Below are positions 1 through 64,000 of a stretch of 64,000 nucleotides of DNA, piece after piece. This DNA is from an uncultured candidate division Zixibacteria bacterium (GTDB lineage Bacteria; Zixibacteria; MSB-5A5; UBA10806): assembly GCA_963817915.1 (NCBI GenBank), contig CAWFQL010000016.1, positions 1 through 64,000 on the forward strand, given 5' to 3'. Numbering within the stretch: the stretch's first letter is position 1; each line of letters begins with the position of its first letter. The notes beneath the pieces are model-generated. The model saw only the letters and a program-made list of their open reading frames with translations. It was not told the origin of the DNA and did not search any database. The translations under genes and the position numbers were made by a program.

Positions 1-404
1 ATCGGCCCATAAACAACTATAAAGTTTCGCTCAAAGGCAATATTTATCAGACATACAATATTAAAGGGACTGAATCCTCTTTGCAGATTGTGATAGAAAG
101 CCTTCTTCCCAATCCTCAAGGCTCGGATACTCAATTGGAGGAGGTTACTATAAAAAATAAGGGAAATCAGGCCGTCATACTATCTGGATGGGTTTTGAAG
201 GATCGCAGCAATGCCACCTGGAATTTGGGAACGCTCGGTTCGCTGACGCCCGGTCAATCAGTTAAGGCAATTCGAAACAATCAATCAATGAGCTTGAATA
301 ATTCAGGAGATGAAATAAGACTAATAGACGCGAATGGCATCGAAAAAGATAAATTTGAATATTCTGATTCTGAAGAAGGTGTTTTAATAAATACGGGGCA
401 TTAA
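1..404 (+). CDS. C-terminal part of a lamin-tail-domain (LTD) protein, probably begins upstream of the window
   Basis: LTD-like motifs 'LLPNPQG..EEVTIKN..LSGWVLKD..LNNSGDEIRLID'. Confidence 0.65.
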   Translation, partial: RPINNYKVSLKGNIYQTYNIKGTESSLQIVIESLLPNPQGSDTQLEEVTIKNKGNQAVILSGWVLKDRSNATWNLGTLGSLTPGQSVKAIRNNQSMSLNNSGDEIRLIDANGIEKDKFEYSDSEEGVLINTGH

Positions 405-425
405 GTTAAAACTGCTGAAATACGA

Positions 426-1061
426 TTAATGCCCTTCATGTTTCCCCACTTCTTCTGCCTCAGGGTAATGGCCCTTTACCGGTTTTTCCGCCGCCTGAAG
501 CAACGCTTCCACATAGTGGATGAAAATAACGTACGATTCTACGAATTCTCGCCCGGCAGCAATATCGTCTTTGTTGAAGCTCTTCTTGGAATTGACTTGT
601 TCGAAATGCTTTGTAACGCCGACACGAATAGATTCGGTCAGATGTTTCAGCAATTCATCTGCCGAACCTTTTTCGACAGCCTTGTCTGCAGCCTCTATGC
701 CCGGATCGACTTCGGTTCCGGCTGGTTTTAGCCCGGTATATGGCGCGCCTTCTCCTGCCCTGTGAACCCGGACCAAAGTCTCAAAGAAATACATGTCCGC
801 CAGTCCCTTAGCCTCGGGGCTCAGCTTCCGAACTGCGAGTGTTTTATTGAATGCTTCTTTTAGCTGGGCTTCATCAGCAGGCTGAACCCAAATCAGAACA
901 AGATTGACATCACCGGTATCTAGCGCTTTTTGGGCCGCTTTGACTACCGGGCCGTCCATTGTGTCGCAATGTGCCATGATCGTTGGTGGTATAAGATAAA
1001 TGGCCGCCAATATTACCATGCTCAATCCGAAAACAGAAATGAATTGGTTTTTGATTCTCAT
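426..1061 (-). CDS. DUF6448-family exported protein
   Basis: Signal peptide followed by 'AHCDTMDGPVV' and 'FFETLVRVHRAGEGAPYTGLKP'. Confidence 0.75.
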   Translation of the reverse strand: MRIKNQFISVFGLSMVILAAIYLIPPTIMAHCDTMDGPVVKAAQKALDTGDVNLVLIWVQPADEAQLKEAFNKTLAVRKLSPEAKGLADMYFFETLVRVHRAGEGAPYTGLKPAGTEVDPGIEAADKAVEKGSADELLKHLTESIRVGVTKHFEQVNSKKSFNKDDIAAGREFVESYVIFIHYVEALLQAAEKPVKGHYPEAEEVGKHEGH

Positions 1062-1172
1062 AGAAAAGTCCTCCTTTTATATATCATTTTTAGGATGAAT
1101 AAAGCCGAACCGTCAAGCGGTAAAATGATTAAAAGTTTTCCCAATATCTTATTCAAAGATAGGGTTTCCGCG

Positions 1173-1203
1173 AAAACGCCGTCAGAAAAGTTTCCTGACG
1201 GCG
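1173..1203 (-). terminator. Rho-independent terminator of the lyase/CoA-transferase/LeuCD operon
   Basis: CGCCGTCAG/CTGACGGCG 9-bp stem with a short T tail on the minus strand, just after the small-subunit stop. Confidence 0.6.
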
Positions 1204-1230
1204 CGTAGTATTCAGATAATATGTTCTAAT

Positions 1231-1738
1231 TTATTTCCGTTGCCCTGCCAGCTTCTTCACCAACAGCGCCCGAGCGTAGGGGATCAGGCCGCCGGCATCG
1301 ATAATCGCCTGCCGTGCTTTCGGCAATGGCACTACCGGGAATTCTTTGCCCGATGTAACATTGCGGATGGTTGCGCCTTTGAGCTCGAGCTCGTCGCCCT
1401 CGTTGGCTTCGATAGTCGGGCAGATTACCATTTTGAGGCCGACATTTATTGAGTTCTGCAAAAATATTCGCGAGAAATTTCTGGCCACTACTGTCAGATC
1501 GTAACCCTTGAGGCATGACGCCGCCTGCTCTCGCGATGAGCCGCATCCGAAATTATCGCCCGCTACGATGAAACTCCCCTTGGGGATTTCGCCGCTTTTC
1601 AGCTTTTTATTGAATTCGGTATTATCGGCGAAGGCATACGGCGGAGTCTCGGTCGGCAAGGACAGTCGCCATGAATCGTCCGGGATAAATTATATCGGTC
1701 GAAACATCATTTCCGGTCTTAAGTACTACTCGTTCCAT
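1231..1738 (-). CDS. leuD: LeuD/HacB/DmdB-family dehydratase small subunit, with a +1 frameshift near 1660
   Basis: ATG at 1738 reads MERVVLKTGNDVSTDIIYPGRFM; the downstream frame has 'NFGCGSSREQA' and 'FSRIFLQNSINVG'. Confidence 0.85.
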
Positions 1739-1739
1739 A

Positions 1740-3032
1740 TTATTTACCTCCATCTCTGGGATCGGAAATTACGCCGGTCAACGCGCTGGCCGCGGCGACA
1801 TTGGGTGAACACAGATACACTTCGGCATTGGGGTTGCCCATACGGCCTTTGAAATTGCGGTTGGTTGTCGCCAGCCCAACTTCTTGATCTCCCAACGCTC
1901 CCTGATGGACTCCCAGGCACGGCCCACAGCCCGGATTGCAGATTGTGGCTCCGGCTTCGGCGAGATCCAATATATAGCCTTTCTTCATGGCCTCTTTATA
2001 GATTCGCCACGATGCCGGGAAGATCAGCATCCTGGTGCCGCGAGCCACTTTTTTGCCCTTGAGGATTTTCGCGGCGGCTTCAAGATCATCGAGACGACCG
2101 TTGGTGCATGAGCCGATGACAATCTGATCAACTTTCTTACCCGCGACCTGCTCGACTGACTTAACATTGTCAACTGCATGAGGGCAGGCGATCTGCGGAG
2201 ACAATGATGACGCATCGATTTCGAGTACCCGAGCGTATTCGGCATCTTTGTCCGGCCCGAAAATTTCGATCTTATCTTTGACTCCGGCCACATTTTTCAG
2301 ATAGCTCAATGTTTCATCATCGGGCGGCACCATTCCGCTGGTGGCGCCGGCCTCGACTGACATATTGCACAATGTCAATCGTCCCGATGTCGGCATATTT
2401 CTGATCGTGTCGCCATGGAATTCAAGCACCTTGAAATTGGCTCCCTCGGCAGTGAGTTTGCCGATAATATTTAAAATCAAATCCTTCGGCGCAATTTGAT
2501 CGCCGAATTTGCCATTGATGACAACCTTGATTGTCGCGGGCACTTCGACATTGAGGATATTGCCCAGCGCCCAGACCGATGCCATTTCCGTGGCGCCTAT
2601 CCCGAATGCGAACGCTCCCAACGCGCCATGGCTGGTTGTATGGCTGTCGGTGCCGACCACTACCGCCCCGGGACGGACATAACCATTTTCAGGCAATATC
2701 TGATGACAGATGCCGCCTTCATCGCCGCGGATATCGTGGAATTTGGTGATGCCATGTTTGGCTATAAATTCGCGCAGCTTCTTCTGATTGGTCGCGGTTT
2801 TCGAGCTTTCGGCCGGCACGCGATGATCGAAGATGATTGCGATACGATTCGGATTCCAGATTTTTGGCTCAAAGCCGGTGCCTTTATAAATCTCGATAAA
2901 TTGATTCATCACCAGGGCGCCATTTTCATGCGACATTGCCAGATTGACTTCCGGCTCGACCACGTCGCCGACCGCGACCGATGTCTTTCCGCTGGCTCTG
3001 GCTAAGATTTTTTGGACATATGTCATTCCCAT
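1740..3032 (-). CDS. leuC: LeuC/HacA/DmdA-family (aconitase-type) dehydratase large subunit
   Basis: 'DSHTTSHGALG', 'IGSCTNGR', 'PGCGPCLG' (Fe-S cysteines), 'TTNRNFKGRMG'. Confidence 0.9.
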   Translation of the reverse strand: MGMTYVQKILARASGKTSVAVGDVVEPEVNLAMSHENGALVMNQFIEIYKGTGFEPKIWNPNRIAIIFDHRVPAESSKTATNQKKLREFIAKHGITKFHDIRGDEGGICHQILPENGYVRPGAVVVGTDSHTTSHGALGAFAFGIGATEMASVWALGNILNVEVPATIKVVINGKFGDQIAPKDLILNIIGKLTAEGANFKVLEFHGDTIRNMPTSGRLTLCNMSVEAGATSGMVPPDDETLSYLKNVAGVKDKIEIFGPDKDAEYARVLEIDASSLSPQIACPHAVDNVKSVEQVAGKKVDQIVIGSCTNGRLDDLEAAAKILKGKKVARGTRMLIFPASWRIYKEAMKKGYILDLAEAGATICNPGCGPCLGVHQGALGDQEVGLATTNRNFKGRMGNPNAEVYLCSPNVAAASALTGVISDPRDGGK

Positions 3033-3071
3033 AATATCAACTCCTTAAAGTGATTTTTCATCGATTGCCGA

Positions 3072-4266
3072 TTAGATCACCATTTTCTCCTTTAACGATT
3101 GAAAATCGGTTTTGTTATAGCCGAGCTCCGTGAGAATCTCCTCCGTATGTGCGGAGAGCTGAGGGGGAGGAGTGTCGATACTTGCGGGCGTTTTGGAAAA
3201 TTTCGCCGAGAGATTGAAAATCTTTATATCGCCGATTTGAGGTTCATTGATGTTTTTGATCGTCTCTCGATGCATTATCTGATCGCTTAACAACGCTTTT
3301 TCGAGTCCGACAATATCGCCCGAAGGTATACCTTTTTCATTGAGGAGATCCACCCAATGCTCGGTTGTGTTTTGCGTAAGCTTTTCTTCCAATATCGGCG
3401 TCAAGAGCTTGCGATTTCCTTTGCGCGTGTCTCGCTCCTGAAAACGGGGGTCGGTTTTCAGTTCCGGCAGTCCGACCGCATCGGCCAGGTCTTCCCATTG
3501 CTTCTGCTGATTGGCGGCGATATTGATATAACCATCTTTCGTGCGAAATGCTCCCGACGGTGCCGCCGTAAAATTGTCGTTGCCCATGGGAATCGGATGC
3601 TTTCCGCCGATAAGTAGATTGGCGGCTACCCATCCCATTAGCGGCATAATCGAATCAAGCAGGGCGATATCGATAAATTGCCCTTCGCCGGTTCGTTCGC
3701 GATGATAGAGCGCGGCCATTATGGCGAATGCGGCATTGAGACCACCGACCGTATCGCAAACCGGAAATCCGGCACGCAGAGGATGAAGTCGCTCGTCGCC
3801 GTTGACATCCATCACTCCCGAAAGCCCCTGAATAATTTGATCGTACGCTGGCTTGAACGCGTCGGGACCGGTCTGGCCGAATCCGGAGATAGCGCAATAG
3901 ATTATATTCGGCTTAATTTTGCAAATATCCTCATAGGAAAATCCCAGCCGAGCCATGACTCCGGGACGGAAATTCTCAACGACCACATCGGCGGTTTTCA
4001 GCAATTTGCGGAATATCTCTTTTCCTTCTTCCGACTTTCAGATTCAGAGTAATCGATTTCTTGTTGGCGTTTTGAGCCAGGAAGCTCGTGCCCATTAGCT
4101 GCTTATTGAGCTTGGGGACATTGCCTAACTTTCTCGCCAGGTCGCCGCCATCGGGATTTTCGATTTTTATCACTTCCGCCCCAAGCAAAGCCAGATGCAA
4201 TGTCGTAAACGGCCCGGAGAGAACATTGGTCATATCAATGACACGAATATGATCGAGCATTTTCAA
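3072..4266 (-). CDS. Family III (CaiB/BaiF) CoA-transferase, with a +1 frameshift near 4035
   Basis: N-terminal part 'LSGPFTT..LLGAEVIKIENP..GD..R..NANKKSITLNLK'; C-terminal part 'ADVVVENFRPG', 'ISGFGQTGP..AYD'. Confidence 0.9.
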
Positions 4267-5201
4267 ACAGCCTCCTTGGGGACGACTTTTTTATAATCAA
4301 CAATTGAACCTGATTTCAAGATAAATCCGGGAAGCTCGCGATCGAAAAATTTCCCGACCTGACCGGCCACTTCCAAAAGTGATTTAAGATTTATGTCGGA
4401 TCGAATTCCCATTCGTTGGAATGAATGAACCAGATCCTCGGTGCTGACATTACCGGCGGGGAGCTTGGTGAATGGACATCCGCCAAGTCCGCCGAAGGCC
4501 GATTCAAATGATGTAACCCCCGCCTTCAACGCGGCATAGCAATTGGCCAGACCGAGACCATATGTATTATGAAAATGGCAGGCCAGTTGCGCATCGGAGT
4601 CCAATTCTTTGATAGCTCCGAACAATTCTTCGACCTGGATCGGGATTGGCATGTCCGGCGGTGTCGGCCAGACTGATATTTTTGATGCCCGCCGCAAGAT
4701 ATTCCTTTACGATCCCGAGCGTTTTTTCTTCAGGCACAACGCCCTCGAAGCCGCACCCGAACGCCGACTGCACCGATACCTGGACTTTTTTCCCGGCAGA
4801 TAATAGCTTTTTTCGCCATCGGTATAATTCGACCTAATGCTTCCGAAATTTTCATGCCGGTATTTTTCATGCTGTGAGTTTCGCTGGCGGAAACACCCAT
4901 GCAGAACATATCAACTCCGCACGCCATGCCCCGTTCGAGTCCTTTTTCATTGAGCACAAGCCCGGAAAAGATTACCTTGTATTTGTTTCTGCCGGAAATC
5001 GTATAATAGGAGAATAGCTTGTCGGTGTCGGCCATTTGCGGGACTTTTTCGGGATTTACGAATGAACCCAATTGGATAATATCGATGCCGCTGGCCAAGC
5101 AGCTTATCGATCCAGCGAATTTTTTCATCGAACTGCACCGTTGTTTTCTCGACCTGCAGACCATCGCGAAGTCCGACTTCATGAATGATTATCTTATTCA
5201 T
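4263..5201 (-). CDS. HMG-CoA lyase / citramalyl-CoA lyase family (DRE-TIM), with three +1 frameshifts near 5097, 4798 and 4643
   Basis: Motifs spread over four ORFs: 'EVGLRDGLQ', 'GSFVNPEKVPQMAD', 'AFGC..EG', 'LADTAG.ANP', 'HFHNTYG', 'GGLGGCPF..AGNVSTEDL'. Confidence 0.85.
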
Positions 5202-5441
5202 GGCAACCAGCGCTTCTTAATGAGTTCATATTGGCAATCTGAATAAGCCTAATAAAGATCGCATATCTAATTTAATCATATCATCTTCCTCCCCGACCCG
5301 CTCACCATCTTTTACAAATTTCCATCTTCCATTTAGCACCGTTTCCAAATATGATCCTCAGCGCATAAATTATAAAATTTCAGAGGGCCTTACAAGCTAT
5401 ATTTAATTTTTGGGAATTGCGGGGATTTTTGATTAATCGAC

Positions 5442-5876
5442 TTAAGTCTGTTCGGTCTTTAGGTTTATACCCAGTTTCGCCAATTCATCTTTGATTAGGG
5501 CCTCCGGCGATCCTTTGCCATTATAATAAATAAAAATGGCCTTTAGCCCATGTCGGGAATATTGATCAATTTTATGTTTAGTTCTGTCTCGATAAAATGG
5601 CATATGGTTATAACCGCAGATTTCTATAAACAGATTGAATTGCGGCAGATAAAAGTCTGGCCGAAATTGTCTTCCGCCCAATAGCATCAAGGGTTCATAC
5701 TGGAATGTGATTTCATTGGCGAATAAATAATCCGCGCATCGTTGTTCGTATTTCGAGCGAACCTTAAGGCCGGATTTTGTTTCAATAACCGCTTCGAACT
5801 TTCTCGTTCGTGGAAGACGAATTCCTCTTAGTGGAGCATGCTTCCCCGATTTTTTTAATCTTTTTGGATTAATCAT
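5442..5876 (-). CDS. Small PD-(D/E)XK-like nuclease-domain protein
   Basis: 'VRSKYE..ADYL....I.FQYE....RPDFYLP...FIEICG' pattern. Confidence 0.6.
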   Translation of the reverse strand: MINPKRLKKSGKHAPLRGIRLPRTRKFEAVIETKSGLKVRSKYEQRCADYLFANEITFQYEPLMLLGGRQFRPDFYLPQFNLFIEICGYNHMPFYRDRTKHKIDQYSRHGLKAIFIYYNGKGSPEALIKDELAKLGINLKTEQT

Positions 5877-5897
5877 TTTCTGATGGGATTGCCAAAA

Positions 5898-6260
5898 TTA
5901 CTTGGGGTTTTTTCTAACAATCTTGCGCGCAGTGCTTTTGGGTTGCCAGAGATAAAGTGAGAAATCGATTTTATTATTTGTTAATTTTACGCCTTCTTTG
6001 GCTAATAGAGATTTTTGCTCTTCGTATCCGCTTCCTGATTTAAGTGCAATCTGGCCTTTTATATTAACGATTCTGTACCAGGGCAATTTTTCTTTGGCGG
6101 CGCAGGCATGGAGTGTTCGGACAACCTGTCTGGCACCAAACGGATTTCCGGCGTAAGCGGCAATTTGCCCATAGGTCGCCACCTTTCCGCGTGGAATTTT
6201 TCTAATCACTTTTTTTATTTTATCTGTGAATGATTCTTCCATGCGGTCCACCCTTCCCAA
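5898..6260 (-). CDS. Alkyltransferase-like (ATL, MGMT family) protein; true start probably MEESF at ~6242
   Basis: 'IPRGKVATYGQIA', 'ARQV' and 'PWYRIV', with Trp in place of the catalytic Cys of PCHR. Confidence 0.85.
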   Translation of the reverse strand: MGRVDRMEESFTDKIKKVIRKIPRGKVATYGQIAAYAGNPFGARQVVRTLHACAAKEKLPWYRIVNIKGQIALKSGSGYEEQKSLLAKEGVKLTNNKIDFSLYLWQPKSTARKIVRKNPK

Positions 6261-6274
6261 AATAAATTAAAATG

Positions 6275-9200
6275 CTATGCCTGACTCGCCGGGCATATTG
6301 CGTTGTAATTGCATTGCTGGCAGGTTCGCATGTCAGGCGTGGCGGCGAAATCCGACTTGTTTATTTTATCGATTTCAACAATTATGTCCCCTTTGATTTT
6401 ATCAAGCTCTTCGCCGGTAAATGACAATTCAGCCACCGTATCATCGCCCAGGAACATATACAGGAGTCGTCTTCGGGTATTCGCCGAATTCTTCGTGGCA
6501 GGCCAATGCATAAATCGGCAATTGCATATCTTTTTTCAAATCGATCGAGCTTTGTTTGCCGGTTTTGTAATCGATAATTTCCAAGCCATCGGCAGTTTTA
6601 TCGACTCTGTCGATCATGCCAATCAGCTGTGCATTCCCGAGTCCGACCGAAAATCGTTTTTCAAGCTCAACCGGTATTCCAGTTCTGATGGATTGCATTT
6701 TGATAAATCTGTCGACAAGCTCGGCCGCCCGCATTTTCAAACGTTCTTTGTGATCCGGATCATCGAAATGAATTGTCTTCCAGCGTTGCTCAAAATCCGA
6801 AATCAAGCTTTCGCGTGTCGGAGTTTTCTTTTCTTTTAAATTCTGTCCTGCACCTTCCAAGACCTTGTGCATGACCTGTCCGAAATGCTGGGCCGATGTC
6901 GAAGGCGTGGGAAGATTAAGCGCCTTGCGGAAATAAAATTGCAGAGGACATTTCTGGAATGACTCCAAATCGGTGTAAGCGATTCTGCTGACCTTGTATC
7001 TTGTCTCGGGGACAGGAGGAGAAAATTGATCATTATCGATGGCGGAATTAAATGTTGCAAGCACAGTTGCAAATCTCTCTTTAAAGTCATTTTTAGTACT
7101 TTGAAATTCTTCAGCGGATTTGGCGTTTGCCGCTTTGATTTTCCAAAGCCTAAATAACGTGTCAGATAGACTCGACTCTAAGGATTCATTAACACCTATG
7201 ACAATCGATTTTGTCTTATCTTCCAGTGCCAATTCCGGCTTGATAATCTCTACAGTCAATGCTTCTGATTCCGAAACTTTCTCAACCTTTGCAGCCTCTT
7301 CAAACACTTCCGACTTTTCCAGAGTGGTAACGAATTGGGAAATCTTGGAGCCCTTTTTCTCCATGCCATAGAGATACAAGAGTTCTTTCGCCCTGGTCAT
7401 CCCTACATAGAAGAGTCGCCGTTCTTCCTGAATTCGGAAATCATCGCCCGGAGTCTCATCTTTATAAAGCTCATGGGGAAATTCGATCTCGTCGGATCGT
7501 TGTTGGGCCGGGAAACGGCGGTTCGAGAGACCGATCATGAATACGACAGGATATTCCAGCCCTTTTGAGGCGTGAATTGTCTGCAGAGATAACTGGGGAT
7601 TCAATTTCGGGCTCGGCATCGCCATTAGTATCTGAGCCTTCTCTCCATGAGAGATATTCGAGAAATGCACTATGAGAAAGCGACTCTTCCTCGGCATGAA
7701 ATTGTTCTGCCGCTTTAAGCAGTGATGAAATTTCAATCGCTGCCTGATGATCGATTATTTTACCATCGGTGATTATTGATTGGAAAATCCCGGCATGCAC
7801 GGCTATCCGTTCTAAAAGCTGTAGTGGATCCCGCTCCTGCTTCATTTCGCGGAATTTTTTTAAGAGTTCAATCAAATTTCTGAGAGAATCTGCCTGAGTC
7901 GATTCCAACTCAGAGACAATCGTCGTCAATAATCCAAGTGAATCGCTCGAACCTCTGCCAAGCCGATAGCCAATATCTCGTTCTAGAGTCAATGATATAC
8001 CGGGCATGAAATGGCGGATTATTATTGCCAGATAATCATTGCGGCCATCATCGATTGTGAATTCATAAATAGCCCTTAATAATTGCGCTGGTCGAGATAA
8101 TTTCCCCGATGTATTGCTATCGCAATAGAAATCGATGCCTTTGTTTTTGAGCTCAGCGGCCAGAAGGTCTTTATGATATCTCGAACGAACCAACACGGCT
8201 ATTGATGACGGCTTTCGATAATCATCGTATATAAGCAATCGCTGAATTTCGCTGGCTGCTGATTCCGCTTCCGAAAAATAATCGGGGCATTTGCGGATTA
8301 TCACTTTCTCACCAGTTTGACTTGCCGCAATCATCTTCTTTGATGAATCGAAACGGGCCGCCGGATCGCTTTCAATCAATGACTGCGCCGCGCGGACGAT
8401 TGTTCTGGCCGATCTGTAGTTTTCCTCCAATTTGAATATCATCATTCCCGGAAATAATTTCTGGAAAAGCCGGAATGATGCGAAGCTGGCTCCGCGGAAT
8501 CTATAGATTGCCTGGTCATCGTCACCGACAACTGTTATGCCGCATTTATTGCCTGCGAGCAATTGAAGGATCTCGACTTGCGCGTAGTTGGTATCCTGGA
8601 ATTCATCGACCAGTATATATCGGTATTTTTGCCTTAGATTTGCGCCGACGATCTTATGGCTTTTGAGCAGCTGATATGAAAGTGCAATCATATCACCATA
8701 ATCAAGTCCACCCATTTGCGATTTTTGATTATTTTGAGATTTGATTAGCTCATATGTCTGATAAATTTTCCCGGCTTCGAGGATTTTGGTCCATCGATCT
8801 CTATTTATCAGGTTTTCATCGCTATCCGAATTGGGAATCGATGAAAGCTCTTTTTCAGCGCGAGCGATAATATCATCAGGTCCCACCAGTTCGTCTTTGG
8901 CGCGGCTGATAAATTTGGCCAATGCTCGATAGGTCTTGTCTGGTTTGTTGGTGTCGAGAAGAAATGAGGTTTTAAGATCGGCAATTGCCAATTGAAGATA
9001 TTGTCTTAATTTGTATTCGCTTAGTTTTTGCGGTTCGCCATTTAAATGCAAAAGATTTCCGAATTCGCCGATTAACTCCATGCCGAATGAATGGAAAGTC
9101 TTAACCTCGGGAATATCATCACCCAGGTCCGCCATCCGTTCTTCAAGCTCGACTTGGGTTTTATTGGAAAAGGTTATGACTAAAATTGAATCGGGGGAAT

Positions 9201-9333
9201 ACTTCTTTTGCTCGATAAGGTATTGGGCTTTGGCGACAATAACTCTTGTCTTGCCGGAGCCCGCGCCCGCCAGAATTACCTGCGGGCCGGCAATATATTC
9301 TACTGCCTTTTGCTGTGCATCGGATAGATGCAT
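6275..9333 (-). CDS. UvrD/PcrA-family helicase fused to a C-terminal PD-(D/E)XK nuclease (AdnAB/AddA-like), with +1 frameshifts near 7590 and 6475
   Basis: Helicase motifs 'AGAGSGKT', 'LVDEFQDTN', '[14 protein letters not shown]', 'LEENYRS', '[11 protein letters not shown]', '[14 protein letters not shown]'; nuclease motifs 'KCPLQFY', 'GMIDRVD..IIDYKTG', '[10 protein letters not shown]'. Confidence 0.88.
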
Positions 9334-9876
9334 CTAAAGCCCCAATTCCTCTTTTCTGAAAATCGGGTCGAATTGGATATTGATCTCTTGGAATTTTTCT
9401 TCGGCTCCCTGACGGCGATCTACGATTACCAGTACTTTTACAATCTCGCAATTTAGCGCTTTGGCCGCTTCAATTGCTTTCAAAGCTGAGCCTCCGGTAG
9501 TGGCTACGTCCTCGACTATGGCTACCTTCGCGCCCTCTGCCAATGGCCCCTCGATGAGGCTTTTGGTGCCGTGGTCTTTGGATTCCTTGCGGACAATAAA
9601 GCCCTTAAGAAGTTTTCCGCGTCTGTGTGCCAGAGCGATAATTGCCCCGACAATCGGATCGGCGCCCAATGTCAATCCACCGACCGCGTCGCATTCGATA
9701 CCTTCGAGCTTATCGAGCATCAATTCCGCGATAAGATATAATCCTTCCGAATCCAGAGATGCCATTTTGCTATTAATATAGTATTTCGATTTTTGCCCGG
9801 ACGCCAAAGTGAAATCGCCGAATTTTATCGCCTTTTCGAGAAGAATAGCTCTTAGTCGTTCATATCGATCAAACAT
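9334..9876 (-). CDS. pyrE: Orotate phosphoribosyltransferase
   Basis: 'GDFTLASGQKSKYY', 'VRKESKDHGT', PRPP motif 'VEDVATTGGS'. Confidence 0.95.
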   Translation of the reverse strand: MFDRYERLRAILLEKAIKFGDFTLASGQKSKYYINSKMASLDSEGLYLIAELMLDKLEGIECDAVGGLTLGADPIVGAIIALAHRRGKLLKGFIVRKESKDHGTKSLIEGPLAEGAKVAIVEDVATTGGSALKAIEAAKALNCEIVKVLVIVDRRQGAEEKFQEINIQFDPIFRKEELGL

Positions 9877-9917
9877 AATTTGTCACTCCTATCTTAAAAT
9901 ATCATAATTCACGAAAG

Positions 9918-10313
9918 TTAATCCGCGAGACCAATCTCAACAGTATCAGAATATATGATACGATGCACTAACGCGCTGGCAAAAATTTCATATCGCCCAC
10001 CCGATGGCCAGCTACCATCGCTTTTGCGTCCATCCCATACGATTTCATATCTACATGTATCCTGGCATTCGCCGCGCTTGGCCCATAATTTATATATGAA
10101 TCCTGATTTGCGCTCAAGAACATTAACCGCAATCGAGTCGGGTGATATCTTGGACGGTACAAATAAAAATTGCAGATTTATCTTTTCGCCCATGGCGTAT
10201 CCGGCCGCCCTAGTGCGATTGATCAGTACAAATCTATATTCACATCCGGATACCAGTAGAACGAGAATCAAGCTGATGATGATAAATTGCAAATTTGAAT
10301 TGCGCTTAATCAT
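9918..10313 (-). CDS. Hypothetical lipoprotein with an FlgD-Ig-like motif
   Basis: Lipobox 'LVSGC'; 'IVWDGRKSDG...GRY'; overlaps the upstream gene's stop. Confidence 0.6.
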   Translation of the reverse strand: MIKRNSNLQFIIISLILVLLVSGCEYRFVLINRTRAAGYAMGEKINLQFLFVPSKISPDSIAVNVLERKSGFIYKLWAKRGECQDTCRYEIVWDGRKSDGSWPSGGRYEIFASALVHRIIYSDTVEIGLAD

Positions 10314-12393
10314 TGCCAGCTTGCCCTTTATTCTTAGCCATTAATGGAGATGTTCTGCCAAGAATTGATTCAACAACCAGAAGAATTAATGCAAGCAATA
10401 GAAATTCCTTCCAAAGCTCCTTACCAAATCTTGCCTGCCTGATAGTAGTTTTTAAATCCGAATCGGGCGATATTTCTTTGATATCGACTCCGAGCCGCTC
10501 GCCAATTTCCGAAACGGTAATAGTGCTGTTATCTGATTCAGAGGGATCGATATTAAATGCCAGAAGCGCTAAATCCTTATCATTATTTTTCAGCGTGTAG
10601 ATTCCAGGCTGGCCGTATTCAGTCAATTTTATCATAGTATTATTGCCTGAAGGTATGGACTGGAGATTTTCGATTTTATTATCCGGTGATACGATCGTCA
10701 GATTATCGGTAATATTGGCTGGAAGCTTCCACTGGGCAGTTTCGCCTATGATTCCATTGAAGCTGTCCTCGCTATTATGAGATCCGATATATTCAATACT
10801 TCTTGCCAGCAACGGGATATAAAATGAGTGGGTTGGCAATTCACCCGATTCAATATCGAATCCGCTCGAATAGACAATTAAGTGATTCTTAGTTGATTCG
10901 GCAAGAAGAGCCACGCCGGATGAACTTGAACCGATAATCTTGCCGCCATTGATTTGATGATAGTACGTAATTTTCAATTCGGGAATTACCGGCTTCGTGC
11001 GATCCTGATTATTTGGAGAATAAATCGAAAATATCGGATGCTCGTAATCGAATTTATCCCAATTAAGGAATTCACCATCCTTGCCGGAAAGCTGTCCGAT
11101 TGATATCCCTGCAATTTTTTGAAGAAATTTATTCCAATATATTTGATCCGATAATTTGCCAAGCGATAATAAAACCCCGCCGCCGCTATCGATAAATCTC
11201 TGAATTGAAGCTTCCTGCGAAGGATCGAGCGATTTTATATCTTGCAAAAGAAGTGCATTATAATCATTCAAATTATACCGTATAAGATCAGCGATGCTGG
11301 CTCCCTTATAAGAAATTTGCCCCGCCTCCGGCCGGTCCATTGCCATGGAAATATAACGGAGAGCTGCGACGTCTTGAGCTATGGCGAGGACACTGATTTT
11401 ATCGGGAATATGCACTGAAAAATATCGTCGATTATCTAAGGGGAAGCGATCATAATCAGTTTCAATATATCCGGAGTGGTCACCGGGTGAATCGAGCTTC
11501 AGGGTAAATCTGAGCTTTACCGGCTGGTTTGGCGGAAGAGCAATACTTGATTGCGCCTTGCGATCACCATCAACCACAACACCGACCAGCACATTTTCTA
11601 CAATTCCCTTTCCATAATTGGTTAATTGCGCTTCTATATCGAAATTCTCGCCGGGAATCAAAAGCTGCGAGGGCAATGAAACGTCTGTAATACCGATATT
11701 CTCACGGGTCGACATCTTTGGCGATATTGTAAATAAATGGATATTATTCCACGTCGACCGATTTAAAACATCCGGCGGCAAATTGTCCCACCCATTACTT
11801 TGGAAATCCGAGATTATATAAATTTCGCGGTTCAGGTCAATACTCTTACCGACTGTATTCAAAGCTGTTTTCAGCGCATCGCCGATATTTCCCTTTTGAT
11901 ATCCTAAATCGATTTTACCTAATTTTTGCTTTAGGGCATCGCTGGGATTCATGGGGCCGTAGGATATTAGCGAACCATCTCCGGGTGACGCGATAACCGT
12001 GATCTGATCGCCGGGGCTAAAGAAGCTTAATAGCTTTCCGGCAATCCTTTTGGCCTCGTCGAAGATTGTACCGGTCTCCCCCTCATTGTCCATCGAGCCG
12101 GATCGATCAATAATTACGGCGACCGACGACGACGACTTTGATGTCCCTACAAAACCTCGCAGTGTCGGCCTGGCAAATGCCATCACTATTAGAGCGATTA
12201 TCAGCATTCGAAGTATTAGCAATATCAGTTCTTTTATTTTGAGCCATTTCATGCGGCTCTTCTGCATCTGCTCCAGAAACCTCAACGACGAGAATTCGAT
12301 TGTCTTTATTCGTCTTTTTGAGAGAAAATGAATTATAAGCGGTATAGAAACCGCGGAAAGGGCAAAAAGAAGAGCCGAATTAAGAAATGTCAT
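10306..12393 (-). CDS. BatA-domain / VWA membrane protein
   Basis: N-terminal 'PLIIHFL..FSSLRFL..LILR....MAFARP', MIDAS motif 'DRSGSM', 'ISDFQ', C-terminal TM 'ELWKEFLLLALILLVVE'. Confidence 0.85.
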   Translation of the reverse strand: MTFLNSALLFALSAVSIPLIIHFLSKRRIKTIEFSSLRFLEQMQKSRMKWLKIKELILLILRMLIIALIVMAFARPTLRGFVGTSKSSSSVAVIIDRSGSMDNEGETGTIFDEAKRIAGKLLSFFSPGDQITVIASPGDGSLISYGPMNPSDALKQKLGKIDLGYQKGNIGDALKTALNTVGKSIDLNREIYIISDFQSNGWDNLPPDVLNRSTWNNIHLFTISPKMSTRENIGITDVSLPSQLLIPGENFDIEAQLTNYGKGIVENVLVGVVVDGDRKAQSSIALPPNQPVKLRFTLKLDSPGDHSGYIETDYDRFPLDNRRYFSVHIPDKISVLAIAQDVAALRYISMAMDRPEAGQISYKGASIADLIRYNLNDYNALLLQDIKSLDPSQEASIQRFIDSGGGVLLSLGKLSDQIYWNKFLQKIAGISIGQLSGKDGEFLNWDKFDYEHPIFSIYSPNNQDRTKPVIPELKITYYHQINGGKIIGSSSSGVALLAESTKNHLIVYSSGFDIESGELPTHSFYIPLLARSIEYIGSHNSEDSFNGIIGETAQWKLPANITDNLTIVSPDNKIENLQSIPSGNNTMIKLTEYGQPGIYTLKNNDKDLALLAFNIDPSESDNSTITVSEIGERLGVDIKEISPDSDLKTTIRQARFGKELWKEFLLLALILLVVESILGRTSPLMAKNKGQAGND

Positions 12394-12414
12394 TAAATTG
12401 CACCTATGTAAATA

Positions 12415-14268
12415 CTACTGCAGTTTTGAATAAGGGGCGGCAATATACTTCTTTGCCAGCCATTTTTGAAATTCACCGCCGGATATTCCTAGTACTTGAT
12501 TATAATATTCAAGAGCCTTATCCCTCTGAGAGCTCAAATCGCTTAATTTCCCCAACTCCAATAAAGTATAGCTCAAATAGAACGGTCGCTTTTCTAGAAA
12601 ATAGGAGACATCGAGATTTTCTTTGGCCTTATCAAATTGACCCAGCAGGGCGAGGGCACGGCCCGCCCAAAAATAATTGCGCGGTTCTGCTGGCACATTT
12701 TGCACTCGGTTTAAGGCTATATTTACCGCGCGGTGCAGAAGCGAATCCGATGGCAGTCCGCGGATTATATTTATCCTGGCGCTTTCTACTAAATACTCTA
12801 TTGAGCTTTTGACATTATCGCCTAAACCGCTCATAATTGTCGCCGCTGAATCTACCAATCCCCTGTCGAGCAATATCGACGCAAGATGAAATCCTGCGGG
12901 TGAGTAATGACCTTCATAATATGATTTATCATAATTGCCGTAGGCCTTTTCATATTTACCCTGGCAGATTTCCATATTAGCCATGAAATCGAGATGCTCG
13001 GGATTATGCTTGAATTTGCCGTACATTTTGCTAAATGTATTCTCGGCCGCAATGAAATCTCCGGTCCAAAATTGACAGGTCGCGAGATATCGATAATTTC
13101 TTTCAGTATCAGAACCGTTTACAGTCACTAATTGAGAATAATACCATTCCGCTCTGTTTAGATCATTTTGATCAAAGTATAACTGTCCGTAATATCCCAA
13201 TTCGGCGTCGGTAGATTTATATTTTTTGCAATACGAAAAGAAATCTTTCATGGCAGTCGCGATGCTCAGGCCATATACTGTTTGAAATTTCGCCTGATAG
13301 TCGAGAGCGGTCGATTGTCTGTAAAGATTCGAAAAGCTTGACGGGCTGGAGTAATCCAAAATCCAGTGAGCAAAGGCGCCGCAGAAGATTCTTCCGGTAT
13401 CGCTATCCACCCAGGATTCGTCGCCTAACCGATAAACAATATCTTCAATTTTAAGATTCTTAAAAAATTGATTTAATCTTACTTGATTATCAAAGTAATA
13501 GCCCGCAAAGCCTGTCACCATCCATCTGGGCCCGTACCCCCAGAGCTTATACATAAGAAGCTCTGCTCCGGGGCGAGGATCGGCGACATCGATCGTATGA
13601 GAATATATCATATTGATTTTCATGGTTTGTGGAATAATCGAGTAATGCAATCGTGGATCGATATAGGGATAGGAGATCGTCTCCGGATGAAAATACAAAT
13701 CTATTTTTTCGGACGATGATAACTGAAAACTGCCGCGATATTTATTGTAAATATCTTCCATATAACTCATCCGGCTATCCATCGTAAAATCGGCGAGCGA
13801 ATTTCTAATCCAATGAGTCATGTAATGAATTGTGGGCGCTGATTGCCAGGCCGACGAATCGCTCGACGGCGGTTCGTTAACGATAATCTGAGTAGTGTCA
13901 TCAAGAAGCCTGATCGAATACGAGGCGAATACGTTTCCTTTAACGGGCGCGGGCGGAAGAGATGATGGCTGAGTTCGCGATAGAAAAATATTATGCTGAT
14001 AATTGTGAAAATCGGGTCCGAGCCCAATCAAATTGACTGCAAGACTATAGATTCCGGTTGAATCTTGACTGGCATTAAGTCTTAATGTATAGGGACCGGC
14101 GAATATGTCTTCATTTTGCTCTAAAGGTACAATAATGCTGGCATTGAAAATGGGAACAACACTCAACTCTTTCAATTGGCAGTTTATTTCCAATCTTAAT
14201 ACTTTCGCCTGCAATGATATCGTCAAAAATAATACAATTATCGCGCCTGCCGCCAATCGCTTCTTCAT
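12415..14268 (-). CDS. Secreted TPR-containing hypothetical protein
   Basis: Signal peptide; TPR-like helical repeats in the C-terminal half. Confidence 0.65.
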   Translation of the reverse strand: MKKRLAAGAIIVLFLTISLQAKVLRLEINCQLKELSVVPIFNASIIVPLEQNEDIFAGPYTLRLNASQDSTGIYSLAVNLIGLGPDFHNYQHNIFLSRTQPSSLPPAPVKGNVFASYSIRLLDDTTQIIVNEPPSSDSSAWQSAPTIHYMTHWIRNSLADFTMDSRMSYMEDIYNKYRGSFQLSSSEKIDLYFHPETISYPYIDPRLHYSIIPQTMKINMIYSHTIDVADPRPGAELLMYKLWGYGPRWMVTGFAGYYFDNQVRLNQFFKNLKIEDIVYRLGDESWVDSDTGRIFCGAFAHWILDYSSPSSFSNLYRQSTALDYQAKFQTVYGLSIATAMKDFFSYCKKYKSTDAELGYYGQLYFDQNDLNRAEWYYSQLVTVNGSDTERNYRYLATCQFWTGDFIAAENTFSKMYGKFKHNPEHLDFMANMEICQGKYEKAYGNYDKSYYEGHYSPAGFHLASILLDRGLVDSAATIMSGLGDNVKSSIEYLVESARINIIRGLPSDSLLHRAVNIALNRVQNVPAEPRNYFWAGRALALLGQFDKAKENLDVSYFLEKRPFYLSYTLLELGKLSDLSSQRDKALEYYNQVLGISGGEFQKWLAKKYIAAPYSKLQ

Positions 14269-15110
14269 TTCGCCATCCTTCGCAAAATATCGAGATTTAC
14301 TTTATCCATCATGCCGTCATCGCCCTTCGGGGTTTCGAGCAATTTAGGGATATGTTCAAATCGTTTGTCTTTCATTAAAAAGCCAAATGGTTTTTTGCCG
14401 ATTTCACCCTGCCCGATATGTTCATGACGGTCAACTTTCGAACCAAGCCCTTTCTTGGAATCATTGACATGAATCACCGCCAAACGGTTCAGACCTATTA
14501 TACGATCGAATTCCGATATCGTTTTATCATAAGATTCCTGGGTACTTATGTCATAGCCCGCGGCAAAGACATGACAGGTATCAAGACAGACAGCCAATCG
14601 ATCGGGAAATGACGATAGACTGATCATGGATTCTATCTGCTCAAATTTATATCCCAGATTGGAGCCTTGTCCAGCGGTTGTTTCCAGGGCGATTTTGACT
14701 TTATAGCCGTCAGTTCTCTCGCAGAGCCAGTTAATTGATTCCGCGATTCTCTTGATTCCCCATTCCTCCCCCTGGCCCACATGACTACCCGGATGAGTCA
14801 CCAAAAATGGGATTTTGAATTTCTCGCATCGTTCCAGTTCTATTAGAAATGCCTGCCGGGATTTATTTATTAACGCGGCATCCGGGGAACTGAGATTAAT
14901 AAGATATGAATCATGCGCGATAACCGGCTTAATTTTGGTTCTGGTCTGCTCGGAATGGTATTTCTCCAATTCCTCATCTGAAAGCTCTTTGGCCTTCCAT
15001 TGATTTGAGGACTTTGTAAAAATCTGAATAGCAGTGCATCCAAACTTTTCTCCCTCAGCGAAGGCGTTGAACGCTCCACCAGATATCGACATATGTGCCC
15101 CTAAAAGCAT
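14265..15110 (-). CDS. nfo: Endonuclease IV
   Basis: 'GAHMSI', 'HDSYLINL', 'HPGSH', 'LETTAGQG', 'CLDTCH', 'HVNDSK', 'DRHEHIG', 'LETP'. Confidence 0.96.
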   Translation of the reverse strand: MLLGAHMSISGGAFNAFAEGEKFGCTAIQIFTKSSNQWKAKELSDEELEKYHSEQTRTKIKPVIAHDSYLINLSSPDAALINKSRQAFLIELERCEKFKIPFLVTHPGSHVGQGEEWGIKRIAESINWLCERTDGYKVKIALETTAGQGSNLGYKFEQIESMISLSSFPDRLAVCLDTCHVFAAGYDISTQESYDKTISEFDRIIGLNRLAVIHVNDSKKGLGSKVDRHEHIGQGEIGKKPFGFLMKDKRFEHIPKLLETPKGDDGMMDKVNLDILRRMAK

Positions 15111-15231
15111 TTTATTCTCCCTTCATCAAATGCCATAAGACTAAGACACATGGATGGCAAGATAACGATTAGAATACGCAATTCAAGAAAAATAAGGACT
15201 TCAGTTTCGAGCCCGATCACCCCTTTAATCG

Positions 15232-15266
15232 AAAAACGGCGCGGCGAACAAATCCGCCGCGCCGTT
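15232..15266 (-). terminator. Rho-independent terminator after the cupredoxin gene at 15288-15779
   Basis: AACGGCGCGGCG/CGCCGCGCCGTT 12-bp stem with a T run on the minus strand. Confidence 0.7.
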
Positions 15267-15287
15267 ATAATTAGCATCTTCATTCTT

Positions 15288-15779
15288 CTATTGAACAGTT
15301 ACAGCGCCGTGCATTGTAGAATGTATAGCGCAATGATAATCAAAGACCCCGGCCGTCGCAAAAACATGCCGATAGGTCATTCCGGGCGCGATACCGCCGC
15401 TATTCAATTCAGCACCGGTATTCGAGGTTACCGTATGAGTGATGGTGTCGTTATTGGTCCAAACCACTGTATCTCCGTGTGCGACAGAAACACCGGCTGG
15501 GGAGAACGCGAAATATGCTACACTGACTGAATAAGAGTGAGCGGTACTTCCGCCACCACCACCACCTCCATTGCCGCCACCCGGGGGAGGCGGAGGAGGA
15601 TTATTATTATAGGGGCTGGTAGAATTGCTTTTACCTCCGCAGGCCATGGCGATAACCAGGCTTAAAATCGCGACAAATGATATTGCCGCTATCGTTCTGA
15701 ATGCCCTACCTTTTAACATTTTCTTCTCCTTCATATTGCTGTCTTTTTTTACCATTCTGATATTGAAACTCATTTTCAA
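15288..15779 (-). CDS. Plastocyanin/amicyanin-like cupredoxin lipoprotein; start probably ~15718-15733
   Basis: Lipobox 'AMAC', Pro/Gly linker, type-1 Cu ligands in 'HTVTS' and 'YHCAIHSTMHG'. Confidence 0.85.
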   Translation of the reverse strand: MKMSFNIRMVKKDSNMKEKKMLKGRAFRTIAAISFVAILSLVIAMACGGKSNSTSPYNNNPPPPPPGGGNGGGGGGGSTAHSYSVSVAYFAFSPAGVSVAHGDTVVWTNNDTITHTVTSNTGAELNSGGIAPGMTYRHVFATAGVFDYHCAIHSTMHGAVTVQ

Positions 15780-15869
15780 TATGTCCTGTTCCGACTATTC
15801 TTTATGTCAAAGGCAATAAACTCAATTCTGTGTTAAATGACCGGTGAATTGGCCTGGTAACCTGACGGC

Positions 15870-15903
15870 AAAAAAAATACGCAGGAGCTTTATCGCTCCT
15901 GCG
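15870..15903 (-). terminator. Rho-independent terminator between the two cupredoxin genes
   Basis: CGCAGGAGC/GCTCCTGCG stem followed by a T8 run on the minus strand. Confidence 0.75.
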
Positions 15904-15939
15904 CCCTGATTTCCATGAAGGAGGTTTTAAGTGTAATTA

Positions 15940-16308
15940 TTAAGGCACTATCACCACACCATGCATGGAAGTGTGAATTGTGCAATGATATGTATATGTC
16001 CCTGCGCTCATGAATATATGCTCAAAAGATGACCCCTGCCCTATTACCGGGCTCTGGAGTTCGGTGCCGGCGTCTGATGTTACGGTATGCCCCGCGCTGT
16101 CATTATTACGCCAGGTTACCGTATCTCCCACTGCCACAGTATCGATTGCCGGCGAGAACGCGAAATTGGTGATATTAACAAGATGGGTTGGAGGAGGCGT
16201 AGATACTGAATTTGTCGATTTATTCTTGCTGCATCCCTGAAACGCTATAATGCCGACTATCGTCATGATTCCTAAAATCCCGTAAATTCTGATTTTTCTC
16301 GATGTCAT
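15940..16308 (-). CDS. Plastocyanin/amicyanin-like cupredoxin lipoprotein (paralogue)
   Basis: Lipobox 'FQGC', 'HTVTSD', 'YHCTIHTSMHG'. Confidence 0.87.
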   Translation of the reverse strand: MTSRKIRIYGILGIMTIVGIIAFQGCSKNKSTNSVSTPPPTHLVNITNFAFSPAIDTVAVGDTVTWRNNDSAGHTVTSDAGTELQSPVIGQGSSFEHIFMSAGTYTYHCTIHTSMHGVVIVP

Positions 16309-16350
16309 TTTTATACTCCTATGCCCGAACCTGAATCCCTTTTAGACTTA

Positions 16351-16378
16351 TATACCCGATTTCAGATGCAGAGGTTCC
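16351..16378 (-). promoter_or_regulatory. Possible ECF-sigma promoter of the cupredoxin gene
   Basis: GGAACC-N16-GGTATA on the minus strand. Confidence 0.35.
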
Positions 16379-16449
16379 GCCTCTTCAAAGAATTTAGACC
16401 CGGAATTATGAGTTGATCATGTGCGATTTTGGGGGCATTTGTTGGCCAT

Positions 16450-16479
16450 AAAAAAACCCTGCCTATATTAGGCAGGGTT
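16450..16479 (-). terminator. Rho-independent terminator closing the ncRNA candidate
   Basis: AACCCTGCCTA/TAGGCAGGGTT stem ending in a T7 run on the minus strand. Confidence 0.8.
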
Positions 16480-16487
16480 CATATTTA

Positions 16488-16669
16488 GGCCGGCAGAGGG
16501 AATTTGAAAATACACACTCTTTTTAGCTACGATAAAGGATTTTAATGCCACCGAATCTATTCTTGCATTCGCTCGCCTCGGAACCCGAGGGTCGTGGCGT
16601 GAGCTCAAGGCCCGGGTGCGTCCTTCATTGGAAAAGTGTTAGGTTTTCAAATTTGCCTCCGACCGGCAC
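16488..16669 (-). ncRNA. ~180-nt highly structured non-coding RNA (6S-like size, family unassigned)
   Basis: The ends pair in a long interrupted helix containing G-U pairs that work only on the minus strand; internal hairpins; upstream TTGCTT-N16-TACCTT promoter; downstream terminator; no ORF in the track. Confidence 0.6.
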
Positions 16670-16809
16670 GCTTTAAAGGTAATTCGTGATGTCAAAAAAG
16701 CAAGTTAATTCATTATTAATATCGGCAGGAATTGACCCACTTTAATCTATAAAAAAATATAAATTTGCTTAGTTGTCTCAAGTGCCAGCGGCTTTTCGCG
16801 ATATATTTC

Positions 16810-16838
16810 TTGACAAAATCGCCTTGGTTCGCTATATT
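16810..16838 (+). promoter_or_regulatory. Sigma70-type promoter
   Basis: TTGACA-N17-TATATT, 50 bp upstream of ATG 16889. Confidence 0.7.
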
Positions 16839-16888
16839 ATTATCGTTAAGTAAATTTATAAAGCGCATTGCCTGAAAGGGGTGTGCTA

Positions 16889-18325
16889 ATGAAAAAACTG
16901 ATAATCTTTATTTTAATCACCATATTTAATGCTCTTCCTGCGTTTTCCCGCATCATAAATATCCCTGCCGATTATTCTACTATCCAATCCGGCATCAATG
17001 CCAGCTTGAGCGGGGATACCGTGCTCGTGGCTCCGGGGGTATATAATGAAAGTCTAGGCCCAGATGGCAGGAATATTTTATTGACCAGTAGCCAGGGACC
17101 CGAAACGACTTTTGTAAGAGGGGGCATTGGAATTGGAAACGGTGAGGATTCTACGTGTATTATTCGGGGATTTACATTTATAGGAACCTCAAATGACCCA
17201 TGGTTTGGTTATGGGCCGGTAGTGGGAATTACAGGTATCTCTACATTTCCGAAGGTCGAAGGCAATATCATAAGAGATAATGTTTGTCAGGGGACAATTG
17301 GGTCAGGCGTGGGATTTTATAATAGCAATGGGATATTTCGCCATAATATTGTGGAAAACAATTGGGGCGGGTATCAGGCTGGAGGGATTTTTGCATGGCA
17401 GTATCGCAATATTGAAATTTCGTATAACGTAATAAGAAACAATTTCAGTGGATTTACGGGGTTTGACGCCACAGGTGGAGCGGGGATTTATGTATTCGGA
17501 GGGAGAATCTTCAATAATATGATATATCGCAACGCCGTTGATGCTGGATGCGGTCAAATCCCGGCAGGGGCAGGAATACTTGCACATTCTCGTTATCGTG
17601 ATGCAACGCCAACTTATATCTATAATAACACAATAGCTCGAAATCGCGCATATTGTAATGGTAACCCCGGGTATGGCGCTGGCATTTATGTCACAAGTTG
17701 GATAGAACCAATGGAAAGTTTTATTATAGAAAACAACATTATTGCATTCAATATTCATGGCGGCCTTGAAGCCCCTGCAGGGATTGAAGTCGAATACAAT
17801 CTTCTTTATGGCAATACGGATTATGATCTTCGAATTCCTGATACTAGTGAAACCAATATTTTTGCTAATCCTCTATTCGCGGACACTGCAAATAATGATT
17901 ATCATCTTTTACCTGGCTCACCGGCAATTGATGCCGGCGACCCATCGTATCCTCTCGATCCCGATTCCACTCGGGTAGATATAGGTGCTTTATTTTACGA
18001 TCAAAGCACCGACATCGTCGATGATAATAGGCCAACGGGCCCCTATTCATTCGAGCTCAAGCAAAATTATCCCAATCCATTCAACGCACAAACAAGAATT
18101 TCATATAATCTAAACAAGAACTCAATTATAAATCTCACAATATTTGATATCACTGGCCGGATAGTTAAGCGGCTGGCAAAATCTGAATCCCAATCACCGG
18201 GCCAGCATTCTTATCTATGGGAGGGTAAAGATTCTAGCGGAAAATCGGTATCGACTGCGATCTATTTTTATGAACTGGAGGTGGATAGCCAAATACAAGT
18301 GAAAAGCATGATAATGATAAAATAA
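16889..18325 (+). CDS. Secreted right-handed parallel beta-helix protein with a T9SS-A/FlgD-Ig-like C-terminal domain
   Basis: Signal peptide, 'IPADYSTIQ..GDTVLVAPGVY', Asn-ladder repeats, 'SPAIDAGDP', 'QNYPNPFNAQT'. Confidence 0.8.
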   Translation: MKKLIIFILITIFNALPAFSRIINIPADYSTIQSGINASLSGDTVLVAPGVYNESLGPDGRNILLTSSQGPETTFVRGGIGIGNGEDSTCIIRGFTFIGTSNDPWFGYGPVVGITGISTFPKVEGNIIRDNVCQGTIGSGVGFYNSNGIFRHNIVENNWGGYQAGGIFAWQYRNIEISYNVIRNNFSGFTGFDATGGAGIYVFGGRIFNNMIYRNAVDAGCGQIPAGAGILAHSRYRDATPTYIYNNTIARNRAYCNGNPGYGAGIYVTSWIEPMESFIIENNIIAFNIHGGLEAPAGIEVEYNLLYGNTDYDLRIPDTSETNIFANPLFADTANNDYHLLPGSPAIDAGDPSYPLDPDSTRVDIGALFYDQSTDIVDDNRPTGPYSFELKQNYPNPFNAQTRISYNLNKNSIINLTIFDITGRIVKRLAKSESQSPGQHSYLWEGKDSSGKSVSTAIYFYELEVDSQIQVKSMIMIK

Positions 18326-18346
18326 AAAATCATTTAAGGAGGGGAA

Positions 18347-19099
18347 ATGAAAAATATGTATCCTCATGCTATCTTAATTTGCGCTATCTTAGCGCTGGCC
18401 AATTCTCCAATAACCTACGCATACGATTATTATAAAAATACTCAGGAAATGAGCCATCTGGATCGTCAAATTACGGGAAAAGGCAAATATATTGCCAGTT
18501 GGTTCGATCCTGATAGCTGCAATTATTTCGCATTAATAGCTTCGGCAGATAGCGGGTTAACTATTATAAAGACTACCGATCCTGAAAATCCAATAAAAAT
18601 TGCAAGAATACCTATGGACAATGGTGCTGATGTGAAGGTAATTGGCAATTACGCTTACGCGTCTGAGTGGGGCTGGGGTGGGCTAAATCCCACTAAGCTA
18701 TTTTATATCATCCCACTTATTCCGACATATCCTTATTTTAACACATTAAATATTGTTACTATTCCTTTTTCAGATACGGCTACGACAGAAGTTGGATCGC
18801 TTTGTGATACGATACCAATTCATGGTCTGCATACAATGTATGCCAAAGATAATTACATTTGTTTAACAGAGGATGGAGATAGAGATCTAAATTCGGAAAT
18901 TGCCGTTTTAGATGTTTCGGCGAATCCTCTGGCCCCGATACTTGCAGGCCTGATAGATACAACCGGCATCAGCGATACCCTATATTCGGGGGCTCATTCG
19001 GTTAGTATTCTTGGCGATACAATGTACGTATCTCAATGGATGCACGGCGAATATAAGCTTGTGTCTGATCCGGGGGATAATTTCCGGATTTTGTCATGA
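18347..19099 (+). CDS. N-terminal part of a secreted LVIVD-repeat protein; ends at an in-frame TGA
   Basis: Signal peptide, 'GLTIIKTTDPENP', 'GNYAYAS', 'VLDVSANPLAP'; same frame as the ORF at 19109. Confidence 0.65.
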   Translation: MKNMYPHAILICAILALANSPITYAYDYYKNTQEMSHLDRQITGKGKYIASWFDPDSCNYFALIASADSGLTIIKTTDPENPIKIARIPMDNGADVKVIGNYAYASEWGWGGLNPTKLFYIIPLIPTYPYFNTLNIVTIPFSDTATTEVGSLCDTIPIHGLHTMYAKDNYICLTEDGDRDLNSEIAVLDVSANPLAPILAGLIDTTGISDTLYSGAHSVSILGDTMYVSQWMHGEYKLVSDPGDNFRILS

Positions 19100-19108
19100 G
19101 GTAAGATC

Positions 19109-21094
19109 ATGACCGATTGGCGTCGGGGCGACGTTGAAAACAATAGTCCTTTTCTTAAATCATATAATGATTCCCTATGGACTATTAGCACAGAAGCGTA
19201 TTCCGATGATGTTTACCCAATAAATCATTGCGATAATCCTCCATGTACTCTTTATACTCATTATTGGGGGCCGGGATCGCATAGCAACGCCATTGCCTCC
19301 GATGGATGGGTTTTAACAAGTGAGGAGGCAAATCTAAACAATCGATTTTACAATTTAAAAGATAAACAGGCCCCAATCATACGAGTATTCAAATCTTCTG
19401 ATTATACACAAGTATTGGATACAATACCCCCTTATGGGGCATTTGATCTGGTTTGGGATGGAGCCGCTCCGTATCTCAAATATTCGACCAGTATTTCCGA
19501 GATGGACGGCGGGACATGGCCTCAATCAACCCCTTGGCCAATAAGCCTTATCGAAGGAGTCGAAGCCGGAGAAGCGATTTATCAGTGCCTGGGCGTTCAT
19601 GATGTAACTATACAGGGAAGATTGGCATACGCTTCCTATTATGGGCTTGGTTCGCATATACTGGATTTGGCCGATTTACCCGATCTCAAATATAGAGGCG
19701 GAATAGCTCATAATCTTGGATACGGGGATACGCTAAAGGAAGAAGCCAATGCATTGTGTCTTTCAAAGGATGGATACATTTACGAATCGGGCGCGGATGG
19801 TCTGCGCATGTATCGTTATGGATTGACCGGTGCAATCGCCTCCGATACGACATGGAATGGCGATGTCTATGTATATGACACACTAACTGTCAACCATAGT
19901 CGCAGTTTGACTATCAATTCCGGAACTCATATCTATTTATTCAAAAATGCGCTAATTAATGTCAAAGGAGGTCTTTTCGCCAACGGAACGGCCTTTGACT
20001 CAATAAAATTTATTGCTCTTGGCGGGAATCCGCAACCTGGCGATTGGACGGGAATATATGTAGATGAGGGCGATTCTGCAATTTTGACCTATTGCTCCGT
20101 ACAAAACGCGGAACGAGGCATAGAAATCAGAGATAATTCGCGCGCGAATATTTCCCATTGCAACATAAGCAATAATGCCACGGCCGGCGTGTATAATTAC
20201 AAAGGACGCCTGAAATTGCTCAACTCTAGGCTTAATTACAACGGCATCTATGGACTTTATAGCTATATGTCGTTGGATACAGTGTCGTCAAATTACTTTT
20301 TGGAAAATGCCGAATATGCTATAAATATCTATTCGCGTTTGGGAACTACAAACTCATATATCTACGCGGATACCATTGACCGCCCATCAGCCCAGACGTC
20401 TCATTACGGGATTTATGTAAACGCCAATTCATCGGTCAATATTCATAAATGCAAGGTAGGCCGTTATGACCAGGGCGGTATTGGTCTTAACAATTCCAGC
20501 GTGCATATTACAAATTGCTACATCTGGCAAAATGGTGACAATGGGATATATGCGGAGCAATATTCAAACCCGACAGTTCGACGATGCACAATTACCGAAA
20601 GCATGATTGGTGTAAAAACATACCTTAATTCGAGCCCCAATTTAGGAACGAATTCGGATTCCGGGAATTGTTCGATTACATATTGTACCGACAGATTTAT
20701 TTATCATAATTTTGGTCCTTCGGGATTAACCCCCGATACCCTTAAAGCCCAATATAATTGGTACGGCTCCTCGCCACCAAACAGTAGGAAATTCGAAGCC
20801 GTATATCCTGCCGTCGTACAATATAGCCCCTGGCTTTTGTTAGCCCCTCCTCCTCCAAAGCCCGACGCTCCCGACCAGCCACTCCCTCTTCAATTCACCC
20901 TAAATCAGAATTTTCCGAATCCGTTCAATCCTGAGACGAAGATATCGTTTTCACTAGATGAGCAGGCATTTACCGTTGTAAATATTTACAATATTATGCT
21001 GATCGGCGAAATTCATGAATGCCATAGTTTCAGGCTGCCAGGAGTGACCATCGGGATGCTGACCTTCAGCCGGATCGGGATAATTGCGATTTAA
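19109..21094 (+). CDS. C-terminal part of the LVIVD / beta-helix / CTD protein; CTD truncated at ~20998
   Basis: 'VHDVTIQGRLAYASYYGLG', beta-helix repeats, 'QNFPNPFNPET..NIYNIM' followed by sequence that no longer resembles a CTD. Confidence 0.65.
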   Translation: MTDWRRGDVENNSPFLKSYNDSLWTISTEAYSDDVYPINHCDNPPCTLYTHYWGPGSHSNAIASDGWVLTSEEANLNNRFYNLKDKQAPIIRVFKSSDYTQVLDTIPPYGAFDLVWDGAAPYLKYSTSISEMDGGTWPQSTPWPISLIEGVEAGEAIYQCLGVHDVTIQGRLAYASYYGLGSHILDLADLPDLKYRGGIAHNLGYGDTLKEEANALCLSKDGYIYESGADGLRMYRYGLTGAIASDTTWNGDVYVYDTLTVNHSRSLTINSGTHIYLFKNALINVKGGLFANGTAFDSIKFIALGGNPQPGDWTGIYVDEGDSAILTYCSVQNAERGIEIRDNSRANISHCNISNNATAGVYNYKGRLKLLNSRLNYNGIYGLYSYMSLDTVSSNYFLENAEYAINIYSRLGTTNSYIYADTIDRPSAQTSHYGIYVNANSSVNIHKCKVGRYDQGGIGLNNSSVHITNCYIWQNGDNGIYAEQYSNPTVRRCTITESMIGVKTYLNSSPNLGTNSDSGNCSITYCTDRFIYHNFGPSGLTPDTLKAQYNWYGSSPPNSRKFEAVYPAVVQYSPWLLLAPPPPKPDAPDQPLPLQFTLNQNFPNPFNPETKISFSLDEQAFTVVNIYNIMLIGEIHECHSFRLPGVTIGMLTFSRIGIIAI

Positions 21095-21781
21095 ATCGAC
21101 TCCATTGGCATTATATCGCGAACCGAATGTTATCGAATCATTAACTCCCCAATAAGTACCATCGGGATTGGCCAATGGATTAATATATATTTCCATGCTA
21201 TTAACAATATTCGTGATTTGTTGATCCGAGCCGTAATTTGTCAGAAGGTAGTCGATTAGCCTGAGCATTAAGACGTAGCCCGTAGTCTCATCGCCATGCA
21301 TGGAGCTTGTATAGAGAACTTCGGGTTCGTTTTCAGCGGTATTGACATTTGCCGAAATCTTGGCCATCAGCAGGGCACGTCCATTCACGGTCGGGCCGAT
21401 ATTTTCAATTGTGCATAAATTAGGATAATCAGTCGCGAATTGTTGCATCATGGCAACATAGGCGGTGTATGTCGGATAAACATCCCAGTCAAGGATTTCA
21501 CTCCGAACAGAAGACATTGCAGGCTTTATCAATGATCCAGGATCGGGTAGAATGGTGTATGAATATCCAAGTGATTTGAAATTTTCAAATTCCTGATCAT
21601 TGGCATATGCGAAGACAGTTAAGCCACTGATATTATCTATAGAAATTATATTGGTGAGTTTGTTTATCTCATTCCTGGTTTTGACATCGAATTTGAAATA
21701 ATTCTGGCCGTTCTTGCCGAACGCAACGGATGGGAATAGGATCATTCCTAATATTAATAAGACTATAAAACCTTGTCTCAA
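20954..21781 (-). pseudogene. M14 zinc carboxypeptidase, 3'-truncated at ~20988
   Basis: 'SSMHGDE', 'NPLANPDG', 'RYNANGVDLNRNYP', 'QPET'; breaks off before the third zinc ligand. Confidence 0.8.
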
Positions 21782-21984
21782 AAAAAACTCCCGTTACAAA
21801 GCATACTAAAATACTGTTTAATTCGGTCAGCCAAATAAGTCCGCAAAACCACAATAAATATATAGAATTATTTTCCACAAACAAGCGGTTTTAAGAAGAA
21901 AACAATGGGAATTGAGGTTGGTGCGGAAGCTTGCCTCTGATATAAATTCCATAGCAATGATTTTTAATCCCCCCCTCGAACTTC

Positions 21985-22013
21985 TTGACTCATTCGATAA
22001 TTGACCTTAAATT
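21985..22013 (+). promoter_or_regulatory. Sigma70-type promoter of pgsA-pgpA-cinA
   Basis: TTGACT-N17-TAAATT. Confidence 0.5.
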
Positions 22014-22051
22014 CCACGTGCGATGGGCAATAATCCCCGAAGGCGAATCAA

Positions 22052-22658
22052 ATGAATTTTCCAAACTTACTCACACTCACCAGAATATTTCTATCGCCGG
22101 TATTCATGGTGCTAATACTAATCGAAAACTTTTATTTCCGCCTGGCAGCGACTATTGTCTTTATTATTGCCGCGCTAACAGACCTGGCTGATGGCTATTA
22201 CGCCCGCAAGTTGGGCCACATGACCGGCTTCGGACGGTTTATGGACCCATTGGCGGATAAGATATTGGTGTCGACAGCGTTCTTATCATTCGTGGGCCTG
22301 GGGTACGCGCGGGCATGGATGGTCATTATCATCATTGGACGCGAATTTCTGATTACAGGGCTTCGTTCGATGGCCGCCTATAAGGGGATGATGATTACAC
22401 CATCGATTATGGCCAAATGGAAAACCGGCTCGCAGATGGTAGCCGTCTCGGTGATTTTGGTCTATGCCATTAGCGGATCCAATCGTGACCGCCCGAATCA
22501 ACCATGATTTTGTTTTACCAGTATGGAATCTGCCGGTCACGGGATGGCATTATAATCTCTTTGACCTGATACTGCTTGTACCCCTATTCTTCACAATCTG
22601 GACAGGCTTTGATTACCTTTTGAAATACGGCGGCATCCTGAAAGGAACCCTGCGTTAA
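22052..22658 (+). CDS. pgsA: CDP-diacylglycerol--glycerol-3-phosphate 3-phosphatidyltransferase, with a +1 frameshift near 22470
   Basis: 'PNLLTLTR', 'TDLADGYYAR..T.FGRFMDPLADK', 'REFLITGLR', 'KWKT..QM'; C-terminus lies in ORF 22464-22658. Confidence 0.92.
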
Positions 22659-23155
22659 TGAGAGAGATTAAAAAAAATATACCTGAGGGCGGCATCGCCA
22701 TCAAGCTATTCGCCTCCTTCTTTTTTTCGGGCCATTTACCAAAGGCACCGGGGACATGGGGCGCGGGGTTTACGGCAATAATCCTTTTCTTTGTTTGGCC
22801 GCCGCAATGGTACTACCAATTTCTGGCAATTTTAGTCATCTATCTTTTTGGGGCATTCGTGGCGGGCAAGGCCGAACGATACTATGGCCATGATGGCCGC
22901 CAAATCGTAATCGACGAGGTTGCGGGGCAGATGGTAGCCTTGTTCATGGCTCCGCCGAAATTGATGGTCTATGTATTGGCATTCCTGCTTTTTCGAATAT
23001 TCGATATAATCAAGCCGCCGCCGGCCCGTCAATGGGAAAACATGCATGGCGGTTGGGGCATCATGGCCGATGATGTAGCCGCCGGGGTCTATGCCGCCGT
23101 AATAGTCCAATTCCTCCTCGCCCTCGCAAACAGGTGGGGAGTAGCACTTGTGTAG
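22658..23155 (+). CDS. pgpA: Phosphatidylglycerophosphatase A
   Basis: 'APGTWG', 'D..IVIDEVAGQ', 'FRIFDIIKP', 'GGWGIMADDVAAG'. Confidence 0.93.
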   Translation: MREIKKNIPEGGIAIKLFASFFFSGHLPKAPGTWGAGFTAIILFFVWPPQWYYQFLAILVIYLFGAFVAGKAERYYGHDGRQIVIDEVAGQMVALFMAPPKLMVYVLAFLLFRIFDIIKPPPARQWENMHGGWGIMADDVAAGVYAAVIVQFLLALANRWGVALV

Positions 23156-23193
23156 AAATATCATTATGATGCTAAAATAAGCGAGGTGGTCAT

Positions 23194-24454
23194 ACGAAAA
23201 CCGAGATAATCACGATAGGCGATGAGCTTCTGTACGGGCATACGATTGACACCAATGCCGCCTTTATTTCGCAGAAAAATCACCGAGGCCGGCGCCCGGG
23301 TAATCTGGCGCACCACTGTCGGAGACGATGTCGACATTATCACCGAGGCCTTCGCACGCGCCATGGCCCGCGCCGATTTGGTAATCACCACCGGCGGCCT
23401 GGGACCGACCAGCGATGATCTCACCAAGAAAGCGATCTGCAAATATTTCAAACGGCAGTTAATCTTCCACGATAATATCCTCAAGAAAATCGAAGATCGT
23501 TTCAAGGCGCGCGGCCTGGTCATGCCCGCAGTCAATCAAAGCCAGGCTCTTCTGCCGCAGGGGGCGGAATTTATAGATAACGAACGCGGCTCGGCAGTCG
23601 GAATCGTATTTGAAGAGAATGGGCGGCTTTTTATTTCCACCCCTGGAGTGCCATCGGAAATGATGCCGATGATCGAGGGGTGGGTCGCCGCGGCTATCCG
23701 CAAGCGCGCCGATGGACAGACCACGATCCATCGCACCCTGCGTACAGTCGGCATAATTGAATCTGCCATATACGAAAAGATATCGGAGCTAATCGACACC
23801 AAATCATCGGGGCCATCCGAGGGCAAGATATCGACAGCGTTTCTGCCATCGTGGCGCGGCGTGGATATCCGTTTGACAATAACTACCAAGAACAAAGAAG
23901 ATGGCCAGAAGCAGATAAATACACTCGAATCCAAAATCCTCGAACGAATCGGTAAGTATGTCTATGGCTATGATGGAGAATCATTGGCCGAGGTTGTCGG
24001 CCTAATGCTGAAAGAAAAGAATCTCACTCTGGCGGTCGCCGAGTCTTGCACCGGCGGACTTTTGGGTAAATATATCACCGATATCCCCGGTTCATCCGAT
24101 TATTTTGTCGGAGGGGTAATTGCCTATTCCAATGGAATCAAGATGAAGTTGCTTTCTGTTCCGCAGATCATATTGGAGAAATATGGCGCGGTCAGCGCGG
24201 AATGCGCCCGCTATATGGCCGAGGGTGCGGCGCAAAATCTCAGCGCAAATATCGGCGTATCAATAACCGGAGTCGCCGGACCGACCGGAGGCACGCCCGA
24301 AAAACCAGTGGGGCTGGTCTATATCGGGTTGTACGCGTCGGGCCACGCCGATGCCCGCGAATATCGAATAGGCCCCGACCGCGAACGAAACCGCGAACGT
24401 TCCGCTACTGCAGCATTGGATTTGATAAGACGGTATTTGAAGGGAATTGAGTAG
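23194..24454 (+). CDS. cinA: Competence/damage-inducible protein A (MoCF-like + PncC domains); +1 frameshift near 23278, start codon reads ACG
   Basis: Upstream frame reads KTEIITIGDELLYGHTIDTNA; then 'TGGLGPTSDDLT', 'PGVPSEM', 'AESCTGG', 'GAVS', 'TGVAGPTGG..KPVG'. Confidence 0.92.
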
Positions 24455-24477
24455 GTCGAAACCTTTACGGTTTCGAC
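24455..24477. terminator. Hairpin immediately after the cinA stop
   Basis: GTCGAAACC/GGTTTCGAC perfect 9-bp stem; no strong U tail. Confidence 0.4.
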
Positions 24478-24589
24478 ATAAATATCTTGTCAGCCGCTCG
24501 CTATCTCCGATACCAACTGAATTGAAAAATTATCCCAATTTCAAAAGTCAATTTTAATCAACACGAGTTCACATCCACAAATTGATCTG

Positions 24590-24618
24590 TTGACATCAAG
24601 GACATGCAGGTATATATT
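24590..24618 (+). promoter_or_regulatory. Sigma70-type promoter
   Basis: TTGACA-N17-TATATT; GGAG Shine-Dalgarno before ATG 24671. Confidence 0.7.
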
Positions 24619-24670
24619 GACTCCATATTAAATGATGCGATTTTAACCTCGAACCCAGAGGAGATTCCTT

Positions 24671-25384
24671 ATGCCGGTGCAGGTAAATTCGATAAAATGG
24701 ATTATTGTCCTGTTTATCCTGATTTCAGTCATAATCCCGATTGGTTTTGTATCCGCGCAGACGGATAGCACTCGTGCCAAAGCAGATACGGCTATTATTC
24801 ATCGCGGCACAAAGGCGCTGCAATTCCAGCTCGGAAATCCTTTTTCGAGCAGAGAAGAACAGTCACTGATTTTCTCTGGCAGATACTATCTGAATACGAA
24901 ATCTGCCATCAGAGTCGGTCTTGAATTCAATGAAGGTTCGATGGTGAACAAATCAAATAGCGAACGGTATTCCCCATACGATACATCCGCCTATTCTTCC
25001 AGGCAGTACGATTTTACAGCGATGAATTCTCTTTTATTACAGTATATCCGATACCGAATGGTTTCATCCAAAATAAATATTTACTATGGCGCGGGTCCGA
25101 GATTAAGTTATGAAAATAGATATAGAACGGATCAATATAATCATAATTATAGCAATTATGACGCCTGGGGTTTCGGAATCGATGGCACTATCGGTGTTGA
25201 ATGGTTTGCTACGAAAAGAATTAGCTTTAATGGCGAATACGGTTTTGTAATTCGATATCTATATATCAAATCCGTTAACACAAGTGATCCGGGAAATGGC
25301 TACTATCATAACGATGGCTATAAATACTACCATTTCGAGCTAAGGACTCTGGAAGCTGTCTTCGGCATTTCGATTTATTTTTAG
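24671..25384 (+). CDS. Outer-membrane beta-barrel protein
   Basis: Signal peptide, alternating aromatic strands, 'GVEWF..ISFNGEYG', C-terminal 'SIYF' beta-signal. Confidence 0.75.
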   Translation: MPVQVNSIKWIIVLFILISVIIPIGFVSAQTDSTRAKADTAIIHRGTKALQFQLGNPFSSREEQSLIFSGRYYLNTKSAIRVGLEFNEGSMVNKSNSERYSPYDTSAYSSRQYDFTAMNSLLLQYIRYRMVSSKINIYYGAGPRLSYENRYRTDQYNHNYSNYDAWGFGIDGTIGVEWFATKRISFNGEYGFVIRYLYIKSVNTSDPGNGYYHNDGYKYYHFELRTLEAVFGISIYF

Positions 25385-25462
25385 TTCCATTTGTCGAATT
25401 TGATTGAATCGAGCGATTTTATTTCTCTAAGGTAGATTCAAAGATAAAAGGCGAACTTTTTA

Positions 25463-26167
25463 ATGACACTCTTGCGCAAAAATAAATCCAAAATTGCTTG
25501 CCTTATAATATCAATTTTTATGGCATCGAGCCCTTTGGTTGCGAATGCGGATAGCACCGAAGTGAACAGATCGTATCCCTGCATTAACAAAGGCTCGAAG
25601 ACATTATTATTTCAACTTGGCAATCCGTTTTTGTCCGGAGAAGAGACATCTTATATTTTCGGATTCAATTATTTTTTTAAAAACCGCACGGCCATCCGTT
25701 TCCGATGTGAAGGCTCGCTTGTTTTCGGGAATGAAACTTCGTTTGCTGATACGGTTTCGGCTAACGATACGATATATTCCAGCCAAAACCACCCCTTCAG
25801 ATATGGCTATTATGGCTTATCTATTCAATACGTCCTTTATAAGCCAATAAACAGCCATTTCAATTATTTTTATGGCGCAGGACCGTCATTTAGCTACCAT
25901 AATCCAGACAATCCATATCATATAGAGGAAATTTACTTTAGCAGAACATGGGATTTGGGGGTTGCGTTACCATTTGGAGTCGAATGGTTTCCGACGGAAA
26001 AATTATTTTTGTCGGCAGAATATGGTCTCAAGATGCAGTATACTGAACATCTCTCTAAAAACATATCTGTATCCAAAGACGGTTCGTATTCAAAGTATAT
26101 TCATAAGGATGACAAATTCGAAATCAAGACGCTCCAATTTGCATTTGGTGTGGGAATCTACTTTTAG
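25463..26167 (+). CDS. Outer-membrane beta-barrel protein (tandem paralogue)
   Basis: Shares 'FQLGNPF', 'YGAGP', 'GVEWF', 'EYG' with the upstream gene; ends 'GIYF'. Confidence 0.75.
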   Translation: MTLLRKNKSKIACLIISIFMASSPLVANADSTEVNRSYPCINKGSKTLLFQLGNPFLSGEETSYIFGFNYFFKNRTAIRFRCEGSLVFGNETSFADTVSANDTIYSSQNHPFRYGYYGLSIQYVLYKPINSHFNYFYGAGPSFSYHNPDNPYHIEEIYFSRTWDLGVALPFGVEWFPTEKLFLSAEYGLKMQYTEHLSKNISVSKDGSYSKYIHKDDKFEIKTLQFAFGVGIYF

Positions 26168-26200
26168 CAAATAATTTAATTCAAAAATAATATGGCAATG

Positions 26201-26228
26201 AAAAGGGGGCGACTGTTATCGCCCCTTT
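26201..26228. terminator. Bidirectional terminator between convergent genes
   Basis: GGGGCGA/TCGCCCC stem flanked by A and T runs. Confidence 0.6.
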
Positions 26229-26252
26229 ATAATTTCTATTTAATAATTCGAT

Positions 26253-27215
26253 CTATATCCCCATCGGAGCCATACGCAGATATTCGGTTGTCCGCTTTTT
26301 CTGATCGAGGTCTTTCCAAACCCTGGCGACCTGTTCGACTTTCAATCCCATCTCTTTGGCGACATCCTCGATCGGATAACCCTCTTCTTTGCCAAACCAG
26401 AGTAGATCCATTGTGAGGAATTTCAGACCGTAGAAAAATTCTTCCTGACTGACTTCATCAGGATATGTATCTGTAGTTGGAGTGCGAGAACAGATGCTTT
26501 TGGGTACTTCCAAGTAATCGGCCAGCTGGAATATCTGAGTCTTATAGAATTTTGCGATTGGTTTTACATCTACGCCGCCATCGCCATACTTCACGAAAAA
26601 TCCCTGGTCGTATTCATTCTTGTTGGCTGTCCCTATTACAGCGTAATTTCTGGCCTCGGCATGATAGTAAAGAGTCAACATGCGAATTCGCTGCTTCATA
26701 TTCGATGCGGCCACGATCTGCAAATAAGCCTTTAGCGGCAATCTTTTTTCTTTCTTTTCGCCCTGCGGAGATTCGATTGCCAGACGATAGACATTGATTC
26801 TATCAGATTCGAGAATATTGGTCGGCAATACTATCTTGGCTTTCCAGCCATCGCGCCATTCAGGAAATACTTCCTGGAATGCCGAATCCCGATATTTATA
26901 GCAATTGGCTCCTCGCAATGCCTCGGTCACATCATTTACTTCGTATTTATATCCATACTTGTTGGCCAATTCTATGCCCAACGCTTTCGATTCCGATGAT
27001 GAATCTTTATCCGGCAATAGTACGCCGTACATCTTTTCCGGCGTGAACGCCCTGGCGCAGAGAGCCGCGACCACGGCTGAATCTATTCCACCGGATGTCC
27101 CAACAACCGCGCCCTGCCGTTTAAGATCGACATGGACTTGCTGCTGCAACGACTTGACAAGGTCGTCAACAACCTTCTTGCAGTCTAATTTTATCAAATC
27201 CTTAGAGAATTTCAC
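26253..27215 (-). CDS. nadE: NH3-dependent NAD+ synthetase family protein (EPS-locus type, with insert)
   Basis: PP-loop 'SGGIDS', 'NMKQRIRM..LYYHA', 'GFFVKYGDGGVD', 'PTTDTY'. Confidence 0.85.
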   Translation of the reverse strand: MKFSKDLIKLDCKKVVDDLVKSLQQQVHVDLKRQGAVVGTSGGIDSAVVAALCARAFTPEKMYGVLLPDKDSSSESKALGIELANKYGYKYEVNDVTEALRGANCYKYRDSAFQEVFPEWRDGWKAKIVLPTNILESDRINVYRLAIESPQGEKKEKRLPLKAYLQIVAASNMKQRIRMLTLYYHAEARNYAVIGTANKNEYDQGFFVKYGDGGVDVKPIAKFYKTQIFQLADYLEVPKSICSRTPTTDTYPDEVSQEEFFYGLKFLTMDLLWFGKEEGYPIEDVAKEMGLKVEQVARVWKDLDQKKRTTEYLRMAPMGI

Positions 27216-27230
27216 TTTTGACTCCTTTGG

Positions 27231-28772
27231 CTACTTTTTCTCTGAATCTGCCTTCAGCTGAAATTTCTTGATCTTGCCGGATGATGTCTTCGGCAGGGTT
27301 TCCGCAAATTCCACAATTTTCGGTACCTTGAATGACGGCAGATTCAAACGGCAATGTTTTATAATATCTTTTTCTGTTGTTTTCGAATTTTGCTTTAGAA
27401 CAATTACGGCCTTGAGCGCCTCTCCCAATATTTCATCGGGCACACCTATTACAGCCGATTCCACTACTGAATCATGCTCGGCGATAATCTCCTCGATCTC
27501 CTTAGGACTGATCCTGTGAGCGCCAGATTTTATCATATCGGACTTCCGACTTACTATAAATAGGAATCCATCCTCATCGCATCTTGCCAGATCGGCAGTA
27601 TGAAGACCGTCTTCTTTGAGAACCTTCGAAGTCTCCTCCGGCTGATTCCAGTATCCCATCATAATATTATCGCCCTGGGCTATTATTTCGCCCGGCTGTC
27701 CCGGCGGGCAGATATTGCCCTTATCGTCCTTTATGGTCAAAGTGACTCCGGGGATCGCCTTGCCGATTGACCCTATTTTTTCCAATAGAAGGTCTGGCTC
27801 AAGGTAAGAAAGTCGCGCGGCCGCCTCTGTCTGACCATACATGATAAATATTTTAACATGCGGAATCGCCTGCATGATTTTCATGGTAAGGGCAGGGGTC
27901 ATCGGCCCTCCGGCCTGTGTTAAATAGCGGATATGATCCCAATGATAATTCATAATATCCGATTTATGCATCAATATCGCAAAATTGGATGGCACTCCCG
28001 AGAATCCGGTTACTCGCTCGCGAGACATGGTTTCTAAGATGACATTAGGATACGCGAAACGAGTATCGATCACCAGCGATCCTCCGACTCGGATATGAGT
28101 CAGAAGCAGCGAATTCCCATAGGAATAGAAAAATGGCAGTATCGCCATTACCTTGTCTCTATAAGTGAGGTTGAGATATTCCACTATCGAATCAGTGTTG
28201 GCTTCAAGATTTCTATGTGAGAGCATTACTCCTTTGGGATTGCCGGTAGTCCCTGAAGTATAGATTATCTGCGCCAGGTCTTCTGATGACCGAAATATAT
28301 CCGGCCTCGTTGAATCACCGTTTAATTGAATATCGAAAAAATGTGCGCAAACGGGGGTTTTTCTCTTTTCGAATTTCTCGTAATGACCCTCGAGCACCAA
28401 TATCTTAAGATGATCGAGTTCATCTAGTATGTCGGCAAGATGATGTCCTTGTCGTGAATCGATAATGATGGCCGAGGCCGAGCAATCCGAAAGGATGCTT
28501 TTTAATATTCTCGATGTCGTGTCGGTATTCAGGCCGACAACAACCGCGCCGGCTTTCAATACTCCGAAATATGCGATTACATAATTGATCGAGGAATTGA
28601 GCAATATGCCGATCCTGTCGCCCGGCTTGATACCGTTGGCAATCAGATGATTCGCCAGTTTATTCGAGCTTCGCTCCAATTCAATATAGTTAATTCGGCC
28701 ATCCAGATATACGACAGCCTCATTGTAAGCATATTGCTCGGCGCTTGACTCTAAAAACTGATGAACCAACAT
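27231..28772 (-). CDS. AMP-dependent (ANL) acyl/aminoacyl ligase
   Basis: 'YTSGTTGNPKG', 'MYGQTEA', 'IKSGAHRISPKEIE', 'LPKTSSGKI'. Confidence 0.9.
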   Translation of the reverse strand: MLVHQFLESSAEQYAYNEAVVYLDGRINYIELERSSNKLANHLIANGIKPGDRIGILLNSSINYVIAYFGVLKAGAVVVGLNTDTTSRILKSILSDCSASAIIIDSRQGHHLADILDELDHLKILVLEGHYEKFEKRKTPVCAHFFDIQLNGDSTRPDIFRSSEDLAQIIYTSGTTGNPKGVMLSHRNLEANTDSIVEYLNLTYRDKVMAILPFFYSYGNSLLLTHIRVGGSLVIDTRFAYPNVILETMSRERVTGFSGVPSNFAILMHKSDIMNYHWDHIRYLTQAGGPMTPALTMKIMQAIPHVKIFIMYGQTEAAARLSYLEPDLLLEKIGSIGKAIPGVTLTIKDDKGNICPPGQPGEIIAQGDNIMMGYWNQPEETSKVLKEDGLHTADLARCDEDGFLFIVSRKSDMIKSGAHRISPKEIEEIIAEHDSVVESAVIGVPDEILGEALKAVIVLKQNSKTTEKDIIKHCRLNLPSFKVPKIVEFAETLPKTSSGKIKKFQLKADSEKK

Positions 28773-28779
28773 ATCCCAG

Positions 28780-29025
28780 CTATTTCTGCTTTCGCTCGAT
28801 ATATTTAATCAAATTATTCACCGAATCGAGATTTTCGGGCACCAATTCCTCGTCTTCGACTTGTACCTTATGATTCTCTTCAATATGACCTACTAATTCC
28901 AGGACTCCCGTGGAATCTATAATTCCTTTGTCAAGCAGAGAATCCGAATCCTTCAATTCCGATGGATCCCGTCCTATCATGAAATTATCCAGGATAAAAC
29001 TCCTGATGTCAGCTCTGATATCCAA
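28780..29025 (-). CDS. Acyl/aminoacyl carrier protein
   Basis: 81 aa, acidic, 'GIIDSTG' phosphopantetheine Ser, 'LVPENLDS'. Confidence 0.9.
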   Translation of the reverse strand: MDIRADIRSFILDNFMIGRDPSELKDSDSLLDKGIIDSTGVLELVGHIEENHKVQVEDEELVPENLDSVNNLIKYIERKQK

Positions 29026-29092
29026 TTATCCTCCTTAATTCCGATAATTCTCCAAAGTTTTTTACATCAAATACGACTCAAATGTCAATACC

Positions 29093-30424
29093 CTATAAAA
29101 TGGGCAGATAATTATTAATCTCATAATCCGTGACTGCAAGTCTGAAACGATCCCATTCAATAGTCTTATTGGCTATCAAAACATTGAAAATATGCTCGCC
29201 AAGGACTTCTTTCATCAAATGAGACTTCTTGAATTCATCTAATGCTTCCGCCAACGAACCTGGCAGCACATCGATTCTTTTCCGTTTGAGCTGCTTGGCA
29301 TCCATCTCGAAAATATTTTCTTCAATCGGCTCCGGTAATGGATACCCCTTCTTTATGCCCTCATATCCGGCGGCAAGCATCGCCGCAAATGCCAGATAAG
29401 GATTGCAGGCGGGATCGGGGTGACGTAGTTCAACGCGAGTGGCATTCTCCTTGCCCAGTTGGTACATCGGTACTCTTATCAATGACGAACGATTGCGACG
29501 TCCCCACGAAATATAGCAGGGCGCTTCATATCCCGGGACAAGTCTCTTATATGAATTCACCCACTGATTCGTGATCAGACACATCTCGCGGACATGCACT
29601 AATATCCCCGAAATATATTTCTTGGCCAATTCTGACAAATGATACTCATTGGATTGATCGTAGAAAGCGTTTCTTCCATCTTTGAAAAGTGATTGATGGG
29701 TATGCATTCCCGAACCATTAATACCAAAAAGCGGCTTGGGCATGAATGACGCATAATAGCCTCTGGCCAATGCCTGTTCCTTGACTATCAGACGATACAT
29801 CATGGCATAATCCGCCATCTTCATGGCTTCCTGGTATTTTAAATCGATTTCATGCTGACTGGGAGCGACCTCATGATGTGAGCATTCCACTGGAATACCA
29901 ATATCAGTCAATGCTCCCACAGCGGCCTTACGAAGATTGGTTGTCTCTTCGATCGTGGAATACTCAAAATACCCGCCCGTATCTATAATCTCAGGCGCCT
30001 TGGGGCTTTTGAAATAAAAGAATTCAATTTCCGGTCCCATGTATGCGGTATATCCTTCGGCCGATAGACGGTTAACCATACGCCGCAAGATATAACGGGG
30101 ATCACCCTCATAGGGCTCGCCATGCGGCGTTTTGATATCGCAAAATACCGAGGCAATCTTGGCGCCGTTGATTGACCACGGGAAAACGGCGAAAGTTGAA
30201 AGGTCCGGATGCGCCATCAAATCGGATTCTTCGATTCTGACAAATCCTTCAATCGATGAGCCGTCAAATCCTTGACCATTGGCAAAAACATCTTCAATCT
30301 CAGCGCGGGTGATGCTCATCCCCCGCAGCACTCCTAATACATCCGTAAACCATAGACGAATATATTTGATTCCCTCTTCGTCGATCAATTTCAACGCTTC
30401 GGCGCTGTCTTTCACTCCAATCAT
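29093..30424 (-). CDS. glnA: Glutamine synthetase type I family
   Basis: 'FDGSSIEGF', 'HHEVAPSQHEI', 'FMPKP..NGSGMH', 'NSYKRLVPGYEAP', 'NRS..IRVP', 'NPYLA'. Confidence 0.93.
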   Translation of the reverse strand: MIGVKDSAEALKLIDEEGIKYIRLWFTDVLGVLRGMSITRAEIEDVFANGQGFDGSSIEGFVRIEESDLMAHPDLSTFAVFPWSINGAKIASVFCDIKTPHGEPYEGDPRYILRRMVNRLSAEGYTAYMGPEIEFFYFKSPKAPEIIDTGGYFEYSTIEETTNLRKAAVGALTDIGIPVECSHHEVAPSQHEIDLKYQEAMKMADYAMMYRLIVKEQALARGYYASFMPKPLFGINGSGMHTHQSLFKDGRNAFYDQSNEYHLSELAKKYISGILVHVREMCLITNQWVNSYKRLVPGYEAPCYISWGRRNRSSLIRVPMYQLGKENATRVELRHPDPACNPYLAFAAMLAAGYEGIKKGYPLPEPIEENIFEMDAKQLKRKRIDVLPGSLAEALDEFKKSHLMKEVLGEHIFNVLIANKTIEWDRFRLAVTDYEINNYLPIL

Positions 30425-30463
30425 TTTGACTCTCCTTATGTTAAATTAATAGAATATCGCTCA

Positions 30464-32453
30464 CTATTTCGCCATAGACTCATCCTGCCAGACCTTGAAT
30501 GACTCTCTTTTCATCGGTTCGGCAGGTTTAAAATTATCAATATATTGATTGATTAAAAGCTGAGTCGAAAGAATCCCTATAAACGACATATTATCCTTGA
30601 ATGACAAATGCGCGTGGGATAACCGCGAGCATTTCTCCTTTAATTTTTCTACAAATGAAGGGTTAAAAACGCCGGCCTTCTGCAAATTTGATTTTGAAAG
30701 AATCTCGGAAATATATTCGGGAGAATCCGGCTGGAAAAAGCTATTTGAATCCGGCGCCATATACGGCTGCTTGACTCTGCCCGTAATTTCCTTCGGCAAT
30801 TCCTTTTTCATCGCGGTTTTCAGAACAAATTTTTCTTTCAATCCCAATATTTTATGCCATGGAGGGATATTCGCGGCAAACTCTACGACTCGATGATCAA
30901 GAAATGGGAATCTGCCCTCAACAGAATGCCCCGCGGTTACCCGATCTCCCTGCGACGATAGCAGATATCCTGACAATAGGGACCTGGCTTCGAGATATTG
31001 CGCTCGTGATAAGATGATGCCATCTGCTAAAATTAGATGGGATATCTCGCTCGAATGATTTCAGCGAATCAAAATTTTTAATAATCGATTTAATATCATC
31101 ACTGAAGAAATCTTTGATCTTGATAGTCGTATTGATTCTCGGAATGTGCGAAAAATAATATTTATCGATTTCGGAAAGCCCGGCCTTATAAAAGGTCTCC
31201 AAATAGAATTTGGCTCTGGCGCCGCTTAACGGTAATGTCGGATAAAGCCTTTGCAGGAGCGATGGCCGCCAGGCTGATTCGGGATCCTTTGCCCAGAATT
31301 TGCGTATGAGAGTCTCTTTGAAAATATCATATCCGCCTAAAATCTCATCGGAGCCTTCGCCGGTTAGCACAACCTTGAAATTGTGCTTTCTCACAAGCGA
31401 CGACAGCAAATAAAGCGGCGCCGGAGCCGTGCGCAAAATAGGCCGTTCAGTATGCCAGATGACATTCGGGAAATTCTCGGCGATATCATGGTATGAGCAT
31501 TTTATCTGATGATGATTCGTGCCCAGATATTCGGACATTTGATTTTGATATTCCGATTCATCGAATGCCTTGTCATGGAACGCCACCGAAAATGTCTCGA
31601 CACGATTTTTGGTAAAATTTCGAATCAATGAAGTTATAGCCGATGAATCCAATCCCCCGGACAGATAAGCCCCAACGGGCACATCTGCTCTGAGACGGAG
31701 CCTGACTGAATCCACCAATAACGAATGCAGTTCGTCTGCCCAACTTTGAAGGCTTCGATTGTGATCAAAGGATTCAGGATAATTCATTGACCAGTAGCGG
31801 CTTGATTTTATCTTTCCATTTGAAATTTCCAAACTGGAGCCCGCCTCCAATTCATTGATATTCTCGAAGGCTGTATTGGGCGCTGAAGTTGTCCACCATG
31901 TAAATATCTCGTCGAGACCCTTGAAGTCTAATTTCCTCGGAAATGTCGGGTCGCAAAATATCGATTTAATCTCCGAGGCGAAATAAAATCGCCCATTGTG
32001 AGTCGCGTAAAATACCGGTCTGACTCCCAGCCTGTCGCGAGATATAAATAGCGATTGTTTTTTCTTATCATATATAGCGAATGCCCACTGACCATTGAAA
32101 TGGTTAACACAGTCTTTACCCCAATGCTCATAGGCATGGACGATTACTTCGGTATCGGAATGAGTTTTGAATTTGTGGCCGGCCCGTTCCAATTCCGGAC
32201 GCAGCTCGATATAATTATATATTTCGCCATTGAAGGTAATCCAGATGGTGCCATCTTCATTCGAAAGTGGCTGAGAGCCACTGGATAAATCAATTATCGA
32301 TAGCCTGGCTTGACCCAGGACGCATTTATTGTCGAAATAGGCCCCAAATTCATCGGGCCCTCTATGCCGAATAATATTAATCATTCGCCCGATGAGTTCT
32401 TTATCGGGTCTGGCTGTATTATTAAGTTGAAAATATCCGGCGATTCCGCACAT
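30464..32453 (-). CDS. asnB: Asparagine synthase (glutamine-hydrolysing) family amidotransferase, with a +1 frameshift near 31010
   Basis: 'MCGIAG', 'HRGPD', 'RLSIIDL', 'FNGEIYN', 'LSGGLDSS', 'LTGEGSDE'; C-terminal 'DR...HSVEGRFPFLDHR'. Confidence 0.92.
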
Positions 32454-32720
32454 AAAATGATTTTCTAAATTAAAGCAACCTTCATTGAAATATCTGATTC
32501 AAATCAATACCATTTCGTGAACAAATAGCGAATGTCATTTGAACGACAAAAGCGCATCCTTTGTTTCCATATTATCGGCTAATTAACGCGATTTGACAAC
32601 AAAAATGTAAAAAAAGATGGATCAATTTGAAATATAGTTGGTTGAAATTAGCAGAAAAGAATAATCATGGCGGCAAAAACGGCGGCGTGTATTATCTACA
32701 TGCCGATTTTGAACTGCTTT

Positions 32721-33731
32721 CTAGAACTTGGTGATTGGAAGATCGTGCTCCAACCTATGCCATTCAATAGTTTTTATGAGACCGTTTACCAGCCTGGTCT
32801 TATATTTGTACCCAAGCAAGGCGGCCGCCTTGGAAAGATCGGGAAACCGTTTCATGACATCTTCATATCTTACTTCGAAGCTTTCATAGGGCACAAATTT
32901 AATCTTTGGCTGTTTTGAATTATCGACTAACCTGCTTATCAGCTCGGCCAAAAATAAAATCGTGACCTCTTCATCTGATCCCAGATTAATAATTTCACCA
33001 ATCGCCTTATCACTTTCTCCTGCCATAACAATGCCGGCTATCAAATCATCTATATAGGTAAACGATCTGGTTTGATTGCCAGTGCCGTGAACAGTTATTT
33101 CCTCGCCTTTGAGAGCCTGGTCGATAAAGACCGACTGCGGACCGCCCCACCAAGACCTGTGATGTCTCGGCCCGTAGCTGCCGAAAAATCTCAGAATAAC
33201 TATCGGTACACGTTTCTGGCGATAATACGCAAATGCCAGATGCTCATCGAATATCTTGCTTGTGGCATAGCTCCATCTGCCGATATTGGTTGGCCCGAGC
33301 ACTAAATCGCTGGTTTCGCTGAATGGCGGAGTGCCCTTACCGTAGACATCTGATGTCGACGCCAGGATGACCTTACAGGAATTTTCGGCGGCCACTTCGA
33401 AGATATTCATTGTGCCATGATTATTGATCTGCAATGTTGAGAGCGCGTCGCCATAACGCGGTATCTTGCGCGCTGCCAGATGATAGATAATCGAAATATC
33501 CTTCATGGCGCTCCGCAATTCATTTATATCACAAACATCGGCTTCGATGAATGAAAAATCCGGATTATCCTTGTGCTGGCTGATATTTTTTAGAAAGCCA
33601 TGAGAAAGATCATCATAGCATACGACACGCCAGCCTTTTTGAATAATAGCGTCGCAAAGATGAGAACCGATAAATCCCGCGCCGCCGGTGACCATGGCTA
33701 TAGGTTTTGTATTATTAATAAGTCTCTCCAA
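32721..33731 (-). CDS. NAD-dependent nucleotide-sugar epimerase/dehydratase (extended SDR)
   Basis: 'TGGAGFIGSHL', 'STSDVYG', 'YATSK', 'YGPR', 'QTRSFTYIDD'. Confidence 0.9.
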   Translation of the reverse strand: MERLINNTKPIAMVTGGAGFIGSHLCDAIIQKGWRVVCYDDLSHGFLKNISQHKDNPDFSFIEADVCDINELRSAMKDISIIYHLAARKIPRYGDALSTLQINNHGTMNIFEVAAENSCKVILASTSDVYGKGTPPFSETSDLVLGPTNIGRWSYATSKIFDEHLAFAYYRQKRVPIVILRFFGSYGPRHHRSWWGGPQSVFIDQALKGEEITVHGTGNQTRSFTYIDDLIAGIVMAGESDKAIGEIINLGSDEEVTILFLAELISRLVDNSKQPKIKFVPYESFEVRYEDVMKRFPDLSKAAALLGYKYKTRLVNGLIKTIEWHRLEHDLPITKF

Positions 33732-33770
33732 TTTAATTATTAAATCTCTATGCGGATTAAAGACTGCGGT

Positions 33771-34964
33771 TCAACCTTTGGATATTCCCACTTCGGTTAT
33801 TTTGATCTTTGTCGTGCCACCTCTGACTGGACCGGGAGCCAGCATCTTGTCTCGAATTTTCATGAATTCATCGACTGTTCTTTCGGCGGCCCTGCCATCC
33901 CAATACTTTGGTGCGTTCCCCTTCTTTATATTCCCTCCGATAATGTTCTCCGCTTCGGCGATCAATTTTTCCGGATAGGGACCTACGAGGATATTAGTTC
34001 CTTCATTGATAGTCGAATTTCTCTCGGTGCATTTAAGCAATGTCAGACAAGGTACGTTGAGCATTGTTGTTTCTTCCTGTACACCGCTTGAATCGGTTAT
34101 GGCCATTGTAGCCTCGGATTCCAATTTTATAAAATCCAGATACCCTAATGGCTCGATCAATCTTATCATCGGATTTGCAAAATACGGAGTCAATCCATAT
34201 TTTTCAAGGACTAATCTTGTTCTGGGGTGGCAGGGAAAGACTACCGGGATTTTGCTCGATAATGTCGCGACAGCCTGAATGATCATCTCCAAAGTCTTGC
34301 GATTTTCGATATTTGGAGGGTGATGCAGAGTCAATAGTGCATATTTCTTCGATCCAAGTTTCAAATCGTTTTTTATGGTCCTGGTTTGCGCGGTCACCAG
34401 CAATGAGTTTAATGAATCGATCGCTGTGCTGCCAACGAAAAATATCTTTTCTTCAGGCGTTCCACTATTCAAAAGATTTTGATATGCGGCTCTTTCGCTC
34501 GCGAAAAGATATTGCGAAATACTATCGACGAGAAGCCTGTTTATCTCCTCGGTTGATGACATATCTCCGGAGCGTAAACCCGCTTCGAGATGCGCCACTG
34601 GGATTTTGTGCTTTGCCGCTATAATCGCCGAGGCCATAGCGGTATTGGCGCCGCCAATTGTAACTATAATATGAGGCTGAAGCTCCAGGAGCGCCCTCTC
34701 GAATTCATTCATTAGCTTTCCAATTTGGAGAGCTGGCGAGCCGGACCCGGTCTCCAAATGAATTTCAGGACCAAGCAATCCGAGTTCGTCAATTAGATTA
34801 TGCGAAAGATTGTCGTCATAATGCTGACCGGCATGAACTAATATGGGTTCTAAAAAATCATTGTATCGTCCCATTCTTTTTATCAATGGAGCGGCCTTGA
34901 TAAAATCCGGACGGGTGCCCGCCACAATCATGATTTTCATTCTGGATTGATGATAATTATCCAA
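33771..34964 (-). CDS. wecB: UDP-GlcNAc 2-epimerase (non-hydrolysing) family, with degenerate motifs
   Basis: 'GTRPDFIK', 'HAGQHYD', 'HLEAGLRS', 'EEINR', 'TDSSGVQEE', 'WDGRAAER'. Confidence 0.8.
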   Translation of the reverse strand: MDNYHQSRMKIMIVAGTRPDFIKAAPLIKRMGRYNDFLEPILVHAGQHYDDNLSHNLIDELGLLGPEIHLETGSGSPALQIGKLMNEFERALLELQPHIIVTIGGANTAMASAIIAAKHKIPVAHLEAGLRSGDMSSTEEINRLLVDSISQYLFASERAAYQNLLNSGTPEEKIFFVGSTAIDSLNSLLVTAQTRTIKNDLKLGSKKYALLTLHHPPNIENRKTLEMIIQAVATLSSKIPVVFPCHPRTRLVLEKYGLTPYFANPMIRLIEPLGYLDFIKLESEATMAITDSSGVQEETTMLNVPCLTLLKCTERNSTINEGTNILVGPYPEKLIAEAENIIGGNIKKGNAPKYWDGRAAERTVDEFMKIRDKMLAPGPVRGGTTKIKITEVGISKG

Positions 34965-35108
34965 ATCCCCTCCCTGGAAATGCCAAAAACATTATGAGCT
35001 ATCTATAATTCATTTTCGGATAAATAATGGCCGAGTATAGCTTTCGAGCAATTAATTATGGAATTTCTTTTGGTCGGCGAATAGCATTGGCCGTCAATTA
35101 TAGATGAG

Positions 35109-35936
35109 CTATATGGCTAAAGAAGTATGATTGGAATTATCGGATAGATGCAGGTATTTTTCACAGCTGATAAATTCATATCGCGCAAGCAGACGTTTGA
35201 GCTTTTCCTCGGCTAAAGTCAAATTGCCGAAATTGGGGTAATCGGTATATTCCGCGTTCATACGCCGCGGGTGATACTTGTCCAACTCCCATAACCTCAT
35301 ATTTATCATGGCTGGCGAACCTGATTGGTTTAGTTTTTTTATGGACCGATTGACGAACCAATATGGAAGAGTGCGGATATTTTCGCCGAATCTCGCCTGC
35401 ATCCAAAATTTATTATAAGTCGATTGCGGCACGCATATTACAGAATTATCGCCCTCCAATTGTATGGGGAATAGCTTGTTTGGTGAAAAACGCCGTCCGC
35501 GCGGAAAAAGGCTGCAGTCATATTTGAATCCCACTTCGCCAATAATGCTGTAAATTCCAAGATTTTCCCGATTCAAATACCTGCTGGATGCCTTAAAACC
35601 AAGGATATTCTTTCCGATGATATCTTCCAACGTTGACTTGGATTTGACCAATTCTTCTTTGAGTTTATCGGCGGATATCGTCGTAATATCCACATGGGTA
35701 AAACCATGGCTCGCGACTTCATGCCCTCGCGAATCCAAGAGCGCAACGACTTCCGGAAATTTTCGAGCCACCCAGCCCAAGACAAAAAATGTAGCCTTGG
35801 CTTTTTCCTCATCAAGCAAATCAAGCAGGTGAATCAAGATCGGAATTATGCGGGATCTTCGATCGGGTAGTTCGAAGGCGGGGCTTTCTGCATGGAATCG
35901 GTCTTCAACTTCGAATGTCAGTATATTTCTCATCAA
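35109..35936 (-). CDS. Polysaccharide deacetylase (CE4, DUF3473/XrtA-associated type), with degenerate motifs
   Basis: 'KATFFVLGWVA', 'GHEVASHGFTH', 'WELD..HPR'. Confidence 0.75.
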   Translation of the reverse strand: MMRNILTFEVEDRFHAESPAFELPDRRSRIIPILIHLLDLLDEEKAKATFFVLGWVARKFPEVVALLDSRGHEVASHGFTHVDITTISADKLKEELVKSKSTLEDIIGKNILGFKASSRYLNRENLGIYSIIGEVGFKYDCSLFPRGRRFSPNKLFPIQLEGDNSVICVPQSTYNKFWMQARFGENIRTLPYWFVNRSIKKLNQSGSPAMINMRLWELDKYHPRRMNAEYTDYPNFGNLTLAEEKLKRLLARYEFISCEKYLHLSDNSNHTSLAI

Positions 35937-36121
35937 ACTTTCTTTCTTTTCCGGCGCTTATCCATCTAATGATATGTCGGCAATATTCAGCCTGTATTAG
36001 ATTAGGCACAAACTTATAATAAACTTAAATTTTATCAAATGCTACAAACAATATCCCTGAGGCTGATGGAGGATAATATTTATGCAATTCGGCAGTATAA
36101 ATTATTTAGGCAATTTAAAAA

Positions 36122-38899
36122 TTAACGATAGCCGAAGACTTCGGCATAAATAATCAGCAATATCAGAGCTATGCCAAGAGAAAGTGCAGTCCAACCAAAT
36201 ATCTTCAGACCACGAACCACAATCGGCGGCAACGGATCAACCAGGCGATTCTCCAGCTCGCCGGATTCCAATGCTTCCTGGTATTCACGCGGACGATCTT
36301 CCTTAAATTCTTCCAGTGGCACGCGGCCTGTGAATATTACAGTATCCATCGGGAATTTGTCGGGACGGAAATGAGTGTTGAAGAAATGCACAGTGAAGAT
36401 AAAGCCCACCGCGAGAAGCGCCTCATCCGAATGAATAACCGTGGCGACATTGATAAACCAGCCCGGGAAGATACGAGTAAATAACTCCGGAAACCAGAGG
36501 ATTAACCCCGTGGCACCGATAATACCAACTCCCCAGAATACCGCGAAATAGTCAAATTTTTCCCAGTAAGTCCATCTACCATACGCCGGTCGTGGAGCTT
36601 TTCCGATAAACCATTTTATTGTTCCCCATACCTCTTTGGCGTCATTCAAATTGGGCAGCATTGAGTTGGGGCCAAAGATGAATTCCTTCCAGGATTTTTT
36701 CGATTTCGATTTTTGCCTGAATAGATCGAAAATGTGTATTCCAAAATATCCGAATGTAATCAATGCGCAAACTCTATGAACAAATCCGGCGGATTCAAAT
36801 CCTCCGAGGACATGCGAAAGCCATTGCGCCCAGCCCAAGTATGAGAATTTCAGTATCATACCGGTAATGGCAAGACCAATGAAACTGATAATTACGAATA
36901 TATGCAATCTTCGAGGCAGACTGGCGAATCTTAAATATTCTTTTCCGCCCTTATGCTGTGCCTGCATCTTCCTGTGCTCCCTCATCATCTGGAATGAACG
37001 AGGCAGCCAGAGCGCCGTATGAATACCGGATAAAGTCAGAGTCGATACCAAAAGAATTGTCATGAACCAGAATGTATAAAACAGAACGGGATATCTGCTG
37101 CGATCGTGATGGGTAGCATGGGTCAGATAGCCTGCAAATCGACGATGCGAGCCGGGGTGGCATTGCGCGCAGGTTTTTACAATATTCTGCCTGGAAAGAT
37201 GCGATCTCGGATCCCAGGTCGGCTGGACATCGTGCGCGCCATGGCAATCATAACATTTTGCGGCCCCGCTATAACCAAGCTTCGATACCTTGCCGTGATA
37301 AGTATCGAAATATGTTTTCATAACATCTTCATGGCAGCGGCCGCATTGATTGATAATACCAAGCATAAACGCATCCTGGTCTGTTCTTCTGATAGTATGC
37401 GAAGTATGGCAATCGCTGCACATCGGCAACGGTTTATCTGACTTGGAAACCGCACGCGAATGAATACTCTTGTTAAATTCTTCGTAAATTCCGTTATGGC
37501 ATTTCGCACAGGTGTTAGGAATATTAGCCGGGTTGACGCTTGATTCGGGGTCTTTGCCGGGCAATTCATGGTGTGCCGTATGGCAATCGGTGCACATGGC
37601 GGTTACGACAAGACCGCTCTCCAATAGCCCTTTGCCATGGATACTTTCTACATAGTTGCTGAGGATGTTATGCTCTTCACCCTTATATCGGATCGCCGCT
37701 TTGTTACCTTCCTTGTGACATTTACCGCATAAATCCGGGACATGAGTAGGATATGTAGGTGAATCCGTTTGTCTGCGATCCTTGATGCCGTGCTTTCCGT
37801 GACAATCACCGCAGATAGGCGCATTGGGATCGCCACGATCCGCGAGTTTTCCATGGGTACTCGTACTATAGGTCTTGACCACTTCAGCATGACATACCGA
37901 ACAATCAACTTTTGTAGTTATTGTTGAACAAGACCGCTTTTCGGCCGGGCTGGCTCCACTATGACATTGAGCGCAGGCGACATTGCGGTGGATCGAGCCT
38001 TTAACTTCAGTCGTATCGATATATAATGATAAAGTATCCGAACCGATTATTGAAACCAGATTCTTATTGGAATGGCATGACATGCAATCTCGGTCTGCCA
38101 TGCCGAGCTCATAGTAAATTTTGCGGACTCGATGGGGGGCATGACAATCAACACAGATCGGAACACTATTCGGCGATTTTTGCCACAACTCACCTTTTAT
38201 TACTTTTTGATGAACTTTCTCGATCATCCCATGACATTTTTCGCATGTCTTCGCAACATTGAATCGGTAAATTGTCGATCTGGGATCGGTATGAGGCAAT
38301 ACATTATGCGATGTATGACAATCAGTACAAACCGCCGAAACTGTCAATCCCTTTTCGAAAAGACCGACACCATGCATACTGAATGAGTAATGGCTTAAAA
38401 TACTGTCTTGCGGGATATCGTAAGTGCGCGTGACCTCGGAACCCTCTTTATGACAACGGCCGCATACAAATGGAATATTGGCTTTCGTAACCTTGGAATC
38501 GGGAGAGTCTGTTTTGATTATGTCATGAGCGCCGTGGCAATCCCAGCATCTCGGTGCGAGCCTTTCGCCGGCCGCCACTGCTCTTCCATGAAGACTGCCA
38601 TCATATATTTTTTCTACGTCGTCATGACAGCTGCCACATTTGGGTGGCGCTACATTTTCTTTATGGGGGAATTCTGCCTGTGCCAGATCTTCGTGGCAGG
38701 AAATACAATCCAAATCGGCATGGATAGATTTTGATAACTGCTTTTTATCTACGAATAGTGAAACCTGGCTGCCATTAATCTCTTTTGTGAGGGATTTGTC
38801 TCCGTGGCATCCCAGGCAGTCATCGGCAGTCTGGGCATTCAACCCTGAAGCGCACAAAACAAAAATACAAGCGAATATTAATTTGCGGAACGTATTCAT
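36122..38899 (-). CDS. 19-heme cytochrome c fused to a cytochrome-b membrane domain (CbcL-like)
   Basis: Signal peptide, 19 CXXCH counted by eye, TM domain with 'HRVCA', 'YWEKFDYFAVFWG', 'IHSDEALLA..HFFNTH'. Confidence 0.88.
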   Translation of the reverse strand: MNTFRKLIFACIFVLCASGLNAQTADDCLGCHGDKSLTKEINGSQVSLFVDKKQLSKSIHADLDCISCHEDLAQAEFPHKENVAPPKCGSCHDDVEKIYDGSLHGRAVAAGERLAPRCWDCHGAHDIIKTDSPDSKVTKANIPFVCGRCHKEGSEVTRTYDIPQDSILSHYSFSMHGVGLFEKGLTVSAVCTDCHTSHNVLPHTDPRSTIYRFNVAKTCEKCHGMIEKVHQKVIKGELWQKSPNSVPICVDCHAPHRVRKIYYELGMADRDCMSCHSNKNLVSIIGSDTLSLYIDTTEVKGSIHRNVACAQCHSGASPAEKRSCSTITTKVDCSVCHAEVVKTYSTSTHGKLADRGDPNAPICGDCHGKHGIKDRRQTDSPTYPTHVPDLCGKCHKEGNKAAIRYKGEEHNILSNYVESIHGKGLLESGLVVTAMCTDCHTAHHELPGKDPESSVNPANIPNTCAKCHNGIYEEFNKSIHSRAVSKSDKPLPMCSDCHTSHTIRRTDQDAFMLGIINQCGRCHEDVMKTYFDTYHGKVSKLGYSGAAKCYDCHGAHDVQPTWDPRSHLSRQNIVKTCAQCHPGSHRRFAGYLTHATHHDRSRYPVLFYTFWFMTILLVSTLTLSGIHTALWLPRSFQMMREHRKMQAQHKGGKEYLRFASLPRRLHIFVIISFIGLAITGMILKFSYLGWAQWLSHVLGGFESAGFVHRVCALITFGYFGIHIFDLFRQKSKSKKSWKEFIFGPNSMLPNLNDAKEVWGTIKWFIGKAPRPAYGRWTYWEKFDYFAVFWGVGIIGATGLILWFPELFTRIFPGWFINVATVIHSDEALLAVGFIFTVHFFNTHFRPDKFPMDTVIFTGRVPLEEFKEDRPREYQEALESGELENRLVDPLPPIVVRGLKIFGWTALSLGIALILLIIYAEVFGYR

Positions 38900-38977
38900 T
38901 TGTTTTTTTGCGTCACCCTGTTGCCATAGTATTTACGCGACAATATCTTTACCTGCCAAATTATCCTTATTGCCCGA

Positions 38978-40909
38978 TTACTTATTGAGTCTCGGCTCGG
39001 CCGGATTATTTTTCAACTCGGGATCTTCCGGATGCTCATGTTTATACATATCTTCAGGCATTTTACCCGTATACCACGATGGATTCATGGGATAAACTGA
39101 CGGGCTGAAGATAGTCGAGTACATATGCCAAATCAGAATCGCCAACGTGGCCAACCACGCCTCATAGTAATGAATAATCAACATGATATCGAGGAATCCC
39201 TTGGGGAACCATTCAACTGCCGCATTTTCATACCACAGGAAAAAGCCCGTCAGTATCATTACTGCTGTTCCCCATACCAAAGCCCAATATTCAGCCTTCT
39301 CGACATAACTAAACCGTCCGAAACGAGGGCTTTCTTTTCGTTTACCGAGATTATAAGCAATGGTCTGGAAGAACTGAATCAAATCCAATTTCGATGGCCA
39401 CATGTCGGTGATGAATTTTCGTCCGCGGGCCGTAGTAAGATATAGAATATGCCAAATCGTTGTCAGAATAAAGAGCACGGCCGCCACTCGATGGATAACT
39501 CCGCGCACGGGGAATCCGCCCTCTCTGCCAAATAGCAGTTTAGCCCACCAAGCCTCCGAAAATCGAAGCGCAAAACCTGTAACTACCAGTGTCAAAAATG
39601 TCACCATAAGAAATGTGTGCTGCCAGAGCTCGCCCAGGGTCATGCGAACAATTTGCTTTTTGTTGCCGATATTTTTTATCTGTTTTCGTAAATCAATGAC
39701 CCAGTGAATGATCATTGTTCCAACAATTACTATAATGGCAATAATATAAATCTGACTTACGATTTTGGCCGCAGGTGTCTGGGTAACTCCCGGAGTGCCA
39801 TGGATCGGCGTATTGGCAACCGCCTGCGATATTCCGGGATGGCAATGGCCGCAGGTAGCCTGCAAATTCGCCGGATATATCGATGATGTTCTGTCGGTAT
39901 GTGGTAGTATCCTGTGAGCCCCATGGCATGACGCGCAATTGGCTACAGTCAAATCGCCGGCGCGGCTTTTTAATCCATGATAACTGTCGACATACGATGC
40001 CAAACGACCGGTTGGCACGCCATATTTTTCATTTAATCTTGCTGATTCATGGCAAGGGGCACATGTTGCCTCGGCGACTCGAGCGGGACTGACAGCCGAA
40101 CGGGGGTCTTTCGGCGAAAGAATGCCATGCTCGCCGTGACATTCGGTGCAAACCGGCGAATCGGTTTCGCCCATGGCTGTCAACTTGCCATGTATGCCCT
40201 CCCAATAATCATTCTCGATACTCTTATGGCACCTGCCGCATGTCTTGGGGATATTGAAATGATTGATTGATGAAAGGGAATTACCCTGAGACAATATCAT
40301 ATGAGCGGTGCTGTTGCTTGAATGGCAATCATTGCATGTAGCCGCGAGATATACTCCGCCAAGCGATGCGACTCCGTGAACACTGCTCTTAAAAACCTCT
40401 ACCGGTTTTTCGAGGGGAATTTCATATTTTTTTACCAGATCGATATTCTCGTGGCATCGGCCGCATGTAGACGGAAGATTAAGTGGGTTTACCCGTGAAT
40501 CCCGCGATGTGGACGGCGTAATATCATGCATCCCGTGACAATCGGCGCAGGATGGGAGATCTTTGTTTTCGCCGACTTTTATATGGCCGTGCATTTGATA
40601 AATTTTGGCTTCGCTCTCATGGCAATTGCCGCAATTCACGTTTGCCAATTTCTCCGCGTGGGGAGTTTCCTTTATATCAGAATGGCAACCGGTACATTCC
40701 AACGATCCATGCGACGAACTTTCATACATAGCCTTGTCGACAAAGAGCGTATCTTCATGCCCGGTGGAATCCTGTCTTACCAGGCCCTTGTCACCATGGC
40801 AATCAAGACATTGTGCATTAATCAGGGATGGGATAAATAAAATTATGGAGAATAACAGTAAAGATGTCGCCAGAACGGCGGCCTGACCGAACTTTGTTTT
40901 TTGAATCAC
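38978..40909 (-). CDS. 11-heme cytochrome c fused to a cytochrome-b membrane domain (CbcL-like); likely GTG start at 40909
   Basis: 11 CXXCH counted by eye, 'QH..L', 'IHRVAA', 'FSYVEKAEYWALVWG', 'HYYEAWLA..IWH'; GAGGTG Shine-Dalgarno before the GTG. Confidence 0.88.
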   Translation of the reverse strand: MIQKTKFGQAAVLATSLLLFSIILFIPSLINAQCLDCHGDKGLVRQDSTGHEDTLFVDKAMYESSSHGSLECTGCHSDIKETPHAEKLANVNCGNCHESEAKIYQMHGHIKVGENKDLPSCADCHGMHDITPSTSRDSRVNPLNLPSTCGRCHENIDLVKKYEIPLEKPVEVFKSSVHGVASLGGVYLAATCNDCHSSNSTAHMILSQGNSLSSINHFNIPKTCGRCHKSIENDYWEGIHGKLTAMGETDSPVCTECHGEHGILSPKDPRSAVSPARVAEATCAPCHESARLNEKYGVPTGRLASYVDSYHGLKSRAGDLTVANCASCHGAHRILPHTDRTSSIYPANLQATCGHCHPGISQAVANTPIHGTPGVTQTPAAKIVSQIYIIAIIVIVGTMIIHWVIDLRKQIKNIGNKKQIVRMTLGELWQHTFLMVTFLTLVVTGFALRFSEAWWAKLLFGREGGFPVRGVIHRVAAVLFILTTIWHILYLTTARGRKFITDMWPSKLDLIQFFQTIAYNLGKRKESPRFGRFSYVEKAEYWALVWGTAVMILTGFFLWYENAAVEWFPKGFLDIMLIIHYYEAWLATLAILIWHMYSTIFSPSVYPMNPSWYTGKMPEDMYKHEHPEDPELKNNPAEPRLNK

Positions 40910-40949
40910 ACGCACCTCATCATCATCATCAACTCCTAATCCAAACACG

Positions 40950-40969
40950 ATCGTGAACTTCTTCACGAT
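40950..40969. promoter_or_regulatory. Rex-like operator 1
   Basis: Perfect palindrome ATCGTGAA-CTTC-TTCACGAT between the promoter and the start codon. Confidence 0.65.
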
Positions 40970-40993
40970 TACACGCCCGCCCCGCCATCAAAT

Positions 40994-41021
40994 AATTTAT
41001 CTTTTTTAACCACGCTGTCAA
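40994..41021 (-). promoter_or_regulatory. Sigma70 promoter of the cytochrome pair
   Basis: TTGACA-N16-TAAATT on the minus strand. Confidence 0.55.
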
Positions 41022-41026
41022 GCATA

Positions 41027-41044
41027 ATGTGAAATAGTTCTCAA
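41027..41044. promoter_or_regulatory. Rex-like operator 2
   Basis: ATGTGAA-ATAG-TTCTCAA, two mismatches to TTGTGAA-N4-TTCACAA, 5 bp from the -35. Confidence 0.5.
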
Positions 41045-41149
41045 AATCAATAAGAGTAAATTTTCTATCATCTTATCATCCAACGGGTTCGATTTGACGC
41101 AGTAATTAATAATCCTCAAAAAAATAGGAATTTCTTGGATTTAGTAATC

Positions 41150-42106
41150 CTATTTAATCAATTCCAGAAATTCTGGTTTAGATTTCAGGCCCGCTAAATC
41201 CGGGTCATTTGCAGCCATCTTTTTAAAGCCCGGTGCGATACTCAATGATTTCTGGATGCTCACAAAAGCCTCATCAAAATTCCCGGAAAGCGAAAGATAA
41301 CAAGCCAGATCATAATAAGTCTCCGGCATGCCAGGTCCCAGCTGAACCGACTTGCGGGCTTCCTTGACAGCGTTGATAAGATCGCCGGCCTGATTATATT
41401 GGGCCGCCATATTAAGATGGGAAAGCGGCGCGGCGATATTGAATAATCTCTTTATCTCTTTGAATGGCTCCTGGCTGTCGTCAACACGTATATCGATTTT
41501 TCTATCGTAACGCAAATTACTTGATTTTTGCACTACCAATAGTGCCGCCGATTGCTTCCCTCTGGCGTCTCCGCCCGCTGAATCTCCAGCCAGCAACGCG
41601 GCTAAAAGCTTTTCAGCCAATTCGCCCTGCGTATTCTCGAATGCCGCCACCATTTTGTTTACGACACTATCGGCCACGAGAATATTGCCCTGAGCCGCGC
41701 AGTTTGTTCCGACCTTGCCCCCCGCCCAGAACATACAATCTTTGCCTGTGTATGTGGCCGCGTTGCCTTTGGAGTCGATTACTCCTATCTGGCGGCGTGA
41801 CGAACCGGGGTCGGCTTTTGTGAGTGAGTCAATCACGGCTTGCGGAGTCATGCCTTTCTGCAAAAGCTCCAGCCCCATGATACCGTAATCCATATTCACC
41901 GATGCTTGAGTGGCGACCGCGCCAACTTCGGATTTGGCCCAGGGAACAACCGACCCGACCGCGAAATATTTGCTGGCCACTGCCACGCCCAGCTCACCGG
42001 TCGCGGGATCGCATCCGACTATTGAGAATGTGTTAACCGGCACTGTTGCATTAATCGCGGCCAACGGCAATAAAGCTAATAAGATTATGATCAGTATCTT
42101 TTTCAT
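41150..42106 (-). CDS. DUF1028 (Ntn-hydrolase-like) protein with a C-terminal TPR
   Basis: 'TFSIVGCDPATGELGVAVASK', 'GAVATQA', 'QGNIL', 'GGDARGKQSAA'; 'YYDLACYLS'. Confidence 0.88.
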   Translation of the reverse strand: MKKILIIILLALLPLAAINATVPVNTFSIVGCDPATGELGVAVASKYFAVGSVVPWAKSEVGAVATQASVNMDYGIMGLELLQKGMTPQAVIDSLTKADPGSSRRQIGVIDSKGNAATYTGKDCMFWAGGKVGTNCAAQGNILVADSVVNKMVAAFENTQGELAEKLLAALLAGDSAGGDARGKQSAALLVVQKSSNLRYDRKIDIRVDDSQEPFKEIKRLFNIAAPLSHLNMAAQYNQAGDLINAVKEARKSVQLGPGMPETYYDLACYLSLSGNFDEAFVSIQKSLSIAPGFKKMAANDPDLAGLKSKPEFLELIK

Positions 42107-42574
42107 GGCAATCCTCCTTTAACAAAATTCACATTTTTATTATTTTGCCATAAGCCGGGAATATAGTCAAATGGAATATCTTGTATATCGACTAGATAAT
42201 ATGGTTGGCATCAGCATCCGTTTGTGCGAGCGCAAGCAATATCAAAAGAAATATCACGCCACACGATAACACAGGCTCAGTTTAATACTTACCATTATGG
42301 AAAAACTTCTGTTGAGCATCGAATTTATTTAGGCCGTCGTGGTTAATGGCAATCATATTTTGTTTTAGGATTCTAAAACAATTCCATAAAATTGTTACTA
42401 AGCATTTAATATGCATTTGGGTCGTATTAGTAGTAGGCTAAAGTATTGAAATGAGGCTAATTGCTTATCTTTCGAAATCTTTCGCCAGCTAGATCGAGCG
42501 AAGAACAAGGACTGTCCAGCGCTTAAACCTTATATTGACGCATTTCATTCGAGGCATCGGACTTTTTTTTACCA

Positions 42575-43108
42575 TCATTTATTGACAATTCCCGATTCAA
42601 TCGATTGATCTGTCTTTTCCGAGCCGACAGCAATCCTCCTAAAGAGCGCATTATAGATCTTGGAGGGTATACAAAAATCGACAAAGCTGACCAGAGAGGC
42701 CGATGTTAGCATGGCAGCGCCGACAATATAAACCATTGTGAAATTACCTCGATAAAAAAAGTAGTTGATCAATATCAGCATCGCAGTACCCATTGCGCAT
42801 GCGAAGCGGCCCTGAACCGGACGATGCGGAAGCTTGGGACGGCCTATTAAAAATCTAATACCGTAATTATAGAGATAATCTACTGGATGATATGGCGGAA
42901 TCATTCCCAAAATTGCAGTACCCAGAGCAAAAAGCAGAATCGGCTGACTCTTAAATACAACGCCCAATATTAGGAGGCCCCCGCAAAATGCGTAGGCAAG
43001 CCTGAATCCGAAACGATGCTGCCTTAGCTCCGGATCGGTTAATTCGCAATAGCCCTGATCATTGAGCTGTCTCTTTGACCACGGGGATATTATATATTCA
43101 CTATTCAT
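42575..43108 (-). CDS. DUF4395-like membrane protein
   Basis: Several TM helices, 'HPVDYLYN', 'RFAC', 'FCIPS..YN'. Confidence 0.65.
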   Translation of the reverse strand: MNSEYIISPWSKRQLNDQGYCELTDPELRQHRFGFRLAYAFCGGLLILGVVFKSQPILLFALGTAILGMIPPYHPVDYLYNYGIRFLIGRPKLPHRPVQGRFACAMGTAMLILINYFFYRGNFTMVYIVGAAMLTSASLVSFVDFCIPSKIYNALFRRIAVGSEKTDQSIESGIVNK

Positions 43109-43280
43109 AGAGTTTTACCTCCCCTAAAATATTTACTTGTAATTAAAACTGGTGTTTGAAATTAGAAGTTTCTGGTGATGGCATACTTATCAAGAATCGC
43201 CAGGAGGAACTCATAAATAGCCAAAATGGTTTTTCTCTGGAATTAGATTTTGACCAGAATTCCTAAACTAGGGAGATAAT

Positions 43281-43697
43281 ATGAAAATCAGCGCACGAGT
43301 CCACAATATTCAGGGCAAGAATGATGTGTCGTTGCAAACGGATGATAACGTACATGCGATCGCAATTGCTCCAAAATCATCCGGCTTTGGCTCAAGCGTA
43401 AACGGCGGGGAATTATTGTTATTGGCGTTGGCTACTTGTTATTGCAATGATATCTATAGAGAAGCTGCCAAAAGAGGAATCCATATTACCGATGTTGAAG
43501 TGAAAGTCGAAGGCGAATTTGGCAAAGAAGGTGAACCCGCAAGAAATATAACTTATAGTGCTAAATTGAGCGGAGACGCCAAGGAAAGCGACATTCTGGA
43601 ATTAATGAAACAAACCGATGCGCTTGCCGAAATCCAAAACACGCTGAGAATCGCAACGCCGGTAACGCTAAACAGCATAGAAATCATGAGAGTTTAG
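43281..43697 (+). CDS. OsmC-family protein
   Basis: 'NGGELLLLALATCYCND'; size and pattern fit the family. Confidence 0.8.
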   Translation: MKISARVHNIQGKNDVSLQTDDNVHAIAIAPKSSGFGSSVNGGELLLLALATCYCNDIYREAAKRGIHITDVEVKVEGEFGKEGEPARNITYSAKLSGDAKESDILELMKQTDALAEIQNTLRIATPVTLNSIEIMRV

Positions 43698-43865
43698 CAT
43701 ATAATAGAACATACATTAATTCTAATCAGCCATGACATAAAGCATTAGCCTCTTAAATGAGAGATTTTTTATTGACAAATTATCGGTAATCTTGGAAACT
43801 ATAATAAAATATAGATAGGGCTTACGCCCAATGGAGATTATGGATAATAAGGGGAACAAGATATA

Positions 43866-44792
43866 ATGGGAATTTGCAGAAATATCTTAGATGCTATAGG
43901 AAATACTTCTATAGTACAGCTGCATAAAGTTGTCCCTTCCGATAGCGCGAAGATTTTCGTAAAGCTTGAATGGGAAAATCCCTCGGGCAGCATGAAAGAT
44001 CGGACGGCGCTGGCTATGATTTCGAAGGCTGAGGAAGACGGCCGATTAAAACCAGGCGATTCAATTGTAGAGTATACGGGCGGCAGTACCGGGATTTCGC
44101 TCGCATTGATTTGCGCGGCGAAAGGGTACCGGATTCATATTGTTACCTCGGATGCATTCAGCAGGGAAAAATTGAAGCAGATGGCCGCATTCGGAGCAGA
44201 GCTAACGCTCATACCGAGTGAGGGCGGACTTACAACAAAGAAATTGATATTGGATATGATTGAAGCCGCCAGAGAAATCAGCCGAAAACCGCATACCTTC
44301 TGGACAAATCAACTAAGTAATATCGATAGTATCTCAGGATATTACCCGTTGGCCGAGGAGATATGGAATCAGACCAAAGGCAAACTCGATGCATTTGTAC
44401 ACAGCGTGGGCACCGGCGCATCATTGCGGGGCGTGGCAACTGTGTTAAGGCGATACAATCCAGGACTCAAGATTATAGCAGTGGAACCGGGGGAATCCGC
44501 GGTGTTGTCTGGGGGACAGGCCGGGCCTCACAAAATTGAAGGCGTTGGTATCGGATATACTCCGCCGCTCTGGGATCCTAGTCTTATCGATGAAATTGTT
44601 GCGGTGAAAACTGACGACGCCAAAGCCATGGCCCGCAGATTGGCTCGTGAAGAAGGTTTATTTGCAGGAACATCATCGGGGGCAAATGTAGTCGCGGCAA
44701 TACAAGTCGCAAAGAGATTAGGGCCAGATGCAAGTATAGCCACCTTGATGGTCGATTCCGGATTAAAATATCTGAGTACGGATGTCTATTAA
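43866..44792 (+). CDS. cysK: Cysteine synthase family (PLP-dependent)
   Basis: 'IGNT', 'KLEWENPSGSMKDR', 'GTGAS', 'HKIEGVG', 'EEGLFAGTSSGAN', 'DSGLKYLST'. Confidence 0.85.
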   Translation: MGICRNILDAIGNTSIVQLHKVVPSDSAKIFVKLEWENPSGSMKDRTALAMISKAEEDGRLKPGDSIVEYTGGSTGISLALICAAKGYRIHIVTSDAFSREKLKQMAAFGAELTLIPSEGGLTTKKLILDMIEAAREISRKPHTFWTNQLSNIDSISGYYPLAEEIWNQTKGKLDAFVHSVGTGASLRGVATVLRRYNPGLKIIAVEPGESAVLSGGQAGPHKIEGVGIGYTPPLWDPSLIDEIVAVKTDDAKAMARRLAREEGLFAGTSSGANVVAAIQVAKRLGPDASIATLMVDSGLKYLSTDVY

Positions 44793-44835
44793 AATTTGAA
44801 GTCGTTTAAATTTCAAACGAAGAGGGGGAATCCAA

Positions 44836-45618
44836 ATGAAAGTGCTATATTTTATAAGAGCAATACTGCTAGTTGTTTCAACCATATTCGTAAATTGCGC
44901 TGGATCAAATAAACCGAAGGTAATTCAACGGGTGCTCCCGCCGCCTATCGAAACAAACTGCTATCTGATGTATGATGATAAAAGCGGAGAGGCCGCACTT
45001 GTCGATGTCGGCGGACAAATTGACACGCTGACAGCATTCATTGAAAAAAATCACCTGAAAATAAAGTACATATTTATCACACATTGTCATCCCGATCATG
45101 TATTTGGACTGCCCGCTATCAAAGAGCTATTTCCCGAAGCAAAAATATGCATTTCCAGAGCGGATTTCGAGGATACCAAGTTGTATTCGCAATGGGAGAG
45201 CAAAATGAGTCCGGAAATGGTGGCAGAAATCAAGAAATCTCCCGAAGCCGTAGCTTTCATGAATTTCGACATCAGCAAATTTTGCCAGCCGGATATCTTC
45301 CTCGAAAATAATCAAACTTACAAAGTTGGCAATATTGATGTTAGAACCATTTTCTCGCCGGGCCATTCCAGGGGAAGCGTCTGCTACTGGGCAGGAAATG
45401 TGTTATTCTCCGGTGACGTTTTGTCCTACAAAAGCGTAGGTCGAACCGACTTAGTTGGGGGTGAACGGGATTCATTAGTTACATCGGTCAGACGGCTCTA
45501 TTCCATGCTACCTGAAGAGACGATCGTGTATCCGGGCCACCGCCAGTTTACCGATATCGGCTTTGAGAAAAAGAATAATCTAAAAATCTCGGAAGACTCG
45601 ATAAACATCCCTAATTGA
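44836..45618 (+). CDS. MBL-fold metallo-hydrolase (glyoxalase II-like), probable lipoprotein
   Basis: 'THCHPDH', 'PGHSRG', 'FSGD', 'GRTDL.GG', 'YPGH'. Confidence 0.88.
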   Translation: MKVLYFIRAILLVVSTIFVNCAGSNKPKVIQRVLPPPIETNCYLMYDDKSGEAALVDVGGQIDTLTAFIEKNHLKIKYIFITHCHPDHVFGLPAIKELFPEAKICISRADFEDTKLYSQWESKMSPEMVAEIKKSPEAVAFMNFDISKFCQPDIFLENNQTYKVGNIDVRTIFSPGHSRGSVCYWAGNVLFSGDVLSYKSVGRTDLVGGERDSLVTSVRRLYSMLPEETIVYPGHRQFTDIGFEKKNNLKISEDSINIPN

Positions 45619-45938
45619 GGAAACTCCGAGACATCGCGAAATTCTTAGTCCAAATTGATCCGATGGCTGCAGTAAGGCACAATCAGATTATTTGGGGCAC
45701 AGCAAATAATCGTCTTCATATATTTTAATAAGGTAACAGTTGGCGATTTTATAAAGCGCAAAAACAAATCGACAGCAAAGACCATTCGGCGGCGCTCCGA
45801 CGTTAATTTTCGGCCTGATACAAAATCTTAGAAACTTCTTATAATTCTCACAGGTTTTTTATTCTTGTAATTGGAATTTCGGCCACGCAATGGCCTTTAG
45901 TAGTTGTATTTCTCTAAATCTAAAGAAAAGGAGCAACA

Positions 45939-46334
45939 TTGAAAAAGGGCCCTCCTCCAAAAGATATTGATGCATATCTAAATGCGGTACCAAAAGAGAT
46001 GCGGGACGTACTCGAACAACTGCGTAATACTATCAAAGCCGCCGCGCCGAACGCCGAGGAAACCATCAGTTACCAAATGCCGGCTTTCAAATATCATGGG
46101 GTATTGGTTTATTTTGCGGCATTCAAAAACCATTGCAGCCTTTTCCCGGCTAGTAAATCAATAATGAAATTATTCAAAAATGAACTTGAACCATTCGACA
46201 TTTCCAAAGGTGCAACCATTCATTTCACCGCCGAAAATCCGCTTCCGGGAGGGCTAATTAGAAAGATAGTCAAAGCAAGGATTCAGGAAAACGAACTCCG
46301 TTTCATGAATAAGAAAAAGAGTAGATTGAAATGA
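45939..46334 (+). CDS. DUF1801 (YdhG-like) protein
   Basis: 'IDAYL', 'AAPNAEETISYQMPAF', 'FAAFKNH', 'VKARI.EN'. Confidence 0.85.
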   Translation: MKKGPPPKDIDAYLNAVPKEMRDVLEQLRNTIKAAAPNAEETISYQMPAFKYHGVLVYFAAFKNHCSLFPASKSIMKLFKNELEPFDISKGATIHFTAENPLPGGLIRKIVKARIQENELRFMNKKKSRLK

Positions 46335-46906
46335 GAAAAATACATCTATTGATGCATACCTCACTTGACGGATTTGTGGCTGGACCAAACGGAGAATTTG
46401 ATTGGGTTCGGGTTGACGATGAACTTATGGAAATTGCTCTTGAACTAACCGACAATGCGGACACAGTTTTATATGGACGCGTAACCTTTCAAATGATGGA
46501 AAATTACTGGCCGACCGCGGGAGATAAACCCAATGCTTCCAGGCATGATATAGAGCATTCCAAATGGTATAACTCGGTCGAGAAGGTTGTCCTATCCAAA
46601 ACAATGAAAAAAGCGATTACCAAAAACACGAGATTTATCGGCGACAATATCCTCGACGAGATCAATCAGCTTAAAAGAAAGCCCGGCAAGAATATATTAA
46701 TAATCGGCAGCCCGTCTTTTGTCCATCTGCTGATGAAGCAAAACCTGATCGACGATTATTGGCTTTTTGTAAACCCAATAGTTCTCGGCAAAGGCATTCC
46801 CTTATTCTCCGGGATCAAAGACAAATTTCAGCTAAAGCTTTTGAGAAGCAAAGAATATTCAATAGGCGTAATTGCTCTCCATTATGAGAGAAAATCGGTA
46901 AACTAA
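46331..46906 (+). CDS. Dihydrofolate reductase family (RibD C-terminal) protein
   Basis: 'SLDGFVAGP', 'GRVTFQ', 'LIDDY..VNPIVLGKG.PLF'. Confidence 0.88.
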   Translation: MRKIHLLMHTSLDGFVAGPNGEFDWVRVDDELMEIALELTDNADTVLYGRVTFQMMENYWPTAGDKPNASRHDIEHSKWYNSVEKVVLSKTMKKAITKNTRFIGDNILDEINQLKRKPGKNILIIGSPSFVHLLMKQNLIDDYWLFVNPIVLGKGIPLFSGIKDKFQLKLLRSKEYSIGVIALHYERKSVN

Positions 46907-46933
46907 AGTGCTAACAAGCTGTAAGGAGGCTAT

Positions 46934-47407
46934 ATGCAAAAAATAACAACGGTTCTGACATTCAACGATCAAGCTGAAGAAGCTGTCAATTTTTATACGT
47001 CAATAATCAAAAATTCCAAGATTGTGAGTACTACTCGCTACGGAGACGCGGGGCCGGGACCCAAAGGGTCGGTAATGGTAATTGAATTTCAACTCTTTGG
47101 GCAGGGATTTCTGGCATTGAATGGCGGCCCGCATTTCAAGTTCGCGCAAGGCATATCATTACTCGTGAATTGCGAGACACAACAGGAAGTTGATGAGCTT
47201 TGGGAAGAGCTTTCCGAAGGTGGCGAAAAGCAGCAATGCGGCTGGCTGATAGATAAATTCGGTGTGACCTGGCAGGTTGCTCCTACAGTTTTGGGGAAGC
47301 TGATGCAGGACAAAGATCCGGCAAAGGCAAAAAGAGTTACAGAGGCATTGATGAGGATGGAAAAAATCGAAATAAAGGCTTTAGAATTGGCGTACGCCGG
47401 TAAGTAA
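46934..47407 (+). CDS. VOC / PhnB-like (3-demethylubiquinone-9 3-methyltransferase family) protein
   Basis: 'QAEEAVNFY', 'ALNGGPHF', 'CGWLIDKFGVTWQV'. Confidence 0.88.
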   Translation: MQKITTVLTFNDQAEEAVNFYTSIIKNSKIVSTTRYGDAGPGPKGSVMVIEFQLFGQGFLALNGGPHFKFAQGISLLVNCETQQEVDELWEELSEGGEKQQCGWLIDKFGVTWQVAPTVLGKLMQDKDPAKAKRVTEALMRMEKIEIKALELAYAGK

Positions 47408-47422
47408 ATTTAGGGGGCCATT

Positions 47423-47977
47423 ATGCGAAAGCTAATAGCATTCAATTTCGTCACTCTTAACGGCTACTTCAAGGGGCCTAATGACGATATCAGCTGGAAT
47501 AATCACGACGCTGAAGAAAATGAGTTTGCCGCCGAAAACCTCAAAGCCGGGAGCACGCTGCTTTTTGGACGAGTGACTTATGAGATGATGGCAAGTTTCT
47601 GGCCGACACCCATGGCTGCTCAAAGTTCACCCGCCGTAGCTGAGGGAATGAACAAGGCGGAAAAAGTCGTATTTTCACGAACGATGAAAAAGGCTGAGTG
47701 GAATAATACCAAAGTGGTGAAAGGTGATATTGTAGAGGCAACCAGAAAAATGAAACAGATGCCGGGCAAGGATATGACGTTGCTTGGCAGTGGATCGGTT
47801 ATCACCCAGCTTGCGGAAAATGGCTTAATAGATGAGTACCAGATAATGGTCGATCCTGTAGCCATAGGAGATGGAACGCCAATTTTCAAAGACATCAAGC
47901 ATAAACTAAATCTGAAACTTACCAAAACCAGAACTTTCAAGAACGGAGTTGTTCTTCTCTGCTACAAACCGGTCTGA
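47423..47977 (+). CDS. Dihydrofolate reductase family (RibD C-terminal) protein
   Basis: 'TLNGYF', 'LFGRVTYE', 'GSGS', 'LIDEYQIMVDP..GDG.PIF'. Confidence 0.88.
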   Translation: MRKLIAFNFVTLNGYFKGPNDDISWNNHDAEENEFAAENLKAGSTLLFGRVTYEMMASFWPTPMAAQSSPAVAEGMNKAEKVVFSRTMKKAEWNNTKVVKGDIVEATRKMKQMPGKDMTLLGSGSVITQLAENGLIDEYQIMVDPVAIGDGTPIFKDIKHKLNLKLTKTRTFKNGVVLLCYKPV

Positions 47978-48442
47978 TTAGGGCATTGGGTCACCGGATG
48001 ATCGGTAAGTTTACGGGCATTGACTGTCAATTATATTTGACTTCATAGCAATGGCAGCGGCTGAAGTTTCTTACTCGAAAGGATTAATTGTCCGTGGAGC
48101 GAAGGATATTTTCCTGAACTAATAATCGCCAAATGGGTCATTCTATAGATTTAGAATCATCCAATATTGATAGTAAATATTAGATATTAAACTTGTCCTT
48201 TCAAATTTATTTTGAAAATGACAATTATTTTCATTTTGCGGAAACAATCGGAGTGTAATTATTTGTTTATTGCCCACGGTGTGATATTTTTTTGTAAACC
48301 GAAAGGTCTGATCAATTGGAGTACGCAATACACATTCGAAAAGATTATCAATGTATATATTGGGGCTGTTTAATTTGGCTGATGGGATTAACCATGAAAG
48401 CAGGGTACAATATTTATAGCTACCCGGACTGGAGAGCATTTT

Positions 48443-49867
48443 ATGATCAGCATGAAAGTAACCGCTGAAACCGGTGAAGCCCTCACCGTAGACGCGGCGG
48501 CTTTGGAAAATCTGCAATCATCGCTGCGCGGAAGATTGATTTTCCCTGGCGACGATGGCTACGATAAGGCCAGGACGGTTTGGAACGCCATGATCGATCG
48601 CAAACCGACATTGGTTGTGCAATGCGCCGGAGTCGCGGATATTCGCAACGCTGTAAATTTCGCGCGCGAATACAAATTGCTGACTGCTGTAAAAGGCGCG
48701 GGCCATAATATTGCCGGTAATGCTGTTTGCGACGGCGGGCTCCTCATCGATCTATCAAATATGCGCAGTGTGACAGTTGATCCGATCGCCAGAATCGCAC
48801 ATGTCGAGCCGGGAGTGACTCTCGCTGAATTCGATCATGAATGTCAGGCGTTCGGGTTAGCCACCCCTGTAGGAATCAATTCGACTACGGGTATCTCGGG
48901 CCTCACGCTCGGGGGCGGATTCGGTTGGCTATCCCGCAGATATGGAATGACAGTTGACAATCTGATTGCCGCGGACGTTGTCACATCCGATGGCAGATTG
49001 CTTCGCGCCAGCGACAGGGATAATTCTGATTTATTTTGGGCGATTCGCGGCGGCAGCGGTAATTTCGGGATCGTGAGCCGATTTGAATTCAGGCTTCATC
49101 CGGTCGGGCCGAATGTCTTTTGTGGATTGATCGTATACCCGTTAAAGGAAGCCGCGTCAGCATTAAAGAAACTCCGGGAGTACGCCAGAACGCTCGGCGA
49201 TGATACAGCCGTCTGGTCAGTCATGCGCAAAGCGCCGCCTCTGCCCTTTCTTCCAACTCAGGTGTATGGTACTGAGGTAATAGTATTTTGCGTATTTCAT
49301 GGCGGCAATCCTGAAGAGGGCAAAGAGATAATTCAACCCGTTCGCAAATTTGGGACAGTCTTAGGGGAGCACATTGGAGCGCAGCCATATACGGCGTGGC
49401 AGAAAGCGTTCGACCCCCTGCTTACTCCGGGGGCAAGGAATTATTGGAAATCTCACAATTTCGTCGATTTGAGCGACGGTGTAATTGATGTCGCAGTGCG
49501 GTACGCTTCCAATCTTCCTTCTCCGCAATGCGAGATATTTTTCGGCATGCTTGGCGGCGCTACAGCTCGTCCATTGCCCGATGCAACCGCCTATTCGCAC
49601 CGCGATGCCATCTACGTCTGCAATGTCCATGGACGCTGGGAATCAGCTTCGGAGGATAGAAAAGGCATTGAATGGGCGCGGGGATTCTATCGCGACGCAG
49701 CACCATTCGCTACCGGCGGCGTTTATGTCAACTTCATGACCGATGACGAAACAGATCGTATTAAGGCTGCTTACGGCCCGGGATATAACCGTCTGTCGGC
49801 TGTTAAGAAGAAATACGATCCGGATAACCTGTTCCGTATGAATCAGAATATACGACCGGGGGCATAG
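48443..49867 (+). CDS. FAD-binding oxidoreductase (berberine-bridge / VAO family)
   Basis: 'GAGHN', 'GLTLGGGFG', 'LFWAIRGGSGNFG', 'YVNF', 'KKKYDPDNLF..NQNI'. Confidence 0.92.
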   Translation: MISMKVTAETGEALTVDAAALENLQSSLRGRLIFPGDDGYDKARTVWNAMIDRKPTLVVQCAGVADIRNAVNFAREYKLLTAVKGAGHNIAGNAVCDGGLLIDLSNMRSVTVDPIARIAHVEPGVTLAEFDHECQAFGLATPVGINSTTGISGLTLGGGFGWLSRRYGMTVDNLIAADVVTSDGRLLRASDRDNSDLFWAIRGGSGNFGIVSRFEFRLHPVGPNVFCGLIVYPLKEAASALKKLREYARTLGDDTAVWSVMRKAPPLPFLPTQVYGTEVIVFCVFHGGNPEEGKEIIQPVRKFGTVLGEHIGAQPYTAWQKAFDPLLTPGARNYWKSHNFVDLSDGVIDVAVRYASNLPSPQCEIFFGMLGGATARPLPDATAYSHRDAIYVCNVHGRWESASEDRKGIEWARGFYRDAAPFATGGVYVNFMTDDETDRIKAAYGPGYNRLSAVKKKYDPDNLFRMNQNIRPGA

Positions 49868-50277
49868 TCGATAATAATTCTTGACTTGTATTTTCCTATA
49901 ATTTAATATTTCCATGTACGTGGTTTAACGCCTTTTTAAGTATTTGTATGATCTTGTCCCCATGTTTGCATCTGCGCGTTGGCACCAGTGTTTGCTATCG
50001 TGTCATGTGAGGTTGCCGTTTTCCTTTCTTTACACCAGTTATAATGGGCGATGATCTTATTGTCCCTATTTCGGGATATGTGGTCAAATCGAAAGCATGC
50101 CAGCGGCACGATAATTCTTTTTGTGCCATCGACATATTTGGGGAGGGTTTGATATGATCAGGCGATAGGAAATCTGCATCTAATGCGGATAAATCTGATT
50201 ATCGTTGTTATTATAAAGAATAGGCAATGTTCGTAATTGTTGAATTGACGTTTCACAAACAAAGAAAGGATTAGGCA

Positions 50278-51334
50278 ATGAAATCAATTTTTAATGTTGG
50301 TAACACATTAGTATGGGCATTGGTGAGTATAATGATAATAACTTTGTTTTCAGGATGCTGCCCGCCATTTTGTGGTCATCCAGATACAACTAAACGGTAT
50401 ATTTTGGCATATGTCGACACGAATTGGCTACTCCGCTTTCGATGGTCAGATGATGGAACAACCTGGACTACCGCAGGAGGAACGCCTCAAAGTGTAGATT
50501 GGGGATCTGGTATTGATATGGATGATGCGGGCATCTACATGGCAATATATAAATCCAGCGGATCATATCCTGTCAAAGTTCTACGAGGCTTATACAATGC
50601 ATGGGATAGCACACCTAGGACAGTAGGCAGTGAAGGTTATCCAAATGAGATTCATTCAGGGACATCGATTGTCCATGTGGAAGGGGAAAAATGGCTGGTA
50701 GCATATAATAATTATAATCAGGCAAAGGTCGTTATATATGACAATTCAATTCCACAAGATTTCAAAGATGTGGTGACCCCTGTTATCGGCGTAGTCGCAA
50801 ACAACGATCTCATTGATAAACCAGCCCTCGTGAATCGAAACGGCAAAATTATTGTATCTTGGCTAATGGAAAATCAGCTTCAGATGGTAACGGGTGATAT
50901 TCAGTCTGGAATTCCCGTATGGCAACCGGGATACTCATTCAGCGCGAATGTTGTCGAACAGGGATACGGACCGCCCATTGGCTCACATGGATTAGCTCGC
51001 GACCTTCAACACTTTTATGCAGCTGTAGTACGTCAAAGGGATCCATTGCCTGGTGAGCAAGTTAGTCGTTACTTTCTTTTTGTATATATCTCCGGATAAT
51101 GGACTCAACTGGACTAAGCTGGCCTCAAGGGAATCAAGAAATCCCGAATCGATGAGCATTGCCACCCGCGGGATAAATGACATGATCGTAATACTAAGCA
51201 GTCCAATTGAGAACAACCCATCGACTTCATATCACTTTGATGGATCGAATTGGTCAGTACTCGATCTAAATGCAGTATTCGGTGACCACCCAATTAATGC
51301 AGGCTACGATTTCATGATTTACTCACGGCAATAG
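50278..51334 (+). CDS. Hypothetical lipoprotein with Asp-box motifs (possible beta-propeller), with a +1 frameshift near 51090
   Basis: Lipobox 'FSGC', 'WSDDGTTW'; the second ORF continues 'SPDNGLNW'. Confidence 0.6.
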
Positions 51335-51572
51335 TTATAGATAACTTGGTGGGGCAATAAGTCTGTAAATGGCTTGGATTGACGGAGCCTTCGGGATATC
51401 CTCTGGGCTCCGATTTGTAGTATTTAATCTCGGAATCTTATGTAACCTGATCAATTAGTAGTCAGGATCGGTTACATTATGCAAATTAATATTTTGTGCA
51501 TTTGCACTTTGCGATTCAATTGAAGTATCAATGAAGCTCTCGATTGCAAAGAATTTGCCCTCCTTTTTGAAG

Positions 51573-53243
51573 CTACAATACTTGTCTCCTAACGCGCATC
51601 CTTACCCATCCGAGCTGCACGGCATCATGCGCCGCCTTGAATTCGGTAACAAATCTGACGGCATATCTATTGCCGGCAGTTGCGGTAATATCATTCGTAA
51701 TTGTATAAGCGGCAATCGCCCAGGTCACGCTTGTTCTACTGGCAGTCGACCTCCAATATGATGAGTCTGTTAGATTAATAAAGGATGAGAAAGCCGGCCC
51801 GAAAAAGCCTAAGTCAGCAAAACCGGATTTGCCTGAATTCCTATAGCAGAATTCAAGGGAATCAATGACACATCCATAGGGCACGTATCCGCTGACAAAG
51901 AAAGTGTCCCTCATGCTTGCAGTCATAGCTCCTGCACTATCCGTGGCCAGCCAACTCGATCCGGCATTTTGCCCTGGGAACATCAGAAAAGTAGAATCCG
52001 AGATGGGGCGAAGCCAGCGATGCACCAGATCAAGATATAACCACTCGTATTCCCATCCAATTTTGTTCACGGGAATGGATCCTGTCGCGAAATGCCTATC
52101 AACTAAGTTGCCCATGGAATCATTTATGCTCTGCTTTAAATTCTTTGCTAATAAGGCCAATGAATGTGAAGTGACGGCCGCGGAATCGGCTAAATCCGCG
52201 CCGATTCTTAGGGGCGCTGAGGTCTGAAATGCCTGGCTGGCATATCTATAATTAATACTCTTTGGGTTTTTACCGCCGAATATCAAATTCGCATCTTCCA
52301 ATGCCATATCACCGTCGCTATTGGCATAGAGATTTCCTTGCGACTGAACAGACGAATTACTGATGATATCACTTGTGGAAGTTAGCGTGCCAACAACGTG
52401 AGTGTTATTTGAAAATTGGAAATTCGTCGCGGAAGAGTCCCATAGTATATAATGATAGCCATGACCGGCATCCCTGAAGCCTAATTTTACATGCGTATCG
52501 ATTCCGTCATTATCGTTGTCCGCCAAGAGCAGAGCCCAGTTTTGTGTAGTCGCATTTTTGGGCTGTTCAAATATGGCTCCGAAGGCATTGGTGATCTTTC
52601 CGGCTCCTGTCATTGTCGGGGCCACCCCTATGATCGATACTGCCTGCTGGACAGTATCTTGCCCCTGCACATAAGCGTGAGCTCGAACACCGCCGAGAGT
52701 CCCGATCGATCCGTTGGATGTACGCTCACCTTGCGCGTTGAAGCTGCCTCCATAAATATTATCCACTTCGCCTTCGCCTATCATTGAGCCAAAACCTTGA
52801 ACACCGACCATTGTGCCGAGACTATCGGTTTTGCCATACCTTGCCTGCGCGATTCCATGAACACCCATCTGCGATACATTGGAATCATAGCCATTGGGAA
52901 TGCCATCGCCCTCATAGAGATTAATTCCGTAAATTGCCTGCGATTCAATATTTAGATTTTTGCGGGTATTAACCCAGTCGCTGGCATAGATAATTGCTCT
53001 GCTGTCACCGGAATAGTTGGCCCGTAGACCGACACGCATTATGATCGGGAAGCTTGCCCGATTCATCCCCAGAGGATTGATTGAGGCATATGTCGAATCA
53101 TTAACGCCTTTAATTTTAAACGGCGCCTGGGCAATATCTCCCCAACTGCTTGATGTCGGGTCTTTTCTATCAAATGAATTGCTTATAGCCTGGCCCCTTA
53201 ATATCGGACTCAACATCAAAAGACAGATCAATATTTTCTTCAT
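51573..53243 (-). CDS. Secreted hypothetical protein with Gly-rich beta repeats (fibre/adhesin-like)
   Basis: 556-aa ORF with AGGAG Shine-Dalgarno, signal peptide and GVxG repeats. Confidence 0.6.
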   Translation of the reverse strand: MKKILICLLMLSPILRGQAISNSFDRKDPTSSSWGDIAQAPFKIKGVNDSTYASINPLGMNRASFPIIMRVGLRANYSGDSRAIIYASDWVNTRKNLNIESQAIYGINLYEGDGIPNGYDSNVSQMGVHGIAQARYGKTDSLGTMVGVQGFGSMIGEGEVDNIYGGSFNAQGERTSNGSIGTLGGVRAHAYVQGQDTVQQAVSIIGVAPTMTGAGKITNAFGAIFEQPKNATTQNWALLLADNDNDGIDTHVKLGFRDAGHGYHYILWDSSATNFQFSNNTHVVGTLTSTSDIISNSSVQSQGNLYANSDGDMALEDANLIFGGKNPKSINYRYASQAFQTSAPLRIGADLADSAAVTSHSLALLAKNLKQSINDSMGNLVDRHFATGSIPVNKIGWEYEWLYLDLVHRWLRPISDSTFLMFPGQNAGSSWLATDSAGAMTASMRDTFFVSGYVPYGCVIDSLEFCYRNSGKSGFADLGFFGPAFSSFINLTDSSYWRSTASRTSVTWAIAAYTITNDITATAGNRYAVRFVTEFKAAHDAVQLGWVRMRVRRQVL

Positions 53244-53424
53244 TCTTACTTCTCCTATTTTTTAAATTTTTGAATTCCACGAATTAGATTTATCAAGCCT
53301 AATCGCCAAACAATATTGTCCAATTTCCAACTGCGATATTTGCCTCGTAAATCTCAATAATACTGAAGTATCATTGATACTTACAGTTGTCAAGATTTTT
53401 AGGCCAATTTGAAATTTGTTAAGC

Positions 53425-53450
53425 GGAACCAGTTTATTTGTTTTTGCGTA
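53425..53450 (+). promoter_or_regulatory. ECF-sigma-type promoter
   Basis: GGAACC-N16-CGTA about 50 bp upstream of ATG 53499. Confidence 0.5.
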
Positions 53451-53498
53451 TTATTTTAGTATTTGGCATTGTAAGAGGGTATTTAATAGGGATAAACT

Positions 53499-53849
53499 AT
53501 GAAGAAAACCAAGGTATCATACAACGAAAAGCACAAAGAAACGCTTGATTCAATTCTGCTTGATATTCCTGAAATCAAGGCAGGCAAAATGTTTGGTTTT
53601 CCGGCTTACTATATTGGTGGGAAGCTTTTCGCGTGTGTATATGAAGATGGTGTCGGAATAAAGGTCCCTCAGGAATTAGCCCAACAGCTCTTGAAGACAA
53701 AGCATGCGGTGCCATTTCAACCATTCGGAAAAGCTAAGATGCGTGAATGGATTCAAATCAACCGTAAACGGTCCGCAGATTATATCAAGGATCAGGACAT
53801 TCTGCGTAAATCATTCGAATTCGTGTGCAATACCGAAGAACACGATTGA
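53499..53849 (+). CDS. TfoX-N / YjbR-like small protein
   Basis: 'GKMFGFPAYYIGGKLFAC', 'MREWIQI'. Confidence 0.6.
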   Translation: MKKTKVSYNEKHKETLDSILLDIPEIKAGKMFGFPAYYIGGKLFACVYEDGVGIKVPQELAQQLLKTKHAVPFQPFGKAKMREWIQINRKRSADYIKDQDILRKSFEFVCNTEEHD

Positions 53850-53885
53850 TTACCCTGAATCGCGGCCATGGATTAAGGGGTTGAG

Positions 53886-55007
53886 CTATACAAGCTTTTC
53901 GGATACGCGCTTAATTTCGGCCTTCCGCATATAGTAAACAGCAATCAAGACAAACAACACAGCTACCCAATCCGCGGCACTGGGAAATCGCAAGCCAAAA
54001 AATTTCCACAAAAGCAAGGTTGCCAAGATACCTGCCAGGAGCGAGGTGAGCCTGTTGGCGAGTCCCGCGAATGTCGCCGTCCGGCCTTTGAACATAAACA
54101 AGAAAACTGAAAAGAATGCAACTGCCGCATAAGGTATACCTGACAGAATGGCCGCGAAATTAGGATTCAAAACAGCCTCGCGCCAGTCCAATATCTGTAC
54201 GGGTTGCCATTGGAACAATATCGGGGCAAAAAAGAACAAAGCGCCCAATATTACCATTGTTAACGACGCGAATATTTGTTCAACCGCGAAATAACCGCGA
54301 TTGTCGGTTTTATCGGGCTTGCGAGTATTCTTATACCAATTCATGATGTACAGTCGTATCGCGTACGCCAACGTATACATTATCAATATTGTCATTGCCA
54401 ATGTGCTTTTTACGAAGACAAATGGTTTGGCGTCACGATCCAAATTGACTCCAAGCCAACTCGGAATCGTCGCGCCATGATCCTTAAGAAATACAGCCAC
54501 AGGGAATAATAGCAGTACGGATGCTACTGCCAGCAGCGCGAAAATGACCGCGATGTTTTCCTCGCGATATACTCGCTTTGTGAGCAATCCCTTTTTAATC
54601 TGAATTGCATCAACTATACGGCTAATGACAATTATTATACCGCGCATAATTACCTGCGCCACCATGACTGAAATTCCTATCGTATAGAGTAGTGTCGTAC
54701 TTGGAATGACCACCGCGGTGCAAACACCTGAGAGCGCAATCCATCCTGTCTCTGCGGGAAAATGGAAATTGCCCCAAGCCACCTGCCTATTCGAGGTTCG
54801 AGCCAATATGGTAATCCAACCCAGAACCAGAACAATAATGACACACACGGCGCTGCTGCTGACGGTATTGTTGTAAAGGTAGTTAAATTGCGGCATCTTA
54901 AGAATATCAGTAAAGTATTTGGAGCAAATTGCATACACGACATACGCTACAAAATAACCGGTGCACAAAAGCAGAAGCTGTGCCGTACTACCTGATTTAA
55001 ATTTCAT
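53886..55007 (-). CDS. Hypothetical multi-pass membrane protein (about 10 TM, possibly DMT-like)
   Basis: 373-aa ORF with many hydrophobic segments. Confidence 0.65.
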   Translation of the reverse strand: MKFKSGSTAQLLLLCTGYFVAYVVYAICSKYFTDILKMPQFNYLYNNTVSSSAVCVIIVLVLGWITILARTSNRQVAWGNFHFPAETGWIALSGVCTAVVIPSTTLLYTIGISVMVAQVIMRGIIIVISRIVDAIQIKKGLLTKRVYREENIAVIFALLAVASVLLLFPVAVFLKDHGATIPSWLGVNLDRDAKPFVFVKSTLAMTILIMYTLAYAIRLYIMNWYKNTRKPDKTDNRGYFAVEQIFASLTMVILGALFFFAPILFQWQPVQILDWREAVLNPNFAAILSGIPYAAVAFFSVFLFMFKGRTATFAGLANRLTSLLAGILATLLLWKFFGLRFPSAADWVAVLFVLIAVYYMRKAEIKRVSEKLV

Positions 55008-55035
55008 AATAAAAAACTCTTTCTTCTATCAATAT

Positions 55036-55122
55036 AGCTATAGACATTTTTAAGTTTTCATTGGGGGAATTAAGTTTCAATGAGCTATAGACAATCTTAT
55101 CCTTGTTGAGAATCTTTGTCAA
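55036..55122 (-). promoter_or_regulatory. Sigma70 promoter with two repeated operator-like boxes
   Basis: TTGACA-N17-TAAGAT (55122-55094); TGTCTATAGCT at 55093-55083 and 55046-55036. Confidence 0.6.
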
Positions 55123-55457
55123 GTGCTAAATAGCATGGCTCACAGCGGCGTTCGATGACAATCCCAATGTATAAATCTTACAATCTGGAAAATATAATTG
55201 GAATAGCATTACTCTGGCCGAATTGATTACTTCAATTTTTCGGCTATTGCTGGCCAATGTCGACTAATAGCTTTTTCTTCCGAGATTATTTTTCAAAAAA
55301 AGAGATGAAATAAATTGCTGACAATTCATTTCGGCAAACAGTCCCAATTCGTTAAATTGGTTGCAACGAAACAAATCGGATGCTATTTTAAGATGTTATG
55401 CAATACCGACCCTTAATAACGCAGTCGAATCAATCGAATATTTTATTTGAATGACTT

Positions 55458-56420
55458 ATGGTCGAGCATATGGGCTATGATATTCTTAACGTTCAATCAA
55501 TCGTAAAACAATTTCAAAAACAAATAGCTGTCGACAATCTCTCATTTTCTGTCAAGCGTGGAGAAATATTCGCCCTTTTAGGGCCAAATGGCGCCGGGAA
55601 AACCACGACAATTCGAATGCTATTGGGAATAATCCAACCGGATTCAGGCGTTATAACATTCAATCTCTCGCAATCTGAAAATTCTCCAATTTCGAAAAAT
55701 AAGTTGGGCTATTTGCCGGAAGATCGCGGATTATATCGCGATATCCCAATCATAAAGTCGCTGACCTACATGGGAGTATTACGTGGCATGTCACGCAAGG
55801 AGGCAGATTTGCGGGGGCGATCGATGCTCGACCAGTTTGAGCTCGGTGATCGCGTCAATGATAAATTAGAAACTCTCTCTAAGGGTAATCAGCAGAAAGT
55901 TCAATTTATCTCAGCGGTGCTCCATCAACCGGAATTCGCGGTGCTGGATGAGCCATTTGCCGGCCTTGATCCTATTAACCAGGAATCCTTTCTCAAAATG
56001 ATAGGGGAAATGAGAAAACAAGGCATGACGATTCTACTGTGCGCGCACCAAATGGAATTAGTCGAACGCATAGCGGACAGAGTACTTTTGATGAATCGCG
56101 GACAGCAAATATTATTCGGCACGATGGCAATGATACGCGAATGCTCGAGCATATCAAATAAGATCATTATTCATGTCGCCCCGGGCACTGATGTTTCGGA
56201 GCTGATTAATTCACAATATGTTCAGCGGTGGGAGCATCGCGGCAATGGAGAATATGTGCTTTATATCAAGCGCGGCGCGGCTCCTCAAAGTTTTCTCATT
56301 CAAGCGGCATCTGCCGTGGAATTGATTGATATTTTTACTGAAAAAACAAGCCTTCACGATATTTTTATCGAGAATGTCAGTCGCAAGGAAAATGATATTC
56401 GTGGGAAGCTCTTAAGATGA
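55458..56420 (+). CDS. ABC-2 transporter ATP-binding protein (NatA/YhaQ-like)
   Basis: 'GPNGAGKTT', 'GYLPEDRGLY', 'LSKGNQQK', 'LDEPFAGLDP'. Confidence 0.92.
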   Translation: MVEHMGYDILNVQSIVKQFQKQIAVDNLSFSVKRGEIFALLGPNGAGKTTTIRMLLGIIQPDSGVITFNLSQSENSPISKNKLGYLPEDRGLYRDIPIIKSLTYMGVLRGMSRKEADLRGRSMLDQFELGDRVNDKLETLSKGNQQKVQFISAVLHQPEFAVLDEPFAGLDPINQESFLKMIGEMRKQGMTILLCAHQMELVERIADRVLLMNRGQQILFGTMAMIRECSSISNKIIIHVAPGTDVSELINSQYVQRWEHRGNGEYVLYIKRGAAPQSFLIQAASAVELIDIFTEKTSLHDIFIENVSRKENDIRGKLLR

Positions 56421-57613
56421 GCAGTGTTCGCACAATCCTCGAAATCAGCCGCTGGGAATTTTCACGCTGGTTCAAATTCAGAAGCTTGCTGGTAACGTTT
56501 TCGATATCAATTATATTGAGTCTTGCCATTATCGGAAGTCGATATCTCACGGATAAAAACAACAGTTCACCAGTTCACATTGTGGTCATGAATACTAAAA
56601 TAATGCCGCGGCTCAATACGATTGGCACACGAATAGTAATTCAAATGCCTGAAGGAAAATCGGAAGCCGAGTGGCGTGAAGCCTTAGGTCGACGAGAAAT
56701 CGACGGGCTGCTGATACTGCATAGTCTTGACAGCGCTGAATTAATCGTGCCTAAAAATCCTCGCTGGGAGCGAGACCTGCAACAGATATTGACCGCGGAG
56801 CGACGCAGATTAAAGCTCGAGACGATGCGGGTAACGGAAGATCAATTGGCTGATGTCATGGCGCCTCTCGTGATCGATATTAGCTATCATGAATTGAGTC
56901 ACGGTCCCTCATCGACTTCTGAGAAAATCGCCGCAGGTCTTTTGATCCTGATAATGCTAATTGGTATTTTCAACAGTCTGGGATGCCAGATGGTCTCTAT
57001 TACCGGTGAAAAGCAATTACGAGTGACTGAACAGATTATTTCAGCCGTAACTCCGCAACAATGGATGGATGGCAAGATTATTGGCGTGTCGGCATATGCC
57101 GCCGTAGTAACGTTGGTGATGGTATTGAGCGCGCTTCCCATAATTTTTGTAATGCAATCAAGCTCAACAGGACTTCCATTCAATATAGGTTTCCCGAATC
57201 CAATCAATCTGGTGATTTTAGTTTTAGTTACAATTGGCGGTTTTCTTTTCTGGAACACATTTTTGGCGGCCTTTTCAGCAACTATTAATGATCCAAATAT
57301 GTCGACGCGCACTTCGGTTTTATTCCTGCCGCTTGTGCCATTAATCTTCTCAGCCGTAATTGCCCTCAAGGCCCCGGATTCAATATTGACAAGGTTTCTC
57401 GGCCTGCTGCCTATCACTTCGTCCGCAGTATTGCCAGTACGTATAGTTATTACCCAAATTTCTTCCTGGGAGATAGTCGTGTCAATATTAATATTGTTTG
57501 TATCAACATGGTACACGCGGATAATCGCGGGACGAATTTTCCGCACCGCTATGCTTATGTACGGCAAGGAACCTTCTATTAAAGAAATGCTTCATTGGAT
57601 GAAGGAAGCATAA
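56417..57613 (+). CDS. ABC-2 permease (NatB/YhaP-like)
   Basis: 'EKQLRVTEQIISAV..GKIIG', 'RIFRTAMLMYGK'; overlaps the ATPase stop. Confidence 0.88.
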   Translation: MSSVRTILEISRWEFSRWFKFRSLLVTFSISIILSLAIIGSRYLTDKNNSSPVHIVVMNTKIMPRLNTIGTRIVIQMPEGKSEAEWREALGRREIDGLLILHSLDSAELIVPKNPRWERDLQQILTAERRRLKLETMRVTEDQLADVMAPLVIDISYHELSHGPSSTSEKIAAGLLILIMLIGIFNSLGCQMVSITGEKQLRVTEQIISAVTPQQWMDGKIIGVSAYAAVVTLVMVLSALPIIFVMQSSSTGLPFNIGFPNPINLVILVLVTIGGFLFWNTFLAAFSATINDPNMSTRTSVLFLPLVPLIFSAVIALKAPDSILTRFLGLLPITSSAVLPVRIVITQISSWEIVVSILILFVSTWYTRIIAGRIFRTAMLMYGKEPSIKEMLHWMKEA

Positions 57614-57678
57614 GGCGCTTTATTCATATAATACCAGAATATTTTTCCAGTGGCTTGAAGGCAAAAAGAATTAATCAG

Positions 57679-58422
57679 GTGGCAACAATAAAACATTTCA
57701 GAATATATTTAATTTTATTTTTGATCCTTTCTCAAGTCACATTGACTTGCAGCAATGACAACAAGAAGGCTACGCCCCCGCCGGGCAACGACCACAGCCA
57801 GGACGATCCCTATGATATCGATACTTACGGTATCCCGAAATTCGTTAATACGAATTATATCGAACTCGATAAGATCTATCGCATATCGAGGTTCCGTTCG
57901 AGCGTAGGCCATGATTACGCCGACAATTTCGAATCCTGCAGAAGCATGAAGCACTATTTCGAGCCCAAAGGAACTGTTGACTGGTCTACAGTGAAGATTT
58001 ATTCCCCAATTGACGGAGCAGTCTCAAGAGTATTTGAGGAGTGGGCCGGCACTCAAGTGCAGATTAGATCGAATTCTCACCCGGCCTTCTTTTTCATAAT
58101 ATTTCATATAAGCCTGGCAGATTCGCTTCCGATCGGCACCGCGATAGCGGAAGGTCAGCAGCTCGGTACGCATATTGGACCTCAGACTATGTCGGATATT
58201 GCTGTTGGGGTCAATACGCCCCACGGCTGGAAGCTTATCCCCTATTTCGAGGTAATGACAGATTCGTTATTCCAGATTTATCGATCCAGAGGCGTCGTAT
58301 CCAGAGAAACTCTTATAATATCGAAGGAAGCCCGCGACTCCGATACGCTTAGATGCAATGGCGAATTATTCCTGAATCAGGGGAATCTGGAGAACTGGGT
58401 TAGTTCTCAACTAAAAAGCTGA
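57679..58422 (+). CDS. Hypothetical exported/lipoprotein with a possible M23-like fold
   Basis: Hydrophobic leader ending 'LTC', 'IYSPIDG', 'FHI', 'EGQQLG'; start uncertain (ORF opens at 57595). Confidence 0.55.
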   Translation: MATIKHFRIYLILFLILSQVTLTCSNDNKKATPPPGNDHSQDDPYDIDTYGIPKFVNTNYIELDKIYRISRFRSSVGHDYADNFESCRSMKHYFEPKGTVDWSTVKIYSPIDGAVSRVFEEWAGTQVQIRSNSHPAFFFIIFHISLADSLPIGTAIAEGQQLGTHIGPQTMSDIAVGVNTPHGWKLIPYFEVMTDSLFQIYRSRGVVSRETLIISKEARDSDTLRCNGELFLNQGNLENWVSSQLKS

Positions 58423-58503
58423 TTGCAGTTTGCTCAATCAGCTTTTTACGTCCCAATCGGAGTTAATATTAGTATTTCAAATGCCATAAGCTTTCAAATT
58501 CGA

Positions 58504-59523
58504 TCATTTTTTCAGCGCTCGCTCGAACTTATCAAAAAATTCGTTCCACCCGGCTCTGCACATTTCGCCCATCTCAACTGAAGGAAATCCGACATGCCTT
58601 AAGGTGAATCTTGTCCGGCCTTCATAATCCTCAAATTTCAAGTACACTTGCAATTCCAAAGGAAAATCCCCCGTAATTCCATAGTATGACCCCGGAACAA
58701 TATTGCCATCTGCATCCGCAAATGAATCGGTATTGGAAATTAGCTCGTGTTTGACAATTTCCTTGTAGGTACCCTTGCTCCAAGAGTCCTTGCCTTCGGG
58801 CGATCTCATGCAAAATAGATACTCACCTCCAACACGAAAATCTATTTTTGCAAAAGGCGCCGTATAGTTTTTCGGTCCCCACCATTTTTTGATCAACTCG
58901 GGCTCAGTCCACATCTTCCAAACGAGTTCCCGCGGAGCATCGAAAATACGAGTAATCACGATATCTTCATTTTCCGGATTTGATTCGGATTCTTTTTTGA
59001 GTTCGTTCGCCAGATACTCGTCGAGCTTTTCAAATGTCCCCGTAAAACCTTGCTGCATCCCCAATTGATTATCGATAAAGTTCTTTCGCTCCTGTTCGGT
59101 GGCGTTAATAGGCTCTCCTCGCAAAGTAAGTGTCGTTTTGCCATTTTCTTCAATCAGAGTCAATGTGTTCAAAACCTCAAGCGGCCAGTTGGCGATGTAT
59201 GGATTTGGAGTAATGCGCCCATTTTCATCTGAAAACGAATTAACAAATACCATTCTCTCGGGAGCATTCATTTCGCGATATACGAATTTACCCCAAATTT
59301 TATTTTCGTCGGGCGATTGCATGTAGTAATGAAAGACGCCATTAGGGCGAAAATCCATTTTGGAGACATCAATTTTAAATCCTTTTGGTCCCCACCATTT
59401 GGAGAGACTTTCAGACTCTGTCCAAGCCTTCCATACGAGCTCACGAGGCGCATTGAATATGCGTGTGATCACGATTTCCTGCTTGACGACTCCTGTAGTT
59501 TTAAGTTCAGTCTTAGCGCTCAT
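58504..59523 (-). CDS. Tandem SRPBCC (AHSA1-like) domain protein
   Basis: Two copies of 'IVITRIF.APRELVWK.WTE...KWWGPK...DFR..G'. Confidence 0.9.
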   Translation of the reverse strand: MSAKTELKTTGVVKQEIVITRIFNAPRELVWKAWTESESLSKWWGPKGFKIDVSKMDFRPNGVFHYYMQSPDENKIWGKFVYREMNAPERMVFVNSFSDENGRITPNPYIANWPLEVLNTLTLIEENGKTTLTLRGEPINATEQERKNFIDNQLGMQQGFTGTFEKLDEYLANELKKESESNPENEDIVITRIFDAPRELVWKMWTEPELIKKWWGPKNYTAPFAKIDFRVGGEYLFCMRSPEGKDSWSKGTYKEIVKHELISNTDSFADADGNIVPGSYYGITGDFPLELQVYLKFEDYEGRTRFTLRHVGFPSVEMGEMCRAGWNEFFDKFERALKK

Positions 59524-59778
59524 AGCAATACTCCTTTTTACGCTTTTTGAAAGTAAAGTACTACGTTACCAGATTTATATGATTTTGTTTTTAGAAGTTT
59601 TAGATCTAAACTACTCATTACTAGACTAATAACTCGCTTTAAAGTCCCCGCAATCCTATTTGGTTCTCTTATCATGAAAAGTATAAACGAATGAATCCTC
59701 GAAAAAGTTTTTGGAAATCGAACTATGGCCTCGGAATACTTATAGAGGAATAACGAGCTATACCAAATTATAAATCTA

Positions 59779-59806
59779 TTGACAACTCTATTATCCATTA
59801 TATATT
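59779..59806 (+). promoter_or_regulatory. Sigma70-type promoter
   Basis: TTGACA-N16-TATATT; argues for a start at ATG 59880 rather than 59805. Confidence 0.55.
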
Positions 59807-59879
59807 GTTAGTAGTTAGAATTACATCGGCGTTACGGCAGCTTCTGGATTTGATGATCGTTTCAGATAGGGGTCGCGAT

Positions 59880-62594
59880 ATGAGAAAATTAGCCTTGTTT
59901 GCCGCAGTATTTAACTTGCTACTACACAGCTTCGCTTCTGCCACAATTATCAATATCCCAGCCGATTACTCCACAATCCAGGCCGGTATAGATATCAGCG
60001 TTAATGGCGACACGGTGCTGGTGCAGCCCGGGACATATACTGAAAACATCAATTTCAATGGGCATAATATCATATTGGGGTCATTGCTTCTCACAACAGG
60101 AGTTGATTCGTTTATAGTGTCCACGATACTTGATGGCGATTCTTCCGGTTCTGTAATATCCCTCCAAAATGGTGAAGACAGCACGGCGATCATTACCGGA
60201 TTCACAATTCAACACGGAAATGCCCTAAACGGCGCCGGGATTTATTGCTTTCACTCAAGTCCCAGAATCGTCAATAACATTATTGAGTATAATCTCGCCA
60301 GACGATACGACAATGGCGGGCTCGGCGGTGGGATCTATTGCCACGGGTCAAAGCCTTCTATTAATGATAATTCCTTCATTAGAAATATCGCGGCGGGACT
60401 GGATCCTCCCTATGGAAATGCAGGCATTGGAGGCGCAATATATTGCACGGATAGTTGCGATGCTGCAATAATCAACAACGTGTTTTTGCGAAACAGTGCA
60501 AATGGCGGTGGGGGTGGAATCTATTGTACAAACTTTTCTAATTTGACTATTTCAAACAATACCTTCGCAAGAAATTATTCCGTGGGGGCTGGTGGGACTG
60601 TCTGCAGCTATAATTCCTCGCCAGCAATCGTTTCCAACGAATTCAAGTCGAATTATGGGCTTAATGGCGGGGCAATTGCCGGTTACGGAGGTTCGGAATG
60701 CTTCATTTCTCGAAACGTAATAACAAAAAATGGAGCGGGGATCAAAGGTGGCGGTATTGTGGCGTATAATTCCGATTTGATAATCTCCAGTAATATTATA
60801 TTCGCGAACTCCGCGGAACGCGGTTCTGGAATTTATTTCCATAACTCCAGATCTGAGGTGACAAACACAATTATCTGGTCAAATACCGCATCGAATGGCG
60901 CGAATATATATATAAACAGTGGAAATCCGATAATAAGATATTGTGCCGTTCCTGAAATTCTGGGAGGCGAGGGGAATATATCTGCCAACCCCTTATTTCT
61001 AGATCCATACAATGGTGATTTTAATATATGCGCTCAATCGCCTTGCCTTGATGCAGGCGATCCCAATGTGTCCGATCCCGATGGGTCTCGATCGGATATA
61101 GGCTTATACTTTGCAGAACACCCTGAATGTCCAATGGGAAACGTGTTCAATGTTTCGACAAGCGGTGATGATATGACCGGCGATGGTTCTTTACAAAATC
61201 CGTTTAGAACGATCAATCGCGCTGTAAATGCCTCATTCCGTAATGATACCGTAATTGTTCAAAATGGTGTTTACGTTGAAAATGTCAATTTTTATGGTAA
61301 GAATATTGTGTTGGCGTCAAATTTCGTCTACTCAGCAGACACATCGGACATAGTAAACACAATTATTGAAGGAGATTCAAATTTCACTGTGATATATCTT
61401 GTTGGCTGTGATAGCACAACTTCGGTGATTGGCTTGACAATTAGACGTGGATTTGGGGAATCTGGCGGCGGCATTCTTTGCAGTTCTTCTAATCCTACGA
61501 TAGAGCATAACATAATCTCCGCGAATTTTGGCAGATATGGCGCGGGTATCTACCTCCTCAATTCTCGGCCGAAAATTACAGACAACATTATAGAAAATAA
61601 TAAGGCAATCTTTGATGGCGGCGGAATTTACTGCTTGAATAGTTCCAATGCGATCATTACAAACAATAAAATCGCTGGAAATGATGCTCTGTATAATGGC
61701 GGCGGCATTTATTGCGGGGGGCTTAGCTGTCCGATGATAAAGAATAATACCATTTCAGACAACAGGGTTCGCGGATTTACTATTTTTCATGGCGGCGGTG
61801 GTATTTACTGCGATAATTCAAGTCCGTTGATAATCCAGAATTTGATTGTGAGAAACGATGGAAACCGGTTGGGGGGCGGAATTTTCTGCTATGAAAACTC
61901 TGATCCTCTAATTATCAACAATACAATTACAGCAAATTCCTCCGATTCTCTGGCGGGCGGCATCTATTTCCTCCGTTCCGACGCTCATATATTGAATACG
62001 ATACTTTGGGATAACGAGCCGTCGGAAATTTCGATTTTGATTGGGGCGCCCGAATTCACTTATTGCGATATCCAGGGTGGCTGGGCTGGTGATGGCAATA
62101 TCGATATTGACCCTCTCTTCCGCAACCCGGCGCAAGACGATTTCCATCTAATGTCAATGTCCTGCTCAGATGCTTTAAATTCGCCTTGTATCGACGCAGG
62201 TGACTCCAGCTTTCAAGACGATCTTCTCGACTGCGCTTGGGGACTTGGTACGATTCGCAGCGATATGGGAGCTTACGGCGGCGCAGATTCGGCAATGGTC
62301 GGTATTGATGAAGGATTAATTCAGATACCTGGGAAATTCGCCCTCTCTCAAAACTATCCCAATCCATTCAACGCACAGACCGCGATCAACTATGTCTTGC
62401 CGATTGCGAGCGAAGTATCTGTCAACATTTTCGATATCCTTGGCCGTAAGTTGGTAACTCTATACAATGGCCGACAGCAAGCCGGAAATCATCGTATTAC
62501 CTGGGACGCGAACGAGCAATCCTCCGGCGTTTACTTCTACAGGATTCAGGTTGGCAATTATGCCGAGACGAGGAAGATGGTGTTGCTGAAGTGA
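59880..62594 (+). CDS. Secreted protein with two beta-helix modules, a DUF1565-like motif and a T9SS-A-like CTD
   Basis: 'IPADYSTIQAG', GGGIYC repeats, 'GDGSLQNPFRTI', 'SPCIDAGD', 'QNYPNPFNAQT..KMVLLK'. Confidence 0.82.
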   Translation: MRKLALFAAVFNLLLHSFASATIINIPADYSTIQAGIDISVNGDTVLVQPGTYTENINFNGHNIILGSLLLTTGVDSFIVSTILDGDSSGSVISLQNGEDSTAIITGFTIQHGNALNGAGIYCFHSSPRIVNNIIEYNLARRYDNGGLGGGIYCHGSKPSINDNSFIRNIAAGLDPPYGNAGIGGAIYCTDSCDAAIINNVFLRNSANGGGGGIYCTNFSNLTISNNTFARNYSVGAGGTVCSYNSSPAIVSNEFKSNYGLNGGAIAGYGGSECFISRNVITKNGAGIKGGGIVAYNSDLIISSNIIFANSAERGSGIYFHNSRSEVTNTIIWSNTASNGANIYINSGNPIIRYCAVPEILGGEGNISANPLFLDPYNGDFNICAQSPCLDAGDPNVSDPDGSRSDIGLYFAEHPECPMGNVFNVSTSGDDMTGDGSLQNPFRTINRAVNASFRNDTVIVQNGVYVENVNFYGKNIVLASNFVYSADTSDIVNTIIEGDSNFTVIYLVGCDSTTSVIGLTIRRGFGESGGGILCSSSNPTIEHNIISANFGRYGAGIYLLNSRPKITDNIIENNKAIFDGGGIYCLNSSNAIITNNKIAGNDALYNGGGIYCGGLSCPMIKNNTISDNRVRGFTIFHGGGGIYCDNSSPLIIQNLIVRNDGNRLGGGIFCYENSDPLIINNTITANSSDSLAGGIYFLRSDAHILNTILWDNEPSEISILIGAPEFTYCDIQGGWAGDGNIDIDPLFRNPAQDDFHLMSMSCSDALNSPCIDAGDSSFQDDLLDCAWGLGTIRSDMGAYGGADSAMVGIDEGLIQIPGKFALSQNYPNPFNAQTAINYVLPIASEVSVNIFDILGRKLVTLYNGRQQAGNHRITWDANEQSSGVYFYRIQVGNYAETRKMVLLK

Positions 62595-62688
62595 CGGGAA
62601 ATCGCCGCTTCGACAAAAGTCCCTATTAAAAAATAAATTTTCCTATATTTATTGAAATCATATTGAGATCGGCGTTATCTTAAAAGCG

Positions 62689-63786
62689 TCAGTTCGCGTC
62701 CTCAGTTTTAGGAAAATACGGCGGGGGATTATCTTGAAGACGTACGTCATAACGATAGTTTTTACTTATATAGCCTCTCATATGACCGATTGGAAAATCG
62801 GATGTATGGATAATTCCACGATAGCGCTGAGCCAGGGTCCCAAAAATATTCAATTTATATTTCTCATTATTCCATCCGGGGGCATGGTTTTCATATATGT
62901 CCTGGATGGAAATGGAACCATTAATAGCTGCCAGAGCGGCATGGATATAGATCGTATCCGGCGCATCTTTTCCGATCATGATAAAATGCTCGGAAACTAA
63001 GCCAAGTATATCTGAGCAGGAATCCATAGTCGAAGGAATAGTAAAATCAGGCCTCGAATGCATATATACCAAATTGTCTGTAATAATGAGAGTATCGGAG
63101 GTAGCAATAGTCAACTGTCCTGAAAAGCCTTCGGATATAAATGTGCCATCAGAATTATCGGGATGACCTTTTGAAGCTGAAAGCCACACTTTGCCATTCA
63201 CAAAAACGGCGCCGGAATTAGGTACGGGATATGCCGGAGCTTCTGCGATGGATGGGGGATAGCATCGTATGACGATATCGCCGTTAGATAATGTATCCGG
63301 ACCACACCGACGGACGTAAATATTTGTCCCGCTCAGAACAAGTTGTGTTATGGAATCTGGATTAAAAGTGCCAAGGACCGGGACTATGCCATTATATTCC
63401 CTGATTTCATTAGCGCGCGTTGGGAAATTTATCGGCTTGCGAAAGCCACAGCCTTCATTGAATTGCATACTATCATTTAGGCATAGAGACTGATCAGAAG
63501 ATGTCGTTACTCGCTTCGTAAAATGCCAGTCATTCCCCCAAAAATGTATCATGTCATTTGAGTGAATTCTTCCGTCGAGCGTATCAGCTGCCCAAAACTG
63601 TATGCGCGCATGTCTGAGAGAATCATATTCAAAACAAGATAGATAGAGGAAATCTGCAAAACTTTCATTTCTGTATTCTGTTTCTGATTGCTGGGCGAAT
63701 GAAGCTCTCGGTGCAAAGATTAATAAACCAATGACGATCATTAATTGTGAACGAAGCACAAAACCGAAAATCTTGTATCTGGTCAT
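62689..63786 (-). CDS. Exported DUF4900/PilX-C-like hypothetical protein
   Basis: Signal peptide, 'DTLDGRIHSN', 'IFGTLAQRYRG', 'YRYDVRLQDNPPPYFP'. Confidence 0.6.
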   Translation of the reverse strand: MTRYKIFGFVLRSQLMIVIGLLIFAPRASFAQQSETEYRNESFADFLYLSCFEYDSLRHARIQFWAADTLDGRIHSNDMIHFWGNDWHFTKRVTTSSDQSLCLNDSMQFNEGCGFRKPINFPTRANEIREYNGIVPVLGTFNPDSITQLVLSGTNIYVRRCGPDTLSNGDIVIRCYPPSIAEAPAYPVPNSGAVFVNGKVWLSASKGHPDNSDGTFISEGFSGQLTIATSDTLIITDNLVYMHSRPDFTIPSTMDSCSDILGLVSEHFIMIGKDAPDTIYIHAALAAINGSISIQDIYENHAPGWNNEKYKLNIFGTLAQRYRGIIHTSDFPIGHMRGYISKNYRYDVRLQDNPPPYFPKTEDAN

Positions 63787-63855
63787 TTATTACCCTCGCA
63801 TTTTAGTTGATCAGACCTAAGCAATACTTTCAGAAATATCCATCCACTCATTTAT

Positions 63856-63999
63856 TTAGTTATTATTTTCAGTTTTCGGGTAATGCGGCGGCGGGTTGTC
63901 AATTAACCTCAAGTCGAACTTATAATCCTTTTCAATAAAACCCCGATAATGGCCGGGCGGATAATCGGTAGTATGCATAATTCCGCGATAGCGCTGCGC
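63856..63999 (-). CDS. C-terminus of a paralogue of 62689-63786 (runs off the window; not in the ORF track)
   Basis: Translates AQRYRGIMHTTDYPPGHYRGFIEKDYKFDLRLIDNPPPHYPKTENNN*, colinear with the neighbour's C-terminus. Confidence 0.8.
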   Translation of the reverse strand, partial: AQRYRGIMHTTDYPPGHYRGFIEKDYKFDLRLIDNPPPHYPKTENNN

Positions 64000-64000
64000 C

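Follow-up and report, generated by a model that had tools for sequence, protein, structure and literature searches.

Positions 16487-16670 of the window (the whole stretch of DNA that was analysed, 64,000 nt from an uncultured Zixibacteria bacterium) hold, on the minus strand, a real single-copy RNA gene, about 185 nt long and separately transcribed, with a promoter and a terminator of its own; its RNA family is new in being absent from Rfam 15 and was not found described in the literature. In our moderately confident reading, the locus encodes a 6S-type RNA, highly divergent and shared by Zixibacteria and part of Latescibacterota, that is predicted to bind RNA polymerase. Zixibacteria and Latescibacterota are uncultured phyla that are widespread in sediment and soil, and no 6S RNA is annotated in their genomes, a gap that the locus would fill. 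Should the RNA be a 6S RNA, it would illustrate the extent to which an open-promoter mimic may diverge, with a conserved helix closing its centre and an apical arm that is long and conserved in sequence, and hundreds of MAGs could be annotated with the model; otherwise it would be a new core RNA. The RNA is testable with in vitro transcription and polymerase, and culture of the organism is not required.

The gene had been proposed, in a sequence-only reading, as a structured RNA of about 180 nt, transcribed independently and without an Rfam family, and both this description and the minus-strand sequence given for it proved correct. The transcription unit is composed of the following elements:

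16698-16703, minus strand: -35-like hexamer TTGCTT, read from the sequence, with a similar site upstream of homologues
16676-16681, minus strand: -10-like hexamer TACCTT of the weak TAnnnT type, read from the sequence, with a similar site in homologues
16487-16670, minus strand: RNA body, 184 nt, a full-length match to covariance models R1 (181.2 bits) and R2 (152.4 bits)
16447-16480, minus strand: intrinsic terminator, a stem-loop of 12 pairs at 16454-16480 followed by a U run to about 16447

The hexamers are separated by a spacer of 16 nt, and the promoter spacing places the probable start of the RNA at about 16668-16672. A generic promoter scan left the TTGCTT/TACCTT site unlisted because TACCTT agrees with the consensus at only three of six positions. 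A TTGnnn-N15-19-TAnnnT site occupies the same place just 5' of the RNA in 48 of the 61 homologues, and the promoter hexamers were aligned across 22 relatives. The strong terminator that had been noticed is likewise present, and, by a strict script, 39 of 59 homologues have one 3' of the RNA, with a sequence that differs freely among them. Since the positions of promoter and terminator are conserved while the adjoining genes vary, the RNA can be regarded as an independent transcription unit. The RNA of the window measures 184 nt, to which about 40 nt of terminator would be added if retained; the model matches are 169-226 nt long (median 185, n=61). Concerning expression, parts of a 601-nt stretch occur in 12 sequencing runs, no run having half of it, and four of these runs, one of them an RNA run, were examined, all as contigs. 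The suggested search for a minus-strand transcript in metatranscriptomes gave, in the RNA run, a 151-nt contig identical to 16526-16656, for which DNA carry-over is possible, and a second piece with five differences; contigs reveal neither the strand nor the ends nor the level, and the identical contig is taken as a weak hint of expression.

The minimum free energy fold of the single minus-strand sequence recovers the stacked closing helices with z = -2.88 (1 of 200 shuffles as good), the plus-strand fold having z = -1.88 (7 of 200). The minus orientation, which had been argued from G-U pairs, is borne out by the reverse strand of a homologue, which scores 28.9 bits vs 133.2, and by one G-U pair kept in 59 of 61 sequences. 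When homologues were collected and examined for covariation, as had been recommended, 88.3% of the cells were paired among the 61 sequences vs 73.5% in shuffles, and compensatory changes were found in 40 of 54 pairs; the covariation score was 0.415 vs 0.159 in shuffles, a value reached by none of 500 shuffles, and fell to 0.07-0.10 when partners were slid. Identical nested helices were obtained from MAFFT-only alignments. Every helix is nested and branch points are absent; as read from the aligned sequences, the RNA is an irregular rod without branching, made up of a closing arm, a central region and a hairpin-capped apical arm, distributed as follows:

16636-16667, minus strand: closing arm, 5' strand, with P1a 16660-16667, P1b 16656-16658, P1c 16646-16652 and P1d 16636-16639 (compensatory changes)
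16620-16635, minus strand: central region, 5' side, with B1 16628-16635 (8 nt), P2 strand UGAAGG 16622-16627 and B2 16620-16621 (2 nt) (conservation)
16547-16619, minus strand: apical arm, with P3 (16608-16619 with 16547-16558), loop B3, P4 (16597-16604 with 16565-16572), loop B4 (CACGAC / CGA) and P5; P3, P4 and P5 covary
16576-16590, minus strand: P5 hairpin, 16585-16590 with 16576-16581, loop 16582-16584, which covaries
16516-16546, minus strand: central region, 3' side, with B2 AUUAAAAU 16539-16546, P2 strand CCUUUA 16533-16538 and B1 16516-16532 (17 nt) (conservation)
16489-16515, minus strand: closing arm, 3' strand, with P1d 16512-16515, P1c 16502-16508, P1b 16497-16499 and P1a 16489-16495 (covariation)

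The closing helices backed by covariation are GCCGGUCG/UGCCGGC, AGG/CCU, AUUUGAA/UUCAAAU and ACAC/GUGU, with compensatory changes in 8/8 pairs of P1a, 3/3 of P1b and 5/7 of P1c. Four stacked closing helices had been drawn from the single sequence; the outer ones covary, and the third is not supported beyond its first 4 bp (ACAC/GUGU). Covariation also backs UGAAGG/CCUUUA and the hairpin CCUCGG-GUU-CCGAGG, which had been predicted. In the apical arm, P3 is formed by the 5' stretch GCACCCGGGCCU and AGAUUCGGUGGC, and P4 by GCUCACGC and GCGAAUGC; these pairings take the place of the GCCAC/GUGGC stem and the CGAAU/AUUCG hairpin of the sequence-only reading, which found no support, as was also the case for its alternative ACCCGGG/CUCGGGU helix. 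The branched interior was a product of folding a single sequence, and the finding of a long irregular rod in its stead moves the RNA toward 6S. The primary sequence is strongly conserved at UGAAGG, CCUUUA, nCGUA, GUGAC and AGCG, and B4 has, without exception in the 61 sequences, GA in its 5' strand and AGCG in its 3' strand.

The centre takes up 16 nt of the 5' strand and about 31 nt of the 3' strand, and consists of two asymmetric internal loops of 8/17 nt and 2/8-9 nt flanking the 6-bp helix UGAAGG/CCUUUA. An A followed by UGAAGG is kept in 59-61 of the 61 sequences and CCUUUA in all 61; P2 is invariant in the 61 Zixibacteria sequences, and it covaries in Latescibacterota, where an A-U pair is replaced by G-C in 3 of 8. 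The 3' strand of B1 opens with a conserved nCGUA, and that of B2 carries a conserved single-stranded UAAAA. RNAalifold runs in which the 5' strand was blocked were uninformative: within the 3' strand, UAAA and UUUA form a short hairpin solely on blocking of the 5' strand of P2, the fifth pair of this hairpin is without covariation, and no other conserved refold arose.

The distribution of the RNA was surveyed with covariance models built from the homologues, R1 and the broader R2, with R2 being used beyond Zixibacteria; the covariance model on the A2 alignment used the stored structure. One full-length copy was found in 148 of 151 Candidatus Zixiibacteriota genomes and 87 of 88 genera, and four Zixibacteria genomes without a match, which are assemblies of 100-540 contigs, still gave none with R2. 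R2 detected the RNA in 18 of 41 Latescibacterota genomes, one of which (G174) has two copies, and in 0/41 Gemmatimonadota, 0/41 Eisenbacteria and 0/61 Bacteroidota genomes. Of two wide pattern scans of genome contigs, the first gave 75 loci with 20 members of the family among them, and the second at least 120 loci, with 14 members among the 100 that were scored.

None of the 4227 families of Rfam 15, including RF00013 (6S) and RF01685 (6S-Flavo), matched the locus, an outcome of the proposed Rfam check that leaves the RNA without a family. RF00013 gave no match at the gathering score in the window, and neither it nor RF01685 gave one at E <= 10 on 16350-16800 or at the RNA in 20 diverse homologues. 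In the whole genome to which the window belongs (93.9% complete), neither RF00013 nor RF01685 had a match at E <= 10, and SRP RNA, RNase P RNA and tmRNA are all present elsewhere in it. RF00013 was above its cut-off in 0/151 Zixibacteria genomes; one of them (G168) holds a 19.6-bit match (E 0.116) at a different place from the ~185-nt RNA. Among Latescibacterota, six genomes have full-length sub-threshold RF00013 matches, none of them among the 18 with the ~185-nt RNA, and 17/41 genomes have neither RNA; in Gemmatimonadota, RF00013 matched in 13/41 genomes and the ~185-nt RNA was found in 0/41. No genome out of 233 from three phyla has both the ~185-nt RNA and an RF00013 match (E <= 0.1), an exclusivity that is a weak test, the counts coming from related, non-independent genomes. 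In the opposite direction, R2 with filters off gave only noise (best overlap 8.0 bits, E 2.1) on nine loci with RF00013 matches, three at or near the cut-off (Acidobacteriota and Planctomycetota over it, Bacteroidota near it) and six sub-threshold loci of Latescibacterota.

The genomic neighbourhood gives no link between the two kinds of RNA. In Latescibacterota, dnaG adjoins the RNA at 4 of 6 RF00013-type loci, with a tRNA also seen in the two of these loci scanned against Rfam, and the R2-type RNAs have pyrF, a gene with a GAF domain or some other gene next to them; the two types share no neighbours. The usual 6S neighbours had been reported as missing, and a Pfam scan indeed found none at the window or at 41 homologous loci, which is weak as an argument.

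The reading of the RNA as a 6S-type RNA is based on its covarying structure and independent transcription, its 6S size and rod shape, its near-universal presence in one copy, the empty 6S slot, the exclusivity with RF00013 and the precedent of 6S-Flavo. It would be abundant and have a housekeeping role, its rod form and partly open centre imitating an open promoter, and its putative binding would sequester the sigma-A/sigma-70 RNA polymerase holoenzyme, RNA polymerase being the putative partner and the central region (B1, UGAAGG/CCUUUA and B2) the part probably held open on the enzyme. More speculatively, the UAAAA stretch might play a -10-like role and the invariant P4/B4 of the apical arm a -35-like role, and short product RNAs might be templated from the 5' strand, toward the closing arm. 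Several observations speak against a 6S RNA: homology to 6S is undetectable, whether with RF00013 and RF01685 at the locus and 20 homologues or with R2 at loci that match RF00013; the centre, split as it is by the 6-bp P2 that covaries in Latescibacterota, does not appear to form a single wide bubble; the unusual conservation of primary sequence would also fit a dedicated protein partner; and typical neighbours and a synteny link are missing, as are both RNAs from those 17 Latescibacterota genomes.

The main rival view is that the RNA is a new housekeeping class with a function unrelated to 6S, namely a subunit or scaffold of a conserved ribonucleoprotein in Zixibacteria and some Latescibacterota, which we hold to be possible and clearly less probable. 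On this view, of the same lower probability in its phylum-wide form, a dedicated protein would read the invariant loops nCGUA, UAAAA and GUGAC/AGCG in lineages truly without 6S; the GUGAC/AGCG internal loop (B4) might be a kink-turn by the consensus rules for that motif. Such a class would account for the lack of resemblance to any Rfam family, for a conservation of paired and unpaired motifs beyond the needs of a shape mimic, for a centre broken by a real helix, for the absence of an R2 score on true 6S RNAs, for the confinement of the family to two phyla among those sampled, and for the genomes with neither RNA, by which "one of two" is no rule. On the other hand, no candidate partner gene travels with the RNA, because its neighbours vary, the mutual exclusivity with RF00013 matches counts against this view, and a whole phylum would be left without a detectable 6S while a 6S-sized, 6S-shaped, one-copy RNA goes unexplained. 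Both arms of the earlier proposal, "divergent 6S or undescribed class", are therefore still live, and what has fallen is its argument from branching against 6S.

Other readings are far less credible. Two plastocyanin/cupredoxin-domain genes lie on the same strand 145 nt downstream of the RNA and its terminator, an arrangement suited to a leader that acts on them in cis, as a riboswitch or attenuator, through the terminator at 16454-16480; however, the downstream genes differ among 63 homologous loci, being often convergent or of unrelated families, with cupredoxins at the window locus only, and the leader, which we consider very improbable, was rejected. Moreover, the closing arm is paired end to end with a spacer before the terminator, no conserved alternative pairing with the terminator was found, and the freely varying terminator sequence also argues against it. 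Even less probable is a MITE or other repeat, or a Y-RNA-like partner of Ro60, in spite of the long pairing of the ends, which recalls inverted repeats as well as the Y RNA stem. The copy count that had been called for found a single copy in the 3.33-Mb genome, where 11 other matches are all <=25 nt with E >= 0.03, and one per genome phylum-wide, by which a MITE was rejected, and the compensatory changes preserve RNA pairs, G-U included. A Y RNA was rejected since that genome has no TROVE/Ro60 (PF05731) match at E <= 0.001, the controls in Deinococcus and Bacteroides being positive. A small protein also appears unlikely: the AUG inside AAUGAAGG opens, by eye, only a 7-codon frame in the window and is absent in some Latescibacterota members, and the changes are of the RNA-type compensatory kind.

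Among known systems, the bacterial Y RNAs (YrlA type) share with the ~185-nt RNA a long stem of 5' and 3' ends with internal loops, but the latter lacks a tRNA-like domain, is found in a genome without Ro60/TROVE and is phylum-universal, which Y RNAs usually are not. The preferred comparison is with 6S (SsrS, RF00013). The ~185-nt RNA lies within its range of roughly 150-200 nt, forms an irregular rod without branches, in which a closing arm is followed by a centre that is partly unpaired and by an apical arm with a cap, in agreement with the rod layout of the RF00013 consensus structure, and has one gene per genome with its own promoter, near-universal in its lineage and present only where RF00013 finds nothing. 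Both size and the unbranched rod with central loops fit the description of 6S in PMC8876501. The differences lie in the lack of covariance-model similarity in both directions, in a centre of 8/17- and 2/8-9-nt loops split by a 6-bp helix in place of the single 16/13-nt bubble of the RF00013 consensus (16 unpaired nt on the 5' strand there vs 8 + 2 here), and in a shorter closing arm, a longer apical arm, and different motifs and gene neighbours. The 6S-Flavo RNA is presented in PMC2864571 as a lineage-specific 6S-like RNA that homology searches had overlooked. As for 6S-Flavo (RF01685, Bacteroidetes, FCB group), the case for the ~185-nt RNA is built on shape and an empty 6S slot; unlike it, the locus and genome have no match to RF01685, a model of only 108 positions, and R2 finds none of its RNAs in 61 Bacteroidota genomes. 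Ms1 is longer than the ~185-nt RNA, and the latter differs from it in that its locus matched no Rfam family. According to PMC4191392 and PMC9130861, Ms1 of Actinobacteria is a 6S-like rod that replaces 6S in a phylum without it, and its binding target is core RNA polymerase rather than the holoenzyme. Like Ms1, the ~185-nt RNA would be a 6S-like rod filling the place of 6S in a phylum without 6S.

The minus-strand RNA of about 185 nt is its own gene and not a leader, as seen from a promoter and a terminator that are kept in position and from neighbours that vary. Its locus in the window is laid out as follows.

Layout of the RNA gene (promoter elements and spacer read from the sequence)
16703-16698, minus strand: -35-like TTGCTT
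between TTGCTT and TACCTT, minus strand: spacer of 16 nt
16681-16676, minus strand: -10-like TACCTT
16670-16487, minus strand: RNA body
16480-16454, minus strand: hairpin (12 bp) of the terminator, with a U run, downstream of the RNA body

The TTGCTT/TACCTT site was not listed by a generic promoter scan because TACCTT fits the consensus at only 3 of 6 positions. A TTGnnn-N15-19-TAnnnT site is found immediately 5' of the RNA in 48 of 61 homologues, and a strict script detected a hairpin with a U run at most 80 nt 3' of it in 39 of 59 (two loci with short or masked sequence were excluded), a few further terminators with interrupted U runs being visible by eye. One locus (L020, genome G006), masked by a run of N from mid-RNA onward, was left out of all alignments. 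In an alignment of 22 relatives, the -35/-10 pair and the terminator keep constant positions, the terminator sequences vary, the closing arm varies by paired substitutions, and the centre of the RNA is almost invariant.

Downstream of the RNA, the window carries two tandem minus-strand genes for small lipoprotein-like proteins with cupredoxin/plastocyanin domains (15288-16308), one of them bearing a long Gly/Pro-rich linker, and upstream a divergent gene for a NosD/beta-helix protein with a secretion tail. Opposite the cupredoxin-domain genes lie genes for NosD/beta-helix proteins that carry sorting tails of a secretion system. Judged by eye, the downstream ORF is NAD-dependent epimerase-like in most loci of the window's family, and the sister family has an upstream divergent ORF of ~125 aa that is AcpS-like. 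A Pfam scan of 81 ORFs flanking the RNA at 41 further loci returned ACPS at 5 loci, phosphoribosyltransferase at 13 loci, class II aldolase at 5 loci and many unrelated families otherwise; none of these 81 ORFs encodes ZapA, 5-formyltetrahydrofolate cyclo-ligase or RNase Y. The leader of a downstream gene was rejected as an explanation, no constant downstream gene family being found across the loci compared.

No sequencing run covered half of a 601-nt query, and 12 runs contain parts of it. Four of these, all stored as contigs, were examined: three contain the RNA gene with a short part of its promoter side and lack the wider flanks; one DNA run has a relative's contig with 21 differences that extends to 16820; and the sole metatranscriptome run has a 151-nt contig with full identity to 16526-16656 as well as another piece with 5 differences, which would be compatible with transcription of the RNA.

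The minus strand of 16488-16672 folds at -62.1 kcal/mol, against a shuffle mean of -49.9 (sd 4.2; z = -2.88; 1 of 200 shuffles equally stable), and the plus strand reaches z = -1.88 (7 of 200). The sequence-only reading had proposed a structured RNA with stacked closing helices and a branched apical part. The RNA is real and its closing helices are reproduced by the minimum free energy fold of the minus strand, but the interior has to be redrawn as that of an unbranched rod: a GCCAC/GUGGC stem, a CGAAU/AUUCG hairpin and an alternative ACCCGGG/CUCGGGU helix, all put forward at that stage, find no support in the structure derived from homologue alignments.

Helices (P) and internal loops (B) of the RNA; P1 is the closing arm, P3-P5 the apical arm
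16660-16667 with 16489-16495, minus strand: P1a
16656-16658 with 16497-16499, minus strand: P1b
16646-16652 with 16502-16508, minus strand: P1c
16636-16639 with 16512-16515, minus strand: P1d, ACAC/GUGU
B1: 8 nt / 17 nt
16622-16627 with 16533-16538, minus strand: P2, UGAAGG/CCUUUA
B2: 2 nt / 8 nt in the window, 9 in most homologues
P3: 12 bp with internal mismatches
B3: 3 nt / 6 nt (window)
P4: 8 bp, with a 3x3 internal loop in the window's family and sister family, a continuous helix in other families
16591-16596 with 16573-16575: B4, 5' side mostly CGUGAC (window CACGAC), 3' side n-A (window CGA)
P5: hairpin

RNAalifold on a 20-sequence MAFFT alignment gave 48 nested pairs, 14 of them compensatory. 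In 61 sequences aligned to R1, a covariance model built from 20 sequences of the window's family and sister family, an alignment biased towards the structure by this fitting, a 54-pair structure has 88.3% paired cells (73.5% when shuffled), both-side changes in 40 of 54 pairs, and a covariation score of 0.415, a value reached by 0 of 500 shuffles, which score 0.159; with slid partners it falls to 0.07-0.10. Independently of this, an alignment of 55 core sequences made by MAFFT alone also yields P2, P3, P4 and P5, and 11 of its 21 pairs are compensatory.

Among the 61 homologues, A-UGAAGG is kept in 59-61, CCUUUA in all, the following C-G-U in 57-60, the U-A-A of B2 in 59-61, and both the G-A of B4 and the A-G-C-G after P5 in all. 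P2 does not vary within Zixibacteria, and those sequences are uninformative for or against it; in Latescibacterota it covaries (A-U to G-C in 3 of 8 sequences, G-U to G-C in 2 of 8), which therefore indicates a real helix. B4 combines an invariant 5'-strand G-A after a 3-nt bulge with an invariant A before the 3'-strand GCG, and by the consensus rules it may be a kink-turn. On the 3' strand of B1, many homologues (e.g. loci L132, L137, L150, L156 and L165) have CCGUA...UACGG, which by eye can form a small hairpin as the variable stretch after the conserved CCGUA folds back; the window's own family is without it.

The window's own assembly, G000 (3.33 Mb, 22 contigs, 93.9% complete), carries one copy, the other 11 matches being of at most 25 nt with E >= 0.03, and a MITE is therefore excluded. 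A BLAST-level search found the RNA in 23 of 61 genomes, G000 included (12 of 13 in the window's family, 9 of 10 in the sister family, one weak match elsewhere). R1 found exactly one match, almost always full length, in 148 of 151 genomes across the phylum Zixibacteria, in 87 of 88 genera and 19 families. R2, a broader model built from 61 sequences, likewise found no RNA in four genomes that had lacked a match, three in the R1 survey and one in the BLAST-level search; their assemblies consist of 100-540 contigs, and RNA-positive congeners exist for three of them.

Genomes with the RNA and with matches to RF00013, the Rfam 6S RNA, at E <= 0.1 (phylum names follow the title of the record seeding each set)
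Zixibacteria (seed G000): RNA 148/151; RF00013 0/151; both 0
Latescibacterota (seed G169): RNA 18/41, full length; RF00013 6/41, full length, 22.7-43.2 bits, sub-threshold; both 0
Gemmatimonadota (seed G171): RNA 0/41; RF00013 13/41, 6 over cut-off; both 0
Eisenbacteria (seed G254): RNA 0/41
Bacteroidota (seed G170): RNA 0/61

At least two independent Latescibacterota-titled records (L250, L260) also match R2. The Latescibacterota genome G174 is the only one seen with more than one copy, both full length (contigs C8 and C229, 85.2 and 66.8 bits), and these could reflect a paralogue or a mixed bin. Most records with near-identical RNAs bear the title Candidatus Zixiibacteriota, and a few bear 'uncultured Ignavibacteria' or 'uncultured bacterium'; the 'uncultured Ignavibacteria' MAG records with high-scoring RNAs (L187, L212, L214, L252, L265 and others) may be mislabelled Zixibacteria.

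Rfam 15 at gathering scores has no match anywhere in the 64-kb window, and a permissive scan of 16350-16800 gave 16 matches, all sub-gathering and nearly all on the terminator, with 6S and 6S-Flavo absent from them. Elsewhere in its genome, G000 has SRP RNA (67.3 bits), RNase P RNA (262.3 bits) and tmRNA (185.6 bits); RF00013 has no match in G000 at E <= 10, nor has RF01685 (6S-Flavo). RF00013, of low sensitivity (it rings in only 4 to 7 of 14 control genomes), exceeds its cut-off in 0 of the 151 Zixibacteria genomes, and its sole weak match among them (19.6 bits, E 0.116) lies on a contig other than the RNA's.

Because of its shape, size, copy number and near-universality, the empty 6S slot and the exclusivity with RF00013, the RNA is read, with moderate confidence, as a 6S-type RNA that has diverged strongly and belongs to Zixibacteria and some of the Latescibacterota. 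None of 233 genomes from three phyla has both the RNA and an RF00013 match at E <= 0.1. Within Latescibacterota, where 17 of 41 genomes have neither, the chance that sets of 18 and 6 genomes share no member is about 0.02 by the hypergeometric distribution; related genomes not being independent, this is only a hint. Two points speak against the 6S-type reading: no homology is detectable, and the centre is no classic bubble. The main rival, a new housekeeping RNA with another partner, is less likely. With filters off, R2 failed to detect the six RF00013-type loci of Latescibacterota and the RF00013 matches of Acidobacteriota, Planctomycetota and Bacteroidota MAGs, its best match at the right place scoring 8.0 bits (E 2.1). 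No genomic position is common to the two RNA types in Latescibacterota: dnaG is the neighbour of RF00013-type RNAs in 4 of 6 loci, and R2-type RNAs adjoin pyrF, genes with GAF domains or others. According to PMC2864571, members of known RNA classes that have diverged frequently escape homology searches, and 6S-Flavo is named there as an example. In the literature collection searched, no publication joins Zixibacteria with 6S RNA, and among the papers listed for FCB-phylum names with 6S RNA none mentions the latter.

At four Latescibacterota loci (L180, L182, L183 and L184, in G189, G208, G178 and G199), an RNA of 176-180 nt convergent to dnaG matches RF00013 at full length and below threshold (22.7-43.2 bits), and probably represents the 6S RNA of that lineage, which the Rfam cut-off excludes; a tRNA gene lies beside it in both Rfam-scanned dnaG loci (L180, L183).

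As described in PMC8876501, 6S RNAs are rods of about 200 nt with a relatively unstructured central bubble between closing and capped apical stems; the apical arm bears a -35-like region and the 3' bubble strand a -10-like region, while the 5' strand is the template of product RNAs, whose synthesis unwinds the closing-side helix. The RF00013 consensus comprises closing helices, a bubble with strands of 16 nt (5') and 13 nt (3'), and an apical arm of 73 nt. In the RNA, the conserved single-stranded U-A-A-A-A of B2 (UAAAAU in the window) lies directly 3' of the apical-side helix. The strand bearing it would correspond to a promoter's non-template strand, and the invariant P4/B4 region would lie ~25-30 nt upstream, counted back along that strand; in an open-promoter mimic, U-A-A-A-A may thus occupy the -10-like and P4/B4 the -35-like place. 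Were P2 to melt on the enzyme, about 16 nt / 31 nt would lie open. The RNA resembles 6S RNA in overall plan and size, but its centre consists of two asymmetric loops parted by P2, and compared with the RF00013 consensus its closing arm is shorter and its apical arm longer. The potential 3'-strand hairpin in B1 of many homologues is reminiscent of the hairpin that Bacillus-type 6S RNAs have in the 3' bubble.
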